Below are positions 1 through 50,903 of a DNA stretch of 50,903 bases, piece after piece. The stretch comes from an uncultured Candidatus Saccharibacteria bacterium (GTDB lineage Bacteria > Patescibacteriota > Minisyncoccia > Phycocordibacterales > UBA9973). The position numbers were made by a program, and so were the translations under genes. A model generated the notes under the pieces. It did no database searches. It was not told where the DNA came from and saw nothing but the letters and a program-made list of their open reading frames with translations. Position 1 is the first letter of the stretch; each line of letters starts with the position of its first letter. The DNA is taken from contig CAZFSV010000006.1 of the NCBI GenBank assembly GCA_964522195.1, positions 1,408-52,310 of the forward strand, read 5' to 3'.

Positions 1-105
1 TTACTAGCTTCTGTGTTTAATTTACCTTATCCTAATTTAATAACTTATTTATTTGGTATTTTCTCTTTAGGTATAGTAGCTATATCTACAAAAGTTAAAA
101 AATAA
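1..105 (+). CDS. 3' end of a window-truncated membrane protein CDS
   Basis: Frame 1 is open from the window edge to TAA at 103-105. The tail is hydrophobic (LLASVFNLPYPNLITYLFGIFSLGIVAISTKVKK). Confidence 0.3.
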   Translation, partial: LLASVFNLPYPNLITYLFGIFSLGIVAISTKVKK

Positions 106-128
106 AATAAATATGTTATTATAAATAT

Positions 129-515
129 ATGAAAGCTTTGGTTCAGAAATATTTCTTGCATATTTTATTTTTCTTCATAATACTTGTTTTAGTATTATCA
201 TCTTTTCTTGTATATAATTATTTTTCTAATCGTAAAAATTTAGAAAATGAAGTGAACTATCTTGTAGATAAAGTTGGAGATCTTATGTTTTTACCTATTG
301 GAGAAATACCTACTATAGCTACTGTATCTGAACCTGAAAAATTAAAAAATCAAGAATTTTTTAAAGATGCAAAAAAGGGTGATAAAGTTTTGATTTATGC
401 TAATGCTCGTAAAGCTATACTTTATGATCCTTTGGCTGATAAAATTATTACAATTGCACCGGTTTCTCTAGATAAAAATGCAAATACTGAGGTAGAAAAT
501 TCATTTCAATTTTAA
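129..515 (+). CDS. hypothetical membrane-anchored protein
   Basis: 128-aa ATG ORF with one N-terminal hydrophobic helix (ILFFFIILVLVLSSFLVY) and a soluble tail. No family recognised. Confidence 0.5.
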   Translation: MKALVQKYFLHILFFFIILVLVLSSFLVYNYFSNRKNLENEVNYLVDKVGDLMFLPIGEIPTIATVSEPEKLKNQEFFKDAKKGDKVLIYANARKAILYDPLADKIITIAPVSLDKNANTEVENSFQF

Positions 516-523
516 ATTTTAAA

Positions 524-1594
524 ATGTTTATTTTTAAAAACAAAAAAATATTTTTTAGAAAAATTTTTACTATTTTTTTAATTTCTTTTTTATCTTTTCA
601 ATTAACTCACGCTACAGATTTAACTAGTACAAATTTTATTATTCGTGATCCGATAGTGGGTACTGGAGGATCTTATGGAACTTCTAGTAATTTTAAACTT
701 TATGGTTCTGGTAATACTTTACTCTCAGGTACTGGGTCTTCTACAAATTTTATAGGTAGATATGGATTTTTATATTTTCCTTTTGCTAATATCGGGACTC
801 TGACTGCGGTGCAAGATGGTATAGATGCAGATTTATCTTGGCCGGCTTCTGTATCTGGTCTTGGTTGGACTGTAGGGGATTATGAGACAGGTATAGCCAC
901 AGTCTCAGGTGGACCTTATACTTATACTAATGTCGGCACTGCTACAACTTATACTTATCCTTCACTTACTCCAGGTGAATATTGTTTTGTGGTTCGTACT
1001 TTAGATGCTCTTGATAATGTTATTGGAGTTTCAAATGAAGATTGTGTGACAATAAATCCTGTTTTGGTTTTTGATATTGATACTTCTGTTGCCGACGGAG
1101 AAACTAATACTCCTTATTCTGTGTCCTTAGGTACGATATCTACCACAGACAATAGAGTTTCAGGTACTACCGATAATATCAATATGATTATTCTAGAAGG
1201 TATGACCAATGCGGGAGCCGGTGTGGCTATCACAGTAAAAAATACTAATGGAGCAAATGGTTTGGTTTCAACATCTAATCCAAGCTCTAATATCAATAGC
1301 GCTGATGGTACGATGAGCGTTGGTGCAGAGAACTATGGACTTTGTGTTGCAACGTCTTCATTGTCTGGATTCATAAGAGTGACACCTTATAATACTGATA
1401 CTTGTGTTACTAATTCTCATACTAATGGAGTTCAAGGTCTTACTACAACAGGGGAGAATATTTTAAGTTCTAACAGTACAACACTCGCTAATGGTCACGC
1501 AGAAGTAATTGTTAATGCTGGAATTTCAACAAGCACTCCAGCACAATCTGATTATACCGATACTTTGACTTTCATAGCTACTTCAACTTTCTAA
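524..1594 (+). CDS. secreted beta-rich surface protein, paralog A (FN3-like module plus shared C-terminal domain)
   Basis: 356 aa with a signal peptide ending ...FQLTHA. It has SxNF(K/I) repeats and an FN3-like segment (DADLSWPAS...YCFVVRTLD). The C-terminal ~175 aa (from ~1064) align to the C-terminus of 1701..2840 and end YTDTLTFIATSTF. Confidence 0.7.
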   Translation: MFIFKNKKIFFRKIFTIFLISFLSFQLTHATDLTSTNFIIRDPIVGTGGSYGTSSNFKLYGSGNTLLSGTGSSTNFIGRYGFLYFPFANIGTLTAVQDGIDADLSWPASVSGLGWTVGDYETGIATVSGGPYTYTNVGTATTYTYPSLTPGEYCFVVRTLDALDNVIGVSNEDCVTINPVLVFDIDTSVADGETNTPYSVSLGTISTTDNRVSGTTDNINMIILEGMTNAGAGVAITVKNTNGANGLVSTSNPSSNINSADGTMSVGAENYGLCVATSSLSGFIRVTPYNTDTCVTNSHTNGVQGLTTTGENILSSNSTTLANGHAEVIVNAGISTSTPAQSDYTDTLTFIATSTF

Positions 1595-1651
1595 ATTTAT
1601 TTAAAATTTGTTAATTGTGGATAACTTTGTAGTATTTTACTTGGATAGATA

Positions 1652-1660
1652 TGATATAAT
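1652..1660 (+). promoter_or_regulatory. extended -10 box TGATATAAT upstream of surface subunit B
   Basis: Exact TGnTATAAT, 40 nt upstream of the ATG at 1701. Confidence 0.4.
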
Positions 1661-1700
1661 TTATATATAAAAATTATTATTATTAATTAAAAAAATTATT

Positions 1701-2840
1701 ATGCAAAATTTTGTTAAAAAATTAACGAGTTTTACTCTTATCTTTACTGTATTGAGTATTACTTTAGCTCCTAGCTTAGCTAGTGCAGCTTCAATTAGTT
1801 CAGCAAAAGCCACTTTCGGTAGATTGAAAGCATCAACTGCTTCTGATTCTGTAGTAGTTCAATTTGCAAGCCCTACAGGTATTCAGACTGGTGGTGCTGA
1901 TACTATTAGTTTAACTTTTAGTGCGGATTTTACCGTTGCAGCTTTCTCTGCTACAAACTTTGATATAGGATTAGGAGATAGTTCTAACTGCTCTACTGCA
2001 AACTACACAGACGAAATAGTTGCAGCTTCTCCTTCTGCTACAGATTGGGGAGTGGGTGTTGCTGGTAATGTTATTACTTTTTCTCCTGAAACAGATGATA
2101 CTTTAACTGCAGGTTTTTGTATGCGTTTTGAAATAGGTACAGCAGCAACTACTGGTGGTACAGGGTCTGCTTCTGCTATTACTAATGGAGCAGTAGATGA
2201 TGATGATACTATAGATATTGGTGGGGTTTTTGGTGATACAGGTACTATTACTGTAGACATAGTAGATGATGATCAAGTAACAGTTACTGCTAATGTGAAT
2301 CAATCTATAACTTTTGATATTGATACTGCAACCACTGATACTGAATCTGCTACACCTTATACTGTAGCTTTAGGTACAATAACTGCAAGTGATACAAGGG
2401 TATCTGGGACAACTGATAGTGTTAATTTTATTTGGCTTGATTTAGGAACTAACGCTTCTGGAGGAGCTACAGTAACTGTTAAAAATGCTAATGGTGCTAA
2501 CGGTTTAGTTTCAACAAGTACTCCAGCTGATAACATAAACAGTGCTGATGGTGCTATGGTAGATGGAACTGAGAACTATGGACTTTGTGTAGTTTCAGTT
2601 GCTCAAACAACTGGTACTTTGTCAAAAGCTACTCCATACAACTCTGGAACTTGTGCAGGCAACTCAGAAACTAATGACATTCAAGGTTTAACAACAACAG
2701 GAGAAAGTATTATCACTTCTACTGCTCCATTAGGTGCAGGACGTGCTAGTATAGCTGTAAATGGTGCTATTTCAACAAGTACTCCAGCTCATGCTGACTA
2801 TACTGATACTTTAACTTTCATAGCTACTGCGACTTTTTAA
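1701..2840 (+). CDS. secreted beta-rich surface or fibre subunit, paralog B
   Basis: 379 aa with a signal peptide ending ...PSLASA. Composition is Thr/Ala/Gly/Asp-rich and codon use is biased toward gct/act/ggt. The C-terminal domain (from ~2304) is paralogous to 524..1594 and ends YTDTLTFIATATF. A TGATATAAT box lies upstream. Confidence 0.8.
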   Translation: MQNFVKKLTSFTLIFTVLSITLAPSLASAASISSAKATFGRLKASTASDSVVVQFASPTGIQTGGADTISLTFSADFTVAAFSATNFDIGLGDSSNCSTANYTDEIVAASPSATDWGVGVAGNVITFSPETDDTLTAGFCMRFEIGTAATTGGTGSASAITNGAVDDDDTIDIGGVFGDTGTITVDIVDDDQVTVTANVNQSITFDIDTATTDTESATPYTVALGTITASDTRVSGTTDSVNFIWLDLGTNASGGATVTVKNANGANGLVSTSTPADNINSADGAMVDGTENYGLCVVSVAQTTGTLSKATPYNSGTCAGNSETNDIQGLTTTGESIITSTAPLGAGRASIAVNGAISTSTPAHADYTDTLTFIATATF

Positions 2841-2868
2841 AATTTAGCTTTAATGCTATTATCATAGA

Positions 2869-3879
2869 ATGAATCTAAATAAATTTTCAAAGTTAATAAT
2901 AATTTTTCTACTAACAGTACTAGGATATTCTATGTCTCCTAGTGCTGTTTCTGCTGTTACTTTATCTCCAACTCGTTTTGAATTGCAAGGTAATCCAGGA
3001 GATACCCTAGAATACGAACTTTCTATTATAAATGAAAGTCAAAATACTGAGATTTATTATGTATCTTACTCAAATTTTGAAGCACAAGGGGAAAGTGGAG
3101 ATCCAGCTTTTACTCCAGCAACTGATGGATTAGGAACTTGGATTAAAATAAATGATACTAGTATTGGTGTTGGTCCTCAAGAAGAAAAAAAGGTTCCTTT
3201 TAAAATAAATATTCCAAAAGACGCAACCCCAGGAGGTCATTTTGCTGTGGTTTTTTTTGGTAGTCAGCCACCCTCTATTGATGGTAGGGCTGTGGGAGTT
3301 GGATCTCAAGCTGGAGTATTGATACTTCTTTCGGTGAACGGAGATGTAAAACAAGAAGCTGGAATATATGATTTTAATACAACTAAAAAGCAATTTTTTT
3401 ATAAAACATTACCTGTAAATTTTGAATATCGTTTAAAGAATGATGGAGGAGATAGAGTAAAACCAGAAGGTAAAATTAGAATTCATAACACTCTTTTTAT
3501 TCCAACAAAAAGTATTGATGCTAATCCTACCTCAGGTAATGTATTGCCTAATAGTACTCGTAAATATAATTCTACTTGGGTAGTCTACGAGAGACTAGCT
3601 GACTATGTTTCACCTAATGGATTTTTGGCTCGTTTCTGGGATAATGCTGTGTATGAATGGAAAAACTTTGCTTTAGGTTTTTATACTGCAAATTTAAGAG
3701 TAGAATATGGTGAAGAAAAAACTAGCGACTTCACTTTCTTTTTTGTATTTCCTTGGGAATTAACTATAGTTTTGATTATTGTGCTTAGTTTAGCTTATTT
3801 TGTAGGCAAAAAATTAATTAAAAAATACAACCGATATATCATAGCAAAAGCCCGCGAGTCTCTTAATAACTCTAAATAA
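2869..3879 (+). CDS. DUF916/PapD-like Ig-fold cell-surface protein with C-terminal membrane anchor
   Basis: 336 aa with a signal peptide. The N-domain motif LSPTRFELQGNPGDTLEYELSIINES resembles DUF916-type proteins of Gram-positive WxL loci. A C-terminal TM helix (LTIVLIIVLSLAYFV) is followed by a basic tail. Family call made by eye only. Confidence 0.55.
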   Translation: MNLNKFSKLIIIFLLTVLGYSMSPSAVSAVTLSPTRFELQGNPGDTLEYELSIINESQNTEIYYVSYSNFEAQGESGDPAFTPATDGLGTWIKINDTSIGVGPQEEKKVPFKINIPKDATPGGHFAVVFFGSQPPSIDGRAVGVGSQAGVLILLSVNGDVKQEAGIYDFNTTKKQFFYKTLPVNFEYRLKNDGGDRVKPEGKIRIHNTLFIPTKSIDANPTSGNVLPNSTRKYNSTWVVYERLADYVSPNGFLARFWDNAVYEWKNFALGFYTANLRVEYGEEKTSDFTFFFVFPWELTIVLIIVLSLAYFVGKKLIKKYNRYIIAKARESLNNSK

Positions 3880-3880
3880 A

Positions 3881-4780
3881 ATGCGTTATATTGTACTAAT
3901 TTTTATAATATCTATTGGTATATTTTTAAGTATTTCAAATAATTCTTTTGCTCAGCTTGTGATAACTGAGCAAGAAGTAGTAAATATTAGCGCTCAAGTT
4001 GGTAGTGGTATTGTTATTACTCCACCTATAAATAATCCAGCAGGTGCAGTAATATTGCCTGATACTTCGGTTCAATTTAAAGGTAGAGCTTATCCAGGAG
4101 CTATAGTGGTTTTACTTCGTGATGGTATAGAGGTTTCTCGTGTTGTTGCAAATTTTGATGCAACTTTTAGTATTACTTTACCTGAAGAAGTAGATCAAAG
4201 TCAAAATATTTTATATTCGCTTTACGCTATAGATAAAAATAATAATAAATCTATCTTGCTTAATTTTCCAACAAAAATTCAAGGTGGATTTTTAACTTTT
4301 TTAAATAATATATTGTTTCCCCCAACTATTGTTTCAGATAAATATGAAGCGAGTTCCGGAGGTTTCTTGAATCTTTCTGGATATTCTGTCCCAAATCGTG
4401 AACTTGAAATTACTTTAAAAGATAATAATTTTAAAAAGAATTTTTATTTGACCTCAAAATCGGATGGAACATATAATATTAATTTGCCTTTAGTTGAGAT
4501 TCCTAAAGGTGAGTATAATGTTTTAATTAATTATAAAAATGACATTAGATTAAGTAAATTTTTGCGTTTGATTTTAGGGAATAAAGACACTTTAAATACT
4601 AGTGAAAATTCTAATATCCCAGGAGATTGTAATCGTGATAGAGTCATAAACCTAGTAGATTTCTCTGTAGCTGCTTTTTGGTATAAGAAACCTAATCCAC
4701 CTAAATGTGTAGATACGAATTTTGATAATATTATAAATCTAGTGGATTTTTCAATCCTGGCTTATTATTGGAATAATTAA
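3881..4780 (+). CDS. secreted Ig-like repeat protein with C-terminal type-I-like dockerin
   Basis: 299 aa with a signal peptide. The C-terminus (DNA ~4622-4777) has two Ca-loop repeats, DCNRDRVINLVDF and DTNFDNIINLVDF, matching the dockerin pattern DxNxDxxINxxD. The start lies 2 nt after the previous stop. Confidence 0.75.
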   Translation: MRYIVLIFIISIGIFLSISNNSFAQLVITEQEVVNISAQVGSGIVITPPINNPAGAVILPDTSVQFKGRAYPGAIVVLLRDGIEVSRVVANFDATFSITLPEEVDQSQNILYSLYAIDKNNNKSILLNFPTKIQGGFLTFLNNILFPPTIVSDKYEASSGGFLNLSGYSVPNRELEITLKDNNFKKNFYLTSKSDGTYNINLPLVEIPKGEYNVLINYKNDIRLSKFLRLILGNKDTLNTSENSNIPGDCNRDRVINLVDFSVAAFWYKKPNPPKCVDTNFDNIINLVDFSILAYYWNN

Positions 4781-4781
4781 T

Positions 4782-5618
4782 ATGAAATATTTTTTCTTAA
4801 GTTTAATATTTTTCTTTTCTTTATCTTTTAATGTTTTTGCAGGTGAGATTTATTTTGAAAGTAAAAATAAAATTCAAGTTGGTGAATCAATATCTTTGCC
4901 TATTTATTTAAATACTAATGGTGAAAATGTCAATAGTATTGATGTAGAAATATATTTTAATAAAGAACTATTTACTTTTGAGGGTTACAAAGAATCAACT
5001 TTTAAAAATTGGATAATACCGCCAAAAGTAGAAGATAATAAGATATATTTTACAGGGATTATTCCAGGAGGGGTTTCTGGTGTATATGATCCTAATAGAA
5101 AAGATTTAGCACCTATACCTGTAATTTCTTTATCTTTTAGAGCTAAAAGTTCCGGCCAAGCTTCTTTTATTTTTGTTAAAAATGAAGTTCTTAAAAATGA
5201 TGGCTTGGGATCTCTATTAGAAGTTGCTAAAAAAGATTTAAATATTTTAATAACTGATAATATAGATAATACAAAAATTACAGAGAATATTATAATAGAC
5301 AACAAGCCACCTTTACCATTTAATATTAGTCTTATTGAAGATAGAGAAACAGGTAAGCTTTTGGTTTTTAAAACTATTGATTTAGAAAGTGGGATTTCTT
5401 TTTACAAAATAAAAAGAGGTTCAAAATGGGAAAACATAGAAAGTCCTTATAAATTAGAAAAACCTTTTTTTAGTAAAATTCTAAATATTCGAGCTTACGA
5501 TTTTAATAATAATTATTCTGCAAGTTCTATAAATATACAAGGTTATTTTAATAAATATATTTTTTATTTTATATTATTTATATTTGCTAGTATTTTAGTT
5601 AGAAAATTGATAAAATAA
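4782..5618 (+). CDS. cohesin-like domain protein, C-terminally membrane-anchored
   Basis: 278 aa with a signal peptide and a cohesin-like N-domain (IQVGESISLPIYLNTNGENVNSIDVEIYFNKELFTFEGY ... ISLSFRAKSSGQASFIF). C-terminal TM helix YIFYFILFIFASILV. Confidence 0.6.
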   Translation: MKYFFLSLIFFFSLSFNVFAGEIYFESKNKIQVGESISLPIYLNTNGENVNSIDVEIYFNKELFTFEGYKESTFKNWIIPPKVEDNKIYFTGIIPGGVSGVYDPNRKDLAPIPVISLSFRAKSSGQASFIFVKNEVLKNDGLGSLLEVAKKDLNILITDNIDNTKITENIIIDNKPPLPFNISLIEDRETGKLLVFKTIDLESGISFYKIKRGSKWENIESPYKLEKPFFSKILNIRAYDFNNNYSASSINIQGYFNKYIFYFILFIFASILVRKLIK

Positions 5619-5622
5619 ACTT

Positions 5623-6717
5623 ATGATATTCCGGTATTTATTAATTATTTTTTTGTATTTTTTTATACCTTTTCAAATTTTTGCATCTTCTTTTTTGTAT
5701 TTTACAGAGCCCCCAAAAAATATTGAAGTTGGAGAAAGATTTACGATTCACTTAAGACTTCGCGCAACTGATGAAGCAATCAATGCCATATCAGCTGTTG
5801 TATCTTTTCCTCCGAATTTAGTTAAACCTATCAGCACTTCTAAGGAAGGTAGTATTATAAATCTTTGGACGGGAGAACCTAAAATTTTCAGTGATCGTAT
5901 TTCTTTTGAAGGAGTTGTTTTAAATCCTGGTTTTAGTGGTAATAATGGTCTTCTTTTGAAAGTAGTTTTTGAGGCAAAATCAACAGGAGTTGTTAATATG
6001 AATTTTATTGAAGGAGCAACTCTCGCTAATGATGGACTGGGAAGTAATATTTTAGCCACTTTAAGTAATACAAATTTTAGAATTTCTCCTTTTACTGTTT
6101 CAAATAATTTAGCAAAAAATCCAACAGAAGAAATACCTAAAATAGTGTTAGAAGATAAGTTTGTCAAATTGCCTGTTATTACCGAATACCAAGAAATTCT
6201 TGATTCTAAAGAAAATATTAAAATTTTAGGTAAAGGTGAACCAAATAGTTTAACTAGGATTATATTTAAAGATATTTCTCTTCGTTCTTTAGGTGAAGAG
6301 TTTTTAAATAGAGTTCAAAATAAAAAAGTTAAATTAGATTCTATTTTAGTTAAAAATGATGAAAATGGTGATTTTAACTACATAAGTCCTAAAAACTTAG
6401 TTGCCGGAGTATATAATGCAACACCTTTTTTTGTAGATGAAGAAGCGAATGTAGAAAAACCAGGTTTAGGTAAACAAATTTTAGTACAAGATAGTAAAGT
6501 TGTTAAAAATTTAGTAATTTTTATAAATGTTTTAACTTTATTTATACCAATCGTTCTTTTATCTGTTATAATATATTTTATACCTTGGTATTCTTGGCTT
6601 AGAATGAGACTGCTTAAGAAAAAAATTCATTTAGAAGAAGAAAAAGTCGAATTAACTGGTATAAAATTACTTAAAGAAGAAGAATTAGAGAATAAAAAAG
6701 ATGAAAAAGAATTTTAA
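5623..6717 (+). CDS. cohesin-like domain protein with TM helix and charged cytoplasmic tail
   Basis: 364 aa with a signal peptide and a cohesin-like N-domain (IEVGERFTIHLRLRATDEAINAISAVVSFPPNLVKP ... LLKVVFEAKSTGVVNMNF). A TM helix lies near the C-terminus, followed by an E/K-rich tail. Confidence 0.6.
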   Translation: MIFRYLLIIFLYFFIPFQIFASSFLYFTEPPKNIEVGERFTIHLRLRATDEAINAISAVVSFPPNLVKPISTSKEGSIINLWTGEPKIFSDRISFEGVVLNPGFSGNNGLLLKVVFEAKSTGVVNMNFIEGATLANDGLGSNILATLSNTNFRISPFTVSNNLAKNPTEEIPKIVLEDKFVKLPVITEYQEILDSKENIKILGKGEPNSLTRIIFKDISLRSLGEEFLNRVQNKKVKLDSILVKNDENGDFNYISPKNLVAGVYNATPFFVDEEANVEKPGLGKQILVQDSKVVKNLVIFINVLTLFIPIVLLSVIIYFIPWYSWLRMRLLKKKIHLEEEKVELTGIKLLKEEELENKKDEKEF

Positions 6718-7774
6718 TATAATAAATTTATTTTTAATATTGGTTTTATTATTTTCTCCTCTTTTAAATGTCTCTGCTCAAAATGATGATATTTTAACTA
6801 AAGAAGAAAGATTTTGGCTTGAGTCTAGGAACAATACTATCGTTGTATATCCAGAAAAGAATTTTGCTCCTTTTTCTTATCAATCTAGTTCTGGTTTTCC
6901 GCAAGGCCTGTCTGTTGATTTCATAGAATTAATTGCCGATATTTTAGATTTTAAAGTTGAATATTTACCAGCTAGATCTTTAAGTCAAATTTTAGATGAT
7001 GTTAAAAATGGTAAAGGGGATATTGTAACTTCACTTGCATCAACACCTGAGAGAGAAAAGTTTTTATATTTTACTGATAGTTATATTAATGTTTCTACTG
7101 TTATAGTTACAAGAAAAGATTTTAAAGTTGACGGAGATTTAAATTTATCAGATTTAGTTGGTAAAAAGGTTGCAGTTGGTAAAGGTTATGCTGTAGCAGA
7201 ATTTTTGAAAGAAAATTATCCTAGAATAATTTTAGATTATGTTTCTGATGATGAAGTTGGCCTGCAACAATTAGTTTTAGGTGAAGTTGATTTTGCTATT
7301 ATGGATATAGCTTCTTTGTCTTTTTATTTGTCTAAACAAGTTTTAAGCAGTGTAAATATCGTAGGTAATGTAGGTTTTTCTTATGACTTATCTTTTGCTG
7401 TTTCTAAAGACAAATCAATTCTTCAGTCTATTTTAGATAAAGGTTTGAGCCAAGTCAGTCAAGATGAAAGAGATATTTTAAAAGAAAAATGGATTATAAC
7501 TCCAGAAAAACAAGAAAAAAACTTCCTTACAATTTTAGAAAATACTCTAACTAATGATATTTTTCAATATAATTTCTTTTTATTAACTTTATTCATATTA
7601 TTTTTTGTTTTTTTGAGAAATAAAAATAATATTACTTTTTATAAAAAAGAAGATAACTCTAAATTAGAAAAAGAAATGGAACAAATGGAAAAAATGAGTG
7701 AGATTTTAGAAGAAGAATTGCAACATATAAAAAAGGTTGAAAAAGATATAAAAGAAAAATTAGAAGATAAATAA
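6701..7774 (+). CDS. family-3 solute-binding (SBP_bac_3-like) domain protein with TM helix and coiled-coil tail
   Basis: 357 aa with a signal peptide and a periplasmic amino-acid-binding-like domain (VVYPEKNFAPFSY...GFPQGLSVDF...GDIVTSLASTPEREKFLYFTDSY). This is followed by a TM helix and a short E/K coiled coil. It overlaps the previous gene by 17 nt. Confidence 0.6.
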   Translation: MKKNFNIINLFLILVLLFSPLLNVSAQNDDILTKEERFWLESRNNTIVVYPEKNFAPFSYQSSSGFPQGLSVDFIELIADILDFKVEYLPARSLSQILDDVKNGKGDIVTSLASTPEREKFLYFTDSYINVSTVIVTRKDFKVDGDLNLSDLVGKKVAVGKGYAVAEFLKENYPRIILDYVSDDEVGLQQLVLGEVDFAIMDIASLSFYLSKQVLSSVNIVGNVGFSYDLSFAVSKDKSILQSILDKGLSQVSQDERDILKEKWIITPEKQEKNFLTILENTLTNDIFQYNFFLLTLFILFFVFLRNKNNITFYKKEDNSKLEKEMEQMEKMSEILEEELQHIKKVEKDIKEKLEDK

Positions 7775-7797
7775 TTTTTTACTTTATCTTTAATTTC

Positions 7798-7806
7798 TGA
7801 TATATT
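7798..7806 (+). promoter_or_regulatory. extended -10 box TGATATATT, 6 nt before the ychF ATG (leaderless candidate)
   Basis: TGATATATT-ATTTGA-ATG. Confidence 0.35.
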
Positions 7807-7812
7807 ATTTGA

Positions 7813-8802
7813 ATGAAATTAAGTATTGGAATTGTTGGTTTACCAAATGTAGGAAAGTCTACATTGTTTAATGCCTTAACTAAAAAATCTGTTCCAGCAG
7901 AGAATTATCCTTTTTGTACCATTGATCCATCAGTAGGTATTGTTCCTGTACCTGATAATAGGCTTTATGAACTTTCTAAGCTGTCAAATAGTAGGAATAC
8001 TATTCCAGCAGTTATAGAGTTTGTAGACATTGCAGGGCTTGTAGAAGGAGCGAGTAAGGGAGAAGGGCTCGGAAACAAATTTTTGACTAACATAAAAGAA
8101 GTAGACGCTATACTGCATATGGTTCGTGTTTTTGAAGATGATTCTGTAATCCATGTAAATAATAAAGTTGATCCGATGCGTGATATTGGAATTATAAATT
8201 TAGAACTTGTTTTGTCTGATTTTGAAATTGTTTCTAAGAGGATTGCGAATATTAATCGTGAAGTTAAAAGAGGTGATAAAGATGCAATTTTAGAGAATAG
8301 TATTTTAGAGAAAATTTATAAAGTTTTAGAAGAAGGTAGGATGGCAACTGACGCTTCTTTGACTTCTGAGGAAAAATTTAAAATAAAAAGTTTAAATTTA
8401 CTTACTTTAAAACCAATGCTTTATGGACTTAATCAAAGTGAAGCAAATCCAAATTTATCTTTTATTCCACCAGGATCTTTTGTGAAAATTGATACTGTAT
8501 TTGAGCAAGGTTTCGATGATTTGATTAAAGCTTGTTACGACCTTTTAGGGCTTGAAACTTTCTTCACTACAGGCGAAGATGAGAGCAGGGCTTGGACTAT
8601 AGAAAAAGGGTCAACTGCTCCTATTGCAGGAACAGCTATTCATAATGATTTTAAAGATAAATTTATAAGAGCGGAGGTTGTAGCTTATAATAAATTGCTT
8701 GAAGCCGGGTCTTATATTACTGCTCGTGAAAAAGGATGGGTCAGAACTGAAGGAAAGGAATACACAGTTCATGATGGAGATGTTATAGAATTTAAAATAT
8801 AA
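7813..8802 (+). CDS. ychF: ribosome-binding ATPase YchF (short form)
   Basis: P-loop GIVGLPNVGKSTLFNALT, the FCTIDP motif, DIAGLV, and a TGS-like C-terminus (RAWTIEKGSTAPIAGTAIHNDF). 329 aa. Confidence 0.9.
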   Translation: MKLSIGIVGLPNVGKSTLFNALTKKSVPAENYPFCTIDPSVGIVPVPDNRLYELSKLSNSRNTIPAVIEFVDIAGLVEGASKGEGLGNKFLTNIKEVDAILHMVRVFEDDSVIHVNNKVDPMRDIGIINLELVLSDFEIVSKRIANINREVKRGDKDAILENSILEKIYKVLEEGRMATDASLTSEEKFKIKSLNLLTLKPMLYGLNQSEANPNLSFIPPGSFVKIDTVFEQGFDDLIKACYDLLGLETFFTTGEDESRAWTIEKGSTAPIAGTAIHNDFKDKFIRAEVVAYNKLLEAGSYITAREKGWVRTEGKEYTVHDGDVIEFKI

Positions 8803-8868
8803 AAAATATGATCCTTGCCCCGCACCGAGCTTTGCTCTAGTGTTAGAGTGATTGAATTTAAAATCTAG
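8782..8868 (+). repeat. imperfect 21-nt direct duplication of the ychF 3' end flanking a 45-nt GC-rich segment
   Basis: GTTATAGAATTTAAAATATAA (8782-8802) and GTGATTGAATTTAAAATCTAG (8848-8868) both read V-I-E-F-K-I-stop. Confidence 0.6.
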
Positions 8869-8940
8869 TTAATATTGCTAAATATCCATATTGTTGTATA
8901 ATATATAAGGATATAATTCTTTAACTTTTTAATTTCAGTT

Positions 8941-9285
8941 ATGCAAAATGATATTAATATTAAGGAATTCAATGAAGTTCCTGATTTTGAAGACACTGTC
9001 GCTTTAGTGAGAGGCAAGTATCGTGAATATCGAACCCTGTTTCCTTTTAATAAGGGTAAGGTTTTAGAAAATGCTTTTAATAAAATTGTGAATAGCGTTT
9101 ATCAGAAATTTTTACCTTTTAGTGGTTTTACCAGTAGTTTTTCTAGCTTAGAAGAGTTTAAAGGTTTTGTCTCAACAAAACTTAATAAGAAAAAAGAAAC
9201 TATAGAAATAAAGGAAATAGAAACGAACATCTCTAAAGATGTTGTTGGCGAAATTCACTGGCCAAGTTTTTGGCAAAATTGGTAA
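8941..9285 (+). CDS. hypothetical protein
   Basis: 114-aa ATG ORF followed by a strong hairpin. No family recognised. Confidence 0.45.
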   Translation: MQNDINIKEFNEVPDFEDTVALVRGKYREYRTLFPFNKGKVLENAFNKIVNSVYQKFLPFSGFTSSFSSLEEFKGFVSTKLNKKKETIEIKEIETNISKDVVGEIHWPSFWQNW

Positions 9286-9313
9286 AGTGGGAATTTTATT
9301 TCCCACTTTTTTT
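9284..9313. terminator. bidirectional hairpin terminator between convergent genes
   Basis: AAAGTGGGAA-TTTTAT-TTCCCACTTT followed by a T-run. It overlaps both stop codons. Confidence 0.6.
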
Positions 9314-9931
9314 GTTTATTTTTTTATTAGTATTCTTAGGCACTTTCTTTTTATTTGTATTTTTTAAATTATTTATTTCTTGTAGTAATATTTCCAAACT
9401 TTTTTCTATTTTTTGAAACCTGTCTTTTTCTTCATTTTCTTCAATTGCATCTTCTTCCTCTTCAGAAATCTCTTCAACGTCTTTTTGAATCTCTTCAACG
9501 TCTTCAGAAATATCATCAACGTCTTTTTGAATTTCTTCCATATCTTCAGAAATCTCTTCCACATCTTTTTCAATACCTTCAACGTCTTCTTGAATCTCTT
9601 CAACATTATCTGAAATATCTTCAACATCCTTTTGAATTTCTTCAACATCTTCAGAAATTCCTTCTACATTTTCTTGCAATTCTTCAATATCTTCAGAAAC
9701 TTCTTCTAAATCTTCACTGTGTTGATTTATAGTAATTTGTATGAATATAGCTAAATAGATGGCTTCTAATGAAACAATTGTAGTTAATATTAATAAAATA
9801 TCAGAAGCATCTACACCAAAAAAGCGTAAAGAAAAAATAACTATAAAAAATATAGTATGTACGATAAGGGAATTTGTGGAGCCAATCCAACTAGTTATTT
9901 TTTTTGAAAAATTGATATGATTTTTTTTCAT
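9296..9931 (-). CDS. DUF1003/low-affinity-iron-permease-like membrane protein with acidic heptad-repeat tail
   Basis: Two TM helices (LIVHTIFFIVIFSL, LLILTTIVSLEAIYLAIFIQ) followed by ~13 heptads of the xDVEEIx type. I trimmed the start to the ATG at 9931 (MKKNHINF) because the 10000 start would overlap the divergent gene. Confidence 0.55.
   Translation of the reverse strand: MKKNHINFSKKITSWIGSTNSLIVHTIFFIVIFSLRFFGVDASDILLILTTIVSLEAIYLAIFIQITINQHSEDLEEVSEDIEELQENVEGISEDVEEIQKDVEDISDNVEEIQEDVEGIEKDVEEISEDMEEIQKDVDDISEDVEEIQKDVEEISEEEEDAIEENEEKDRFQKIEKSLEILLQEINNLKNTNKKKVPKNTNKKINKKSGK
9452..9718 (-). repeat. coding tandem repeat (21/42-nt period) encoding acidic heptads
   Basis: Repeated units such as cttcaacgtc(t)ttt(t)tgaat(c/t)t... 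encode EDVEEIQKDVE(E/D)IS-type units. Confidence 0.8.
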
Positions 9932-9961
9932 ATTTTTAAATTTAAAATTAATCTCTATATA

Positions 9962-9970
9962 TGGTATAAT
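9962..9970 (+). promoter_or_regulatory. extended -10 box TGGTATAAT, 7 nt before the ATG at 9978 (leaderless candidate)
   Basis: TGGTATAAT-AAATTTT-ATG. Confidence 0.4.
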
Positions 9971-9977
9971 AAATTTT

Positions 9978-10988
9978 ATGGAAACACAAACATTTTTCAA
10001 ACCAAAATTTAGTATTAATTTTTTCTTTTTATCATTAGGTGTTTTAATAGGTATTATTACTTCAGTAATTTCGTTTATTAATGTAGTTTTTGAAACTTTA
10101 AATAAAAGATTTCCTGATGTTTTAAATGCTACCTATCAGTATGGTAATTTATATTATTCTTATGATAGTATTAGAAATTCTTTAGCAACTTTAATTATAT
10201 TTTTCCCGGTATTTTTATTAGTACATTATTTTTGGAATAAAAAAGTTAGAAGTGGGTTGGGTCAAGTTGATCAAATAGTTCGTAGATGGTTACTTTACAT
10301 AGTTCTTTTTATTTCTTCTTTAGTTATTATTATAGATTTAGTTACTTTGGTTAGATACTTTTTAGGAGGAGAAATAACTATTCGTTTTATTTACAAAGTT
10401 TTAGTTGTATTAATGGTAGCTTTATTTGTCGGAGTTTATTATATTTTTGAATTAATAGAAAAAAAGAAAATTTATGGAATAGCTGTTTCTTTGAGTGCTA
10501 GTATTAAAGCAAGTCTTTTTGTAATTTTAGCTATAATATTTGCTTTCTCTGTTTTAGGTAGCCCTTTGAATCAAAGATTAGTTAGATTGGATGATCAAAA
10601 AATAAATGATTTACAAAATATTCAATACCAGGTTATAAACTTTTGGCAACAAAAAGAGAAATTACCTAACAGTTTAGAAGAATTAGTAAATCCTTTATCA
10701 GGTTTTTATTTACCTGTTTCTCCTGAAATAGACAAAGGAATTAATTATGAATATAAATTATTAGATGAAAAAAAATTAACTTTCGCTTTGTGTACTACTT
10801 TTAATTTACCTATACAAAAAGGTTGGAACGAAAATAACTCAGAAATTACTCAACCCTTTCCTGTTAAAGATATAGCTGTTTCTTACCCTTATCAAGGAGG
10901 AATTAATGAATCTTGGGACCATGAAGCTGGTTATGCTTGTTTTGAGAGGACTATAGATAAAGATATTTATCCTCCCTTTGAAAGATAA
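9978..10988 (+). CDS. DUF5671-like multi-pass membrane protein with extracytoplasmic C-terminal domain
   Basis: 336 aa with ~5 TM helices arranged as in CPR DUF5671 proteins. The C-terminal soluble part (LPNSLEELVNPLSG...YEYKL...FALCTTF) looks pseudopilin-like. Call made by eye. Confidence 0.5.
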   Translation: METQTFFKPKFSINFFFLSLGVLIGIITSVISFINVVFETLNKRFPDVLNATYQYGNLYYSYDSIRNSLATLIIFFPVFLLVHYFWNKKVRSGLGQVDQIVRRWLLYIVLFISSLVIIIDLVTLVRYFLGGEITIRFIYKVLVVLMVALFVGVYYIFELIEKKKIYGIAVSLSASIKASLFVILAIIFAFSVLGSPLNQRLVRLDDQKINDLQNIQYQVINFWQQKEKLPNSLEELVNPLSGFYLPVSPEIDKGINYEYKLLDEKKLTFALCTTFNLPIQKGWNENNSEITQPFPVKDIAVSYPYQGGINESWDHEAGYACFERTIDKDIYPPFER

Positions 10989-11003
10989 AATTTATAAAAA
11001 TTT

Positions 11004-13436
11004 ATGGAAAAAGAATATAATCATTTAGAAATTGAAAAAAAATGGCAAGAGAAATGGGAGCAAGATAGAATCTATAAAACTATAAATAAAATAGAAGACA
11101 AAGAAAATTTTTATCAATTAGTAGAATTTTCTTATCCTTCCGGTAATTTACATACAGGTCATTGGTATGCTTTTTCTGTACCCGATATTTATGCTCGCTA
11201 TAAACGAATGCAGGGATATAATGTTTTTTATCCTATGGGTTTTGATGCTTTTGGATTGCCGGCTGAAAATGCTGCTATTAAGCAAGGAGCTAATCCTAGG
11301 ATTTGGACTTATGAGCAAATGGATAAAATGCGAAAACAACTTCGTTCTATGGGAGCTATGTTTGATTGGGATAGGGAAATAGTTTCTTGTGCTCCAGAAT
11401 ATTATAAATGGACACAATGGATGTTTAACCAATTTTTGAAAAATGATTTAGTTTATCGTGCTAATACAAAAGTTAATTGGTGTCCTAAAGATAAGACCAT
11501 ACTTGCAAATGAACAAGTCGTAGATGGAAAATGTGAAAGATGTGATGGAGAAATAATTCAAAAAGATCAAGATCAATGGATGCTTCGTATTACAAAATAC
11601 GCTGATAGATTGATTGATGATTTGGATTCTTTATCTTGGCCTCATGCAATTAAAGAATCTCAAAAGAATTGGATAGGAAGAAGTAGTGGGAGTGAATTAG
11701 AGTTTAAATTAAAAATTACTTCTAATATTTTGATGTCCTCGGGTCGCTACGCTCAACCAGACGATCAAAATACTAGAAGTAATTTTTCTGAAAATGATTT
11801 AAAAATAAAAGTGTTTACTACTCGTGCAGATACTTTATTTGGGGTGACTTATGTGGTTTTGGCGCCAGAGCATCCTTTAGTAGAAAATCTTTTAATCGAT
11901 GTAGAGAATAGGGAAGAAGCAGAGAATTATATAAAAGAAACAAAGAAAAAACTTGAACTACAAAGACAACAAGAAAAAGAAAAAACTGGAGTAGAATTAA
12001 AAGGAATCAAAGCTTTTAATCCTATTAATAATGAAGAAGTTCCTGTTTGGATTGCTGATTATGTTTTAGCTTCTTATGGAACGGGGGCAGTTATGGCAGT
12101 ACCCGCTCATGATCAAAGAGATAATGAATTTGCCAAAAAATATGCTTTACCGATAAAAGAAGTTGTTTTAGGTAAAATGGATGAATATGGAGTTCTTGTT
12201 AATTCTGGAGAATTTGATGGACTTACTTCTGAAGAAGCAAAAAAGAAAATTACTGAAAAAGCAGGAGGAAAATTAATAAATACTTATCGTCTGCGTGATT
12301 GGGGAATCAGTAGACAGAGATATTGGGGTTGTCCTATTCCCGTGGTTTACGATCCTGAGGGGAAAGTTCACTCTATACCCGATGAGCACCTACCTTGGAT
12401 GTTGCCTGAAGATGTAGATCACACTCCCGATGGAACTGCACCTTTGGCAAGAAGTAAAGAATTATTTGAAAGAACAGAGAAAATTTTTGGCAAAGGATGG
12501 ACTCCTGAAGTTGAAACGATGGATACTTTTGTAGATTCATCTTGGTATTTTTATAGATATTTAGATAATAAAAACGATAAAGAATTTGCAAGTAAAGATT
12601 CTATGGATGCTTGGATGCCTATTGATTTATACATGGGTGGAGCAGAGCATACTACTATGCACTTACTTTATTCTCGTTTTTGGACAAAGGCTTTATTTGA
12701 CTGCGGTTTAGTAAAAGATAATGAAGCTTATAAGGTTCGTTTAAATAGAGGACTTATTTTAGGACCAGATGGCAATAAGATGAGCAAATCAAAAGGTAAT
12801 GTTATTAATCCAGATGAAATAGTAGAGAGATTAGGAGCTGATACTGTGCGTATGTATTTAGCTTTTATGGGACCTTATGGTACCACTGCAAATTTTCCTT
12901 GGGATCCGAATGGAGTAGTAGGAGTTAGGAGATTTCTTGAAAGAGTTTGGAAAAATAAAAATAAAATTAGTAAAGAAAAAACAGCAACAGGTCTTCATAA
13001 AACAATTAAAAAAATTAGAGAAGACATAGAAGAACATAAATACAATACTTGTATTTCTCAAATGATGATTGTGCTTAATGATTGGGAAAAAGAAAAAGAA
13101 ATTAGTATTGAAGATTATAAAACTTTAATTAAATTACTTGCTCCTTTTGCTCCACATATTACCGAAGAATTATGGTTCCTTTTAGGAGAAGAGAGAAGTA
13201 TTCATTTAGAGGATTTTCCAGTTTTTGATGAAGACAAAACAATAGAAGAGGAATTAAATATACCAGTTCAAGTAAATGGTAAGGTTCGAGGCCAGATTAC
13301 AATAAAATTCAATATGGAAGAAAATGAAGTTTCAGAAATTGCTTTAAAACAAGAAAATATAAAAAAATTTATAAATACTCAAGAAATTAAAAAAGTTATT
13401 TATGTTAAAAATAGACTTTTAAACATTGTGATTTAG
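11004..13436 (+). CDS. leuS: leucyl-tRNA synthetase
   Basis: HIGH-type motif (SGNLHTGHWY), KMSKS motif present, the CP1 editing hallmark FTTRADTLFG, and a CxxC Zn cluster. 810 aa. Carries an in-frame palindromic insert at 11711-11787. Confidence 0.95.
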   Translation: MEKEYNHLEIEKKWQEKWEQDRIYKTINKIEDKENFYQLVEFSYPSGNLHTGHWYAFSVPDIYARYKRMQGYNVFYPMGFDAFGLPAENAAIKQGANPRIWTYEQMDKMRKQLRSMGAMFDWDREIVSCAPEYYKWTQWMFNQFLKNDLVYRANTKVNWCPKDKTILANEQVVDGKCERCDGEIIQKDQDQWMLRITKYADRLIDDLDSLSWPHAIKESQKNWIGRSSGSELEFKLKITSNILMSSGRYAQPDDQNTRSNFSENDLKIKVFTTRADTLFGVTYVVLAPEHPLVENLLIDVENREEAENYIKETKKKLELQRQQEKEKTGVELKGIKAFNPINNEEVPVWIADYVLASYGTGAVMAVPAHDQRDNEFAKKYALPIKEVVLGKMDEYGVLVNSGEFDGLTSEEAKKKITEKAGGKLINTYRLRDWGISRQRYWGCPIPVVYDPEGKVHSIPDEHLPWMLPEDVDHTPDGTAPLARSKELFERTEKIFGKGWTPEVETMDTFVDSSWYFYRYLDNKNDKEFASKDSMDAWMPIDLYMGGAEHTTMHLLYSRFWTKALFDCGLVKDNEAYKVRLNRGLILGPDGNKMSKSKGNVINPDEIVERLGADTVRMYLAFMGPYGTTANFPWDPNGVVGVRRFLERVWKNKNKISKEKTATGLHKTIKKIREDIEEHKYNTCISQMMIVLNDWEKEKEISIEDYKTLIKLLAPFAPHITEELWFLLGEERSIHLEDFPVFDEDKTIEEELNIPVQVNGKVRGQITIKFNMEENEVSEIALKQENIKKFINTQEIKKVIYVKNRLLNIVI
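11711..11787. repeat. in-frame palindromic insertion in leuS (AT-rich 24-nt inverted arms, 23/24 match, around a 29-nt GC-rich core)
   Basis: Left arm AAAAATTACTTCTAATATTTTGAT (11711-11734). Right arm ATCAAAATACTAGAAGTAATTTTT (11764-11787). Core GTCCTCGGGTCGCTACGCTCAACCAGACG. Confidence 0.8.
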
Positions 13437-13493
13437 GGTATTATTGTTATATAATATTATTATTGAATTATTATTACTTAAGAAAATAAATTT

Positions 13494-15566
13494 ATGTTAT
13501 CAAATATTTTAGACAAAGTTTCGTTTTTTGCTTTATTCTTTACGATGCTATTATTGCCAATTTTTATAATACCTTTTACTAGTGTACCGACTGAAACAGG
13601 CAAGGGAATTGTATTTGTTTTAGGATTAGCTATTTCTTTAATATTTTGGGCTGCTTCTAGATTTAGTACAGGTAAAATATCAATACCAAATTCAAAAATA
13701 ATTTTGGCTGTTCTATTTGTGTCTTTAGTTTCTTTTTTAAGTGCGATTTTTTCTAAAAGTATAAATATTTCTTTGTTTGGAGTTGTCTTAGATATTGGGT
13801 CTTTTTGGTATATTTTTAGTTTATCAATACTTCTTATTGTATCTTCTTTTGTAATAAATAATGAAAAGAAAGGTAGATTTATTCTTAAAGGATTATTGAT
13901 TTCATCTATTATTGTTTTTGTATTTCAAATTGCTAGATTTTTTATACCAAACATGTTAGCTTTAGGTTTTTTTACAGACAAAACAAGTAATTTGCTAGGT
14001 TCTTGGAATTCTTTAGCTATTTTCGCCGGATTAATTACTTTGATTTCTTTATTTTTAATAGAGTTTAATAAATTTTCAAAAAAACATAAGATTATTTTAA
14101 ATTTATTAATTTTAGTTTCTTTGTTTATTATAATTAGTGTTAATTATAGTCTTGTTTGGCAGTTATTAGGAATTTTTTCTCTTGTGGTTTTTGTTTTTAA
14201 ATTATCTAGTAGTTCTATCTTAAATAAAGATGAAAATCATAAAACAAATTTTCCATTATATTCATTTGGAATAATTATTATCTGTTTATTTTTCTTTATG
14301 TCTTCAAGATTTATTGGTAGTTTAGTTCCTGATTTATTGGGACTTGTTAATGTTGAAGTTAATCCTTCTTTTAGTACAACGCTTGATATTACCAAAAATG
14401 TAATAAAAGAGAATCCAGTTTTAGGTATTGGTCCTAATAAATTCAACCAAGCTTGGTCTTTATATAAACCTCTTATAATAAATCAAAGTCAATTTTGGAA
14501 TACTTCTTTTGTTTCCGGTTTCGGTACTATTCCAACTTTTATGGCTACTACTGGAGTTTTAGGAATTTTATCTTGGGTATTATTTATCTTTTTATTTATA
14601 TTTGAAAGTTTAAAAAGAATTTCTTTGTTTATTAAAAATAAATATTCTAATGATGTAGTTTTGTATTTTATTATTATTTTATATTTACTAGTTGCTAGTA
14701 TTTTATATCCAGTTGCAAATACATTACTCTTAATAATCTTTATATTTATTGGTATGAATATAGGTATTATGTCTAATAAATTAAATTTGAATTTAGACTT
14801 TAATTTCTTAGAAGACCCAAGAAAAAGTTTCTTTGCCATACTAAGTTTAGTTATTGTAATGATTCTTTCTGCTGGTTTAGTGTTTAAATATTCTGAAAAA
14901 TTTATTTCCGTATTTTATTTTAGTAAAGCATTAACCGCAAATGATATTTCTACTGCTGAAAGATCTATTAGTAAAGCTTTGATTTTAAATCAAAATGATT
15001 TATATTTTAGAACTGCAAGTCAGGTTTATTTGTCAAAAATTAATATAACTATTTCAGAAAATGAAAATATTTCTGATGAAAATAAAGTAGTTATTCAAAA
15101 TAGTATTAATCAAGCAATCACCCTTGCTTTATCTGCTGTAGAAAAAAATCCAAATAATTATTTAAATCATGAATTACTTGGTTTTGCTTATAGAAATGCT
15201 TTATCTTTAGGCATTGAAGATACTAGCCAAAAATCTATAGAAGCTTATACAAAAGCATCACAATTAAATCCAAATAATCCTTTATTAAAATTAGAAATTG
15301 CCCGTGTTTATTTCTTGGAGAAAAAAATAAAAGAAGCTCGTGATAATGCTCTTATTTCAATTGAATTAAAACCAGACTTTATTCAAGGTTTAATTTTCTT
15401 GGCCCAAGTAGAAGAACTTGAAGGTAATAATAGAGTAGCAATATCTTATGCAGAAAAAGCTTTGGCTATATTCCCAACAGATCAAAGTCTTATTGATTAT
15501 CTTCAAAATTTAAAAAATAAAATAAGTACCCCAATATTAAATACAGAGACAGAGTCTTCAAACTAA
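13494..15566 (+). CDS. O-antigen-ligase/Wzy-like polytopic membrane protein with C-terminal TPR repeats
   Basis: 690 aa with more than 10 TM helices and a large loop, then TPR-like repeats (AYTKASQLNPNNPLLKLEIARVYF...). Sits immediately upstream of murJ. Confidence 0.55.
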   Translation: MLSNILDKVSFFALFFTMLLLPIFIIPFTSVPTETGKGIVFVLGLAISLIFWAASRFSTGKISIPNSKIILAVLFVSLVSFLSAIFSKSINISLFGVVLDIGSFWYIFSLSILLIVSSFVINNEKKGRFILKGLLISSIIVFVFQIARFFIPNMLALGFFTDKTSNLLGSWNSLAIFAGLITLISLFLIEFNKFSKKHKIILNLLILVSLFIIISVNYSLVWQLLGIFSLVVFVFKLSSSSILNKDENHKTNFPLYSFGIIIICLFFFMSSRFIGSLVPDLLGLVNVEVNPSFSTTLDITKNVIKENPVLGIGPNKFNQAWSLYKPLIINQSQFWNTSFVSGFGTIPTFMATTGVLGILSWVLFIFLFIFESLKRISLFIKNKYSNDVVLYFIIILYLLVASILYPVANTLLLIIFIFIGMNIGIMSNKLNLNLDFNFLEDPRKSFFAILSLVIVMILSAGLVFKYSEKFISVFYFSKALTANDISTAERSISKALILNQNDLYFRTASQVYLSKINITISENENISDENKVVIQNSINQAITLALSAVEKNPNNYLNHELLGFAYRNALSLGIEDTSQKSIEAYTKASQLNPNNPLLKLEIARVYFLEKKIKEARDNALISIELKPDFIQGLIFLAQVEELEGNNRVAISYAEKALAIFPTDQSLIDYLQNLKNKISTPILNTETESSN

Positions 15567-15567
15567 T

Positions 15568-17250
15568 ATGGAGAGATTGTGGAAGATTTTCAATAAAGAA
15601 TATGTAAGCATAAATCAAGCAGCAATATTACTTGGTTTGTTTACATTAATTTCTCAAATTTTAGGTTTATTTAGGGATAGATTTATTGCTCATTTTATTG
15701 GTCCTGGCTTGGAACTTGATGCTTATTATGCCGCTTTTCGTATACCTGATTTAATTTTTATTTCACTCGCATCTCTTGCTTCAGTGACAGTTTTAGTACC
15801 ATTTATTGCAAGTAAAATGAAGAATAATGAAGCGACACCAGAAGCTCAAAAATTCTTAAATGATATTTTTACTGTATTCTTTTTTTCTATAACTTTAGTT
15901 TCTTTAATTGTTTTTATTTTAATTCCTAAATTAGTTTATTTTATAGCTCCGGGTTTTCCAATTGAAATACAAGAAAAAGTTGTTTTATTATCAAGAATAT
16001 TATTACTTTCACCAATATTTTTAGGACTTTCTAATTTGTTTGGTAGTATAACCCAATTGTTTAGAAAATTTTTTATTTATTCTTTATCTCCAATCTTATA
16101 TAATTTAGGGATTATTTTTGGTGTGATTTTTTTGTATCCATTTTTTGGAATAAATGGACTTGCTTTTGGGGTAGTTTTAGGAGCATTTTTTCATTTTTTA
16201 ATTCAAATGTTTGGTTCTTTAAAATCTGGTTTTTCTTTTTCTTTTTCAAATAAAATTAATTTTAATGAAATTAAAAAATTAACTTTAATTTCTTTTCCAA
16301 GAACATTAGGACTTGCTTTCAATAATATGGCTTTAATTGCAATCATTGCCATTGCCTCATTTTATAAAAGTGGATCTATTTCAATTTTTAATTTATCTTT
16401 AAATCTCCAATCAGTTCCCCTAAATATAATAGGAATATCTTATGCAGTAGCTTCTTTCCCAAGTTTGGCAAAATCAATTGCATTAGGTAAATTAGAAGAA
16501 TTTAAAGATCAATTAAAATTAGGAGCAAGATCAATTGTTTTCTGGTCTTTGCCTGTAATGTTCCTTTTTATTGTGCTAAGAGCTCAAATTGTAAGAGTAA
16601 TTTTAGGGGCAGGATCTTTTTCTTGGGAAAATACTAGATTAGTTGCTGCTTCTTTGGCAATTTTTTCTATTTCTGTTTTAGCTCAAAGTATGGTTGCACT
16701 ACTTTCAAGAGCTTACTATGCAAACGGTAATACAAAAACTCCACTTTTAGTTAATCTTTTCTCTTCAATTCTCATAGTTATTTTTGCTATAAATTTAACA
16801 AATATTTTTTCTAGCAATTTAACTTTTAAATATTTCATTGAATCTTTATTTAAAGTAGAAAATATACCTGGAACAGAAATTTTAATGCTACCTCTTGCTT
16901 ATTCTTTGGGGACAATTATAAATTTCTTAATTCAATGGTTTTTAATTAAAAAAGAATTTATGAAAAGAGAGGATTTTATAGGAAATACTTTTTTCCAGAG
17001 CCTAGGAGCTTCTTTTTTCTTGGGTATAACTACATATTTTTTCTTAAATATATTTTCACCTATTTTTGGCACTATAACTTTCTGGGGAATTTTCTTGCAA
17101 GGATTTGTTTCTGGAATTCTAGGCATACTAGTGGCTATTTTAATTCTTTTCTTGTTGAAAAACAAAGAGTTGCAGGATTTTATTTTAGCACTTAAAACCA
17201 AATTTTCTAAGAATAAAGTTATTTTACCAACAAATCCAGATATGTCTTAA
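15568..17250 (+). CDS. murJ: lipid II flippase MurJ/MviN
   Basis: 560-aa polytopic protein. The N-terminus (LGLFRDRFIAHFIGPGLELDAYYAAFRIPDL) is a typical MurJ signature. The start lies 2 nt after the previous stop. Confidence 0.85.
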   Translation: MERLWKIFNKEYVSINQAAILLGLFTLISQILGLFRDRFIAHFIGPGLELDAYYAAFRIPDLIFISLASLASVTVLVPFIASKMKNNEATPEAQKFLNDIFTVFFFSITLVSLIVFILIPKLVYFIAPGFPIEIQEKVVLLSRILLLSPIFLGLSNLFGSITQLFRKFFIYSLSPILYNLGIIFGVIFLYPFFGINGLAFGVVLGAFFHFLIQMFGSLKSGFSFSFSNKINFNEIKKLTLISFPRTLGLAFNNMALIAIIAIASFYKSGSISIFNLSLNLQSVPLNIIGISYAVASFPSLAKSIALGKLEEFKDQLKLGARSIVFWSLPVMFLFIVLRAQIVRVILGAGSFSWENTRLVAASLAIFSISVLAQSMVALLSRAYYANGNTKTPLLVNLFSSILIVIFAINLTNIFSSNLTFKYFIESLFKVENIPGTEILMLPLAYSLGTIINFLIQWFLIKKEFMKREDFIGNTFFQSLGASFFLGITTYFFLNIFSPIFGTITFWGIFLQGFVSGILGILVAILILFLLKNKELQDFILALKTKFSKNKVILPTNPDMS

Positions 17251-17273
17251 TCCTCCCTTTTTTACTAATTTTC

Positions 17274-17282
17274 TGTTAATAT
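17274..17282 (+). promoter_or_regulatory. extended -10 box TGTTAATAT, 6 nt before the lepA ATG (leaderless candidate)
   Basis: TGTTAATAT-GTTTGT-ATG. Confidence 0.35.
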
Positions 17283-17288
17283 GTTTGT

Positions 17289-19088
17289 ATGGAATTAAAA
17301 AATATTCGCAATTTCAGTATTATAGCTCATATAGACCACGGTAAATCAACTTTGGCTGATAGAATGCTTGAATTTACTCATACTATCGAGCAAAGAAAAA
17401 TGAAAGACCAAGTTTTAGACTCTATGGAACTTGAAAGAGAGAGAGGTATAACTATTAAAATGCAGCCTGTGCGCATGGACTATGCTTTAAATGGCCAAAA
17501 TTACATTTTAAACCTTATTGACACTCCTGGTCATATAGATTTCTCATATGAAGTTTCAAGAGCCTTAAAAGCGGTAGAGGGCTCTATTTTGTTGGTGGAT
17601 GCCACACAAGGAGTTCAAGCTCAAACACTAACAACGCTCAATATGGCTCGCGAAAGTGGACTTACTATTATTCCTGTATTATCTAAAATTGATTCACCCT
17701 TAGCCAGAATTGATGAAGTAAAAGAAGAAGTTATTAAACTTATAAATTGTAAACCTGAAGATATTTTGTTAGTTTCTGGAAAAACAGGCGAAGGGGTAGG
17801 AGACTTATTAAAAGCGATTATACATAGAGTTCCGCCTCCTTCTACAACTTACGAAGGAGATAATAATTTTAGAGCTTTAGTTTTTGATTTTAAATATTCT
17901 AATCATAAAGGGGTTATCGTTTTTGTTAGAGTTTTGGATGGTAAAGTAAAAAAAGGCGAAACTTTAAATTTTTCTGAATCAAAAGAGAAATTTATTAATC
18001 TTGAAGTTGGAACTTTTTCTCCCGAAGAAACTCCAAAAGAATTTATTTCTGCTGGTGAAACTGGTTATATTGTAACTGGAATCAAGAGGCCAGGTATTGC
18101 CTCCGTTGGAGATACTATTGTAAAAAATAATAATCAATTACCTCCATTACCAGGATATATGAAACCAGTACCTGTAGTTTGGGCTTCTATATTTCCAGAG
18201 GATGCTGATGATTTTACTGAACTTAAATCATCTTTAGGTAAATTAAAATTATCAGATTCGGCTTTTTCTTTTGAAGAAGAATCTAGTGGATCTTTAGGCC
18301 GAGGTTTTAGGGCTGGGTTTTTAGGTATGCTTCATTTAGAAATTATTACAGAAAGGTTGAAAAGAGAATTTGACTTAGACTTAGTTATAACCACACCTTC
18401 TATAACATACGAAGTTCTTTACAAGAAAGGTAATACAGAAAAAATATATTCCCCTTATTTTTTCCCAGACGATGCATTAATTTCAAAAGTTTTTGAGCCT
18501 TGGGTTAAAATTAAAATTATTACTCCAACCGAATATTTAGGTAATATTATGCAAATCCTTTTTGATCATGAAGCTGAGGTTTTAACTACTGAAAATTTTG
18601 GAGATAATAGGTCTAATTTAAATATCAGTATGCCACTTCGCGAGCTTATGCGTAATTTTTTTGACGAATTAAAAAGCGTGTCTTCTGGTTTTGCTTCTAT
18701 TTCTTATGAATTAGATGAAATGAGAGAAGCTAATGTTACTAGGCTTGATATTTTAGTTGCTGATGAAATAGTACCGGCTTTCTCAAGAGTGGTTGCAAAA
18801 AGAAAAGTAGAAGAAGAAGCTGAAAAAACTGTAGAAAAATTACACGCCATATTGCCAAGACAAATGTTTGTAACCAAAATCCAAGGAAAAGCCTTAAATA
18901 GAATTATTGCTTCTCGGACGATTCAAGCTTTTAGAAAAGATGTTACTGGATATTTGTACGGAGGTGATATTACTCGTAAAAAGAAACTTTTAGAAAAACA
19001 AAAGAAGGGTAAGAAGAAAATGAAAGAAAGAGGAAAAGTAAATATTTCTCAAGAAGTTTTCTTGAAAATGATGAAAAACGGTAATTAA
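17289..19088 (+). CDS. lepA: translation elongation factor 4 (LepA)
   Basis: IRNFSIIAHIDHGKSTLADR, DTPGHIDF, NKID-equivalent SKID, and a LepA-specific C-terminal domain. 599 aa. Confidence 0.95.
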   Translation: MELKNIRNFSIIAHIDHGKSTLADRMLEFTHTIEQRKMKDQVLDSMELERERGITIKMQPVRMDYALNGQNYILNLIDTPGHIDFSYEVSRALKAVEGSILLVDATQGVQAQTLTTLNMARESGLTIIPVLSKIDSPLARIDEVKEEVIKLINCKPEDILLVSGKTGEGVGDLLKAIIHRVPPPSTTYEGDNNFRALVFDFKYSNHKGVIVFVRVLDGKVKKGETLNFSESKEKFINLEVGTFSPEETPKEFISAGETGYIVTGIKRPGIASVGDTIVKNNNQLPPLPGYMKPVPVVWASIFPEDADDFTELKSSLGKLKLSDSAFSFEEESSGSLGRGFRAGFLGMLHLEIITERLKREFDLDLVITTPSITYEVLYKKGNTEKIYSPYFFPDDALISKVFEPWVKIKIITPTEYLGNIMQILFDHEAEVLTTENFGDNRSNLNISMPLRELMRNFFDELKSVSSGFASISYELDEMREANVTRLDILVADEIVPAFSRVVAKRKVEEEAEKTVEKLHAILPRQMFVTKIQGKALNRIIASRTIQAFRKDVTGYLYGGDITRKKKLLEKQKKGKKKMKERGKVNISQEVFLKMMKNGN

Positions 19089-19216
19089 TTTCTAAAAAGA
19101 GAAAGAATAAAGCATAATCATACTAATGATTACCAATATAGAGATAACACTCCAGATTATTTGAATTTTTCTTTGGTTTTTTTTATTAAAAAGCATATAA
19201 TATGTATAGCATTTTT

Positions 19217-19594
19217 ATGAAAAATATACAAATTAAAAAGAAAAAAACTCCATTTTTAAAAAATCCAATAGTTCTTTTGATTCTATTTGTTTTATTAGTA
19301 TTTTTTGTATTAGGAGTAGTAGATTTGTTTTTTAGAATGCAAGATACAATAAAAAATAAAAAAATTTCAGAAAATCAATTAAAAACATTAGAAGACAGAA
19401 AATCTAAGTTAATTGAAGATATTGATGCTTTAAATAGTGAAAAAGGTAAAGAAAAAGTTTTTAGAGAAAATTATGGTTACGCAAATGAAGGTGAAGGTGT
19501 TATCTTTATAGTTGCAAATCAAGAATTAAACTCAGAAAATATTACACAAAACACAAGTTTTTTAGAAAAAATCAAGAATTTTTTTAGTTTTTAA
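19217..19594 (+). CDS. FtsB/DivIC-like septum formation initiator
   Basis: One TM helix, a coiled coil, and a C-terminal EKVFRENYGYANEGEGVIFI motif typical of DivIC/FtsB. I prefer the ATG at 19217 because the 19202 ATG abuts a TATAAT box. Confidence 0.5.
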   Translation: MKNIQIKKKKTPFLKNPIVLLILFVLLVFFVLGVVDLFFRMQDTIKNKKISENQLKTLEDRKSKLIEDIDALNSEKGKEKVFRENYGYANEGEGVIFIVANQELNSENITQNTSFLEKIKNFFSF

Positions 19595-19597
19595 TTG

Positions 19598-19606
19598 TGA
19601 TATAAT
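19598..19606 (+). promoter_or_regulatory. extended -10 box TGATATAAT upstream of the dehydrogenase/glycerate kinase/eno/pyk operon
   Basis: Exact TGnTATAAT in the 150-nt intergenic region. Confidence 0.35.
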
Positions 19607-19743
19607 AAATAGCATGAATCCTGTAGTAGATTTTCAAATCATTACAGGACAATAATTTGGAACAAATGTAAGTTTAGTTTTATTATCAATTTTAATTATA
19701 TTTTCAAGTAAAGTTTTTAAACAATTTGAAAATTCACTATAGG

Positions 19744-20751
19744 ATGAAAATTGCATTTTTTGAATTAAATAAAGAAAAACAAGAGAAATTTAAATTAGCT
19801 TTAACAGATTTGAATTTAGAAATTATTTTTTTTGAAGAAAGATTAAATAAAAATCACTTAAGTTTGATTTCTGATTGTGATGCTTTGTATGTTTTTGTAA
19901 ATTCTATTTTAGATAAAGAAATTTTAAATAATTTACCCAATTTAAAATTCATTACAACTGGTTCAACTGGTTACGACCATATTGATGTTGCTTTTTGTAG
20001 AGAAAAAAATATTTTAGTATCGAATGTACCTGCTTATGGATCACAGACTGTAGCTGAATATACTTTTGCTTTAATTTTAAATTTATCTCGTAAGGTTTAT
20101 TTAGCTTATAACAAATTAAAAGATGATGGAAATTTTAATATCGGAAATTTTTCTGGTTTTGATTTAGAGAATAAAACTATAGGAGTTGTTGGTACTGGTA
20201 AAATTGGTAAACATGTAATAAAAATTGCTCGTGGTTTTGGTATGAATATTCTTGCTTACGATTTATATCCAGATATCAATTTTGCAAAAGAGTATAATTT
20301 TGAATATAAAAGCTTAGAAGAAGTTATTTCTTTGGCTGATATTATTACATTGCACGCTCCCTATACTAAAGAAAACCATCATTTATTAAATAAAGAAAAT
20401 TTATCTAAAGCTAAAAAAGGTGTTTATATTATAAATACAGCCCGAGGTGAATTAATAGAAACAGATGCTTTGGTAAAAGGTTTAATTAATAAAGACATAG
20501 CGGGTGCTGCTTTGGATGTTTTAGAATCAGAAAGAGATTTGCAAAATGAAAATGAAATTTTAATTTCTGAAAATGATCCCGGTAATTATAAAACTTTACT
20601 TGCCAATAGAGCCTTGATTGATATGTCTAATGTTATTGTAACTCCTCATATTGCTTTTTATACTAAGGAGGCTGAGGAAAGAATATCAGCAACAGTAATA
20701 AGTAATATAATAGGTTTTTTAAAAAAAGAACTAATTAATTTAGTTAAATAA
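19744..20751 (+). CDS. D-isomer-specific 2-hydroxyacid dehydrogenase (D-lactate or glycerate dehydrogenase-like)
   Basis: NAD fold GVVGTGKIGKHV, catalytic-region motifs NTARGELIETDAL, ALDVLE and TPHIAFYT. I prefer the ATG at 19744 over the TTG at 19726. Confidence 0.85.
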   Translation: MKIAFFELNKEKQEKFKLALTDLNLEIIFFEERLNKNHLSLISDCDALYVFVNSILDKEILNNLPNLKFITTGSTGYDHIDVAFCREKNILVSNVPAYGSQTVAEYTFALILNLSRKVYLAYNKLKDDGNFNIGNFSGFDLENKTIGVVGTGKIGKHVIKIARGFGMNILAYDLYPDINFAKEYNFEYKSLEEVISLADIITLHAPYTKENHHLLNKENLSKAKKGVYIINTARGELIETDALVKGLINKDIAGAALDVLESERDLQNENEILISENDPGNYKTLLANRALIDMSNVIVTPHIAFYTKEAEERISATVISNIIGFLKKELINLVK

Positions 20752-20752
20752 T

Positions 20753-22033
20753 ATGAAAAATAATTGGATAAAAAATTATAAAGATATAGCTATTAATGAA
20801 AATCGTAAATTGGTTTTAGACATAGTTAATCACGGTTTAGATTCTATAAACACCAAAGGAATTATTAAAGATAATATTAAGCTAGAGAATAATATTTTAT
20901 ATATTCAACAGCAAAGTTTTGATTTGTCTTTGTTTGATAAGATAAAAGTTGTTGGTTTTGGTAAATCAGCTTGTGATGCAGCTTTAGCTTTAGAAGAAAT
21001 TTTAGGTGAAAAAATTAAAGAAGGAGCTATTGTCGGATTAAATCAAATAACCTGCCATATTATAGAGAGTTTCAAGGGTACTCACCCTAAACCATCTTCA
21101 ATTAACATTGCTCCAGGTAAGAGAATTTATGAGCTTTTAAAAGATTCAAAAGAAAATGATTTAATTATTGCTATTGTTTCAGGAGGAGGATCTGCATTGC
21201 TTTGTTATCCTGAAAATGAATGCGTTCAAGGAGAAAAATTATATGAAACTTTCCTTAAAAGTGGTCAAACAATAGTTGAAATTAATACAATAAGAAAACA
21301 TTTATCTTTATTAAAAGGAGGAGGTATTGCAAAATTAGTATATCCTGCAACTTTGATTGGTTTGATATTTTCAGATGTTCCCGGAGATAATTTTGAAGAA
21401 GTTGCTTCTGGCCCAACCTATAAAGACAATTCAACCATATTAGATGCTCAGAATATTATTGATAAATATAATTTAGGTGATTTTGAATTAAATGAAACTC
21501 CTAAAGAAGATAAATATTTTGAAAAGGTATATAATTTTGTTTTAGTTGATAACAAGACTGCAATTTTGAACATGAAGAAAAAAGTAGAAGAATTAGGATT
21601 GAGAGCACATATTGTTTCTACAGATATGTATGCTAATATAGAAGAATCCATAAAGATGATTTTTGATGCAAAAGAAGAAAATACTGTTGTTTTAGGTGCA
21701 GGAGAACCAAAATTAAAAGTAGTAGGCAATAAGGGTAGCGGGGGTAGAAATTTATATATGTCTTTGAAAGCTTTGCAATTAAACCATTTTCATAATGATA
21801 CAATATTTATTTCTCTTGCTTCTGATGGTATGGATAACGGGCCATTTGCTGGAGCTTTAGCTGATAGTCTAACTTTAGATGAAGTTAAACTTAAAAATAT
21901 AAATATAGATGAAGCTTTAGAGAATTTCGATGCAGAAACAGCTTTTAAGGAAACTAATAATTTAATTATTACTGGACCTACAGGGGCGAATGTTTCTGAT
22001 TTAATGATTTTATTTAATAAAAAAAATATTTAA
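20753..22033 (+). CDS. glycerate 2-kinase (DUF4147 + MOFRL family)
   Basis: Motifs VGFGKSA, IVSGGGSALL, IRKHLSLLKGGG, GAGEPKLKV..GSGGRNLYMSL, DGMDN and TGPTGANVSDL match MOFRL-type glycerate kinase/TtuD. Confidence 0.8.
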   Translation: MKNNWIKNYKDIAINENRKLVLDIVNHGLDSINTKGIIKDNIKLENNILYIQQQSFDLSLFDKIKVVGFGKSACDAALALEEILGEKIKEGAIVGLNQITCHIIESFKGTHPKPSSINIAPGKRIYELLKDSKENDLIIAIVSGGGSALLCYPENECVQGEKLYETFLKSGQTIVEINTIRKHLSLLKGGGIAKLVYPATLIGLIFSDVPGDNFEEVASGPTYKDNSTILDAQNIIDKYNLGDFELNETPKEDKYFEKVYNFVLVDNKTAILNMKKKVEELGLRAHIVSTDMYANIEESIKMIFDAKEENTVVLGAGEPKLKVVGNKGSGGRNLYMSLKALQLNHFHNDTIFISLASDGMDNGPFAGALADSLTLDEVKLKNINIDEALENFDAETAFKETNNLIITGPTGANVSDLMILFNKKNI

Positions 22034-22034
22034 T

Positions 22035-23249
22035 ATGTCAAATAATTTAATTACAAAAATTGAAGCTATAGAAATAGTAGATTCAAGAGAAAAACCAACT
22101 TTAAAAATTACCGTGTTTACTGATTTGTTTGAAGCATCTTTTTCTGTTCCTTCTGGTGCTTCTACTGGTATGAGTGAATGTTGCGAATTACGCGATCCTG
22201 ATGGCGGTATGAAAAATGCAATTTCTAAAATAGAAAATATAATTCAACCTAGTTTGATAGGTAAGAATGTTTTGAACCAAAAAGAAATAGATCAGACCAT
22301 GATTGAACTTGACGGTACTTTAAATAAAAGTAACTTAGGAGGTAATTCTATTTTAGGAATTAGTATAGCTTGTGCTAGACTAGGCGCATTTTCTAGAAAC
22401 ATCCCTCTTTCTAATTATTTAAAAGAAATTTTTTACATTAAACCAAAAAATCCTCAAACATATTTTTATGCTAATTTAATAAATGGTGGTAAACATGCCG
22501 AAAATAATCTAGCTTTTCAAGAATATCATATAGTTCCAATTGTAGAAGATCCAAAAGAGGCCTTGGAAATTGTTATTAATTTTCAAAATTTATTAAAAAA
22601 TCTAATACAATCCAATCTTGAAATTGATGATATTCCAATAGGAGATGAGGGGGGTTTTGCTCCTAAGTTAGAAAATATTAGAGAGCCTTTGGTTTTTCTA
22701 AAAAAAGTTATTACAAACAATAATTTAGAAAATAAAGTAAGACTAGCTTTAGATGTTGCAGCTTCATCTTTTTACGAAGAAGGTTTTTATTTAGTTGATG
22801 GTAAAAAGATTACTAAAGAAGAATTAATGAATTTATATGCCCAATTAATTAATGAATTTAATATTTTCTCAATAGAAGACCCTTTTGAAGAAAATGATTT
22901 TGAATCTTTTGCCATTTTAAAAAATAAATTTCCAGAGTTATTGGTAGTAGCTGATGATTTAACTGTAACTAACAAGGTATTACTTGAAAAAGCTATAAAA
23001 GAAAACAGTATTAATGCATTAATTATCAAACCAAATCAAATAGGCACCTTAACAGAAGTTTTTGAGACAATAAAGCTTGCTTATGAAAATAACATTGAAA
23101 TAATTGTAAGTCATAGGAGTGGGGAGACTATGGATGATTTTATAGCAGATCTTGCTTCAGCTTTTGGTGCTTTTGGTTTAAAAGCGGGAGCACCTTCTAA
23201 AGAAGAGCGTTTAGTTAAATATAATAGATTTATAAAAATAACAAAATAA
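22035..23249 (+). CDS. eno: enolase
   Basis: SVPSGASTG, DEGGFAP, LALDVAASSFY, IKPNQIGTLTE and SHRSGETMD motifs. 404 aa. Confidence 0.93.
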   Translation: MSNNLITKIEAIEIVDSREKPTLKITVFTDLFEASFSVPSGASTGMSECCELRDPDGGMKNAISKIENIIQPSLIGKNVLNQKEIDQTMIELDGTLNKSNLGGNSILGISIACARLGAFSRNIPLSNYLKEIFYIKPKNPQTYFYANLINGGKHAENNLAFQEYHIVPIVEDPKEALEIVINFQNLLKNLIQSNLEIDDIPIGDEGGFAPKLENIREPLVFLKKVITNNNLENKVRLALDVAASSFYEEGFYLVDGKKITKEELMNLYAQLINEFNIFSIEDPFEENDFESFAILKNKFPELLVVADDLTVTNKVLLEKAIKENSINALIIKPNQIGTLTEVFETIKLAYENNIEIIVSHRSGETMDDFIADLASAFGAFGLKAGAPSKEERLVKYNRFIKITK

Positions 23250-23252
23250 AAA

Positions 23253-24044
23253 ATGATTAAAAAAACACAAATAATAGGTACAATAGGTTTTTCTTCAAAT
23301 AAAAAAGAAATTATTAAAGAAATGATTTCTTCTGGTATGGATATAGTTAGACTTAATTTTTCTTGGGGTACTTATGAGGAACATTTAAGTTATATAAATT
23401 TTGTTCGTGAATTAAATAAAGAATTAAATAAAAATGTAAAAATTATTCAAGATTTATCTGGTCCTCGTATGCAAAATGAAGAAGGTCATGAATATAATCA
23501 AAATGCTATAGAATTAATTACAGAAAAAGACTTGAAAGACTTAGCTTTTGGAATAAAAAACAATTTAGATTACATTGCTATGTCTTATGTTGGTAATAGT
23601 GAAGATATCTTTAAATTAAGAGAGGAAATGAAAAAAATAGGTAAAGTTTTACCAGTTATTGCAAAAATAGAGAGAAATATAGCTTATCAAAATATTGATA
23701 GTATTATTGATGCTTCTGATGCTATTATGATTGCAAGAGGAGATTTAGGTAACGAAGTACCTTTAGAACAAATTCCATTTATTCAAAAAGATATTATTAT
23801 TAGGTGTAAAAATAAAAATAAACCAGTAATAGTGGCAACTCAAATGATGCTTTCTATGACTGAAAATCCTTTTCCAACTAGAGCAGAAGTGACTGATGTT
23901 GCTTTTGCTGTTATTTCTGGAGCTGATGCAGTTATGCTCTCTGATGAAACAGCAAAAGGGAAGTATCCGACAGAAGCAGTAAATATGATGAATAAAATAA
24001 CCATTGAATCTTTAAAATATTTAGGTAATATAAATCCATTTTAG
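23253..24044 (+). CDS. pyk: pyruvate kinase, minimal A-domain-only form
   Basis: [40 protein letters not shown] and [12 protein letters not shown] motifs. Only 263 aa, so the B (lid) and C-terminal domains are absent. Confidence 0.8.
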
Positions 24045-24056
24045 TTTATATCTAAT

Positions 24057-24084
24057 TTGACAAAATTTATATTTAGTTTAATAT
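24057..24084 (+). promoter_or_regulatory. sigma70-like promoter TTGACA-16-TAATAT
   Basis: Consensus -35 at 24057-24062 and -10 at 24079-24084, upstream of the ORF at 24131. Confidence 0.45.
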
Positions 24085-24130
24085 GAATTTTGAATTAAAT
24101 TTTTTTATTGTTTTTTAAAATTATAAGTTT

Positions 24131-24415
24131 ATGAAACTAAGAGATAGAATTATCGTCGGTTTATTTTTTTTAATTTTAGCTCTTTTGAATTTTTGGGCTT
24201 TGATTTCAGTTTTAATAGACCAAAAACATGATATACCTTTTGTCGATTTTTTGATAAACAAAGGTGTAAATTTGACCCTTTTCTTTTTATCTTGCGGAGT
24301 CATATCCACAATTTTAATGTTTTACTTTTTTATCAAAAAAGATATCCTTGAAAAGGTTCCGGTTGGTTTGACAGCAATAATATTCATATTGCTTTTTTTG
24401 AAAGCGATATTTTGA
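24131..24415 (+). CDS. small 3-TM membrane protein
   Basis: 94 aa with three hydrophobic helices and a TGA stop. A TTGACA-16-TAATAT promoter lies upstream and a terminator downstream. Confidence 0.45.
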   Translation: MKLRDRIIVGLFFLILALLNFWALISVLIDQKHDIPFVDFLINKGVNLTLFFLSCGVISTILMFYFFIKKDILEKVPVGLTAIIFILLFLKAIF

Positions 24416-24437
24416 AAACTTAAATTTTCAGGATAAA

Positions 24438-24467
24438 CCCTCTTAAATATTAAGGGGGTTTTATTTT
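24438..24467 (+). terminator. rho-independent terminator
   Basis: CCCTCTTAA-ATA-TTAAGGGGG (one G-U pair) followed by TTTTATTTT. Confidence 0.6.
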
Positions 24468-24484
24468 GTCTACCTTTTTAAATA

Positions 24485-24493
24485 TGATATAAT
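24485..24493 (+). promoter_or_regulatory. extended -10 box TGATATAAT upstream of the glutaredoxin-like gene
   Basis: Exact TGnTATAAT, 32 nt before the ATG at 24526. Confidence 0.4.
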
Positions 24494-24525
24494 GTAAATC
24501 TATTAACAATTAATTTTTAAAAAAT

Positions 24526-24759
24526 ATGAAAGAAGTAAAAATTTATTCAACCCCAACTTGTCATTTTTGCCATATGGCAAAAGATTTCTTTAAAGAAAAC
24601 AATGTAGCTTTCACAGACTACAATGTAGCTGAAGATTCTCAAAAAAGAGAAGAATTAATAGAGAAAAGTGGTCAAATGGGTGTACCTGTTATATTTATTG
24701 GAGAAGATATGGTAATAGGTTTTAATAAACCTAAAATTGTAGAGCTACTAGGAATGTAA
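24526..24759 (+). CDS. glutaredoxin/NrdH-like thiol-disulfide oxidoreductase
   Basis: 77 aa with a CHFC active site after beta-1 (KIYSTPTCHFCHMAKDFF) and GVPVIFIG later in the sequence. A terminator follows. Confidence 0.8.
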   Translation: MKEVKIYSTPTCHFCHMAKDFFKENNVAFTDYNVAEDSQKREELIEKSGQMGVPVIFIGEDMVIGFNKPKIVELLGM

Positions 24760-24762
24760 TTT

Positions 24763-24796
24763 AAAAATCCCCTGAGTATGATCGAAGGGGATTTTT
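24763..24796. terminator. hairpin terminator after the glutaredoxin-like gene
   Basis: 10-bp stem AAAAATCCCC/GGGGATTTTT with a 14-nt loop. Confidence 0.6.
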
Positions 24797-24802
24797 AAAT
24801 TG

Positions 24803-24874
24803 TGCCCTCACTCCGAATCGAACGGGGATCTATTCCTTAGGACGGAACTGTTCTATCCATTGAACTATGAGGGC
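24803..24874 (-). tRNA. tRNA-Arg (anticodon CCT)
   Basis: The reverse complement folds as a cloverleaf: acceptor GCCCTCA/TGAGGGC, D arm GTTC-AATGGATA-GAAC, anticodon arm GTTCC-GTCCTAA-GGAAT, and a T arm with TTCGATT loop. The T stem has one C-A mismatch. CCA is not encoded. Confidence 0.75.
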
Positions 24875-24948
24875 ATTATATACAATTTAGCACATAAAGA
24901 TCTCCTTTTAAAGTTTGTTTTTTTGTCTTTTTATGCTATTATATTTCT

Positions 24949-25245
24949 GTGGAACCAGAAGCAAAAAAATTATTAGAAAAAGTTTATGAATTAACTCAAG
25001 AAAATAACGAGATGCTTCATAAGATTAGAAGTGTTCAAAAAAGAGCAACTCTAATTGCCACAGTTAAGTTTATCCTTTTTGTTTTGTTTGTATTAGGTGC
25101 TTATTATTATCTTCAACCATATATCTTAAAAGTTTTTGAAATATATAGCACTTTGTCAAATATAAGCCAAACAGGAGCAAATCCTGATGTAATAAAAAGT
25201 TTACTTGATAATTTAGATTTAAAAAGTCTTAATTTACCAAAATAG
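24949..25245 (+). CDS. hypothetical single-TM protein
   Basis: 98-aa ORF with a GTG start, an N-terminal helical region and one TM helix (VKFILFVLFVLGAYYYL). No family recognised. Confidence 0.4.
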   Translation: MEPEAKKLLEKVYELTQENNEMLHKIRSVQKRATLIATVKFILFVLFVLGAYYYLQPYILKVFEIYSTLSNISQTGANPDVIKSLLDNLDLKSLNLPK

Positions 25246-25267
25246 TTTTGATAATTAAAAAGTATAA

Positions 25268-25292
25268 GCCAAGATATGCTGTTTTGGTAGGT
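25268..25292 (+). pseudogene. degenerate copy of the 5' half of tRNA-Phe
   Basis: GCCAAGATATGCTGTTTTGGTAGGT compared with the genuine GCCAAGATAGCTCAGTTGGTAGAG 71 nt downstream gives ~19 matching positions with one 1-nt indel. Confidence 0.4.
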
Positions 25293-25338
25293 AACGAGAG
25301 TTATTGGTTAAGTATGTAAATTAAAAACAAAATAATAT

Positions 25339-25414
25339 GCCAAGATAGCTCAGTTGGTAGAGCGCTCCCCTGAAGAGGGATAGGTCCCCAGTTCGATCCT
25401 GGGTCTTGGCACCA
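25339..25414 (+). tRNA. tRNA-Phe (anticodon GAA), CCA encoded
   Basis: Acceptor GCCAAGA/TCTTGGC, D arm GCTC-AGTTGGTA-GAGC, anticodon loop CTGAAGA, T arm CCCAG-TTCGATC-CTGGG, 3' ACCA. Confidence 0.92.
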
Positions 25415-25422
25415 AAATAAAA

Positions 25423-25447
25423 AACTCCCACTATATGGGAGTTTTTT
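25423..25447. terminator. bidirectional terminator between tRNA-Phe and hsp20
   Basis: AACTCCCA-CTATA-TGGGAGTT flanked by an A-run and a T-run. Confidence 0.7.
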
Positions 25448-25449
25448 GA

Positions 25450-25905
25450 TTAGATAGATTTTACTTTTACTCTGGATTTCTTTTCTTTATCTACTTTTTG
25501 TATTTTGATTGTTAGGAGTCCGTGTTTTTCTACTGCTTCTACAAATTCTGGTTCAACTTCTTGTGGCAAGGAAATCGTGCGAGAGAATTTACCCCAATAA
25601 AGCTCTTTGGTGAAATAATTTTCATCATCAATATCATGTTCAACTTCTCTTTTACCTTTGATAACTATTACATCGCGAGCAATTTCTAGTTCCATATCTT
25701 CAGGCCTTACTCCAGCAATCATAGTTTGAATTATAATATCCCGAGGAGTTTGATACACATCAACAGCAAGTTCTGCTTCTTCATTTTCTGCTTCAAGCCA
25801 ATTAGGATTTTTAGCAGGAACTTCTTCGTCTATTTCTTCTTCTATTTCTTCTAACCTCATACTTCCTGTTAATCTTTCAAAAAAACCTCTTTTTTTATTT
25901 TGCAT
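25450..25905 (-). CDS. Hsp20/alpha-crystallin small heat-shock protein
   Basis: 151 aa. The ACD core reads AVDVYQTPRDIIIQTMIAGVRPEDMELEI....F.R.ISLPQEV....V.A....GLLTIKIQK. Confidence 0.85.
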   Translation of the reverse strand: MQNKKRGFFERLTGSMRLEEIEEEIDEEVPAKNPNWLEAENEEAELAVDVYQTPRDIIIQTMIAGVRPEDMELEIARDVIVIKGKREVEHDIDDENYFTKELYWGKFSRTISLPQEVEPEFVEAVEKHGLLTIKIQKVDKEKKSRVKVKSI

Positions 25906-25925
25906 TTTGTTTTTAAAATTAAATA

Positions 25926-26612
25926 TTAATATTCGCCACTCATTCTTCTAACTTTTTCAAAGAGTAGCATTACAATGATAGTAAACACCCACAAGAAAGC
26001 AAAAATTTGTATAACATTACTTCCTTCTGTATTAATTATAAAAAAATTAAAGATACTATGCAAGACTGTTGCTAGGATTATTCCAAAAAATAGATATATT
26101 TTTTTTGCAAAGAAGTTCATATAGAAAGAAAGAGCGATAGCTATACCTAAAACAGCACTTACAATACTATGAAGTAAAGTGGATCCAAGAAATCTTAAAC
26201 TACCAGTAAGTAATCCAACAGTAGTATCTCCTAAACTAAAAGGTTCCAACAAGAAAAAAGTATTTTCAAGGGCAGCGAAACCTAATGCGCTTGTAATCAT
26301 GTAAATAGGCCAATCAAGAGGTTTATTTATATATCTAGTATGATAAATTAAAACAAAAACAACAAAATATTTTATTAATTCTTCGGTACTTGCCCAAAGG
26401 ATTAATTGTAAATTTTCGTTTATTATATTTGCTTGGATATATTTTTGGATCGGTATTACAAACATTACACTTAACATTCCTAGGACAAAAATTGCAGTTA
26501 AAACTTGTTTTGGTTCTTTTTTATCTTCTTCTTTAAGCCAAAACCAAAGCCAAAGCAAAGCTGGAATTATTCCCCCTAAAAATGCAAATAAAATTGTTTG
26601 AGGTGTATGCAT
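25926..26612 (-). CDS. prsW: PrsW-family intramembrane metalloprotease
   Basis: 228-aa polytopic protein with the EELIKY (EExxK) motif and later LHS/HSIFN histidine motifs. Confidence 0.7.
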   Translation of the reverse strand: MHTPQTILFAFLGGIIPALLWLWFWLKEEDKKEPKQVLTAIFVLGMLSVMFVIPIQKYIQANIINENLQLILWASTEELIKYFVVFVLIYHTRYINKPLDWPIYMITSALGFAALENTFFLLEPFSLGDTTVGLLTGSLRFLGSTLLHSIVSAVLGIAIALSFYMNFFAKKIYLFFGIILATVLHSIFNFFIINTEGSNVIQIFAFLWVFTIIVMLLFEKVRRMSGEY

Positions 26613-28795
26613 TATTTATTTTTACTAGCCGTAGGAATAGGCCATTTTTGAACCATTAATAATTCTTTTTCTTTCATGTTTTGCCAAATTTCTTCGGTAA
26701 TAAAAGGCATAAAAGGGTGAAGTAACTTTAGTAAAGTTTCTAAGTGAGTATAAAGCAATATTTGAGCCGATTCTTTATTATTATTCTCATTGATTTTTAT
26801 CTTAGATCTTTCTATTAAAATATCTGCAAAAGTGTGCCAGAAATAATGATAAATTTTATCAGCAACAAGGTAGAATTTATATTCTTTCATTTCTTCTGTA
26901 ATTTCTTTTATTAAAATTTCTAATTCTTGATGTGATTTTTTATCTTCTTCATCAAGTAAATCTAAATCTATATTATCTTTTTCCAAAGACGAAGTTTGTT
27001 CTAATACGAAGCGAGTTGCATTCCAGATTTTATTTGAAAATTTTCCGTAAGCTTTTACTTTTTGGATATCAAATTTAGAATCCATGCCCGGTGAAATACC
27101 AATTAAAAGCGACATCCTTAAAGCATCGGCCCCATATTCATTTATAACTTCTATAGGATCAATTCCATTGCCTAAAGATTTACTAAATTTTTGACCTTTA
27201 TTATCTCTTAAAATTCCATGCAAATAAATAGTTTTAAAAGGAATTTCTCCAAGTAAATATTGAGACATTAGTATCATACGAGCAATCCAAAAGAAAAGAA
27301 TTTCATAACCAGGGTTTATAACGTTTGTAGGATGAAAAGTTTTTAAATCTTTAGTTTCTTCTGGCCAACCAAGGGTAGAGAAAGTCCAAAGCCCAGAAGA
27401 GAACCAAGTGTCTAATGTGTCAGGATCTTGCTCCCAATTTTCTATGTCTTGAGGAGGATTTATGTCACAATGAATTTCTTTATTATTTTTATTATACCAA
27501 ACAGGGATTTGGTGTCCGTACCAGATTTGTCTTGAGATGCACCAGTCACGCAAATTTTCTATCCAATGGAAATAAACTTTTAAGAATCTATCAGGTAAAA
27601 TTTCTATTTCTTCTTTTTGTAAAGGTTTAAGCATTAATTCTTTTAAACTTTTATTCTCACGAGAAGGTATAGGCTTATTTACGTCTATAAACCATTGTTC
27701 TTTAGGTAAAGGTTCTATAACTGCCCCTGTGCGTTCTGCGGTTGGAACACTTTGATTTATTTCTTCTTCTTTTTCTAATAAATTATTTTCTTTTAGATAA
27801 TTTACAATTACTTCTCGAGCTTCAATAGTTTTTTTATTTAAAACCCTCTCATCTCCAACAGTTATTTTTGCATATTCATTTATAATAGGAATTATTTTTA
27901 GATTGTGTTTCTGGGCAAGCTCCCAGTCGGTTTGTGAATGAGCTGGAGTAACCCCTAAAGCTCCAGTTCCAAAATCTTTTTCGACTTTTTCATCAGCAAT
28001 AATTTTAATGTTTAGTTTTTCTCCTAGAAAGTCTACTTCATAGGAATTGCCTATATATTTACTGTAACGAGAGTCATCTGGGTGTACGGCTAATGCTGTG
28101 TCTCCTAATTTTGTTTCCGGGCGAGTAGTTGAGATTGAAATAGGGAAGTCAGCAGAGTATTTAAAAGTATAGAGTTTAGCTTTTCTTTCTTCATTTACTA
28201 TTTCGTCATCAGAAATAGTGGTTTGACCTTTTGGATCCCAGTTTACAATACGATAACCACGATAAATTAAACCTTCATCATACATTTTTTTAAAGGTAGT
28301 TCTTACAGCTAAATTTCTTTTCTCGTCTAACGTAAAAGCTTCTCGAGACCAGTCAAGAGACGATCCCATTTTTTTAGTTTGAGAGACGATAGTATCATGA
28401 GAGTTTTTAGCATATTCTTCTACTCGCTTTAAGAACTCTTCTCTACCTAAATCAGTTTTACGAATTTTATCTTTCTCTAGTATTTTTTCTACTTTGGATT
28501 GAGTAGCAATAGCTGCATGATCCGTTCCAGGTATCCAAAGAGTTTTTTTACCCAGCATTCTATTAAATCGTATTAAGGTATCTTGCATTGAATTTTCTAA
28601 AGCATGACCTAAATGCAATACACCAGTCACATTAGGAGGAGGTTGCACAATAGAAAAAGGTTCTGCATCTTCTTTAATAATTCCTTTTTCTACACAAATA
28701 TCAGGATTAAAAAAACCAGATTCTTCCCAGATTTTATAAATATTATCTTCTGTATCTTTTGCGCTATAAGGGCGCAAAAACTTTTCATTTATCAT
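26612..28795 (-). CDS. valS: valyl-tRNA synthetase (short, lacks C-terminal coiled coil)
   Basis: PPPNVTGVLHLGHA (HIGH), KFSKSLGN (KMSKS), and the editing-domain motif TTRPETKLGDTALAVHP. 727 aa. Overlaps prsW by 1 nt. Confidence 0.93.
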   Translation of the reverse strand: MINEKFLRPYSAKDTEDNIYKIWEESGFFNPDICVEKGIIKEDAEPFSIVQPPPNVTGVLHLGHALENSMQDTLIRFNRMLGKKTLWIPGTDHAAIATQSKVEKILEKDKIRKTDLGREEFLKRVEEYAKNSHDTIVSQTKKMGSSLDWSREAFTLDEKRNLAVRTTFKKMYDEGLIYRGYRIVNWDPKGQTTISDDEIVNEERKAKLYTFKYSADFPISISTTRPETKLGDTALAVHPDDSRYSKYIGNSYEVDFLGEKLNIKIIADEKVEKDFGTGALGVTPAHSQTDWELAQKHNLKIIPIINEYAKITVGDERVLNKKTIEAREVIVNYLKENNLLEKEEEINQSVPTAERTGAVIEPLPKEQWFIDVNKPIPSRENKSLKELMLKPLQKEEIEILPDRFLKVYFHWIENLRDWCISRQIWYGHQIPVWYNKNNKEIHCDINPPQDIENWEQDPDTLDTWFSSGLWTFSTLGWPEETKDLKTFHPTNVINPGYEILFFWIARMILMSQYLLGEIPFKTIYLHGILRDNKGQKFSKSLGNGIDPIEVINEYGADALRMSLLIGISPGMDSKFDIQKVKAYGKFSNKIWNATRFVLEQTSSLEKDNIDLDLLDEEDKKSHQELEILIKEITEEMKEYKFYLVADKIYHYFWHTFADILIERSKIKINENNNKESAQILLYTHLETLLKLLHPFMPFITEEIWQNMKEKELLMVQKWPIPTASKNK

Positions 28796-28815
28796 AATAT
28801 GAATTATATCATAAT

Positions 28816-29985
28816 CTATTTTAGTTTTAAATTACCTTCGGCTTTTATATTTTTATATATTTTCTTTGGGTTTTCTAGATATTTCATAAAACCAGCCATG
28901 GCAATCATTATAGAATTATCTCCAGTTAGTTTTTGTTTTGGAATCATAATTTTGATGTTGTATTTTTTACCCATCTTAGTTATTTCTTTTTTTATGTTTT
29001 TATTAGCCGAAACTCCTCCAGCTACGATAAGTCCACTTACTTTATATTTTTCTATAGCTTTTTTTGTTTTATGAAGCAAGACTTCAGTAACAGCTTCTTC
29101 AAACTCTAAAGCAATTTTTCTTTTTAAATTCTCGTCAATAACAACTTTATTTTTTTCTAAATCTTGCAGTAGATAAAGTACTGCTGTCTTAAGACCCGAA
29201 AAAGAGAAATTAAAATCTTTTGTATGTATCATGGGTCGGGGTAGTTTTATAGCTTCAGAAAAGTTTTGAATTTTAAAAGCACGCATATCCGCGTGCTCGC
29301 GGATTGCTATGTTCGGCTCGACAGCCTGCGCAATGCTTTTAAAATTCAAAACTTTTCTTCTTTCTTCCGCTAAGCGAGAAACTTCAGGCCCTCCTGGATA
29401 AGGTAATTTCAACATTCGTGCAACTTTATCATAAGCTTCACCAACAGCATCATCAACAGTCTCGCCAATAATTTTATATTTACCCCAAGATTTAATCAAA
29501 ACAAGCTCAGTATGACCTCCAGAAATTAATAAAGAAAGTAGGGGAAATTTAGCTTCTTTTTTATCTAAAGGAATTTTAAAATTCCCTGTATGATTAGCGT
29601 AAACTGAAAAAATATGACCTTCCATATGATTCGCAGGAATTGTGGGTATATTCCATTTTTGGCTTAATTCTTTTGCGAAAACTATTCCAGTCCAAAGTGC
29701 AGGTTCAAGTCCTGGACCTGAAGTTACTATTACTACATCTACAGGCTTTTTGCTTTTTTCTAATTTTGTCTTTTTTAAAACTTTTTTAAGTAGAATCGGT
29801 AAATTCTTAATATGTTCTCTTTTAGCTAGTGCGGGGTAAACTCCTCCATATTCTTTATGGATTTTTACTTGAGAGGCGAGGGTGTTCGCAAGGATTTTAA
29901 AATTTGTATTATTTTTGTCCTTTTTTGCTTCAAGGATACTTATCCCTGTTTCGTCACAGCTTGTTTCTATGGCTAATATTTTCAT
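28816..29985 (-). CDS. tsaD: tRNA N6-adenosine threonylcarbamoyltransferase TsaD
   Basis: ILAIETSCDETGISI, HMEGH, SGGHTEL, DDAVGEAYDKVAR, PYPGGP, FSFSGLKTAV and VAGGVSAN motifs. 389 aa including a ~33-aa in-frame insert (DNA 29258-29357). Confidence 0.92.
   Translation of the reverse strand: MKILAIETSCDETGISILEAKKDKNNTNFKILANTLASQVKIHKEYGGVYPALAKREHIKNLPILLKKVLKKTKLEKSKKPVDVVIVTSGPGLEPALWTGIVFAKELSQKWNIPTIPANHMEGHIFSVYANHTGNFKIPLDKKEAKFPLLSLLISGGHTELVLIKSWGKYKIIGETVDDAVGEAYDKVARMLKLPYPGGPEVSRLAEERRKVLNFKSIAQAVEPNIAIREHADMRAFKIQNFSEAIKLPRPMIHTKDFNFSFSGLKTAVLYLLQDLEKNKVVIDENLKRKIALEFEEAVTEVLLHKTKKAIEKYKVSGLIVAGGVSANKNIKKEITKMGKKYNIKIMIPKQKLTGDNSIMIAMAGFMKYLENPKKIYKNIKAEGNLKLK
29258..29357. repeat. 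in-frame palindromic insertion in tsaD (perfect 23-nt inverted arms around a 54-nt GC-rich core)
   Basis: Left arm GAAAAGTTTTGAATTTTAAAAGC (29258-29280). Right arm GCTTTTAAAATTCAAAACTTTTC (29335-29357). The core contains a nested ATCCGCG/CGCGGAT hairpin. Confidence 0.85.
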
Positions 29986-30091
29986 ATTTCAATATTATGA
30001 TATTTATTCTTTCTATTGTCAAATTTTAAAATTTATGTTATATTTATTTTGAATGTACATTATATAATTATAATATAAAACAATTTTAAAA

Positions 30092-30403
30092 ATGGTTTCA
30101 AAGATCTCAAATTTTCCTTCTTTAGAAAATTTACAAATTGGAGATTATTTTATTAGCATGAATAATGAAATAAACACTAATGTAATGTTTGCAAGAGTCG
30201 AAGACTCTGGCAACAGATATAAGATGGATATGTTTTTAAATTTACCAAAAATGGAAATAGGCAATTTATTGGGTATTGTTGAAAGTTTTTCTGGTATTGA
30301 TTTTGTAAAAATTGATGAAAAAGAAATCCCATCATTTTTGCAAAAAAGTGATAATTTTAATTATGATTCTATTTTTAAGGCTAATTCATTAAGAAAGCCT
30401 TAG
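30092..30403 (+). CDS. hypothetical protein
   Basis: 103-aa ATG ORF with a TTGTCA-17-TATATT box upstream and a GGAGC/GCTCC terminator downstream. Confidence 0.45.
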   Translation: MVSKISNFPSLENLQIGDYFISMNNEINTNVMFARVEDSGNRYKMDMFLNLPKMEIGNLLGIVESFSGIDFVKIDEKEIPSFLQKSDNFNYDSIFKANSLRKP

Positions 30404-30418
30404 TAATTTTATAAATTA

Positions 30419-30440
30419 GGAGCAATAGCTCCTTTTTTTA
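30419..30440 (+). terminator. rho-independent terminator
   Basis: GGAGC-AATA-GCTCC followed by TTTTTTT. Confidence 0.5.
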
Positions 30441-30492
30441 TTTTCTGTTATATTATATTTGGATTATATTCTTTCACTTAAAATCTTTTAAT

Positions 30493-30759
30493 ATGGAAAA
30501 TTTCTTAGTTCTAAATAAATCTATAGAAGGTAAAATAATACTTTCTCTTTTTATTAAAAAAGAATTAAAATTAGAAAGGAAATTTCCTTTCTTATATTTT
30601 GACAATAGAGAAGATATAGAATACCTTTTTTCTATTATTAAGACTGATTGGAAAATTGAATTTAAATTTAAATCAAAGTCCAAATCAGATAAAATATTTA
30701 TTATTGAAAATATTGAATATCTATTGTCTAAAATACAAAACAAAAAAGCAGATAAATAA
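30493..30759 (+). CDS. hypothetical small protein
   Basis: 88 aa. Preferred over the antisense ORF 30474..30743 on composition. Its stop sits inside a strong terminator hairpin. Confidence 0.35.
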   Translation: MENFLVLNKSIEGKIILSLFIKKELKLERKFPFLYFDNREDIEYLFSIIKTDWKIEFKFKSKSKSDKIFIIENIEYLLSKIQNKKADK

Positions 30760-30777
30760 TTATTTATCTGCTTTTTT
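30748..30777. terminator. bidirectional terminator
   Basis: GCAGATAAATA-AT-TATTTATCTGC flanked by A6 and T6. Confidence 0.7.
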
Positions 30778-30807
30778 ATATTTTTTAAAAAATGTTATTA
30801 TATTATT

Positions 30808-32199
30808 ATGTTTAAATTTATATTTAATGCTTTTCAAGATGGTTTTAATAAAGTTAAAAATAACACTCAACTTATTTTTACTATTATTACAGCAATTATT
30901 ATAGTTATTGCTTTTATATTTACCACAGAAAGATTTATCAAAATTGCAAACGATGCTCAAGAAAGATTGATTAATGTAAGGGTTGGTTCATTGCAAGATG
31001 CTTTCGTGCCTTTTGCTGTTGATAAATTAAATGACAAAGATTATTTAAACCAAAAAATTAATGAAGTTTTAAAAAACAATGAAACTATTAGAACTTTTCG
31101 AATTATTATAAAAGAAAAATTATTTAATGAAGAATTAAATAAAGATATTTTTGTATACAAAATAATAGCATCTAATAATACAGAAGAATTAAATCAAGAT
31201 ATTGATTTAGGTTATTATTTCTTTAATTTAGCTTCATTAGAACCTTCATCTTCAATTACATTACCAATTACTTCTAATGATGAAAGACTTTTTCAAACCA
31301 CGAGAGCCATTTTGAATATAAATCAAGAAATAGTAGGTGTTATTACAACAACGCAAACTTTATCTCAAGCTGATTTAACTATTCAAAAAAATATTGAAAA
31401 CAGTAAATTTTTATTATTATTTGTTGTTATTTTAATAATTTTTTTATTTTTTAGACAATCAAAAATAATAGATTATATAGATTTATACAAAAAATTAAAA
31501 GAAATAGATAAATTAAAAGATGATTTCGTTTCTATGGCTTCACATGAATTAAAGACACCTTTGTTTATTATAAAAGGTTATGCTGATTTCATAAAAGACG
31601 CACCAGAACTTTTACCTGAAACGAGAGAAAATGTATCAAAAATTGAAATCTCTGTAAACCAATTGAATTCTTTAATAAATGAAATCTTAGATGTCTCTAT
31701 GATTGAGCAAGGTAGAATGAATTTTGAATATAAAGAATTAAATCCTAAAGAATTAATTGTAAATATTGCTGATTCTTTTGCTTTAAATGCTAAAGAGAAA
31801 AATTTAAATATTTCTTTTGACTTTTCTAAAGCGGCTGATGGTCAACTTATTAGTGTTGATGAAAATAAATTAAGACAGGTTTTAATTAATTTGATTGGAA
31901 ATGCAGTTAAATATACAAATAAAGGAGAAGTTATAATAAAACAATATGTTGAAAAAAATCGCTTATATATTAGAGTTAGTGATACTGGTATTGGTATGAG
32001 TTCAGAAGAAAAAGAAAGATTGTTTGAAAAATTTTATAGAATACGAAATGAAGATACTCAAAGCATAAGAGGAACTGGTCTAGGGCTTTGGATTACAGCT
32101 AAAATAGTGAAAGAAATGAAAGGGGATATATCTGTAGAATCTATCAAGGGAGTTGGTTCTCATTTTGTGATTTACTTTCCAATAATAAATTCAAAATAA
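30808..32199 (+). CDS. sensor histidine kinase (HisKA + HATPase_c), no cognate response regulator nearby
   Basis: Two TM helices flank a ~170-aa sensor domain. H-box SMASHELKTPL, N-box LINLIGNAVKYT, G-boxes DTGIGM and GTGLGLWI. Confidence 0.85.
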   Translation: MFKFIFNAFQDGFNKVKNNTQLIFTIITAIIIVIAFIFTTERFIKIANDAQERLINVRVGSLQDAFVPFAVDKLNDKDYLNQKINEVLKNNETIRTFRIIIKEKLFNEELNKDIFVYKIIASNNTEELNQDIDLGYYFFNLASLEPSSSITLPITSNDERLFQTTRAILNINQEIVGVITTTQTLSQADLTIQKNIENSKFLLLFVVILIIFLFFRQSKIIDYIDLYKKLKEIDKLKDDFVSMASHELKTPLFIIKGYADFIKDAPELLPETRENVSKIEISVNQLNSLINEILDVSMIEQGRMNFEYKELNPKELIVNIADSFALNAKEKNLNISFDFSKAADGQLISVDENKLRQVLINLIGNAVKYTNKGEVIIKQYVEKNRLYIRVSDTGIGMSSEEKERLFEKFYRIRNEDTQSIRGTGLGLWITAKIVKEMKGDISVESIKGVGSHFVIYFPIINSK

Positions 32200-32241
32200 T
32201 TTATTGATTTATCTAGTTTATAGTTTTATAATTAAGGTAAT

Positions 32242-34560
32242 ATGAATATTTATATTTCAAGTAAGATTAAGGTAACTTTTTTGTTGTTTTTTTTAATTAT
32301 TTCTTTATCATATCTTTTTTACAATAATAAAGTTTTTTCTCTTGAATCTGCAAATTTAAATAACACATCTTCCGTTCCATATAACTTAAGTTATCAAATA
32401 ACAAATAACGCAGTAAAAATTTATTGGAATTATAATTCAAATAATAATTATAATTTTAAAATTTATAAAAATAATAATACTACACCAATTTATTCTGTAA
32501 ATAGCACCTTTGGAACAACATCATACTTTTATATTGATGATCTTACTAACAACAAAGGCGCGACTAATACTTACTATGTTAAAGCTTGTTTATTAGAAAA
32601 TATTTTTAATTGTGTAAATTCTAATATTATTACAGTAGTTCCAATAGAGGAATATGTTTTCACTGGCTCGCAAACAAATACTATTTCTACAATATCTCCA
32701 ACAACTTCCACCAGTACACAAACAACAGCTACTATACCCAATACAATCACCACAACCACAACTATACCGATTGCTGCTTCAAACACAACAACTTCCACCA
32801 GTACACAAACAACAACTACACCTACTGTCACAACACAAACCAATACCACAACAGCATTAATTGCAGATTCATTTGATAAAACAAATACATTTGAAACTAC
32901 AAATATAAAGAATTATAATGGCTCTCTTTTATCTCCTTCTAATTTTACTGCTTTATTTGATAAGACCTCTCAAAAAATTTATTTAAAATGGTCCGATAAT
33001 TCTTCTAATGAGAAAAATTTTTTGATTTTTAAAAAAACATTTGGAGCAACTACGAAAGATTTTTATCTTTTGGCTACTTTAAATTCAAATATTACTGAAT
33101 ATCAAGATTCTGATATTGTTCCTGAGTCTTATTATAAATATTATATTAAGAGTTGTAATTTAGATGGTTGTTCACCTGATGTTTATTCAAATGAAGTTTT
33201 AATAAATTATAGTATTAAGACGATAAAAGAGATTATTGCAAATAATAATACGACAAATACCCAAACAACATCAACAATAAAAAATGAAACAAATATATCT
33301 AATACCACAAATAAAATCACCACACAAAGTCAGGGTGGTTATAATACCATTGGAGAATTTGATGTCAAAAACACACTAAAACCAACAACTACCACAAAAT
33401 TAGTTCAAGAAAACAATAAAGAAGAGATTGTTCCAGTTTTTGATATTAAAAAAGAAAAAGATACTCTAATTAGTAAAATTAATTCTTCTTCTCAAGATGA
33501 ATTATTAAAAAACCTAGAAACAAACATACAAAAAACTAAAGAATTAAATAAGAATACTATTTTAGCTAAAGAAGAATTAATTAAAAATATAAATTTAGCT
33601 TTTGATTCTTTGTCTTTTGATTTATCAGATGAAAATAAAGAAAAAATTTTAATTTATAGAAATGAAGTTTTAAATAAAATTAATAATTATTTTTCTTCTT
33701 TAGATTTATCCAATAATCAAGATATTGATTTATTTAGCAAAAATTTAGATAAAGAAATTAATGTTTTTTTGTCTAAAACAATAGAGCAAACTTTAGACTC
33801 AAAACAAGATAAAAATAAATTGATTGATATTGAAAAAGAATTTACTCAAGTTAATCAGCTTTTAAAAATTAAATCTTCTTCAATAAAACAAGAGGGTTTA
33901 AGTATTTTTTATCAAGATACAAATAAGGATGGTGTTTCTGATTATGATTCTCTGTATGTTTACAATATCGACCCTGTTTTACCTTCTCCAGTTTCAGTAT
34001 TACCAGATGGTAAGAAAATAAATGCCTCAGAAAAGATTTTGCTTGGTTACGACCCAAAGAAAACAGATTTGATTAATATTAATTTAGAAGAACCAAAAGA
34101 ATCAGATATTAATATTATAAAAGATTACTCAATTAATGAAGTAAAATTAACTACAGAAAAATTAGTAACTATTAAGGGTAATGCTTTACCAAATAGTTTT
34201 GTGTCTTTATATATTTACAGTAACCCTATTATGGTGACAATTAAAACCAATTCATTAGGGGAGTGGGAGTATGTTTTAGATAAAGAATTAGAAGATGGTA
34301 ACCATTCTATTTATGTTGCTACAGTTAATAATACAGGAAAGATTTTAGCTCGAAGCGAAGGATATTTCTTTGCTAAAACTGCTGAAGCTATTACTTTCCA
34401 AGATGTACCCTTAGCTCAAGTTTACGAACCAGTTAAAGAACCAAGTATTTTAGGGAATGTTAATTTATATCTTCTTTCTGGTATTATTTTAGTTATAATT
34501 CTTTCTATCTTTGTTTTGCTAGGAATGTATAATCAAAAAAACAAACAAGAAATGAAATAA
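32242..34560 (+). CDS. large cell-surface protein: two FN3-like modules, Thr-rich linker, coiled region, Ig-like domain, C-terminal TM anchor
   Basis: 772 aa with a signal peptide. FN3-like segments (VKIYWNY...YYVKACL and IYLKWSD...YYKYYIKSCNLDGC), a TSTSTQTT low-complexity region, and a C-terminal TM helix (LYLLSGIILVIILSIFVLLG). Confidence 0.7.
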   Translation: MNIYISSKIKVTFLLFFLIISLSYLFYNNKVFSLESANLNNTSSVPYNLSYQITNNAVKIYWNYNSNNNYNFKIYKNNNTTPIYSVNSTFGTTSYFYIDDLTNNKGATNTYYVKACLLENIFNCVNSNIITVVPIEEYVFTGSQTNTISTISPTTSTSTQTTATIPNTITTTTTIPIAASNTTTSTSTQTTTTPTVTTQTNTTTALIADSFDKTNTFETTNIKNYNGSLLSPSNFTALFDKTSQKIYLKWSDNSSNEKNFLIFKKTFGATTKDFYLLATLNSNITEYQDSDIVPESYYKYYIKSCNLDGCSPDVYSNEVLINYSIKTIKEIIANNNTTNTQTTSTIKNETNISNTTNKITTQSQGGYNTIGEFDVKNTLKPTTTTKLVQENNKEEIVPVFDIKKEKDTLISKINSSSQDELLKNLETNIQKTKELNKNTILAKEELIKNINLAFDSLSFDLSDENKEKILIYRNEVLNKINNYFSSLDLSNNQDIDLFSKNLDKEINVFLSKTIEQTLDSKQDKNKLIDIEKEFTQVNQLLKIKSSSIKQEGLSIFYQDTNKDGVSDYDSLYVYNIDPVLPSPVSVLPDGKKINASEKILLGYDPKKTDLININLEEPKESDINIIKDYSINEVKLTTEKLVTIKGNALPNSFVSLYIYSNPIMVTIKTNSLGEWEYVLDKELEDGNHSIYVATVNNTGKILARSEGYFFAKTAEAITFQDVPLAQVYEPVKEPSILGNVNLYLLSGIILVIILSIFVLLGMYNQKNKQEMK
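32701..32814 (+). repeat. 27-nt perfect direct repeat (x2, 87 nt apart) in the Thr-rich linker of the surface protein
   Basis: ACAACTTCCACCAGTACACAAACAACA occurs at 32701-32727 and 32788-32814. Confidence 0.85.
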
Positions 34561-34584
34561 AGTTAATGATTGTTTCTTTTAAGG

Positions 34585-34657
34585 TGCGCGATATAGGATT
34601 CGAACCTATCGCCTATCCCACGTCAAGGGATCGCTCTACCAAATGAGCTAACCGCGC
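34585..34657 (-). tRNA. tRNA-Val (anticodon GAC)
   Basis: Reverse complement: acceptor GCGCGGT/ATCGCGC, D arm GCTC-ATTTGGTA-GAGC, anticodon arm ATCCC-TTGACGT-GGGAT, T arm ATAGG-TTCGAAT-CCTAT. CCA is not encoded. Confidence 0.88.
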
Positions 34658-34697
34658 AAAACTCGACTAAATAATTATAGTCGGTTGTATTTATATA

Positions 34698-35915
34698 TTA
34701 CATTTTTTCCTGTATTCTCTCAAGAGCTAAAATAAAAGCACTATTACGCAAGCTTGTATTATTTGCTTTTGAAATATCAAAAATTTTTAAAGAAGAATTA
34801 TTTAAAATATTTTGCAGTTTTATATTTACTTCTTCTTCAGTCCATTTTTCATTTTTTAAATTTTGTTCCCATTCAAAAGAAGAAACAGTCACTCCACCAG
34901 AATTAGCTAAAACATCCGGAATTACGGGAATATTTTTATTGTGAAGAATTTCATCAGCTTCTGGGGTTATTGGACCATTTGCAAGTTCTAATATTGCTTT
35001 TGCTTTTATATTATTTGCATTACTCTCTGTAATTTGATTTTCGAAAGCAGCGGGAATTAATAGGTCAACTTCTAATTCCAATAATTCTTCATTGGTAATA
35101 TATTTTGCATTTGGAAAATTTTCTAAAGTTCCATTTTCTTTTTTATATTTTAAAACTTCTTCATAAATAAGTCCTTCTTCTTTAAAGATTCCACCTTTAG
35201 AATCTGAAATAGCTAAAACTTTATGCCCGTCTTCTGTAAAACTTTTAAAAGCGAAAGAACCTACATTACCTAAACCTTGAATAGCCACGCTAACTTTTTC
35301 TTTTAAATCAAGTTTTTCTTGAAGAGCTTTAAAAACATAAAACCCTCCGAGGCCTGTTGCACTTTCGCGACCTAAAGATCCACCATTTTCTACTGGCTTT
35401 CCAGTAAAAGTAGCTCTTGTTTTATCTCCAGTTAATTTTTCATATTCGTTCCCCATCCAGTTCATTATTTCTCCAGTAGTATTTACATCAGGGGCAGGGA
35501 CGTCTTTTTGAGGTCCTATAACTTCATACATTCTATTAACCCAACCACGAGAAAGATTTTCTAACTCATTTTTAGATAATTCTTTTGGGTTTACTGTAAT
35601 ACCTCCTTTACCTCCACCCATAGGTATTCCAGCTACGGCACATTTTATGGTCATCCAAAAAGCGAGTGCTTTAACTTCATTTATTTCTGTTTCAGGATGA
35701 AAACGTAGTCCGCCTTTGTATGGACCTAATTTGTTGTTGTATTGTACGCGATAACCTTCAAAGATTTTTAGTTCTCCATTATCCATACGTACAGGAATAG
35801 TTATTCTAATATCACGATCAGGTGCGCGCAAGGTTTCTATTAATTCTGGGTTAAAGTTCTTAATTTTTACAACCTTATCAAGCTGAGCCATCGCGTTTAA
35901 AAATGGGTTTTGCAT
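34698..35915 (-). CDS. gdhA: glutamate dehydrogenase
   Basis: GPYKGGLRFHP, the catalytic-Lys region GGGKGGI, and the NAD(P) fold AIQGLGNVGS. 405 aa. Confidence 0.92.
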   Translation of the reverse strand: MQNPFLNAMAQLDKVVKIKNFNPELIETLRAPDRDIRITIPVRMDNGELKIFEGYRVQYNNKLGPYKGGLRFHPETEINEVKALAFWMTIKCAVAGIPMGGGKGGITVNPKELSKNELENLSRGWVNRMYEVIGPQKDVPAPDVNTTGEIMNWMGNEYEKLTGDKTRATFTGKPVENGGSLGRESATGLGGFYVFKALQEKLDLKEKVSVAIQGLGNVGSFAFKSFTEDGHKVLAISDSKGGIFKEEGLIYEEVLKYKKENGTLENFPNAKYITNEELLELEVDLLIPAAFENQITESNANNIKAKAILELANGPITPEADEILHNKNIPVIPDVLANSGGVTVSSFEWEQNLKNEKWTEEEVNIKLQNILNNSSLKIFDISKANNTSLRNSAFILALERIQEKM

Positions 35916-35928
35916 ATTTTTATTTTTT

Positions 35929-36690
35929 TTAATTTATAAGTTTTTCTAAAATTTCTAATTCTTCTTTTGTGTTTGGTTGCATTCCTTCTAGAGTGTTTTC
36001 TATTGGTACCCCAATAACATTTTTGTTTTGTTCAAAAGCTAGATGAATTAAATCAGTTAGATAATATTCACCTTGAGCATTTTCATTTTTTAATTTATTG
36101 ATATTCTCCCAAAGCCATTTTTCATCAAAAGCATATAAAGCTGGATTTACTTCTTTTATTTCTCTTTCTTTTTCATTTGCGTCCTTGTATTCTACTATTT
36201 TTTCTACATTATTATTAATATCTCTTACTATTCTACCAAAATTGATTAAACCTTTTCTCCACTCCAAAAAGTCTGGCAAGATCAAAGTCCCTAGAGTTAT
36301 TGTTCCATTATTTTTTTTGTGATTTTCTATTATGTTTAAAATGGTCTCTTTAGAGATTAGTGGTTGATCGGTAGAAATAACCAAAATTACATCATGCGAA
36401 TTAATTAATTTATTCTCTGCAGAAGAAAGTGCATGACCTGTACCTAATTGTTCTTCTTGATGAGCATATTCATAAACATCACCAAAGAAATCTTGAATTC
36501 TTTCTTTTTTATGACCAACTACGATAATTGGTTTTAGTTTTAAATTTAGACTATTTAAAGTATCTAAAATGTGTCCTAAAAAAGGTTTGCCTTTTAAAAG
36601 TGCTAAGGCTTTTGGTTCATCAGATTCCATTCTCTTTCCTTTGCCTGCTGCCAAAATTACTATTTGTATATTTTCCATAATATTATCCAT
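35929..36690 (-). CDS. sugar-1-phosphate nucleotidyltransferase (GlmU N-terminal-domain-like)
   Basis: IVILAAGKGKRM...PKAL signature, LGTGHAL, and NPALYAF. No acetyltransferase LbH domain. The start could instead be the ATG at 36678. Confidence 0.75.
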   Translation of the reverse strand: MDNIMENIQIVILAAGKGKRMESDEPKALALLKGKPFLGHILDTLNSLNLKLKPIIVVGHKKERIQDFFGDVYEYAHQEEQLGTGHALSSAENKLINSHDVILVISTDQPLISKETILNIIENHKKNNGTITLGTLILPDFLEWRKGLINFGRIVRDINNNVEKIVEYKDANEKEREIKEVNPALYAFDEKWLWENINKLKNENAQGEYYLTDLIHLAFEQNKNVIGVPIENTLEGMQPNTKEELEILEKLIN

Positions 36691-36759
36691 TTATATAATT
36701 TACTACTTTTACAGAAAAAAGAAAGTTTTAATTTTACGAATTTTCAGTATAATTTAAAT

Positions 36760-38277
36760 ATGCCTTTTAATTTAAACACAAAGCTTTTTTTAATTTATTC
36801 AAAATTTAGAATTTCAGAAATTTTTGAATTAAAAGAAAATCCCTATAAATATCAAGAAAGATTTCTTTTTGATATTTTAGAAAAAGCAAAAAATACAGAA
36901 TATGGCAAGAAATATAATTTTTCTAAAGTTAAAATCTTAGAAGATTTTCAAAAAAAGGTACCAATAGTAATTTATGAAGATTTATTTCCCTATATTGAAA
37001 AAATGTTAAAAGGGGAACGAGACATACTTTGGCCGGGTTTGATAGAAAATTTTTCAAAATCTTCAGGAACCACAGATCGCAGTAAATTCTTGCCTGTTTC
37101 GGATGACTTACTTAAATCTTGCTTTAAAGCTGGTCAAGATCAGTTAATGCTTTATGTAAATAACAATACAAATAGCCAAGTCTTGGAAGGTAAAAGCGTT
37201 TTCGTGGGAGGGAGTTTGGAAAAGAAAAATTCTAACCCTGATATTTTTATAGGTGATATTTCGGCTATACTTATGAATAATTTACCTGTTTTTGGAAAAT
37301 TTTTTAGAACACCAAGTGTAGAAATTGCAACTCTCTCTGATTATGAAATTAAATTAGAGAAAATGGCTGAAGAAACTATGAATGAAGATGTCCGTAGCCT
37401 TGCTGGAACTCCAACTTGGACCATAGCTTTGATTAAAAAAGTTGTAGAAAAAAGGGGAGCTTCGGACATTTTAGAGGTTTGGCCCAATTTAGAAGTTTTC
37501 TTTCATGGGGCTGTTTCTTTCGCACCTTATCGTAAAGTCTTTGAAGGCCTTATAAAAAGCTCAAAAATGCATTATATTGAGGCTTATAATGCTTCTGAAG
37601 GGTTTTTTGCTTTACAGGATGGAATAGGCCTTTATGAGGGTGAAATGTGGCTTAGTCCTGATTATGGAGTTTTTTATGAATTTATAGAACTTAAGGATTT
37701 ACACACAGAAAATCCTAAAATTTATACTTTAAATAATGTGGAACTTAATATTGATTATGTTTTAATTATAACTACTAATGCTGGTCTTTGGAGATATACA
37801 ATAGGTGATACTGTAAAATTTACTTCACTTGCTCCTCATAGAATAGTAATAACAGGAAGAACTAAACATTTTATAAATGTTTTTGGGGAAGAGGTTGTAG
37901 TTCATAACACAGATTTAGCTATTAAAAAAACTTGCCATGAAACGCATTCTAAAATATTAGATTACACGGTAGCTCCTTTTTTTATGGATCAAGAAAAAGG
38001 AGGAGGCCATGAATGGATTATTGAATTTGAAGAAGAACCAAAAGATAAAGAAAATTTTATAGAACTTTTAGATAAAAATTTAAGGGAAATAAACTCTGAC
38101 TATGATGCAAAAAGACATAAAAATATAATTTTAAAAAAACCAATAATTCATTTTGCCCCGAGAAATACTTTTTATAATTGGCTTAAGAGTAAGGGTAAAT
38201 TAGGCGGTCAAAATAAAGTACCTAGACTTTCAAATAAAAGAGACTTTGTGGAAGATATTTTAAAAATGCTAAAATAA
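36760..38277 (+). CDS. GH3-family (auxin-responsive-promoter-type) acyl-acid amido synthetase homolog
   Basis: KNTEYGKKYNF....F...VPIVIYEDLFPYIEKMLKGE.DILWPG....FSKSSGTT...KFLPVS is typical of bacterial GH3 proteins. I trimmed the start to the ATG at 36760, since the track start at 36664 would overlap the divergent gene. Confidence 0.8.
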   Translation: MPFNLNTKLFLIYSKFRISEIFELKENPYKYQERFLFDILEKAKNTEYGKKYNFSKVKILEDFQKKVPIVIYEDLFPYIEKMLKGERDILWPGLIENFSKSSGTTDRSKFLPVSDDLLKSCFKAGQDQLMLYVNNNTNSQVLEGKSVFVGGSLEKKNSNPDIFIGDISAILMNNLPVFGKFFRTPSVEIATLSDYEIKLEKMAEETMNEDVRSLAGTPTWTIALIKKVVEKRGASDILEVWPNLEVFFHGAVSFAPYRKVFEGLIKSSKMHYIEAYNASEGFFALQDGIGLYEGEMWLSPDYGVFYEFIELKDLHTENPKIYTLNNVELNIDYVLIITTNAGLWRYTIGDTVKFTSLAPHRIVITGRTKHFINVFGEEVVVHNTDLAIKKTCHETHSKILDYTVAPFFMDQEKGGGHEWIIEFEEEPKDKENFIELLDKNLREINSDYDAKRHKNIILKKPIIHFAPRNTFYNWLKSKGKLGGQNKVPRLSNKRDFVEDILKMLK

Positions 38278-38281
38278 ATAT

Positions 38282-39286
38282 ATGAAATTTAATCTTGAAA
38301 TCTTTAAAAAACCATCAGAAAAATCAGCAGAAAATACAATGGATGCATACAATTCAAAAAATATAGATAGAAGGTCTTTTTTAAAAAAACTTTCTATTTT
38401 TGGAGCTAGTCTTCTTTTCCCTGGTAGTTTTGGTGGTATTTTAAATTTGAATTCAATAAAAAACGAAGAAGGTAAAAATAACAACCAAGAGACAATAGAA
38501 GGTTTTTCTATTATCAAAAGAGAAGATTGGGATATAGATTGGAATAAAATTAAAATTCAATATGAGAAAAAATTTGGTGAAATTTATCATATAAAAGAAA
38601 AAAATAAAATTATAGAAAAACAAGCTACAACTTATTCTTATTTAGAAGAAAAGATTGAAGGCAAAGAGTTAAAAGATTATTTGAAAAGAATTGTAATTCA
38701 CCATGTTGGAGTTTCTGTTAATAGAGATACTATAGGTCAAGTGAATGGAATTAAAAATTTTCACATTAATAAAAGAGGATGGAATGATGTAGCGTATCAT
38801 TATTTTATTGGAAAGGATGGGGAAATACTTGAAGGTCGTCCAGAGGATAGGATTGGATCTCACGCTGGAGCTACTTTAGAATATAAAGAAGATTTTAAAA
38901 AATATTTTGGTGATGATTTGAAATCTTTAAATCCAGATAGAGAAGATTATTCAGAAAAATTAGAACAGTATGAAAGTATAATAAAAAAAGATCCAGATTA
39001 TGGTTCTTTGGGAATATGTTTATTGGGTAATTTTAATGAAGAAGAGAGAGTTTCAGAAAAACAAATAGAAAGTTTAAAAAATCTTTTAAATCACTTGAAA
39101 ACAGGATACGATATACCAAAAAGTAATATTATTTATCATAGAGAAGTTGATGAAAAAGTATTGAAACCTTCAGGATTAACTTTGAGTAGCCCAAAAACAA
39201 ATTGCCCGGGAGATAATTTTTTAAATAAAGAGGATATGATCAATAATCTCGTGGAAGATACAAAAGCTTCTTTAAATAAAATTTAA
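38282..39286 (+). CDS. N-acetylmuramoyl-L-alanine amidase (Amidase_2/PGRP fold) with Tat-like signal
   Basis: IVIHHVG, GWNDVAYHYFIGKDGEILEGRPEDRIGSHAG, and C-terminal NCPGDNF. The N-terminal DRRSFLKKLSIFGASLL matches S/T-R-R-x-F-L-K. The alternative ATG at 38339 gives a more typical signal length. Confidence 0.8.
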   Translation: MKFNLEIFKKPSEKSAENTMDAYNSKNIDRRSFLKKLSIFGASLLFPGSFGGILNLNSIKNEEGKNNNQETIEGFSIIKREDWDIDWNKIKIQYEKKFGEIYHIKEKNKIIEKQATTYSYLEEKIEGKELKDYLKRIVIHHVGVSVNRDTIGQVNGIKNFHINKRGWNDVAYHYFIGKDGEILEGRPEDRIGSHAGATLEYKEDFKKYFGDDLKSLNPDREDYSEKLEQYESIIKKDPDYGSLGICLLGNFNEEERVSEKQIESLKNLLNHLKTGYDIPKSNIIYHREVDEKVLKPSGLTLSSPKTNCPGDNFLNKEDMINNLVEDTKASLNKI

Positions 39287-39322
39287 AATAAAAAGCCGGC
39301 TCGAGATAAATCCCTCGCCGGC
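39285..39322 (-). terminator. GC-rich hairpin terminator for 39347..39796
   Basis: GCCGGC(GAG)...(CTCGA)GCCGGC followed on the minus strand by TTTTTATTTT. Confidence 0.55.
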
Positions 39323-39346
39323 ATAGTGAGATTGGTTGTTATGATT

Positions 39347-39796
39347 TCAATTTTCTTTTGAAAATTTAGAACCAAGAATTGTTCTAATTGTTTTTAATTG
39401 TAGGTCTGTTATTATTTGCATCAAATGTATCGCTAAGTATGCATTTTCTGCATCTGTTTTGCATCCAGCTACACTAATGTATATTTTGTAACCTTGATTC
39501 AAAATGGAGATACACCCATTTGGTTCTTTTTTCTCATTACGAGAAAAATTAAAATTTTCATTTTTTTCTAGGAAAAATAGTTTTTCGGCGCCTTCTAGTA
39601 GGGTTTCCGCACTTAGAGTGCCAAATTTTCCGAATTCTACTTTTTCGTATAGTGAATCACTATACCTGTATTTTTTTACATAGATAACTACTCCATTTTT
39701 TGAAGCACAATCTCGTAATTTTTCAAAAAAAAGTTTTACTTCTAGGTCGCTTACTTTTTTACCGACCACACTGTGAATTAGATCAGGAATATTCAT
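39347..39796 (-). CDS. hypothetical protein
   Basis: 149-aa ATG ORF with a GC-rich hairpin plus T-run downstream on its own strand. No family recognised. Confidence 0.5.
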   Translation of the reverse strand: MNIPDLIHSVVGKKVSDLEVKLFFEKLRDCASKNGVVIYVKKYRYSDSLYEKVEFGKFGTLSAETLLEGAEKLFFLEKNENFNFSRNEKKEPNGCISILNQGYKIYISVAGCKTDAENAYLAIHLMQIITDLQLKTIRTILGSKFSKEN

Positions 39797-39947
39797 TGTT
39801 AATTATCTTTTCAAAAATCAAATATATCACTGTAATTTATAACATTATTTAATAATTAAGTCAAATATTATAATAATACTTTTATTTTAATTCATTTGTG
39901 TTATCCTTTAAAAGGATATATATTGTTTCACTTTTAAAAATCAAACC

Positions 39948-40196
39948 ATGAATTGGGCAACAGAAACTTTAGATTTCTTTAACCTCTTTGGTATTTGGCC
40001 AACAGAGATCTTTACAGAAGAAGAACTCAACTTTTTAGGTTCAATGATTGTAATTCCAAAACATTTCGGAAATCTTGATACAAGAGAAATCAAATCTCTT
40101 GAAAAAAGAAAAACGAATTCGCGTATTACGAGTTTTCTTTATGAAAATCCACCACTAGATGAGTTTGAAAAATTAGAAGAAGATGAAGAATTTTAA
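39948..40196 (+). CDS. hypothetical small acidic protein
   Basis: 82-aa ATG ORF. No family recognised. Confidence 0.4.
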   Translation: MNWATETLDFFNLFGIWPTEIFTEEELNFLGSMIVIPKHFGNLDTREIKSLEKRKTNSRITSFLYENPPLDEFEKLEEDEEF

Positions 40197-40369
40197 TTTT
40201 CTTAAAATTAAAAAAGAGTTAACTATATTATTTAGTTTGACTCTTTTTATTTTGTAGATATGTGTAGATAATCTATCAATCTCCACTAATAGGACATTTA
40301 ACTTTTTTGACTTTAGGATATTAAAGTAATAGTATAAAAATGAAATATATTCTTTAAATCAAGTAAAAA

Positions 40370-40714
40370 ATGAAAATGAAAATTTTAGTTTCGATTAAAG
40401 CTCTTTCGGGTTTCTTGAACGCATCTGAGATAATGTTGCGTTCCTTGCAATTAGTCTCTGCAGACAGTAAAAGTAGAGTTATGCATATAGGTATGCTGGT
40501 AGAAATAGAAAAAGAAGCAAACCTATCTGTAATCTCTACAAAATCAAACAAAAAACAAGCAACAATTAAGATTGAAATCAAAGGTATTAAAAAAGAAGAA
40601 AACAAAGATTTGATTATTAATCAAATAAAACAAACAATTCAAAGAATCTGTGACGTTGAGCAAACAACAGTTAGCCTAAGAGTAGAAAGACTTATGATTC
40701 AAAAAAAATTTTAA
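40370..40714 (+). CDS. hypothetical protein
   Basis: 114-aa ORF. Preferred over the antisense ORF 40354..40605 because a strong terminator (40731-40758) follows it. Confidence 0.4.
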   Translation: MKMKILVSIKALSGFLNASEIMLRSLQLVSADSKSRVMHIGMLVEIEKEANLSVISTKSNKKQATIKIEIKGIKKEENKDLIINQIKQTIQRICDVEQTTVSLRVERLMIQKKF

Positions 40715-40730
40715 TCTTATTTTTAAAATT

Positions 40731-40758
40731 AAAAAACCTACGTACGTAGGTTTTTTTT
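40731..40758. terminator. strong palindromic terminator at the proposed island boundary
   Basis: AAAAAACCTACG/CGTAGGTTTTTTTT, a perfect palindrome. Confidence 0.75.
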
Positions 40759-40818
40759 ATTTAAGTATTTTGTGAGCCTAATCGAGATGCGACCCAAGGA
40801 TTCCTTACCCTGTAAGGA

Positions 40819-40992
40819 TTATTTTAACCTTTCCTTGTTCTTAGATCGACCCTTATCGAGAGTAGCTTTCTTTGTGTATAAGTGAGGATTTTGCTTCCTG
40901 TCTTGATCTAGTAACCATTGAAAGACAGCAACAACTCTATCTGTTTCTTCTTTAGTCCAATTTTTAGGATTTTTCTTATCTTCTATGTTCAT
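40819..40992 (-). CDS. hypothetical small basic protein, last gene of the TIR operon
   Basis: 57 aa from the ATG at 40992 (64 aa from 41013): MNIEDKKNPKNWTKEETDRVVAVFQWLLDQD... A tandem AAAGTGACA x2 lies just upstream. Confidence 0.35.
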   Translation of the reverse strand: MNIEDKKNPKNWTKEETDRVVAVFQWLLDQDRKQNPHLYTKKATLDKGRSKNKERLK

Positions 40993-41053
40993 AAAAAGTG
41001 ACAAAAGTGACACAATATAGACAATGTAAAGTTGCAGTTATATGTAACTATTT

Positions 41054-41734
41054 TTACTTTTCTTCAATACCTGATTCTTTTCGATCTGTTTTAGGTAGAC
41101 CCAAAACAAGCTCATGCATTTTCTCTCTATATTTAATTAAATGATTATTAACAGCCAAAAGGTCTGTCTTCAATTCTTCAAATTTCGGGTAAGATTCTTG
41201 AATGGTTTGCGGATCAGTTTCTTGATCTTTTTTTAACTCTTTTTCATACCAATATCTGAATCGAGCCTGCCAAGAGGTTAGATGTGGTCGCAGTCCCTTA
41301 TTAAGAACGTCAATCGAAAGACTAATAACTTTTTGAGTGCTGTTATTTTTTACCTTACTCACAGGGATATCTTTAATCAGCTCTCTAGTGATTGAGAAAA
41401 AATTATGCCATGAATCATAAATCTCATAAATGACATCATGCTTTAGATCAATAGGTATTCCAATTTTTCTTGTGCTTAGTTCCACCCAAATTTTATAGGC
41501 GATTTGTTGATCTTCTCGATTGGGCTTGAAAGATATTTTACCTGATCCGAAACCCATTTCAGCGTTGTCTATCTCAAAGTTGTCTCCACGAAAAGTCCCA
41601 AGATATTTTTTTATAGCTATTCCAATAAGAACCAAAGCAACGCCAATTACTACAAAAACGTAGTTGAATTGAAAAGAAAAATTATAGTCTTTTGTCAGTG
41701 ATATTGAAATGAGTGTTGTTAAAGTATTTTCCAT
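41054..41734 (-). CDS. single-pass membrane protein with ~170-aa helical cytoplasmic domain of unknown family (candidate effector)
   Basis: 226 aa from the ATG at 41734, which lies 4 nt after the TIR gene stop. TM helix VFVVIGVALVLIGIAI. The remainder (KIWVELSTRKIGIPIDL...WQARFRYWYEKEL) matches no family I recognise. Confidence 0.6.
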   Translation of the reverse strand: MENTLTTLISISLTKDYNFSFQFNYVFVVIGVALVLIGIAIKKYLGTFRGDNFEIDNAEMGFGSGKISFKPNREDQQIAYKIWVELSTRKIGIPIDLKHDVIYEIYDSWHNFFSITRELIKDIPVSKVKNNSTQKVISLSIDVLNKGLRPHLTSWQARFRYWYEKELKKDQETDPQTIQESYPKFEELKTDLLAVNNHLIKYREKMHELVLGLPKTDRKESGIEEK

Positions 41735-41738
41735 GGAA

Positions 41739-42311
41739 TTAAGGTAGGTTATTAGAATACTGAGGGTCAGAGTTATCAATGAGTTCTTTGTGGGTCACGC
41801 GACGCTCGTAGGCTTTATGTATCGCATCACCAATATGGACTTCATTAAGAGGATAATTACACTTCCAAAAATATACTTCCGCAAAACCAGATTTTAAACT
41901 TTTAACTGTTCGAGGGTGCAAACGAGGATACAGTAGTTCCTGCTTGTATACACCATTTTCAAAAGGATTTATTGGGAATGTTGGAAGTATTATTACTACT
42001 AAGCCAGAGTGTCCTCCAACTTTTTTATTTAGACCAGCTGATATCTCCCAATCAACATGTTTTCTTTTATGGGTATTCGCTCCATAAAGTGCAATAACAA
42101 CACTTGCATCTGAAATATAATCATCAGCAATAAGACGAGCTGTATAATCAGTACTATTGTCTGGATCTATATCTCCAATCTGAACTGCTTTAGAAATGAA
42201 ATGCTCCCCAAATTGTGTTTCAAATTCGTCTCTATGAGATTCGTCGTCATGATGAAAACTAATAAAGGCTTTGTGCTTAGTATTTGGTTGTGAACCGAAA
42301 GAAGTATCCAT
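41739..42311 (-). CDS. ThsB-like TIR (DUF1863-type) domain protein
   Basis: 190 aa. The beta-A strand KAFISFHHDDES, ASVVIALYG, then KHVDWEISAGL (the conserved W-E of TIR-like/ThsB families), then GLVVIILP. The start lies 2 nt after the DUF2188 stop, with a GAGGA box upstream. Confidence 0.7.
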   Translation of the reverse strand: MDTSFGSQPNTKHKAFISFHHDDESHRDEFETQFGEHFISKAVQIGDIDPDNSTDYTARLIADDYISDASVVIALYGANTHKRKHVDWEISAGLNKKVGGHSGLVVIILPTFPINPFENGVYKQELLYPRLHPRTVKSLKSGFAEVYFWKCNYPLNEVHIGDAIHKAYERRVTHKELIDNSDPQYSNNLP

Positions 42312-42313
42312 AG

Positions 42314-42541
42314 TTATCCTCGTGGCGGGAAAGGATCATTACCGTAGCTATTACGTTCTTGAATTTTTCCATCTTTACCGTGAATAAAATGTTCAACCTT
42401 TGCTTTTTCAGCAATATTTTCTGCTCTATTGAGAGCATTCTCTTTTGTGTGATGTGAAGAAAGTGGAGTAGAAGATTTTTCTGCTTTATTTTCCCACATG
42501 TGACGATCTGAATTGAAAACTGTATGTATATTTTTTGCCAT
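42314..42541 (-). CDS. DUF2188 domain protein
   Basis: 75 aa from the ATG at 42541: MAKNIHTVF..DRHMWENK......SSHHTKENALNRAENIAEKAKVEHFIHGKDGKIQERNSYGNDPFPPRG, the typical DUF2188 pattern. Confidence 0.7.
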   Translation of the reverse strand: MAKNIHTVFNSDRHMWENKAEKSSTPLSSHHTKENALNRAENIAEKAKVEHFIHGKDGKIQERNSYGNDPFPPRG

Positions 42542-42548
42542 ATGTTTT

Positions 42549-43166
42549 TTAGTATAGATCTGCTGGAAGTACCGCAACAACTACCCCTTGGATCATGCAA
42601 TTATCTGTTAATATAATAGGCTTGTGATTTTTGTTCTTCGACTTTGGTCGGAGGATAACAGCATCACGAGTCTTTTCAAAAACCTTTACCGTCGCTTCAT
42701 CGTTGATGAGTGCAACAACTTTTTCTCCGTTCTCTGCTGAATCTTGTTGTCTTATGAGGAGCAAATCACCACTGTTGATTCCTGCTTCGTCCATAGAATC
42801 GCCTGATGCTCGAAGTAGAAAATATGTTGAACCCTTTTTTGCCATTCGTGTTGATATGGAAATGTAGGTTTGTATATTTTCTTCTGCGAAGATAGGAGTT
42901 CCGCACGCAACGGCACCAACGAGGGGTACCTCTATTGTACTTACAGAACTTTCATTGTATGTGTTCGCAAGTATAAGATTTCTACCGCTTTTTTTTATAA
43001 GACCAGATTCTACAAGTCGGTCGATCACCAAACTTGCGGATCTTGGAGATTTGCCCCCTGTGACTTCGTTAATTTCACGGAGGGTAGGGCTTTCACCATA
43101 ATGGATAATCTTGTTACGGATAAGAGCAAAAGCTTTCTTGTCTTTGTCACTAAGGTTATTGGTCAT
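42549..43166 (-). CDS. LexA/CI-type self-cleaving repressor (wHTH + S24 peptidase)
   Basis: 205 aa from the ATG at 43166. LexA-type N-terminal wHTH (GESPTLREINEVTGGKSPRSASLVIDRLVESGLIKK), a scissile-site region VGAVACGTP, Ser in GDSM and Lys in ATVKVF. Confidence 0.85.
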   Translation of the reverse strand: MTNNLSDKDKKAFALIRNKIIHYGESPTLREINEVTGGKSPRSASLVIDRLVESGLIKKSGRNLILANTYNESSVSTIEVPLVGAVACGTPIFAEENIQTYISISTRMAKKGSTYFLLRASGDSMDEAGINSGDLLLIRQQDSAENGEKVVALINDEATVKVFEKTRDAVILRPKSKNKNHKPIILTDNCMIQGVVVAVLPADLY

Positions 43167-43167
43167 G

Positions 43168-43198
43168 GTATAAATAGTATACAAAACCCTATACAAAA
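43168..43198. promoter_or_regulatory. candidate operator array in the repressor/Cro-position divergent region
   Basis: TATACAAAA occurs twice (43178-43186 and 43190-43198, 12-nt register). An inverted GTATA lies at 43168-43172 and a GTATAC palindrome at 43177-43182. Confidence 0.35.
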
Positions 43199-43282
43199 AA
43201 GCAAGTATCTGCTATGCTTATCTTGTGGGTATTCCACCTGCAAAATAGGGTCGAATTTATTAATCAATAAAAAGCATTAGCT

Positions 43283-43525
43283 ATGTTTAAAGTTAAAGAT
43301 ATTGTTTATTGTGATGGATGTAAGATTCCTGTTCCTCTTGCTAGACGTACAAGTACTGGTGAAATGGAGCTCATTAAATTTTTTAATGGGAAAAAATCAG
43401 AAATAAAAGTTTCCTATCAAAGTGGTAGCTCGTTCACTATAACTTGTACACAATGTGGTATGGGGCATATATTTTTACACATCGAAGAATCAATATCTTT
43501 AAACGAAAAAATTTCTCTCGCCTAA
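43283..43525 (+). CDS. small Zn-ribbon protein, divergent from the repressor (Cro-position gene)
   Basis: 80 aa with CDGC and CTQC pairs. A long hairpin terminator follows. Confidence 0.5.
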   Translation: MFKVKDIVYCDGCKIPVPLARRTSTGEMELIKFFNGKKSEIKVSYQSGSSFTITCTQCGMGHIFLHIEESISLNEKISLA

Positions 43526-43572
43526 TCTTGAGAAATAATCAGGTTGCAACAATTTAATCGAGCATCGTCTGG

Positions 43573-43626
43573 AACGCCCAGACATCTATCTAACGAAAGT
43601 TGGATATGTGTCTGAGCGTTTTTTTA
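43573..43626 (+). terminator. long hairpin terminator after the Zn-ribbon ORF
   Basis: AACGCCCAGACA ... TGTCTGAGCGTT (one mismatch) followed by TTTTTTT. Confidence 0.6.
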
Positions 43627-43651
43627 TTTACTAATTTAAATTTGAATCTCT

Positions 43652-44944
43652 ATGAAAAAATTAATCTGGGTTACAACCCAAAAGAAAGTTAATGATCTGA
43701 TTCCACAAAATATTAACCCTCGAAAAATTTCTGACAAGCAAATGTCTGACCTTAAGCGCAGCTTAAAAAAATTTAATCTTGTCGAAATTCCTGCAGTAGA
43801 CTTTGATGGAAAAATACTCGCAGGACATCAACGTATCCGAGCGTTGCAACTACTTGATCGTGGTGATGATTTAATAGATATCCGTACACCTAACCGTAAA
43901 CTTACTGAACAGGAATCAAAAGAGTATTTAATTGGTTCCAATAAGCTTGGGGGCGACTGGGATTATGATCTACTAAAATCATTCGACATTGAAACGCTTT
44001 CTTTTGCAGGATTTGATGATATTGAACTTGCAAAATTCTGGGATACAGACAAGGAAATTAAGGAAGATTCATTCGATGTAGAAAAAGAATTAAAGAAAAT
44101 TGTTGATCCAAAAACAAAACTTGGTGACATTATTACCTTAGGTAACCACCGAGTTATTTGTGGAGACTCAACTAAACAAGAAACACTCTCACGACTACTT
44201 CGAAATGAGCGTGCATCCATGATCTATTCAGACCCCGTATACAATCTGGAGATTGACTATGATGGTGGTATCGGTGGAAATCAAAATTATGGAGGAAATG
44301 TTAAAGATTCTCGAACATTTGATGAATATAAAACATTTATTCGTGAAAGTCTTGATTGTGCGCTTGCTGTATCAAATCCTAATACTCATGTCTTTTATTG
44401 GTGTGATCAAATTTATATTGGTCTTATTCAAGATGTTTACCGCTCCTTTGGGATCAGTAATAAACGTGTTTGCTTATGGCTTAAAAATAATCAAAACCCT
44501 GTACCAAAAGTAGCATTTAACAAGGTCTATGAACCTGTCGTATATGGTGTGCGTGGCAAACCCTATCTTGCCAAAGCAATTACAAATCTTAACGAAGTAA
44601 TGAATAAAGAATTGAGTACTGGTAACAATCTTATAGATGAGGTAAATAGCTTTATTGATATTTGGACTGCAAAGAGATTAGCATCAAAAGACTATCAACA
44701 TGCAACTTCTAAACCAATTACACTTCATGAGAAAGCAATTAAACGCTGTACAAAGCCAGGCGAGATTATTCTAGACAGTTTTCTAGGTTCAGGGAGCACT
44801 CTACTAGCAGGAGAACAATTGGGTCGAAAAGTATATGGCTGTGAACTTGAACCTCGCTTCTGCGACTTGATCATCAAACGATACGAAACCATGACAGGTA
44901 ACAAGGTAAAAATTGAACACTATGAAGAAAAATTTACAAAATAA
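43652..44944 (+). CDS. ParB-like nuclease domain fused to a beta-class N6/N4 DNA methyltransferase
   Basis: N-terminal ParBc-like region (NPRKISDKQMSDLKRSLKKFNLVEIPAV...GHQRIRAL). Methyltransferase motif IV variant IYSDPVYN and motif I DSFLGSGSTLLAGEQLGRKVYGCELEP at the C-terminus. Confidence 0.85.
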   Translation: MKKLIWVTTQKKVNDLIPQNINPRKISDKQMSDLKRSLKKFNLVEIPAVDFDGKILAGHQRIRALQLLDRGDDLIDIRTPNRKLTEQESKEYLIGSNKLGGDWDYDLLKSFDIETLSFAGFDDIELAKFWDTDKEIKEDSFDVEKELKKIVDPKTKLGDIITLGNHRVICGDSTKQETLSRLLRNERASMIYSDPVYNLEIDYDGGIGGNQNYGGNVKDSRTFDEYKTFIRESLDCALAVSNPNTHVFYWCDQIYIGLIQDVYRSFGISNKRVCLWLKNNQNPVPKVAFNKVYEPVVYGVRGKPYLAKAITNLNEVMNKELSTGNNLIDEVNSFIDIWTAKRLASKDYQHATSKPITLHEKAIKRCTKPGEIILDSFLGSGSTLLAGEQLGRKVYGCELEPRFCDLIIKRYETMTGNKVKIEHYEEKFTK

Positions 44945-45272
44945 ACTTCTTGAGGAATTAGAGAAAGTACCTATTATCCAAGTTGCTTGTGAAAAAACAG
45001 GTATTTCTCGGAATACATTCTATAAATGGAAGAATTCTGACAAAAATTTATCAGAGGAAATAGAGGCTTCAATAGAAAAAGGGGTTGAGTTTATGAATGA
45101 TGTGGGCGAAAGTCAGCTTTTAACAATGGTAAAAGAGAAAAACTATTTTGCTATAAGTTTTTGGCTTAAACATCGTCATCCAAAATATAGACCAGATAAA
45201 GTAAAACTAGAAGAATTAAAGAAGAAAGAAGGACTATTTGATCTATTAAAACGAGGATTAAACATAAAGTAG
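44922..45272 (+). CDS. HTH protein resembling phage small terminase / phBC6A51-type regulators
   Basis: 116 aa from the ATG at 44922, overlapping the MTase end by 23 nt. HTH segment IIQVACEKTGISRNTFYKWKNSD. Weak call. Confidence 0.45.
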   Translation: MKKNLQNKLLEELEKVPIIQVACEKTGISRNTFYKWKNSDKNLSEEIEASIEKGVEFMNDVGESQLLTMVKEKNYFAISFWLKHRHPKYRPDKVKLEELKKKEGLFDLLKRGLNIK

Positions 45273-45410
45273 CATTTCAAAATAAAGTTTTTTGTTTTGA
45301 ATTATTTTTATGTACTCTCTTTGACTCAATTTTTTTTGGAATATTAATCCAAATAATCACCAGAAAATAGTTGTTCTTTTTAGAAAAGGTTTTTCTAAAA
45401 TATTTGATGA

Positions 45411-46037
45411 CTATTTTATAGAAGCTAGAACAACACATGTTGTTTCCCCTCCATTTTTTGTGCTTTCAGATTTTAGAAATTCACAAAGCTTGGTGCTATC
45501 AAAGTTTTGCCAATTAATTTTTTGATAGGTTGTTTTATCTATTGCCTGTGATATCAATAACTTATTTTCTTTATTACCGTACTGATCAGTTATGTCTGCG
45601 AAATACCACACAATGACATCATACACATTTGGATTTGAAGCAAATGTTTCTTGTAATATTTTTCCTGTTAATTCTCCAGTATTTTTATATAATGCACTTG
45701 CATTGTAGTAGTCTAAAATATTTAAACTAACTGTAATCATTCTAGAACCTTCTGGTCGATTACTATCTGCCTTAACATCTTCAATAGATTTATATGAAAT
45801 ATCTGTTGTATTAGTTTTTACTGCAAGAATTTTTATGCGATCTTCATATGTTTTCGGTTGAGTAGTTGCAACTTCTGTTGTTGAAGTAGTTTTTTGTGAT
45901 GTATCTGATCCACCAAGCATACTTCCTATCATTATTACAAAAAATATAATTATTACCCCTGTTAAAATTGGATGTTTTTTAATCCACTCCTTATTTTTAT
46001 TTATACTATTTGCATCTGACGACATGTCTAATTTCAT
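45411..46037 (-). CDS. membrane-anchored extracytoplasmic protein, unknown function
   Basis: 208 aa with an N-terminal TM helix (ILTGVIIIFFVIMIGSML), a Thr/Ser linker and a globular domain. Confidence 0.5.
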   Translation of the reverse strand: MKLDMSSDANSINKNKEWIKKHPILTGVIIIFFVIMIGSMLGGSDTSQKTTSTTEVATTQPKTYEDRIKILAVKTNTTDISYKSIEDVKADSNRPEGSRMITVSLNILDYYNASALYKNTGELTGKILQETFASNPNVYDVIVWYFADITDQYGNKENKLLISQAIDKTTYQKINWQNFDSTKLCEFLKSESTKNGGETTCVVLASIK

Positions 46038-46138
46038 AAATTTTTCTTTTGCGTATTAGTTTTAATTCTAGGGTAAGACGCAAAAAGCCTACCACTAGGT
46101 AGAGTCTTTCGACTCATATATCCGTTTCCAGATATAAC

Positions 46139-46186
46139 GCAACGAGCGACCCTAGTGATAGGTTCTTTATGCTCGTTGCGATTTTT
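46139..46186 (+). terminator. terminator-like hairpin closing a structured intergenic segment
   Basis: Perfect 9-bp stem GCAACGAGC/GCTCGTTGC with a nested CCTA/TAGG pair, followed by GATTTTT. Confidence 0.4.
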
Positions 46187-46310
46187 CACCATGCCACCCG
46201 ATTTCTCAAATGGTTTAGGCTACTGCTTTATTTAGTTGTAAATGAATAATAGCATTTTCGACCCTATTATTCAACGGACATTCTATCGCAGAACCTTAAA
46301 ATCACAGAGG

Positions 46311-46332
46311 AAGTTACCAACAAGTTACCAAC
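46311..46332 (+). repeat. perfect tandem 11-mer AAGTTACCAAC x2 upstream of the serine recombinase
   Basis: Read directly at 46311-46321 and 46322-46332. An (AT)7 run at 46371-46384 overlaps the ATG. Confidence 0.8.
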
Positions 46333-46382
46333 GATTGGGGGCTTAGCAAAAGAGCTAATCTGCCTCATTAATATATATATAT

Positions 46383-47663
46383 ATGACAGAAGTTGAACAA
46401 AGCCAAATGAAGTATTGCTTATACGCTCGTAAATCAACCGAAGCAGAAGAAAAACAAGCACTTTCAATTGATTCTCAAATCAAAGAAATGAAACAGATTG
46501 CCGAGCGTGAAAATCTAACTATAGTTGAAATTCGCAAGGAATCACACTCTGCAAAGGAATCTGGGCAAAGACCAGTATTTGAGGAAATTGTAAAAGACAT
46601 TGATACAGGGATATTTAATGGAATTATTACATGGGCACCCGATAGACTTTCTCGTAATGCTGGTGACCTTGGAAAACTTGTAGACAGAATGGATCAAAAG
46701 AAATTGATTACGATTAAAACTTTTGGTCAGACTTTTTCTAATTCGCCAAGTGATAAGTTCCTGCTAATGATCCTTTGTAGTCAGGCAAAGCTTGAAAACG
46801 ATAATAAAAGTATCAACGTAAAGCGTGGTATGAGAGCGAGATGTGAAATGGGATTATGGCCAGTACAACCACCAACAGGATATAGAAAGCCTAATCAACG
46901 ATTAGCTAAGTGTGAGGTAGAAATAGATCCGGAACGAGCCGATACCATCAGACAAATATTTGAGAAGATTAGTTATGAAAAATGGAGTGTATCAAAAGTA
47001 CACGCATGGCTACGATATGATCTTAATTTTAAAACTCACAGAGGTTTTCACTTAAGTCTAGGAAATGTATTTAAGATTATAAATAATACTTTCTATTATG
47101 GTCGCTTTGAGTTTCCGCAAGGATCAGGTATTTGGTATGAGGGAAAACACAAACCTATCATCTCGAAAGAGCTGTTTGATGAGACAAGAAACTCTATCAA
47201 GTCGCAGACGATAAAATCACAAGGAAAAGAGTTTGCTTTTACCCGAATTATGAAATGTGGAGCTTGCGGATCTGGTATTACTGCTGATGAAAAGTTCAAG
47301 AAACTTCTAAATGGCGGAGTGAACCGACATGTCTATTATCGATGTACAAAAGCAAAAGATAGGAATTGTAAAAATCCTGCACTGAATGAAACTGAACTTA
47401 TCGAATCACTACTCGATATGGTTGATACTTTGAACATAAACAAGGTTAAACTCACCGCAAAGCTTGATGTTGAGATTCAAAAGTTTAAGAAGTTACAAGC
47501 AATGTTTTTGGGAAAGAAAAAGACAGAGAAAATAGAGCCAATTGATCTCAAGGATTACACAAAATTTGTACTAAAAGAAGGATCTCCGTTAGAACAGAGA
47601 TCTATCTTGGAATGTATCAGTAGTGAATTGGTTTTGAAGAATAAGATAATTAAATTGCTGTAA
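46383..47663 (+). CDS. large serine recombinase (resolvase catalytic domain + recombinase domain + Zn ribbon + coiled coil)
   Basis: YCLYARKSTEAEEKQALSIDSQ contains the catalytic Ser. Also DRLSRN, a recombinase domain, and a Zn ribbon CGACGS...YYRC. The start may instead be the ATG at 46407. Confidence 0.9.
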   Translation: MTEVEQSQMKYCLYARKSTEAEEKQALSIDSQIKEMKQIAERENLTIVEIRKESHSAKESGQRPVFEEIVKDIDTGIFNGIITWAPDRLSRNAGDLGKLVDRMDQKKLITIKTFGQTFSNSPSDKFLLMILCSQAKLENDNKSINVKRGMRARCEMGLWPVQPPTGYRKPNQRLAKCEVEIDPERADTIRQIFEKISYEKWSVSKVHAWLRYDLNFKTHRGFHLSLGNVFKIINNTFYYGRFEFPQGSGIWYEGKHKPIISKELFDETRNSIKSQTIKSQGKEFAFTRIMKCGACGSGITADEKFKKLLNGGVNRHVYYRCTKAKDRNCKNPALNETELIESLLDMVDTLNINKVKLTAKLDVEIQKFKKLQAMFLGKKKTEKIEPIDLKDYTKFVLKEGSPLEQRSILECISSELVLKNKIIKLL

Positions 47664-47667
47664 ATCA

Positions 47668-48444
47668 CTACGGCAAAATATCTTTTAAGTGATCAGCAAA
47701 CAGATCTCTAATTTTTAGATAATATTTCTTATTTTCAAGACTATTTATGACATCATCTGGCATAAGAGTGCACAAAGAAAAAATATCTTGGTAACTAAGA
47801 TAATTAGGAGCTGTAAATGCTAACTCGACCTCATCCATTGAGATATTTTCAATTAAATCATCATCAGAACCTTCTCCATTTTCTACATACTCTTTGATTT
47901 CAAAAGATTTATTCGCCACAAAACTATCCAACTCTTTTAAGAGTGCCCCCTCATATAAATTTGCAATCAGAGCAACAACTTCATTGTATTCATTAATTTT
48001 AGAATAAAACTGGTCTTCATTTATTTTGGTATATGTAGCGTGTCCTAAGTTTTGATTTCTAAAATCAACAATAGTTTTAGCTTTTTTAATAACTTCTACA
48101 GAGTTTTCATATAGATTTAAGAAATTTATAGAACTTCTTTCTTTTAAGTCTTTATGAGAAAAAGCTGTTGGGCTATTTGCTATTTCTAGTTTTTGAACAA
48201 GATCTCCTCCTAAATGAATTAGTGAGGTCTTAAAGTCTTCTGTCTTCCACAGTTTTGTTTTATACAAAACTTGGTTTACGTAACACATAAAAAGCAAGTG
48301 ATACGTAATCAATGCTGATCTATAAGAACCAGATTCAATTTGGTCGAAAAAATCTTGCTGTAATTCAACTATGTAATCCTGCTCAATTTGAGAATTGTAT
48401 TTTAGAGATAAATAGCCAGGAAGATTCCATCGAAATTCATCCAT
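47668..48444 (-). CDS. HEPN-like (DUF4145/Abi-type) protein co-transcribed with the M-S methyltransferase
   Basis: 258 aa, starting 2 nt after the hsdMS stop. All-helical N-domain with an R-x5-H motif (FRNQNLGH, DNA 48040-48060) and an acidic C-terminal half. Family call made by eye. Confidence 0.45.
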   Translation of the reverse strand: MDEFRWNLPGYLSLKYNSQIEQDYIVELQQDFFDQIESGSYRSALITYHLLFMCYVNQVLYKTKLWKTEDFKTSLIHLGGDLVQKLEIANSPTAFSHKDLKERSSINFLNLYENSVEVIKKAKTIVDFRNQNLGHATYTKINEDQFYSKINEYNEVVALIANLYEGALLKELDSFVANKSFEIKEYVENGEGSDDDLIENISMDEVELAFTAPNYLSYQDIFSLCTLMPDDVINSLENKKYYLKIRDLFADHLKDILP

Positions 48445-48446
48445 GG

Positions 48447-50891
48447 TTAAATTTCAGATAAAACTTTCTCTATCTTTTTCTCCATCATTTTAATAAGTTC
48501 TTTATTTGATAAAATGACTTCATTTTCAATTTTTATCTGATCAGAAAAACTGTTTTGAATTTCTTTAGGTACAGACGGAATTTGAATTTTAGATACATAG
48601 TCAAAACTTACTCGAGGTAACTGTGCGCCTTTTAGACCTTTTAACACCTCCTCATTGAAGTCGTTACTTCTTAATATTAATTCATAGAATTCTGGTGAAT
48701 ATTCAGGTTTGGTAGTTAACACCAATATATCTGTAGAACAAATTCCATCTATATTGGCGAGCCAAACCTTATTCAAATTTGGTCGTAATTTTCCATATAA
48801 CACATCTCCTTTTTTAAATACATTCTTTATACTTTTTATAGATTTTATGTCTGTATTAACTTCTCCAACCAAATTACCTGAGTTCGATTCTATGTTTTCA
48901 AGTCCAACATAAGAAATTACCCCTGTTTGATTCTGAGGATTGATCTGTTCTTTTCTTAAAGTAAATATTTCTCCAAGTTCGGTCATAGTAATATTCTCTA
49001 ACTTCTTAAGTGACTGACCAAAATATCGTCTCTCTCTCTCTAGATTTTCGATGACTTGTTTTGCTCCCTCAATGGCTTTTTGTTTAACTTCAATTTGTTC
49101 AACGATTTCTTTTTGAACATCAAGAGGAGGGAGTGGGATTTCTAAATTCCTTATTGAGGTTGAGTTTATACTTGCTTGATTTACAGCTTTTTGCGCAAAT
49201 CTTCTTGCGTTTTCAATAAAATCTTTTGTTTTTAAAATACTGATAGCGTATTCAGGTATTATCTTACTTTTGTCTGGTCTTAGTCTTATGAGATTTGAAC
49301 CATGTACAACCTTTTCATTTATATTCATAAATATCGCAGTTTTTGCCAAATGTTCAATACTGTTTATATGACTAAAAAGAATATCTCCTTCGACAAGGAA
49401 GTCGTTTTCACTAACTTCATCATTTGTATATTTAGTTTTATTGAGGTCAACTGTACCGTCAGCTATAGTCTGAATTCTTGATACTTTGTACTTACCAACC
49501 TGATCAAACTGATCTACATTTTTACCGTTTTTAATTTCTATGAAAATATCTTCCAATTTAACTGATGGATATTTTTCGTTTCTGACTTCAACGGTTCTGT
49601 ATCTATCCGCAGAAAGATTATAGTCTCCGGTTTCAGAAATTTTTTCTTTTGAAACAGTAAATCCTTTTCCTGATCCATTGACAAATGACTCTATCGTTTC
49701 TTGATTTTCTCCATTTCGAACATATTCTCTAAATCCTTTCAAAATAACTCCCGCATCTCCGAGATCATCTTTTTCAATCTTTCGTCGCTGTGCACCAAGG
49801 TCATATCCATCACTAGTTACTTTTACAAATAACAAATCCTTTGTTTTCTTCGCTACTTCGTTATCAAAAAATAGAATACTGGTTTTTACTCCTGAATATG
49901 GATTAAATACTCCGGCAGGGAGCGATACTACAGCAAAGAGTCCGTCATTCACAAGATTCTTACGGAGTTCTTTGTATGCTTTTCCTGATTGGAAAATAAT
50001 ACCCTCTGGAACAATAATACCTGCTCGTCCTTTTGGTTTCAAGTGATTCATTATGTAGTCCACAAAAAGAACTTCCGCACGGTTTGCTTGAACACTGAAT
50101 TTATTATGCGGTTTTATACCTCCTTTTGGAGACATAAATGGAGGGTTCGCCAGAATAAGATCAAACTTGTCGTTCCAACGATCTTCACTCGCAAGCGTAT
50201 TGTAGTTGTAGATTTTTGGAGTAGTAAACTTGTGCAAATACATGTTCACCTGTGACATACGAACCATGGTTGGATCAACATCGTATCCTTCAAAGTTATT
50301 TACAAGTTTTCTGCGTTCGTCTGCTGTAAGCTGTCGCATTTTGCCAGTTTCTGGATCAACACCTTCGTTTTGTCTCTTGATATAGTTGTACGCACTAATC
50401 AAAAATCCAGCAGTACCACAAGCAGGGTCTAGGATAGTGTCGTCCTTGGTTGGTGCAAGAACATCAACAATAAAATCAATAATATGGCGAGGTGTGCGGA
50501 ATTGTCCCGCATCACCTTGTGATGACATGATTGAAAGAAGATACTCATATGCATTTCCGAGTTCCTCTGAATGAGTGTAATCAAAGTATGAAATCTCTTT
50601 TAGGAAAAGACCGAGAACTTCTGGATCTCGATATGGCAAAAATGCTTGTTTGAAAATATCTCTAAAAAGCTGTGGCAGTTGTTTTGCTTCTGAAAATTTC
50701 ATCAACGCTTCGGTATAGAGGTTCATTCGTTCTTGATTACCAAGACGAGAATCCATTACTTTTGTCCAAGCGTATTTTTCAAGATCTTTTACAAAGAAAG
50801 ATGGATCGCCACCAGCTTTGATAGCCTGCTGATCCATGTCGTCCATGAATTTGTAAATAAGAGCATTGGTAATTTGCTCCACTTGAGACAT
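48447..50891 (-). CDS. type I-like restriction-modification methyltransferase with fused specificity subunit (HsdM-HsdS)
   Basis: 814 aa. Motif I ILDPACGTAGFL and motif IV LANPPFMS (N6-adenine gamma class). The C-terminal ~385 aa carry two TRDs separated by the conserved helices LPPLDVQKEIVEQIE... and IPSVPKEIQNSFSDQIK... No HsdR lies within the window. Confidence 0.85.
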   Translation of the reverse strand: MSQVEQITNALIYKFMDDMDQQAIKAGGDPSFFVKDLEKYAWTKVMDSRLGNQERMNLYTEALMKFSEAKQLPQLFRDIFKQAFLPYRDPEVLGLFLKEISYFDYTHSEELGNAYEYLLSIMSSQGDAGQFRTPRHIIDFIVDVLAPTKDDTILDPACGTAGFLISAYNYIKRQNEGVDPETGKMRQLTADERRKLVNNFEGYDVDPTMVRMSQVNMYLHKFTTPKIYNYNTLASEDRWNDKFDLILANPPFMSPKGGIKPHNKFSVQANRAEVLFVDYIMNHLKPKGRAGIIVPEGIIFQSGKAYKELRKNLVNDGLFAVVSLPAGVFNPYSGVKTSILFFDNEVAKKTKDLLFVKVTSDGYDLGAQRRKIEKDDLGDAGVILKGFREYVRNGENQETIESFVNGSGKGFTVSKEKISETGDYNLSADRYRTVEVRNEKYPSVKLEDIFIEIKNGKNVDQFDQVGKYKVSRIQTIADGTVDLNKTKYTNDEVSENDFLVEGDILFSHINSIEHLAKTAIFMNINEKVVHGSNLIRLRPDKSKIIPEYAISILKTKDFIENARRFAQKAVNQASINSTSIRNLEIPLPPLDVQKEIVEQIEVKQKAIEGAKQVIENLERERRYFGQSLKKLENITMTELGEIFTLRKEQINPQNQTGVISYVGLENIESNSGNLVGEVNTDIKSIKSIKNVFKKGDVLYGKLRPNLNKVWLANIDGICSTDILVLTTKPEYSPEFYELILRSNDFNEEVLKGLKGAQLPRVSFDYVSKIQIPSVPKEIQNSFSDQIKIENEVILSNKELIKMMEKKIEKVLSEI

Positions 50892-50903
50892 TGGATTTGG
50901 AAC

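Follow-up and report, generated by a model that had tools for sequence, protein, structure and literature searches.

What is a perfect palindrome of about a hundred nucleotides doing in frame within the essential gene tsaD, and how did it come to lie there? Patescibacteria have among the smallest and most streamlined of bacterial genomes, and we address this question in a 50,903-nt stretch of DNA from one of them, referred to here as the window. We find that the palindrome in tsaD belongs to a family of ~110-base hairpin repeats that occurs in Patescibacteria (CPR bacteria). The family is apparently new to the literature, our searches of which found no description of it. Every copy is built as a long stem leading to a three-way junction that bears two small hairpins.

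The palindrome in tsaD has 25-nt inverted arms that are 100% complementary (29257–29281 and 29334–29358) and lie 52 nt apart. The perfect inverted arms of the preliminary description are thus upheld, while its 23-nt arms and 54-nt core are replaced by these measured lengths. When the window was shuffled 30 times under a first-order Markov model, perfect inverted repeats with loops of at most 150 nt reached maximum lengths of 12–16 nt; because no shuffle exceeded 16 nt, against the 25 nt observed, a chance origin of the arms is excluded. Apart from tRNA genes, no stretch of the window has a higher GC content than the core (65%, compared with 29.5% for the window as a whole). As originally described, it contains a hairpin of its own, which reads ATCCGCG-AGCA-CGCGGAT on the gene strand (P3), and we find a second small hairpin, GGCT-GTCG-AGCC (P2), beside it (Table 1). 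Folded as RNA, the element has an energy of −51.1 kcal/mol (z = −8.1); folded as DNA, it has one of −38.5 kcal/mol (z = −10.5). In the long stem, P1, the outer 7 nt of the 5′ arm are the native Arg-Lys codons of TsaD, which are present in orthologs with an empty site too, and the outer end of the P1 3′ arm, CTTTTCT, is the reverse complement of these codons.

Table 1. Features of the tsaD element and its host gene, in window coordinates
Feature	Position	Strand	Basis
tsaD coding sequence, 389 aa, host of the element	28816..29985	−	ORF list; Pfam PF00814
P1 5′ arm, gene strand AGAAAAGTTTTGAATTTTAAAAGCA	29334..29358	−	Inverted repeat I1, 25 nt, 100% complementary
Junction J1/2, TTGCGCA, conserved in the family	29327..29333	−	Alignment A2, columns 30–36
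Hairpin P2, GGCT-GTCG-AGCC, 4-bp stem and GNCG loop	29315..29326	−	Pairing in 112 copies
Junction J2/3, GAACATAGCA; family consensus GAGCATAGCA	29305..29314	−	Alignment A2, columns 49–58
Hairpin P3, ATCCGCG-AGCA-CGCGGAT, 7-bp stem and invariant AGCA loop	29287..29304	−	Pairing in 112 copies
Junction J3/1, ATGCG	29282..29286	−	Alignment A2, columns 77–82
P1 3′ arm, TGCTTTTAAAATTCAAAACTTTTCT	29257..29281	−	Inverted repeat, 100% complementary

The element is in frame within the tsaD ORF, and the Pfam TsaD family (PF00814, 4.7e-77) matches the protein as two stretches that flank the insert. The added peptide, previously put at ~33 aa, comprises 34 residues (213–246) that have no counterpart in solved bacterial TsaD structures, to which query residues 1–212 align as chain 1–192 and residues 247–369 as chain 194–309. 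An AlphaFold model of the protein matches E. coli YgjD/TsaD with a target-normalised TM-score of 0.84–0.87 (Foldseek). In this model the insert, whose possible tolerance as a surface loop had been raised, is a low-confidence excursion (pLDDT <50 at 217–243) and the rest adopts the canonical TsaD fold; the insert is accordingly predicted to be a disordered excursion from an intact fold. The peptide SIAQAVEPNIAIR belongs to this insert, and the NFS ending of the insert is encoded by AAC TTT TCT, the outermost part of the right arm. Misassembly does not account for the element, as three DNA runs, each from a separate study, gave contigs that run through it gaplessly; two of these contigs are identical to the window, one of them, from a wastewater population, at 238x depth, and the third differs at 7 bases.

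In species-representative genomes, a search pattern derived from the core had 117 matches, almost all of them labelled Patescibacteria (mostly Paceibacterota, Nomurabacteria or Minisyncoccia), although family copies are not phylogenetically independent and such counts overstate events. The lone named match outside Patescibacteria MAGs lies on one short contig binned as Burkholderiales. Metagenomes yielded at least 120 matches to the core pattern, genomes carry several copies each, with up to 8 or more in one MAG, and a family covariance model recovered further copies in the same loci. Viral contigs contained no copies matching the core pattern, and a link to phages was rejected on this ground. 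The total length of a copy is mostly ~100–130 nt. Some variants are specific to a genome: among the copies listed for JBAQFC01, all five share the P2 form GGCC-GACG-GGCC.

About a third of the copies (43/121) lie inside ORFs of at least 120 aa, and the remainder are intergenic in either orientation. In-gene copies are confined to positions at which the reading frame remains open, in the domain linkers or variable loops of housekeeping proteins. Pfam confirms TsaD (two sites), Fmt, UvrD (two sites), RsmA, PGM/PMM and a class-V aminotransferase as hosts; RsmE was recognised by motif, and fragments add MnmA and a phosphoribosyltransferase. Intergenic copies show no orientation bias relative to their neighbouring genes (33 versus 39; 36 versus 38). 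In-gene copies are mostly in the sense orientation (37 to 6, and 39 to 1 deep in ORFs), and in other hosts the same DNA reads as HCAGRRAEHS in a second sense frame and as CYAQPVGLRNAF in antisense. An exhaustive search with a profile of the insert peptide retrieved 45 representatives at E ≤0.001, mostly tiny ORFs; host proteins are few in this search because 50%-identity clusters hide insert-bearing members. A word-index search with a 41-aa profile returned nine proteins, of which eight are tiny ORFs and one is a short TsaD fragment.

Across the family, the stems of the small hairpins covary, with more than 99% Watson–Crick pairing, and the junction bases are nearly unchanging, an invariance partly forced by the search pattern that collected the copies. 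Over 112 copies, P2 is paired in 99.8% of cells, with both-side changes at two of its four pairs and stem variants that include GGCC/GGCC, GGCG/CGCC and AGCC/GGCT. P3 is paired in 99.6% of cells, with both-side changes at six of seven pairs and 25 different stem sequences among the 112 copies; its pairs are the top mutual-information pairs of the alignment. The covariation score was 0.489, compared with 0.162 in shuffles, and none of 500 shuffles reached the observed value. Within J1/2, entropy is at most 0.22 save at column 34 (alignment A2), with columns 35–36 fixed by the search pattern. The columns of J2/3 are also largely set by that pattern, and the motif recurs in orthologs found independently of it. 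RNAalifold pairs GCA (columns 56–58) with UGY in J3/1. Tertiary or pseudoknot covariation was considered and rejected: no junction or loop pair stood out in mutual information in the family alignment, where the base pairs of P1, P2 and P3 give the strongest signals and the rest share those stem columns as neighbouring or shifted pairs. Only 3 of 1232 pairs in P2 and P3 are G·T, a near-absence that fits DNA-level or templated pairing better than RNA, and mismatches in the long stem are skewed to G·T on the sense strand (122 versus 58).

We then compared TsaD orthologs at the insertion site. Orthologs with an empty site exist (e.g. P0013, P0026, P0066, P0091, P0103, P0110 and P0120), which bears out the original view of the palindrome as an inserted, in-frame element that is not native to TsaD. 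A homologous protein segment, SIAQAxEPSIAIRxxAxM, is indeed kept in many CPR TsaD orthologs, which had been named as grounds for abandoning that view if the segment lacked DNA symmetry; the symmetry, however, is kept alongside it. Because the DNA symmetry is co-conserved, and because the ortholog P0012 reads the same DNA reversed at this site (with similar arms, in frame, giving a different peptide), the segment is the element and not a protein motif.

The tsaD site also shows turnover among close relatives. P0003 (86% nucleotide identity) has a different family, type B, in place of this element, and P0002 (94%) retains a remnant of this element together with type B. A read contig from run X11 carries a matching replacement, in which 74 nt give way to 134 nt, and this one TsaD loop holds at least four related element families. 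The sole empty site that we examined, in P0013, contains a small 6-bp quasi-palindrome of its own and could for that reason be a target or a deletion scar alike. Metagenome contigs searched with a gapped pattern that bridges the two flanks yielded no allele of the window's tsaD in which the site is empty. Among orthologous tsaD copies, the likeness of the cores is 0.64–0.97, compared with 0.62–0.79 for the flanking tsaD DNA, indicating selection on resident copies or gene conversion.

Comparable variation is found at orthologous sites across relatives, which may be filled, empty, or occupied by the reversed element or by a sister family. In one intergenic spacer, two genomes have the element one way, one has it reversed and two are empty. 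Pairs of copies from the same genome have cores that agree at 53/54 and 54/54 positions and arms that are identical for 18–27 nt, beyond which the two copies part into different perfect outer palindromes of 15–16 nt. A subfamily found in fmt, uvrD, rsmA and intergenic DNA is built in the same way, with shared inner arms and individual outer palindromes. Within subfamilies, then, only the inner 15–27 nt of the arms are common, and the ends are specific to the locus. For both uvrD site 2 and rsmA, the empty allele already contains one half of the outer palindrome, the complement of which appears in the filled allele only. There is no sign of a direct target duplication at the palindrome boundary, where the mean direct repeat is 2.05 nt versus 1.68 nt in controls, with no preferred length, and empty intergenic alleles contain no pre-existing palindromic target.

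Our search for an enzyme or autonomous partner of the element found none, and the 25 largest clusters of neighbouring ORFs from the 117 loci include no insertion sequence with matching ends. Genes for RAYT-like Y1 transposases (PF01797, 23 bits, at the Pfam cut-off) occur in 6 of the ~117 loci. These genes are flanked by REP hairpins of their own (e.g. CAAGG...CCTTG) and not by this element, the nearest copy of which lies ~1–5.5 kb away, as estimated for five of them. A RAYT/Y1 transposase was rejected as the cognate enzyme on this present evidence.

The window contains another hairpin, in leuS (11711–11787), which had been proposed as a possible relative of the tsaD element. Such kinship is not borne out: the covariance model scores the leuS hairpin at 26 bits, mostly from the long stem, compared with 107 bits for tsaD, and the leuS core has no match in 121 related loci. 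Aligned LeuS homologs are without its peptide, most having no insert at that position and three having unrelated ones. The junction motif matches at 9 of 11 positions (GAGCGTAGC versus GAGCATAGC), and on this sequence likeness the leuS and tsaD hairpins may be distant kin.

Taken together, we consider it probable that the family consists of selfish, non-autonomous DNA hairpin repeats that multiply in Patescibacteria genomes, much as Rickettsia palindromic elements (RPEs) or MITEs do, and that the insert in TsaD is tolerated as a disordered loop at the protein surface. The conserved junction and the constraint on stem structure alone would be the signature of a folded single strand that is recognised in trans. 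By analogy with HUH-type nucleases, the likeliest form would be a DNA hairpin or cruciform that is bound or nicked by an enzyme encoded elsewhere. New copies would be made by copying, not by classical cut-and-paste, and the flank would be copied as an inverted duplicate, for which fold-back (hairpin-primed) synthesis or template switching at a replication fork would be the simplest route. Inverted duplication of the flank would explain both the perfect outer palindromes specific to each copy and the lack of a direct target duplication. In-gene copies would be survivors, retained only where an insertion falls in the one open frame and at a tolerant surface site, which would explain why two TsaD loops have been hit repeatedly. 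The core can probably flip between its arms, and such flipping would explain the reversed copy in P0012. More tentatively, and as a possibility that we rate well below this general reading, the family may represent a novel type of prokaryotic mobile element that works through the conserved three-way junction at the hairpin tip, read as a folded single strand, and that spreads by hairpin priming or template switching with inverted duplication of the flank and with no transposase of its own. The junction may even be a new nucleic-acid motif that is catalytic or recruits a nuclease.

Copies could instead function as structured RNAs (for example a new self-cleaving ribozyme, a module that binds protein, or a processing site for an RNase such as RNase III) and be kept because they act on the transcripts carrying them, in which case the in-gene copies would mark regulated or processed messages. 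A three-way junction with conserved single-stranded bases and strongly covarying stems would suit this role, as would the sense-strand G·U skew of the stem mismatches, the sense bias of in-gene copies and the higher conservation of orthologous cores than of the host gene. Copies are also present in metatranscriptome contigs, and the RNA contigs of run X6 end at 29254 and restart at 29399, flanking the element. This break, however, occurs at 2–3x depth in a repeat with many copies, which would interrupt assembly in any case, and in assembled contigs it is uninformative. One metatranscriptome contig passes unbroken through a uvrD copy. P2 and P3 are nearly without G·U, intergenic copies face both ways relative to genes, and both orientations of the element occur at the same site. 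Rfam 15, including hammerhead, twister, pistol and hatchet, gave no match at gathering score across the window, and around the element (29150–29460) only chance-level matches appeared up to E = 10. The sense bias is explicable by peptide tolerance, because exactly one frame is open per orientation, as seen in the sequence. We regard an RNA function as unlikely.

A classical MITE would be an insertion sequence shortened by deletion and mobilised by cut-and-paste, with the transposase of the parent insertion sequence recognising its terminal inverted repeats. Such an element would share the small size, the inverted-repeat arms, the many copies and the subfamilies with common inner arms. It is nonetheless improbable here, since conservation lies in the centre and the arm ends differ from locus to locus, no direct target duplication occurs consistently, and the 25 largest neighbouring ORF clusters of the 117 loci include no recurrent transposase save the RAYT-like genes with their own REPs. 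Inversion of the core between perfect 25-nt inverted repeats could also serve as a DNA switch, giving two alternative loop peptides and phase variation, and the similar arms and reversed core of P0012, in frame at the same site, count in its favour. Contigs of seven DNA runs and one RNA run show no strand-changing joints and no mixed orientation, which is weak evidence because contigs drop rare variants, and no invertase gene adjoins the copies; we give the switch a very small chance. We find it hardly credible that the SIAQAxEPSIA... peptide is a module selected for function in TsaD and other enzymes, with the DNA symmetry incidental. The peptide is kept among TsaD orthologs that are just 58–75% identical overall, but this reading is contradicted by the multi-frame and antisense reading in other hosts and by the mostly intergenic location of the copies. 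In addition, the peptide profile matches mainly tiny spurious ORFs, the insert is predicted to be disordered and several orthologs are without it.

If the family is a selfish DNA repeat, streamlined Patescibacteria genomes tolerate a proliferating repeat even within genes such as tsaD, fmt, uvrD and rsmA. Odd insertions in CPR proteins, and tiny 'hypothetical proteins', would then in many cases be translated or mis-called hairpin repeats. For protein evolution, the family would join Rickettsia as a second, independent example of essential enzymes gaining peptide loops from palindromic DNA. The conserved centre, the free yet complementary arms, the individual outer palindromes and the lack of direct duplication do not fit textbook transposition, and these features make a copy-choice or fold-back route of insertion directly testable. 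The covariance model can be used to mark such repeats, and presence or absence at a site to serve as a fine-scale strain marker.

The closest descriptions are those of RPEs, palindromic, gene-less repeats of a small AT-rich genome that often lie in frame in housekeeping genes and encode a fold-compatible peptide (PMC10969869). Both are palindromic repeats of ~100–150 bp scattered in small AT-rich genomes of host-dependent bacteria, and the present family, at ~100–130 nt, likewise has several copies per genome and in-frame copies in unrelated genes. RPEs belong to another phylum and have other sequences, the comparison being one of descriptions. The GC-rich three-way junction at the hairpin tip, the covarying stems and the copy-specific outer palindromes distinguish this family, and to our knowledge such junction and outer-palindrome features have not been reported for RPEs. 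MITEs (Correia/NEMIS, ERIC, RUP and BOX) are small, non-autonomous elements with inverted-repeat arms, subfamilies and occasional in-frame gene fusions (PMC10969869). The family resembles them in each of these respects and in its many copies. MITEs, however, have conserved terminal inverted repeats, direct target duplications and a parent insertion sequence, whereas in this family the ends vary, the centre is conserved, and neither a direct duplication nor a parent element was found.

GC-rich hairpin repeats, such as the GC clusters of yeast and the double-hairpin elements of fungi, have invaded AT-rich, reduced mitochondrial genomes, genes included. Sponge mitochondria also contain repetitive hairpin-forming elements (PMC2800124). 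Like the present family, the mitochondrial elements are GC-rich hairpin repeats in AT-rich reduced genomes, including genes, with no known transposase. They are organellar and much shorter or differently built, and we know of no sequence relation between them and this family. The element always keeps the reading frame open, the assembled contigs of the RNA run contain no joint that skips it, and the uvrD copy is retained in an assembled metatranscriptome contig, features that bear on any comparison with introns and inteins.

Hairpins nicked by HUH enzymes, including geminivirus and circovirus origins, IS200/IS605 ends and integron attC sites, combine an invariant loop or junction with compensatory stem changes and act as single-stranded DNA. 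P3 with its AGCA loop shows a similar pattern of conservation, an analogy of design only; our analysis connected the element with no Rep, relaxase, transposase or integrase. REPs are 20–40 nt long, extragenic and flank their own RAYT gene, whereas 43/121 copies of this family lie in ORFs of at least 120 aa and the copies do not flank RAYT-like genes. In REP/REPIN–RAYT systems, as proposed here for this family, a hairpin repeat is read as a folded single strand by an HUH/Y1 enzyme in trans, and in both the sequence of the stem varies while its structure is kept. By this analogy, REP/REPIN–RAYT systems may be the nearest match to the way in which the element works.

The palindrome within tsaD is a member of a large Patescibacteria family of hairpin repeats, each built from a long stem (P1), a three-way junction and two small hairpins (P2 and P3). 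In the 50,903-nt window (29.5% GC), the arms of the tsaD element form a perfect inverted repeat, the 25 nt of which compare with a maximum of 12–16 nt for perfect inverted repeats (loop ≤150 nt) after Markov shuffling of the window (30 shuffles). The core is the richest stretch of the window apart from tRNA genes, with a GC content of 65%. The preliminary description had reported 23-nt arms around a 54-nt GC-rich core with its own hairpin; the perfect symmetry and the core hold, while the arm length was a slight undercount (25-nt arms enclosing 52 nt) and two small hairpins are present, not one. The element strand folds with −51.1 kcal/mol as RNA (z = −8.1) and −38.5 kcal/mol as DNA (z = −10.5).

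Coordinates and composition of the tsaD and leuS elements, related elements and RAYT-like genes
Feature	Location	Strand	Details
Host gene tsaD	28816–29985	minus	389-aa ORF; PF00814, 4.7e-77; element in frame
Inverted-repeat arms of the tsaD element	29257–29281 and 29334–29358		25 nt each, perfect; 52 nt between
Small hairpin in tsaD element core	29287–29304	minus (gene strand)	ATCCGCG-AGCA-CGCGGAT
Small hairpin in tsaD element core	29315–29326	minus (gene strand)	GGCT-GTCG-AGCC
leuS hairpin	11711–11787, in leuS 11004–13436	plus	24-nt arms, 96% complementary; 29-nt GC-rich core; in frame
LOOT RNA motif (RF03000)	46101–46221	minus	full-length match, 86.7 bits (gathering 46.4)
Short near-perfect palindrome	24758–24801		16-nt arms; adjoins tRNA-Arg
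Short near-perfect palindrome	40723–40764		21-nt arms, loopless
Empty (short) tsaD site	P0013, P0026, P0066, P0091, P0103, P0110, P0120		among 33 aligned homologs
Type B sister family	tsaD site		...CTTGGTAG-GTCGC GACG GCGAC-GGACAGAGAAAA-hairpin, AGCA or AGCT loop
Type C sister family	tsaD site		GGGC GACG GCCC-GAGGACTGAGCA-hairpin
P0052-type sister family	tsaD site		GGCT GACG AGCC-GAGAGGCAGCG-CTCCGCG AGCA CGCGGAG
RAYT-like Y1 genes	L009, L021, L048, L070, L084, L111		e.g. L009 oriented coordinates 522–1187
Copy pair, one genome	L009 / L019		core 53/54; identical outward run 26 nt left, 21 nt right; own outer palindrome each ≥15 nt
Copy pair, one genome	L040 / L047		core 54/54; identical outward run 27 nt left, 18 nt right; own outer palindrome each 16 nt

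The in-frame position in tsaD is confirmed, and the PF00814 match is split in two, with one piece on each side of the insert. The extra residues previously noted correspond to positions 213–246, which are without counterpart in solved TsaD structures, and residues 1–212 and 247–369 align. In the AlphaFold model (mean pLDDT 86; 257 of 389 residues ≥90), the predicted insert falls below 50 at residues 217–243; superposition of the model on E. coli YgjD/TsaD gives a target-normalised TM-score of 0.84–0.87. The insert is not an assembly artefact, a possibility raised when it was first seen, because three DNA runs, each from a different study, have contigs that cover it without a gap; two of these contigs equal the window exactly (one at 238x depth) and the third differs at 7 bases.

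The nearest TsaD homologs are proteins from Patescibacteria/CPR metagenome-assembled genomes. When 33 of these are aligned, the stretch from 'LAExxRK' to 'LPRPM' adopts four states: empty (seven homologs), the window peptide (SIAQAxEPSIAIRxxAxM), variants thereof, and quite different peptides (types B, C and the type of homolog P0052). The core recurs in the DNA of four orthologs, where both small hairpins have changed in a compensatory way (ATTCGCC/GGCGAAT, ATCCCCG/CGGGGAT and AATTTAC/GAAAATT are examples), and in homolog P0012 the core is reversed at this site and translated as TAHIPVLGDCYAQPVGLRNAF. The preliminary description had set against its own reading a protein segment conserved across CPR TsaD orthologs without DNA symmetry. 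A segment is indeed shared, but since its conservation is at the DNA level, with the symmetry preserved and both strands readable, the sequences identify it as a nucleic-acid element and not a protein motif. The other peptides at this site are explained by diverged sister families, which have the long stem, junction and two hairpins in common with the window element. Two fetched tsaD loci (L022 and L029) hold two elements side by side. A second permissive TsaD loop lies near residue 75 (columns 75–92 of the TsaD alignment), where homolog P0011 has a 14-residue insert and the tsaD of locus L102 has a family hairpin copy (L102:5940–6049).

In an alignment of 112 distinct family copies, pairing is 85.5% overall compared with 66.7% in shuffles, reaching 99.8% in P2 and 99.6% in P3, and both sides have changed in 6 of 7 P3 pairs and 18 of 20 long-stem pairs. 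The covariation score of 0.489 (shuffled, 0.162) is matched by none of 500 shuffles and drops to 0.08–0.24 when the 3′ partners are slid by 1–3 columns. RNAalifold independently predicts the same three helices, and the top mutual-information pairs are exactly those of the helices, with no further tertiary pairs indicated. P3 occurs with 25 stem sequences, from AT-only to GC-rich, and with the loop AGCA in all. The search pattern itself dictated many of the junction columns; near-invariant columns outside it are 28–33, 41, 43, 44, 48, 59, 76, 79, 82 and 84, and the same junctions appear in orthologs retrieved via protein, independently of the pattern. G.T pairs make up 3 of 1232 in P2 and P3, and sense-strand mismatches of the long stem comprise 122 G.T and 58 A.C, counts that are inflated by shared ancestry. 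One 187-nt copy (L072:6135–6321) has extra GC-rich hairpins apparently nested in its core, suggesting that elements inserted into one another or that the core gained expansion segments.

The search across related genomes that had been proposed used a degenerate pattern from the unpaired core parts, with the stems left free. It returned 117 matching stretches in a one-genome-per-species collection, at least 120 matches in metagenome contigs and 0 in viral contigs. Named genome records with copies are nearly all Patescibacteria (Nomurabacteria, Paceibacterota, Minisyncoccia and a few Saccharibacteria), and the richest MAGs hold at least eight (JAVHNX01) and at least six loci (JBAQFC01). A copy of typical form lies on an 8-kb 'Burkholderiales bacterium' contig (JAMPXW010000005.1, loci L031 / L121), probably a mis-binned Patescibacteria contig. 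Scanning the fetched loci with the family covariance model, R1, reveals further copies overlooked by the pattern as well as diverged sister families. An insert-peptide profile matches 45 cluster representatives at E ≤0.001 among 1.84 billion proteins, mostly ORFs of 30–70 aa, some named 'hypothetical protein'. These tiny ORFs, like those of proteins P0241–P0248, consist of translated hairpin element and are probably mis-called genes over intergenic copies.

Of 121 distinct copies, 78 lie outside ORFs of at least 120 aa and 43 within them, 37 in sense and 6 in antisense orientation. This ratio is 32 to 4 for ATG-defined ORFs, and 39 to 1 when at least 60 aa are present on each side. Intergenic copies have no preferred orientation: 33 face the same way as the upstream gene and 39 the other way, and for the downstream gene the counts are 36 and 38. 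Pfam-confirmed hosts are TsaD (two different loops), Fmt, UvrD (two sites), RsmA/KsgA, phosphoglucomutase/phosphomannomutase (between domains I and II) and a class-V aminotransferase; RsmE is identified by motif only, and MnmA and a phosphoribosyltransferase from protein fragments. Read directly from sequence, the family consensus has one open frame per orientation, and a second sense frame, the one used in RsmE (HCAGRRAEHS), is open in certain P2 variants. The 719-aa UvrD ORF of locus L041 has a family element at residues 81–113 and, further along, a second insert resembling another family (...SLSPRARGALTLDPS...).

Transcription of host genes includes the element, which stays in the RNA, with DNA contamination of the libraries possible. 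A 407-nt aquifer metatranscriptome contig runs unbroken from uvrD through a family copy and back into uvrD, and other RNA contigs contain intergenic copies. RNA contigs of the window end at 29254 and restart at 29399, a break that is not reliable at 2–3x depth in a multi-copy repeat; no joint skipping the tsaD element was seen in these low-depth RNA-run contigs.

Comparison of close relatives shows turnover at single sites. At 86% nucleotide identity to the window tsaD, P0003 has a complete type B element at the same site, and P0002 (94%) retains the window's left arm and first core part, followed by a complete type B element. A contig of sequencing run X11 has 134 nt in place of 74 window nt, consistent with the 60-nt length difference of P0002. 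One orthologous intergenic spacer carries the element in one orientation in L130 and L139 and in the other in L166; in L183 and L170 it is empty, and the whole palindrome is absent. Empty orthologous sites are also found for uvrD site 2, rsmA and tsaD. Variants are partly genome-specific: all five copies listed for JBAQFC01 have the P2 form GGCC-GACG-GGCC, both copies in JBAZQY01 have a rare P3 variant, and mean similarity is 0.78 within genomes versus 0.73 between them. Nested and decayed copies occur in L072 and, in the protein alignment, P0017. Taken together, the mobile, selfish-DNA reading of the family is well supported; its mechanism of spread we infer from the arms and the conservation pattern.

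Within subfamilies, the inner 15–27 nt of the arms are common to copies in unrelated genes. One such arm, ...GATGTTGTTTTGAAAAGC, pairs with two conserved G.T wobbles and occurs in fmt, uvrD, rsmA and intergenic DNA. Further outward, a stretch of 10–17 nt is locus-specific, yet complementary between left and right, and near-identical copies within one genome each have their own outer palindrome. By rough estimate, a sub-megabase genome would hardly ever contain a perfect AT-rich palindrome this large by chance. In genes with an alignable empty ortholog, the outer palindrome consists of a native half and a new half: at uvrD site 2, GGAGAAAA is in filled and empty alleles and TTTTCTCC in the filled allele only, and in rsmA GCAAAA is native and TTTTGC new. 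The outer 7 nt of the tsaD 5′ arm in the window correspond to the conserved Arg-Lys codons, whose reverse complement closes the 3′ arm. At the palindrome boundary, direct repeats do not rise above background. Insertion, or a fast later step, may therefore copy the flank in inverted orientation. A nascent strand fresh from copying the hairpin could fold back, prime on itself and then return to the original template, and the same process would keep every stem perfectly Watson-Crick.

Hairpins that HUH enzymes read as single strands combine an invariant loop and junction with free stems. Because the family is conserved in this manner, we favor a protein encoded elsewhere that would recognize the element in trans, with enzyme-free copy-choice as the alternative route of spread. 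Among transposase-like families, only a RAYT-like Y1 protein recurs in the neighborhood of copies, at six loci (PF01797, 23 bits, exactly the Pfam cut-off). Each of its genes has short REP hairpins of its own on both sides, unlike the family in sequence (for example ATATCAAGGGCTACCCTTGATAT or AACAAGGTTAAACCTTGTT), and the nearest family copy is ~1–5.5 kb away (estimated for five of the six loci). These genes and their REPs belong to a distinct REP/RAYT system that the genomes carry alongside the family.

The window holds one true copy, in tsaD (107 bits with R1), and the runner-up is the leuS hairpin, whose 26 bits derive mostly from the stem. The likeness of the two inserts noted in the preliminary description extends to their general look, but not to detectable family membership, as the leuS core is absent from all 121 loci. 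Its peptide is absent from the aligned LeuS homologs, three of which have unrelated inserts at the site. A distant relation is possible in view of a brief similarity (GAGCGTAGC) and of the peptide YAQP, which the family also has when read in antisense. One of the three LeuS homologs, P0123, has an insert with the peptide VIPAKAGIQ at this variable site (columns 285–315 of the LeuS alignment), which looks like the translation of another GC-rich hairpin repeat. The window also contains a LOOT RNA motif and two short near-perfect palindromes; these palindromes look like terminators and are unrelated to the family. Overall, the original observation is confirmed and stronger than could be seen at the time, and its interpretation is supported in part.

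As far as literature and Rfam searches show, the family is undescribed: no Rfam family matches the tsaD element, and the full-text literature, largely without subscription journals, yielded no account of an element of this kind, whether for CPR, Patescibacteria or TsaD. MITEs are defined by conserved termini and direct target duplication, and REP/RAYT elements by a RAYT-flanking position and extragenic location, features that the family does not show. Among known phenomena, the Rickettsia palindromic element (RPE) comes closest; it is without coding capacity and inserts in frame in housekeeping genes (PMC10969869). Both properties are common to the two and their size is similar, whereas phylum and architecture differ, and the likeness, which is one of description, supports no claim that the family belongs to the RPEs. 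The family resembles RPEs in behavior, with a distinctive architecture and flank signature.

Follow-up and report, generated by a model that had tools for sequence, protein, structure and literature searches.

Type VI Thoeris, which consists of ThsB and ThsG (DUF6650), was described by Yirmiya et al. in a December 2025 preprint (bioRxiv 10.64898/2025.12.03.692087). In that study, a gene pair from the metagenomic scaffold Ga0209396_1000232 was experimentally verified as type VI Thoeris and defends E. coli, its TIR protein making 2'cADPR upon SECphi18 infection. In this system, the TIR protein alone makes 2'cADPR solely on infection; this molecule triggers the membrane effector ThsG, leading to growth arrest, and when added it is toxic exclusively in cells expressing the system. 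According to the same preprint, type VI Thoeris operates in E. coli as a two-gene system in which DUF2188 is not needed, DUF2188 is listed as an untested putative effector, and one type V system was unresponsive to its expected molecule. The pair from E. coli ACN001 is a second verified type VI system. Defence is lost in the presence of XopQ, an enzyme that cleaves 2'cADPR, and a second preprint describes ThsG as membrane-spanning.

Type II Thoeris, made of ThsB plus a TM-Macro effector and using His-ADPR as the signal, resembles the pair studied here in combining a TIR protein with a small membrane-anchored effector sensing an ADPR-derived signal. It differs in that its effector carries a Macro domain, whereas the effector studied here is all-helical and lacks it.

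Organization of the locus

The window, that is, the whole stretch of 50,903 nucleotides that was analyzed, contains a cluster of five minus-strand ORFs and, divergent from it, the rest of a prophage-like element, with the following features.

42549 to 43166, minus strand: S24 LexA-type self-cleaving repressor, 205 aa (Peptidase_S24, 1.2e-28, plus LexA_DNA_bind), first gene of the co-directional cluster
42314 to 42541, minus strand: DUF2188 protein, 75 aa (PF09954, 6e-16), a backbone gene coupled to the repressor
41739 to 42311, minus strand: thsB, 190-aa ThsB-type TIR protein (Pfam ThsB_TIR, PF08937, 1.8e-13)
41054 to 41734, minus strand: thsG, 226-aa putative type VI Thoeris effector, beginning 4 nt past the thsB stop codon (53% identity to a verified ThsG)
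40993 to 41049, minus strand: conserved motif of 57 nt that borders the cargo slot on the side away from DUF2188 (35 invariant columns in 12 elements)
40819 to 40992, minus strand: 57-aa ORF belonging to the backbone, situated past the cargo slot (82 to 89% identical copies in relatives)
40731 to 40756, no strand: palindromic hairpin resembling a terminator, flanked by T-runs on either side (terminator prediction)
43167 to 43282, no strand: intergenic region from which the repressor and the opposite-strand genes diverge, presumed promoter/operator
43283 to 47663, plus strand: rest of the prophage-like element (gene and domain searches), including the five genes below
within 43283 to 47663, plus strand: 80-aa Cys-rich protein
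43652 to 44944, plus strand: ParB-N6/N4 DNA methylase
44913 to 45272, plus strand: TerS-like HTH protein
45411 to 46037, minus strand: Sie-like membrane protein
46383 to 47663, plus strand: large serine recombinase

The positions and co-directional order of the five genes were as originally predicted, with gaps of 7, 2, 4 and 61 nt from S24 through DUF2188, the TIR gene and the membrane protein gene to the small ORF. A Logan contig containing this very locus (the ThsG gene and window positions 40300 to 41100 are identical in both) yielded the same five genes, the 57-aa ORF among them, when its genes were called independently.

Comparison with the verified type VI systems

Scaffold Ga0209396_1000232 was recovered, and its TIR protein was 100% identical to the sequence in Table S1 of the preprint. 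With the verified ThsB of this scaffold, the window TIR protein shared 46% identity over 188 aa (E 1e-57), and with its verified ThsG, the membrane protein shared 53% identity over 210 aa (E 4e-72). In both loci, thsB and thsG lie in the same order, overlapping in the scaffold and tightly coupled in the window; in both, ThsG has one TM helix plus a helical domain and the TIR Glu is kept. The two differ in host, Gammaproteobacteria for the scaffold versus Patescibacteria for the window copy, and in their surroundings, the genes upstream in the scaffold being unrelated whereas the window pair stands behind a prophage repressor and DUF2188. At 46 to 53% identity, the signal of the window copy could differ from 2'cADPR.

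For its part, the E. coli ACN001 / S1 system (ThsG, WP_000286099.1; ThsB, WP_000549632.1), which was found by means of a back-translated TIR probe used as a search device only, was 24% (ThsG) and 27% (ThsB) identical to the window proteins, and comparison of the window ThsG family with the ACN001 ThsG clade gave an hhalign probability of 97% (E 9.8e-11). This system is also prophage-borne, within a P2-like element, but its gene order is reversed (thsG then thsB), its ThsG has two hydrophobic segments compared to one in the window protein, and its clade is far smaller, with 39 protein clusters versus 1,362. The clade of the window ThsG, for which 286 species genomes were counted, extends to Patescibacteria and to at least one archaeal metagenome-assembled genome.

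Positions 41054 to 42311 thus very probably represent a two-gene type VI Thoeris system, carried as cargo in the variable slot of a Patescibacteria prophage-like element. The original prediction of an anti-phage defence module appears to have been right, the pair being orthologous, as judged from these alignments, to verified type VI Thoeris. In contrast, its statements that the TIR protein had no known partner and that the combination was not a described system did not hold, the partner being ThsG, and the claim of novelty for the pair fails; others have already verified this kind of system experimentally.

ThsB and its pairing with ThsG

The motifs KAFISFHH, VVIALYG and VDWEI were present in the window TIR protein, the Glu of VDWEI being residue 89. 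This residue was invariant in 28 homologues, including ThsB of E. coli ACN001. A PDB phmmer search with the window TIR protein alone gave no match, and the family profile was required; with it, the family aligned to Bacillus cereus ThsB (PDB 6LHY and 9B7D) at about 5e-7, placing E89 on the Glu of VRYEI. The assignment as a ThsB-type TIR protein with Glu89 as candidate catalytic residue was thus borne out, and the absence of a catalytic Glu from the alignment, which had been named as a possible refutation, was not observed. By orthology to the verified system, the window thsB product would both sense infection and synthesise the type VI Thoeris signal.

Co-occurrence of the TIR and TM genes, which had been named as a check on the original prediction, was found in both directions. 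A TIR gene was present in 75 of 80 ThsG-centred loci, in approximately 60 of them adjacent and on the same strand, in either order, and ThsG was present in 60 of 80 TIR-centred loci, so that the pairing lies far beyond chance. At least three TIR clades were found around ThsG, and some ThsG loci carried two or three TIR genes. Such a variety of ThsB clades beside a single ThsG is compatible with one effector being served by many sensors.

Structure and conservation of ThsG

A single hydrophobic segment (residues 18 to 48) was detected in the window ThsG, and the AlphaFold2 model of the monomer comprised a TM helix (residues 25 to 47) and an all-helical domain (residues 74 to 211), in agreement with the one TM helix and helical domain predicted earlier. 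Approximately 60 residues were invariant in 30 ThsG homologues, including R89, K90, R117, R149, H151, W155 and R158. These Arg, Lys, His and Trp residues are compatible with the positively charged pockets of a homo-hexameric ring, without proving them.

Scans of the window membrane protein against Pfam, PADLOC, PHROGs and NCBIfam gave no meaningful match, and when the 30 aligned homologues were all compared with Pfam at a threshold of E≤10, neither PF20355 (DUF6650) nor any other useful match came up. The verified E. coli ThsG likewise fails hmmscan against PF20355, and a precomputed PF20355.5 match was found in just one homologue of the E. coli clade. The missing match does not exclude the window protein from type VI, because the model is insensitive for these TM-bearing clades. 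Foldseek of the AlphaFold2 model against the PDB retrieved generic helical bundles only (best E, 0.34), a PDB sequence-profile search with the family alignment found nothing, and tblastn against plasmids returned just three distant matches to a "hypothetical protein." The PADLOC and Foldseek checks suggested with the original prediction gave no family for the membrane protein, but homology to verified ThsG identifies it. The proposal of a translationally coupled effector of the TIR protein stands, and only the label "unclassified" has to give way to ThsG, the type VI Thoeris effector. A very large ThsG clade thus escapes the family libraries (Pfam, PADLOC, NCBIfam and PHROGs) in the copies that were searched.

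The reading of the membrane protein as a Macro-TM type II effector was rejected: no match to ThsA_Macro (PF20016) was obtained and the model is all-helical, whereas a comparable search matches the effectors of sister elements to ThsA_Macro at 2.8e-54. Identification as a holin or immunity protein was also rejected, as was a toxin-antitoxin pair. No SIR2-SLOG ThsA domain, as in type I Thoeris, was found in any gene from 38282 to 48444.

The repressor and transcription of the cassette

The S24 protein has an N-terminal winged-helix DNA-binding domain and an S24 domain with a Ser-Lys dyad and a cleavage site. It scored 145.8 bits against TIGR00498 (lexA; cutoff, 110.95) and aligned over its full length with E. 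coli LexA (2e-23), the Ser of GDSM and the Lys of VK being conserved. At the cleavage position, Cys-Gly replaces Ala-Gly; the UmuD cleavage site is also Cys-Gly. In the relatives, the gene keeps its position divergent from the ParB-methylase and terminase genes.

The intergenic region 43167 to 43282 contains two tandem copies of TATACAAAA (43178 to 43198), and an 18-nt repeat pair lies at 43203 to 43220 and 43272 to 43289. Despite these repeats, no known SOS box was identified in the region upstream of S24. A promoter scan gave sites no more numerous than in shuffled sequence. From 43166 to 40819, terminator prediction gave no site on the minus strand, and the hairpin at 40731 to 40756 is likely the end of the minus-strand transcript. 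The tight spacing and the absence of predicted terminators suggest co-transcription of thsB-thsG with the repressor; the pair would then be expressed during lysogeny, like lambda cI-rexAB.

In phage lambda (cI-rexA-rexB), a defence module is found directly behind the prophage repressor, and P2/P4 prophages have defence hotspots with variable cargo between conserved flanks. The locus studied here resembles the former in that its defence module immediately follows the repressor and is read in the same direction, and the latter in its variable cargo between conserved flanks. Thus, the gene order fits the original comparison of a cassette behind a LexA/CI-type self-cleaving repressor with rexAB behind cI. 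However, the proteins are other ones, the phage family infects Patescibacteria, and co-transcription is here predicted from spacing. CapH/CapP operons are also similar in having a DNA-damage-cleavable repressor upstream of defence genes and in the occurrence of DUF2188 (bioRxiv 10.1101/2022.04.27.489752). There, however, a separate metallopeptidase cleaves the repressor, whose gene is divergent to the operon, whereas S24 is self-cleaving and co-directional with the cargo.

The prophage-like element and alternative explanations

The arrangement of S24-DUF2188 with divergent ParB-methylase and TerS recurs widely in related elements, with which the window element shares its backbone. In these relatives, the slot enclosed by DUF2188 and by the 57-nt motif with the 57-aa ORF holds CBASS, type II Thoeris (as in the sister elements L181 and L183), a PARIS-like gene or type VI Thoeris. 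The 57-aa ORF, which the original prediction had included in the operon, turned out to be a backbone gene beyond the cargo slot: its copies follow different cargo in L183, L167, L176 and L181, and none of the other loci around ThsG or the TIR gene contained it. Together with S24 and DUF2188, it belongs to the backbone of a Patescibacteria prophage-like element family, whose member in the window is approximately 7 kb long, and not to Thoeris; the Thoeris pair is the swappable cargo of this element.

The DUF2188 protein matched the PADLOC PDC-S16 HMM over its full length (1.9e-25) and phrog_3220 (2e-20); PDC-S16 is a defence candidate only. The original proposal of a TIR system not described before, with DUF2188, the TIR protein and a novel membrane protein working jointly, would agree with this candidate status, with the place of DUF2188 on the list of putative effectors in bioRxiv 10.64898/2025.12.03.692087, and with the lack of matches for the membrane protein in Pfam, PADLOC, PHROGs, NCBIfam and the PDB. 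We give it hardly any credence, since the membrane protein is 53% identical to verified ThsG, DUF2188 is rare beside the pair (present in 2 of the 80 loci around ThsG and in 1 of the 80 around the TIR gene, with ThsG in turn in 1 of 80 DUF2188 loci), L167 lacks DUF2188 and has S24 directly before thsB-thsG, and the cargo behind DUF2188 can equally be CBASS, type II Thoeris or a PARIS-like gene. Rather than belonging to the TIR system, as first proposed, DUF2188 travels with S24, which was directly upstream in 17 of the 20 close homologue loci having upstream sequence, and different defence systems come after it. DUF2188 could instead be an accessory of whichever defence system comes next, a regulator or small sensor linking the cleavable repressor to the cargo, the unit then being S24, DUF2188 and cargo. 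It is always the gene directly before the cargo, it is 73 to 100% identical across close Patescibacteria homologues (L173 to L195) while the neighbouring S24 is just 32% identical in L005, and it occurs beside putative defence genes in operons under the DNA-damage-responsive CapH/CapP (bioRxiv 10.1101/2022.04.27.489752). This role is nevertheless rather unlikely, given that type VI Thoeris works with two genes in E. coli and that L167 does without DUF2188; as the cargo types are mechanistically different, DUF2188 is also unlikely as a specific partner. Its defence-associated score possibly arises because it flanks a defence slot, and it need not be a defence protein.

The score above the NCBIfam lexA equivalog cutoff and the full-length LexA alignment with its Ser-Lys dyad would be expected if S24 were the host's own LexA and the cluster a chromosomal SOS operon, not a prophage immunity region. 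We regard this as improbable: S24 adjoins the divergent ParB-methylase in the window and in 16 related loci, several of them with TerS, TerL or a serine recombinase nearby, it diverges to 32% identity while the gene order is unchanged, and variable cargo lies between conserved flanks. As for the division of labour within the pair, many bacterial TIR proteins (CBASS, Pycsar, SPARTA) are NADase effectors, and the window TIR could by analogy be a toxic NAD+-depleting effector with the membrane protein as its sensor or immunity factor. Such a reversal of roles is very improbable, as the orthologous TIR protein by itself requires infection to make 2'cADPR, the toxicity of added 2'cADPR is confined to system-expressing cells, the 2'cADPR-cleaving XopQ abolishes defence, and several ThsB clades around one ThsG fit many sensors and one effector.

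Proposed mechanism

Starting from the homology, gene order, conserved pairing and slot found here, a mechanism for type VI Thoeris in the window can be proposed by orthology. ThsB would sense phage infection, as in the verified system, and its TIR domain, with Glu89 as catalytic residue, would convert NAD+ to a signal that is presumably 2'cADPR. This molecule would bind the cytoplasmic helical domain of ThsG, which is predicted to be anchored in the membrane by its one TM helix and to assemble, probably, into a ring-shaped oligomer. Once activated, ThsG would arrest growth, probably via membrane damage, and phage spread would be stopped. The cassette would be expressed in the lysogenic state with the repressor transcript, and might respond to SOS induction, its level changing, as originally proposed, once RecA triggers cleavage of the repressor.

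The cargo slot and its 57-nt motif

The modest novelty of this locus lies in the Patescibacteria host of type VI Thoeris and in the repressor-linked defence slot, which provides a simple handle for defence genes in uncultured, host-dependent Patescibacteria and their phages. More tentatively, the slot between S24-DUF2188 and the 57-nt motif with the 57-aa ORF might be an undescribed hotspot for the exchange of defence cassettes in Patescibacteria temperate phages, with DUF2188 and/or the motif taking part in cargo regulation or exchange and abortive-infection systems tied to the prophage DNA-damage switch; we consider this possible but doubtful. Relatives also carry a large terminase (phrog_38, 5.6e-78), whereas the window element lacks both this gene and structural genes, and could be a degraded remnant, its regulation no longer functional.

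No tRNA genes were found beside the conserved motif in the 10 related loci searched, and DNA similarity to the related elements ended near 40768. The cargo of the 12 elements sharing the 35 invariant columns of the motif is type VI Thoeris, type II Thoeris or CBASS. In most relatives, the motif reads AGTTACA-N6-TGTAACTTT ... GTGTCACTTTTGTCACTTTTT, whereas the second arm in the window is TGCAACT; its 3' part (40992 to 41013) occurs once in the window.

The repressor-headed cluster and its element

All five predicted ORFs lie on the minus strand where they were claimed to be (40819..43166), and a public gene call on a Logan contig containing this locus identified the same five. From the S24 repressor to the small ORF, the intergenic gaps are 7, 2, 4 and 61 nt. 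The labels S24, DUF2188 and ThsB-like TIR were all backed by Pfam. The element carrying the cluster reads as follows in plus-strand order:

40731..40756: predicted palindromic terminator
40819..40992, minus: small ORF, 57 aa, next to the terminator
40993..41049, minus: 57-nt motif, between the small ORF and thsG
41054..41734, minus: cargo, membrane protein (thsG), 226 aa
41739..42311, minus: cargo, TIR protein (thsB), 190 aa, Pfam ThsB_TIR
42314..42541, minus: DUF2188 protein, 75 aa, Pfam DUF2188
42549..43166, minus: S24 repressor, 205 aa, Pfam Peptidase_S24 and LexA_DNA_bind
43167..43282: divergent intergenic region
Thereafter, transcribed opposite to the repressor cluster: Cys-rich protein, ParB-methylase and TerS-like gene
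45411..46037, minus: Sie-like gene
46383..47663: serine recombinase

The element spans approximately 7 kb without TerL or structural genes, and is a remnant or satellite-like derivative. The Sie-like gene occupies the position of the large terminase in relatives; its product, a membrane protein of 208 aa, weakly matched PHROG superinfection-exclusion families. Just past the serine recombinase, 47668..50891 (minus) encodes a 258-aa protein with no family match and an 814-aa N6_Mtase and Methylase_S fusion, which is a methylase of the restriction-modification type carrying a specificity domain; this stretch is possibly a small defence island. The host, a Patescibacteria bacterium, has a glutamate dehydrogenase 79 to 82% identical to those in MAGs labelled Saccharibacteria and Paceibacterota; such a host is a modest novelty for type VI Thoeris.

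Identity of the TIR-membrane protein pair

Thoeris types V to XI were defined by Yirmiya et al. in December 2025 (bioRxiv 10.64898/2025.12.03.692087). According to that preprint, type VI comprises a TIR protein and ThsG, the latter annotated DUF6650 and sometimes bearing TM helices; the TIR produces 2'cADPR upon infection, added 2'cADPR leads to growth arrest of type VI-expressing cells, and a model of ThsG shows a homo-hexameric ring bearing basic pockets. Genes ..224 and ..225 of metagenomic scaffold Ga0209396_1000232, annotated "DUF6650 and TM", are a verified example in the same work. In a second preprint, which used the Ga0209396 system, ThsG was termed membrane-spanning, and XopQ, a 2'cADPR-cleaving enzyme, abolished defence.

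The Ga0209396_1000232 scaffold was recovered as L085, its TIR being 100% identical to the sequence in Table S1 of the first preprint. The gene following this TIR encodes a 214-aa protein that shares 53% identity over 210 aa (E = 4e-72) with the membrane protein of the window. The two TIRs share 46% identity over 188 aa (E = 1e-57), and the order and coupling of the genes match those in the window. The TIR had been described as having no known partner, in an undescribed system; the 53% identity of its membrane partner to a verified ThsG overturns that view. Judged by homology, the window membrane protein is ThsG, the type VI Thoeris effector, and the core of the locus is a genuine defence system of an already described, verified kind. 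With the mechanism assigned by orthology at 46 to 53% identity, we are confident of the family and less confident of the exact signal.

A verified type VI locus of E. coli ACN001, found with a back-translated probe, was more distant. Its ThsG is 24% identical to that of the window and scored 29 bits against the window-family HMM; aligning the E. coli clade with the window family in hhalign gave a probability of 97% (E = 9.8e-11, 143 columns). A PF20355 match is absent from the window ThsG and equally from the verified E. coli ThsG, so its lack is no bar to membership; a precomputed PF20355.5 match was found in only one E. coli ThsG homologue. The ACN001 pair (L083, NZ_CP007442.1 865360..866708) is annotated merely as "hypothetical protein" and "TIR domain-containing protein" and lies inside a P2-like prophage, between DinI and a portal remnant. 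Of 5426 complete E. coli genomes, 60 carry this system.

The quoted TIR motifs were found in the window ThsB, the Glu of VDWEI being residue 89. This E89 was invariant across 28 ThsB homologues, that of E. coli included. The family profile matched the B. cereus ThsB structures 6LHY and 9B7D (∼5e-7) and another TIR, 8WCF (1e-7). In those alignments E89 coincided with the Glu of VRYEI, catalytic residue E85 of the B. cereus protein.

The ThsG family and its TIR partners

The window ThsG agrees with its earlier description: a single hydrophobic segment (residues 18-48), a helical domain, and no meaningful match in Pfam, PADLOC, PHROGs or NCBIfam. The AlphaFold2 model placed a TM helix at 25-47 and the helical domain at 74-211, with a mean pLDDT of 74 overall and 85 to 90 in that domain. 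A protein search with this sequence yielded 1362 clusters of homologues, the best matches being 55 to 90% identical and derived chiefly from Patescibacteria MAGs and metagenomes. About 60 residues of the C-terminal domain were invariant in an alignment of 30 members. That this clade is so large and escapes the annotation libraries searched is modestly new. Two homologues (P0010 and P0011) carry a precomputed accession, PF28423.1, absent from the local Pfam copy, which may be a newer entry for the family.

Co-occurrence of the membrane protein with TIR genes in other genomes, proposed as a check, was borne out: iterative search detected a TIR gene in 75 of the 80 ThsG loci fetched, directly adjacent and on the same strand in about 60 (27 upstream, 27 downstream, 6 overlapping). 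At least three TIR clades, with mutual identity below 40%, partner ThsG, and several loci contain two or three TIR genes. A single effector with interchangeable TIR sensors is a Thoeris-like pattern. Alphaproteobacterial loci in which two or three different TIR genes flank one thsG are L011, L013-L018, L020, L021, L024 and L044; one of their TIR clades shares 40 to 48% identity with TIR 1 of published type III Thoeris, and its L044 member shares 53% with a type V ThsB.

A prophage backbone with a cargo slot

DUF2188, TIR and membrane protein had been proposed to form one system. This grouping did not hold, as S24 and DUF2188 occurred in only 2 of 80 ThsG loci, and other defence cargo follows DUF2188 elsewhere. 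Among 80 TIR-centred loci, S24 occurred in none and DUF2188 in one. Conversely, S24 lay directly upstream on the same strand in 17 of the 20 close DUF2188 loci (≥73% identical) with upstream sequence. Sixteen DUF2188 loci have a ParB-N6/N4 methylase in divergent orientation, often with a TerS-like gene after it; near relatives of the window element add a serine recombinase and a large terminase (phrog_38, 5.6e-78). Behind S24-DUF2188 lies a slot with variable defence cargo:

L173, L175-L178, after DUF2188: CBASS cyclase (SMODS) and Cap15
L181, L183, after DUF2188: type II Thoeris, TIR and ThsA_Macro (2.8e-54)
L182, after DUF2188: PARIS-like AAA_15/21 and DUF4435 protein
Window, L005/L174, L165, L169-L172: type VI Thoeris

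In L167, thsB-thsG directly follows S24, without DUF2188. Gene content across these loci assigns S24, DUF2188 and the small ORF to a prophage backbone rather than to the Thoeris system. A literature search on Patescibacteria, prophages and Thoeris yielded no account of such a repressor-linked cargo slot, which is also modestly new.

The 57-nt motif and the 57-aa ORF were conserved irrespective of cargo; 12 elements that differ in cargo keep the motif at the slot's far edge. In it, GTGTCACTTTTGTCACTTTTT comes after an inverted repeat, AGTTACA-N6-TGTAACT in most relatives but with TGCAACT as its second arm in the window. The 3' part of the motif occurs only once in the window. Its possible roles are terminator, operator and recombination site. 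DNA similarity to relatives stops near 40768, just short of the palindromic terminator.

DUF2188 is 97 to 100% identical between the window, L173 and L174. Despite this near-identity, the neighbouring S24 is merely 32% identical in L005, and thsB (72 to 73%) and thsG (64%) of L005/L174 are far less similar to those of the window than DUF2188 is. The elements are thus mosaics.

Regulation

The cluster is headed, as predicted, by a LexA/CI-type self-cleaving repressor: the S24 protein is of LexA type over its full length and scored above the TIGR00498 cutoff; it retains the catalytic Ser-Lys dyad, and Cys-Gly occupies the cleavage position. Because it recurrently faces phage genes, it is more likely the repressor of the element than the host LexA. 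No minus-strand terminator was predicted within the cluster upstream of 40756, which, together with the tight gene spacing, supports a predicted single transcript. A promoter scan gave no excess of sites over shuffled sequence; internal promoters may exist within the cluster. DNA damage is linked to CBASS and other systems by CapH/CapP regulators, and operons under their control include some with DUF2188 (bioRxiv 10.1101/2022.04.27.489752), so damage-linked defence is not a new general idea.

Distribution

A scan of species-representative genomes detected the ThsG family in 286, including Patescibacteria, Alpha- and Gammaproteobacteria (Pseudomonas among them), Chlorobiaceae and Saprospiraceae MAGs, and one Altiarchaeales MAG. 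An Altiarchaeales MAG (L080, MTER01000017.1) carries thsB-thsG; the 60% identity of its ThsB to that of the verified Ga0209396 system suggests that the pair has moved between domains. Homologues of the large serine recombinase of the window element lay near thsB-thsG in L002, L004, L006 and L009 (Patescibacteria), L040 and L060 (Alphaproteobacteria) and L167; the pair is thus often found on recombinase-bearing mobile elements. One distant ThsG-like protein each was encoded by a Calothrix plasmid (L081) and a Streptomyces cynarae plasmid (L082). The former has no TM segment, and its 6.4-kb locus contains no annotated TIR gene; the gene of the latter is preceded by a NUDIX hydrolase and directly followed by a 933-aa TIR-WD40 protein.
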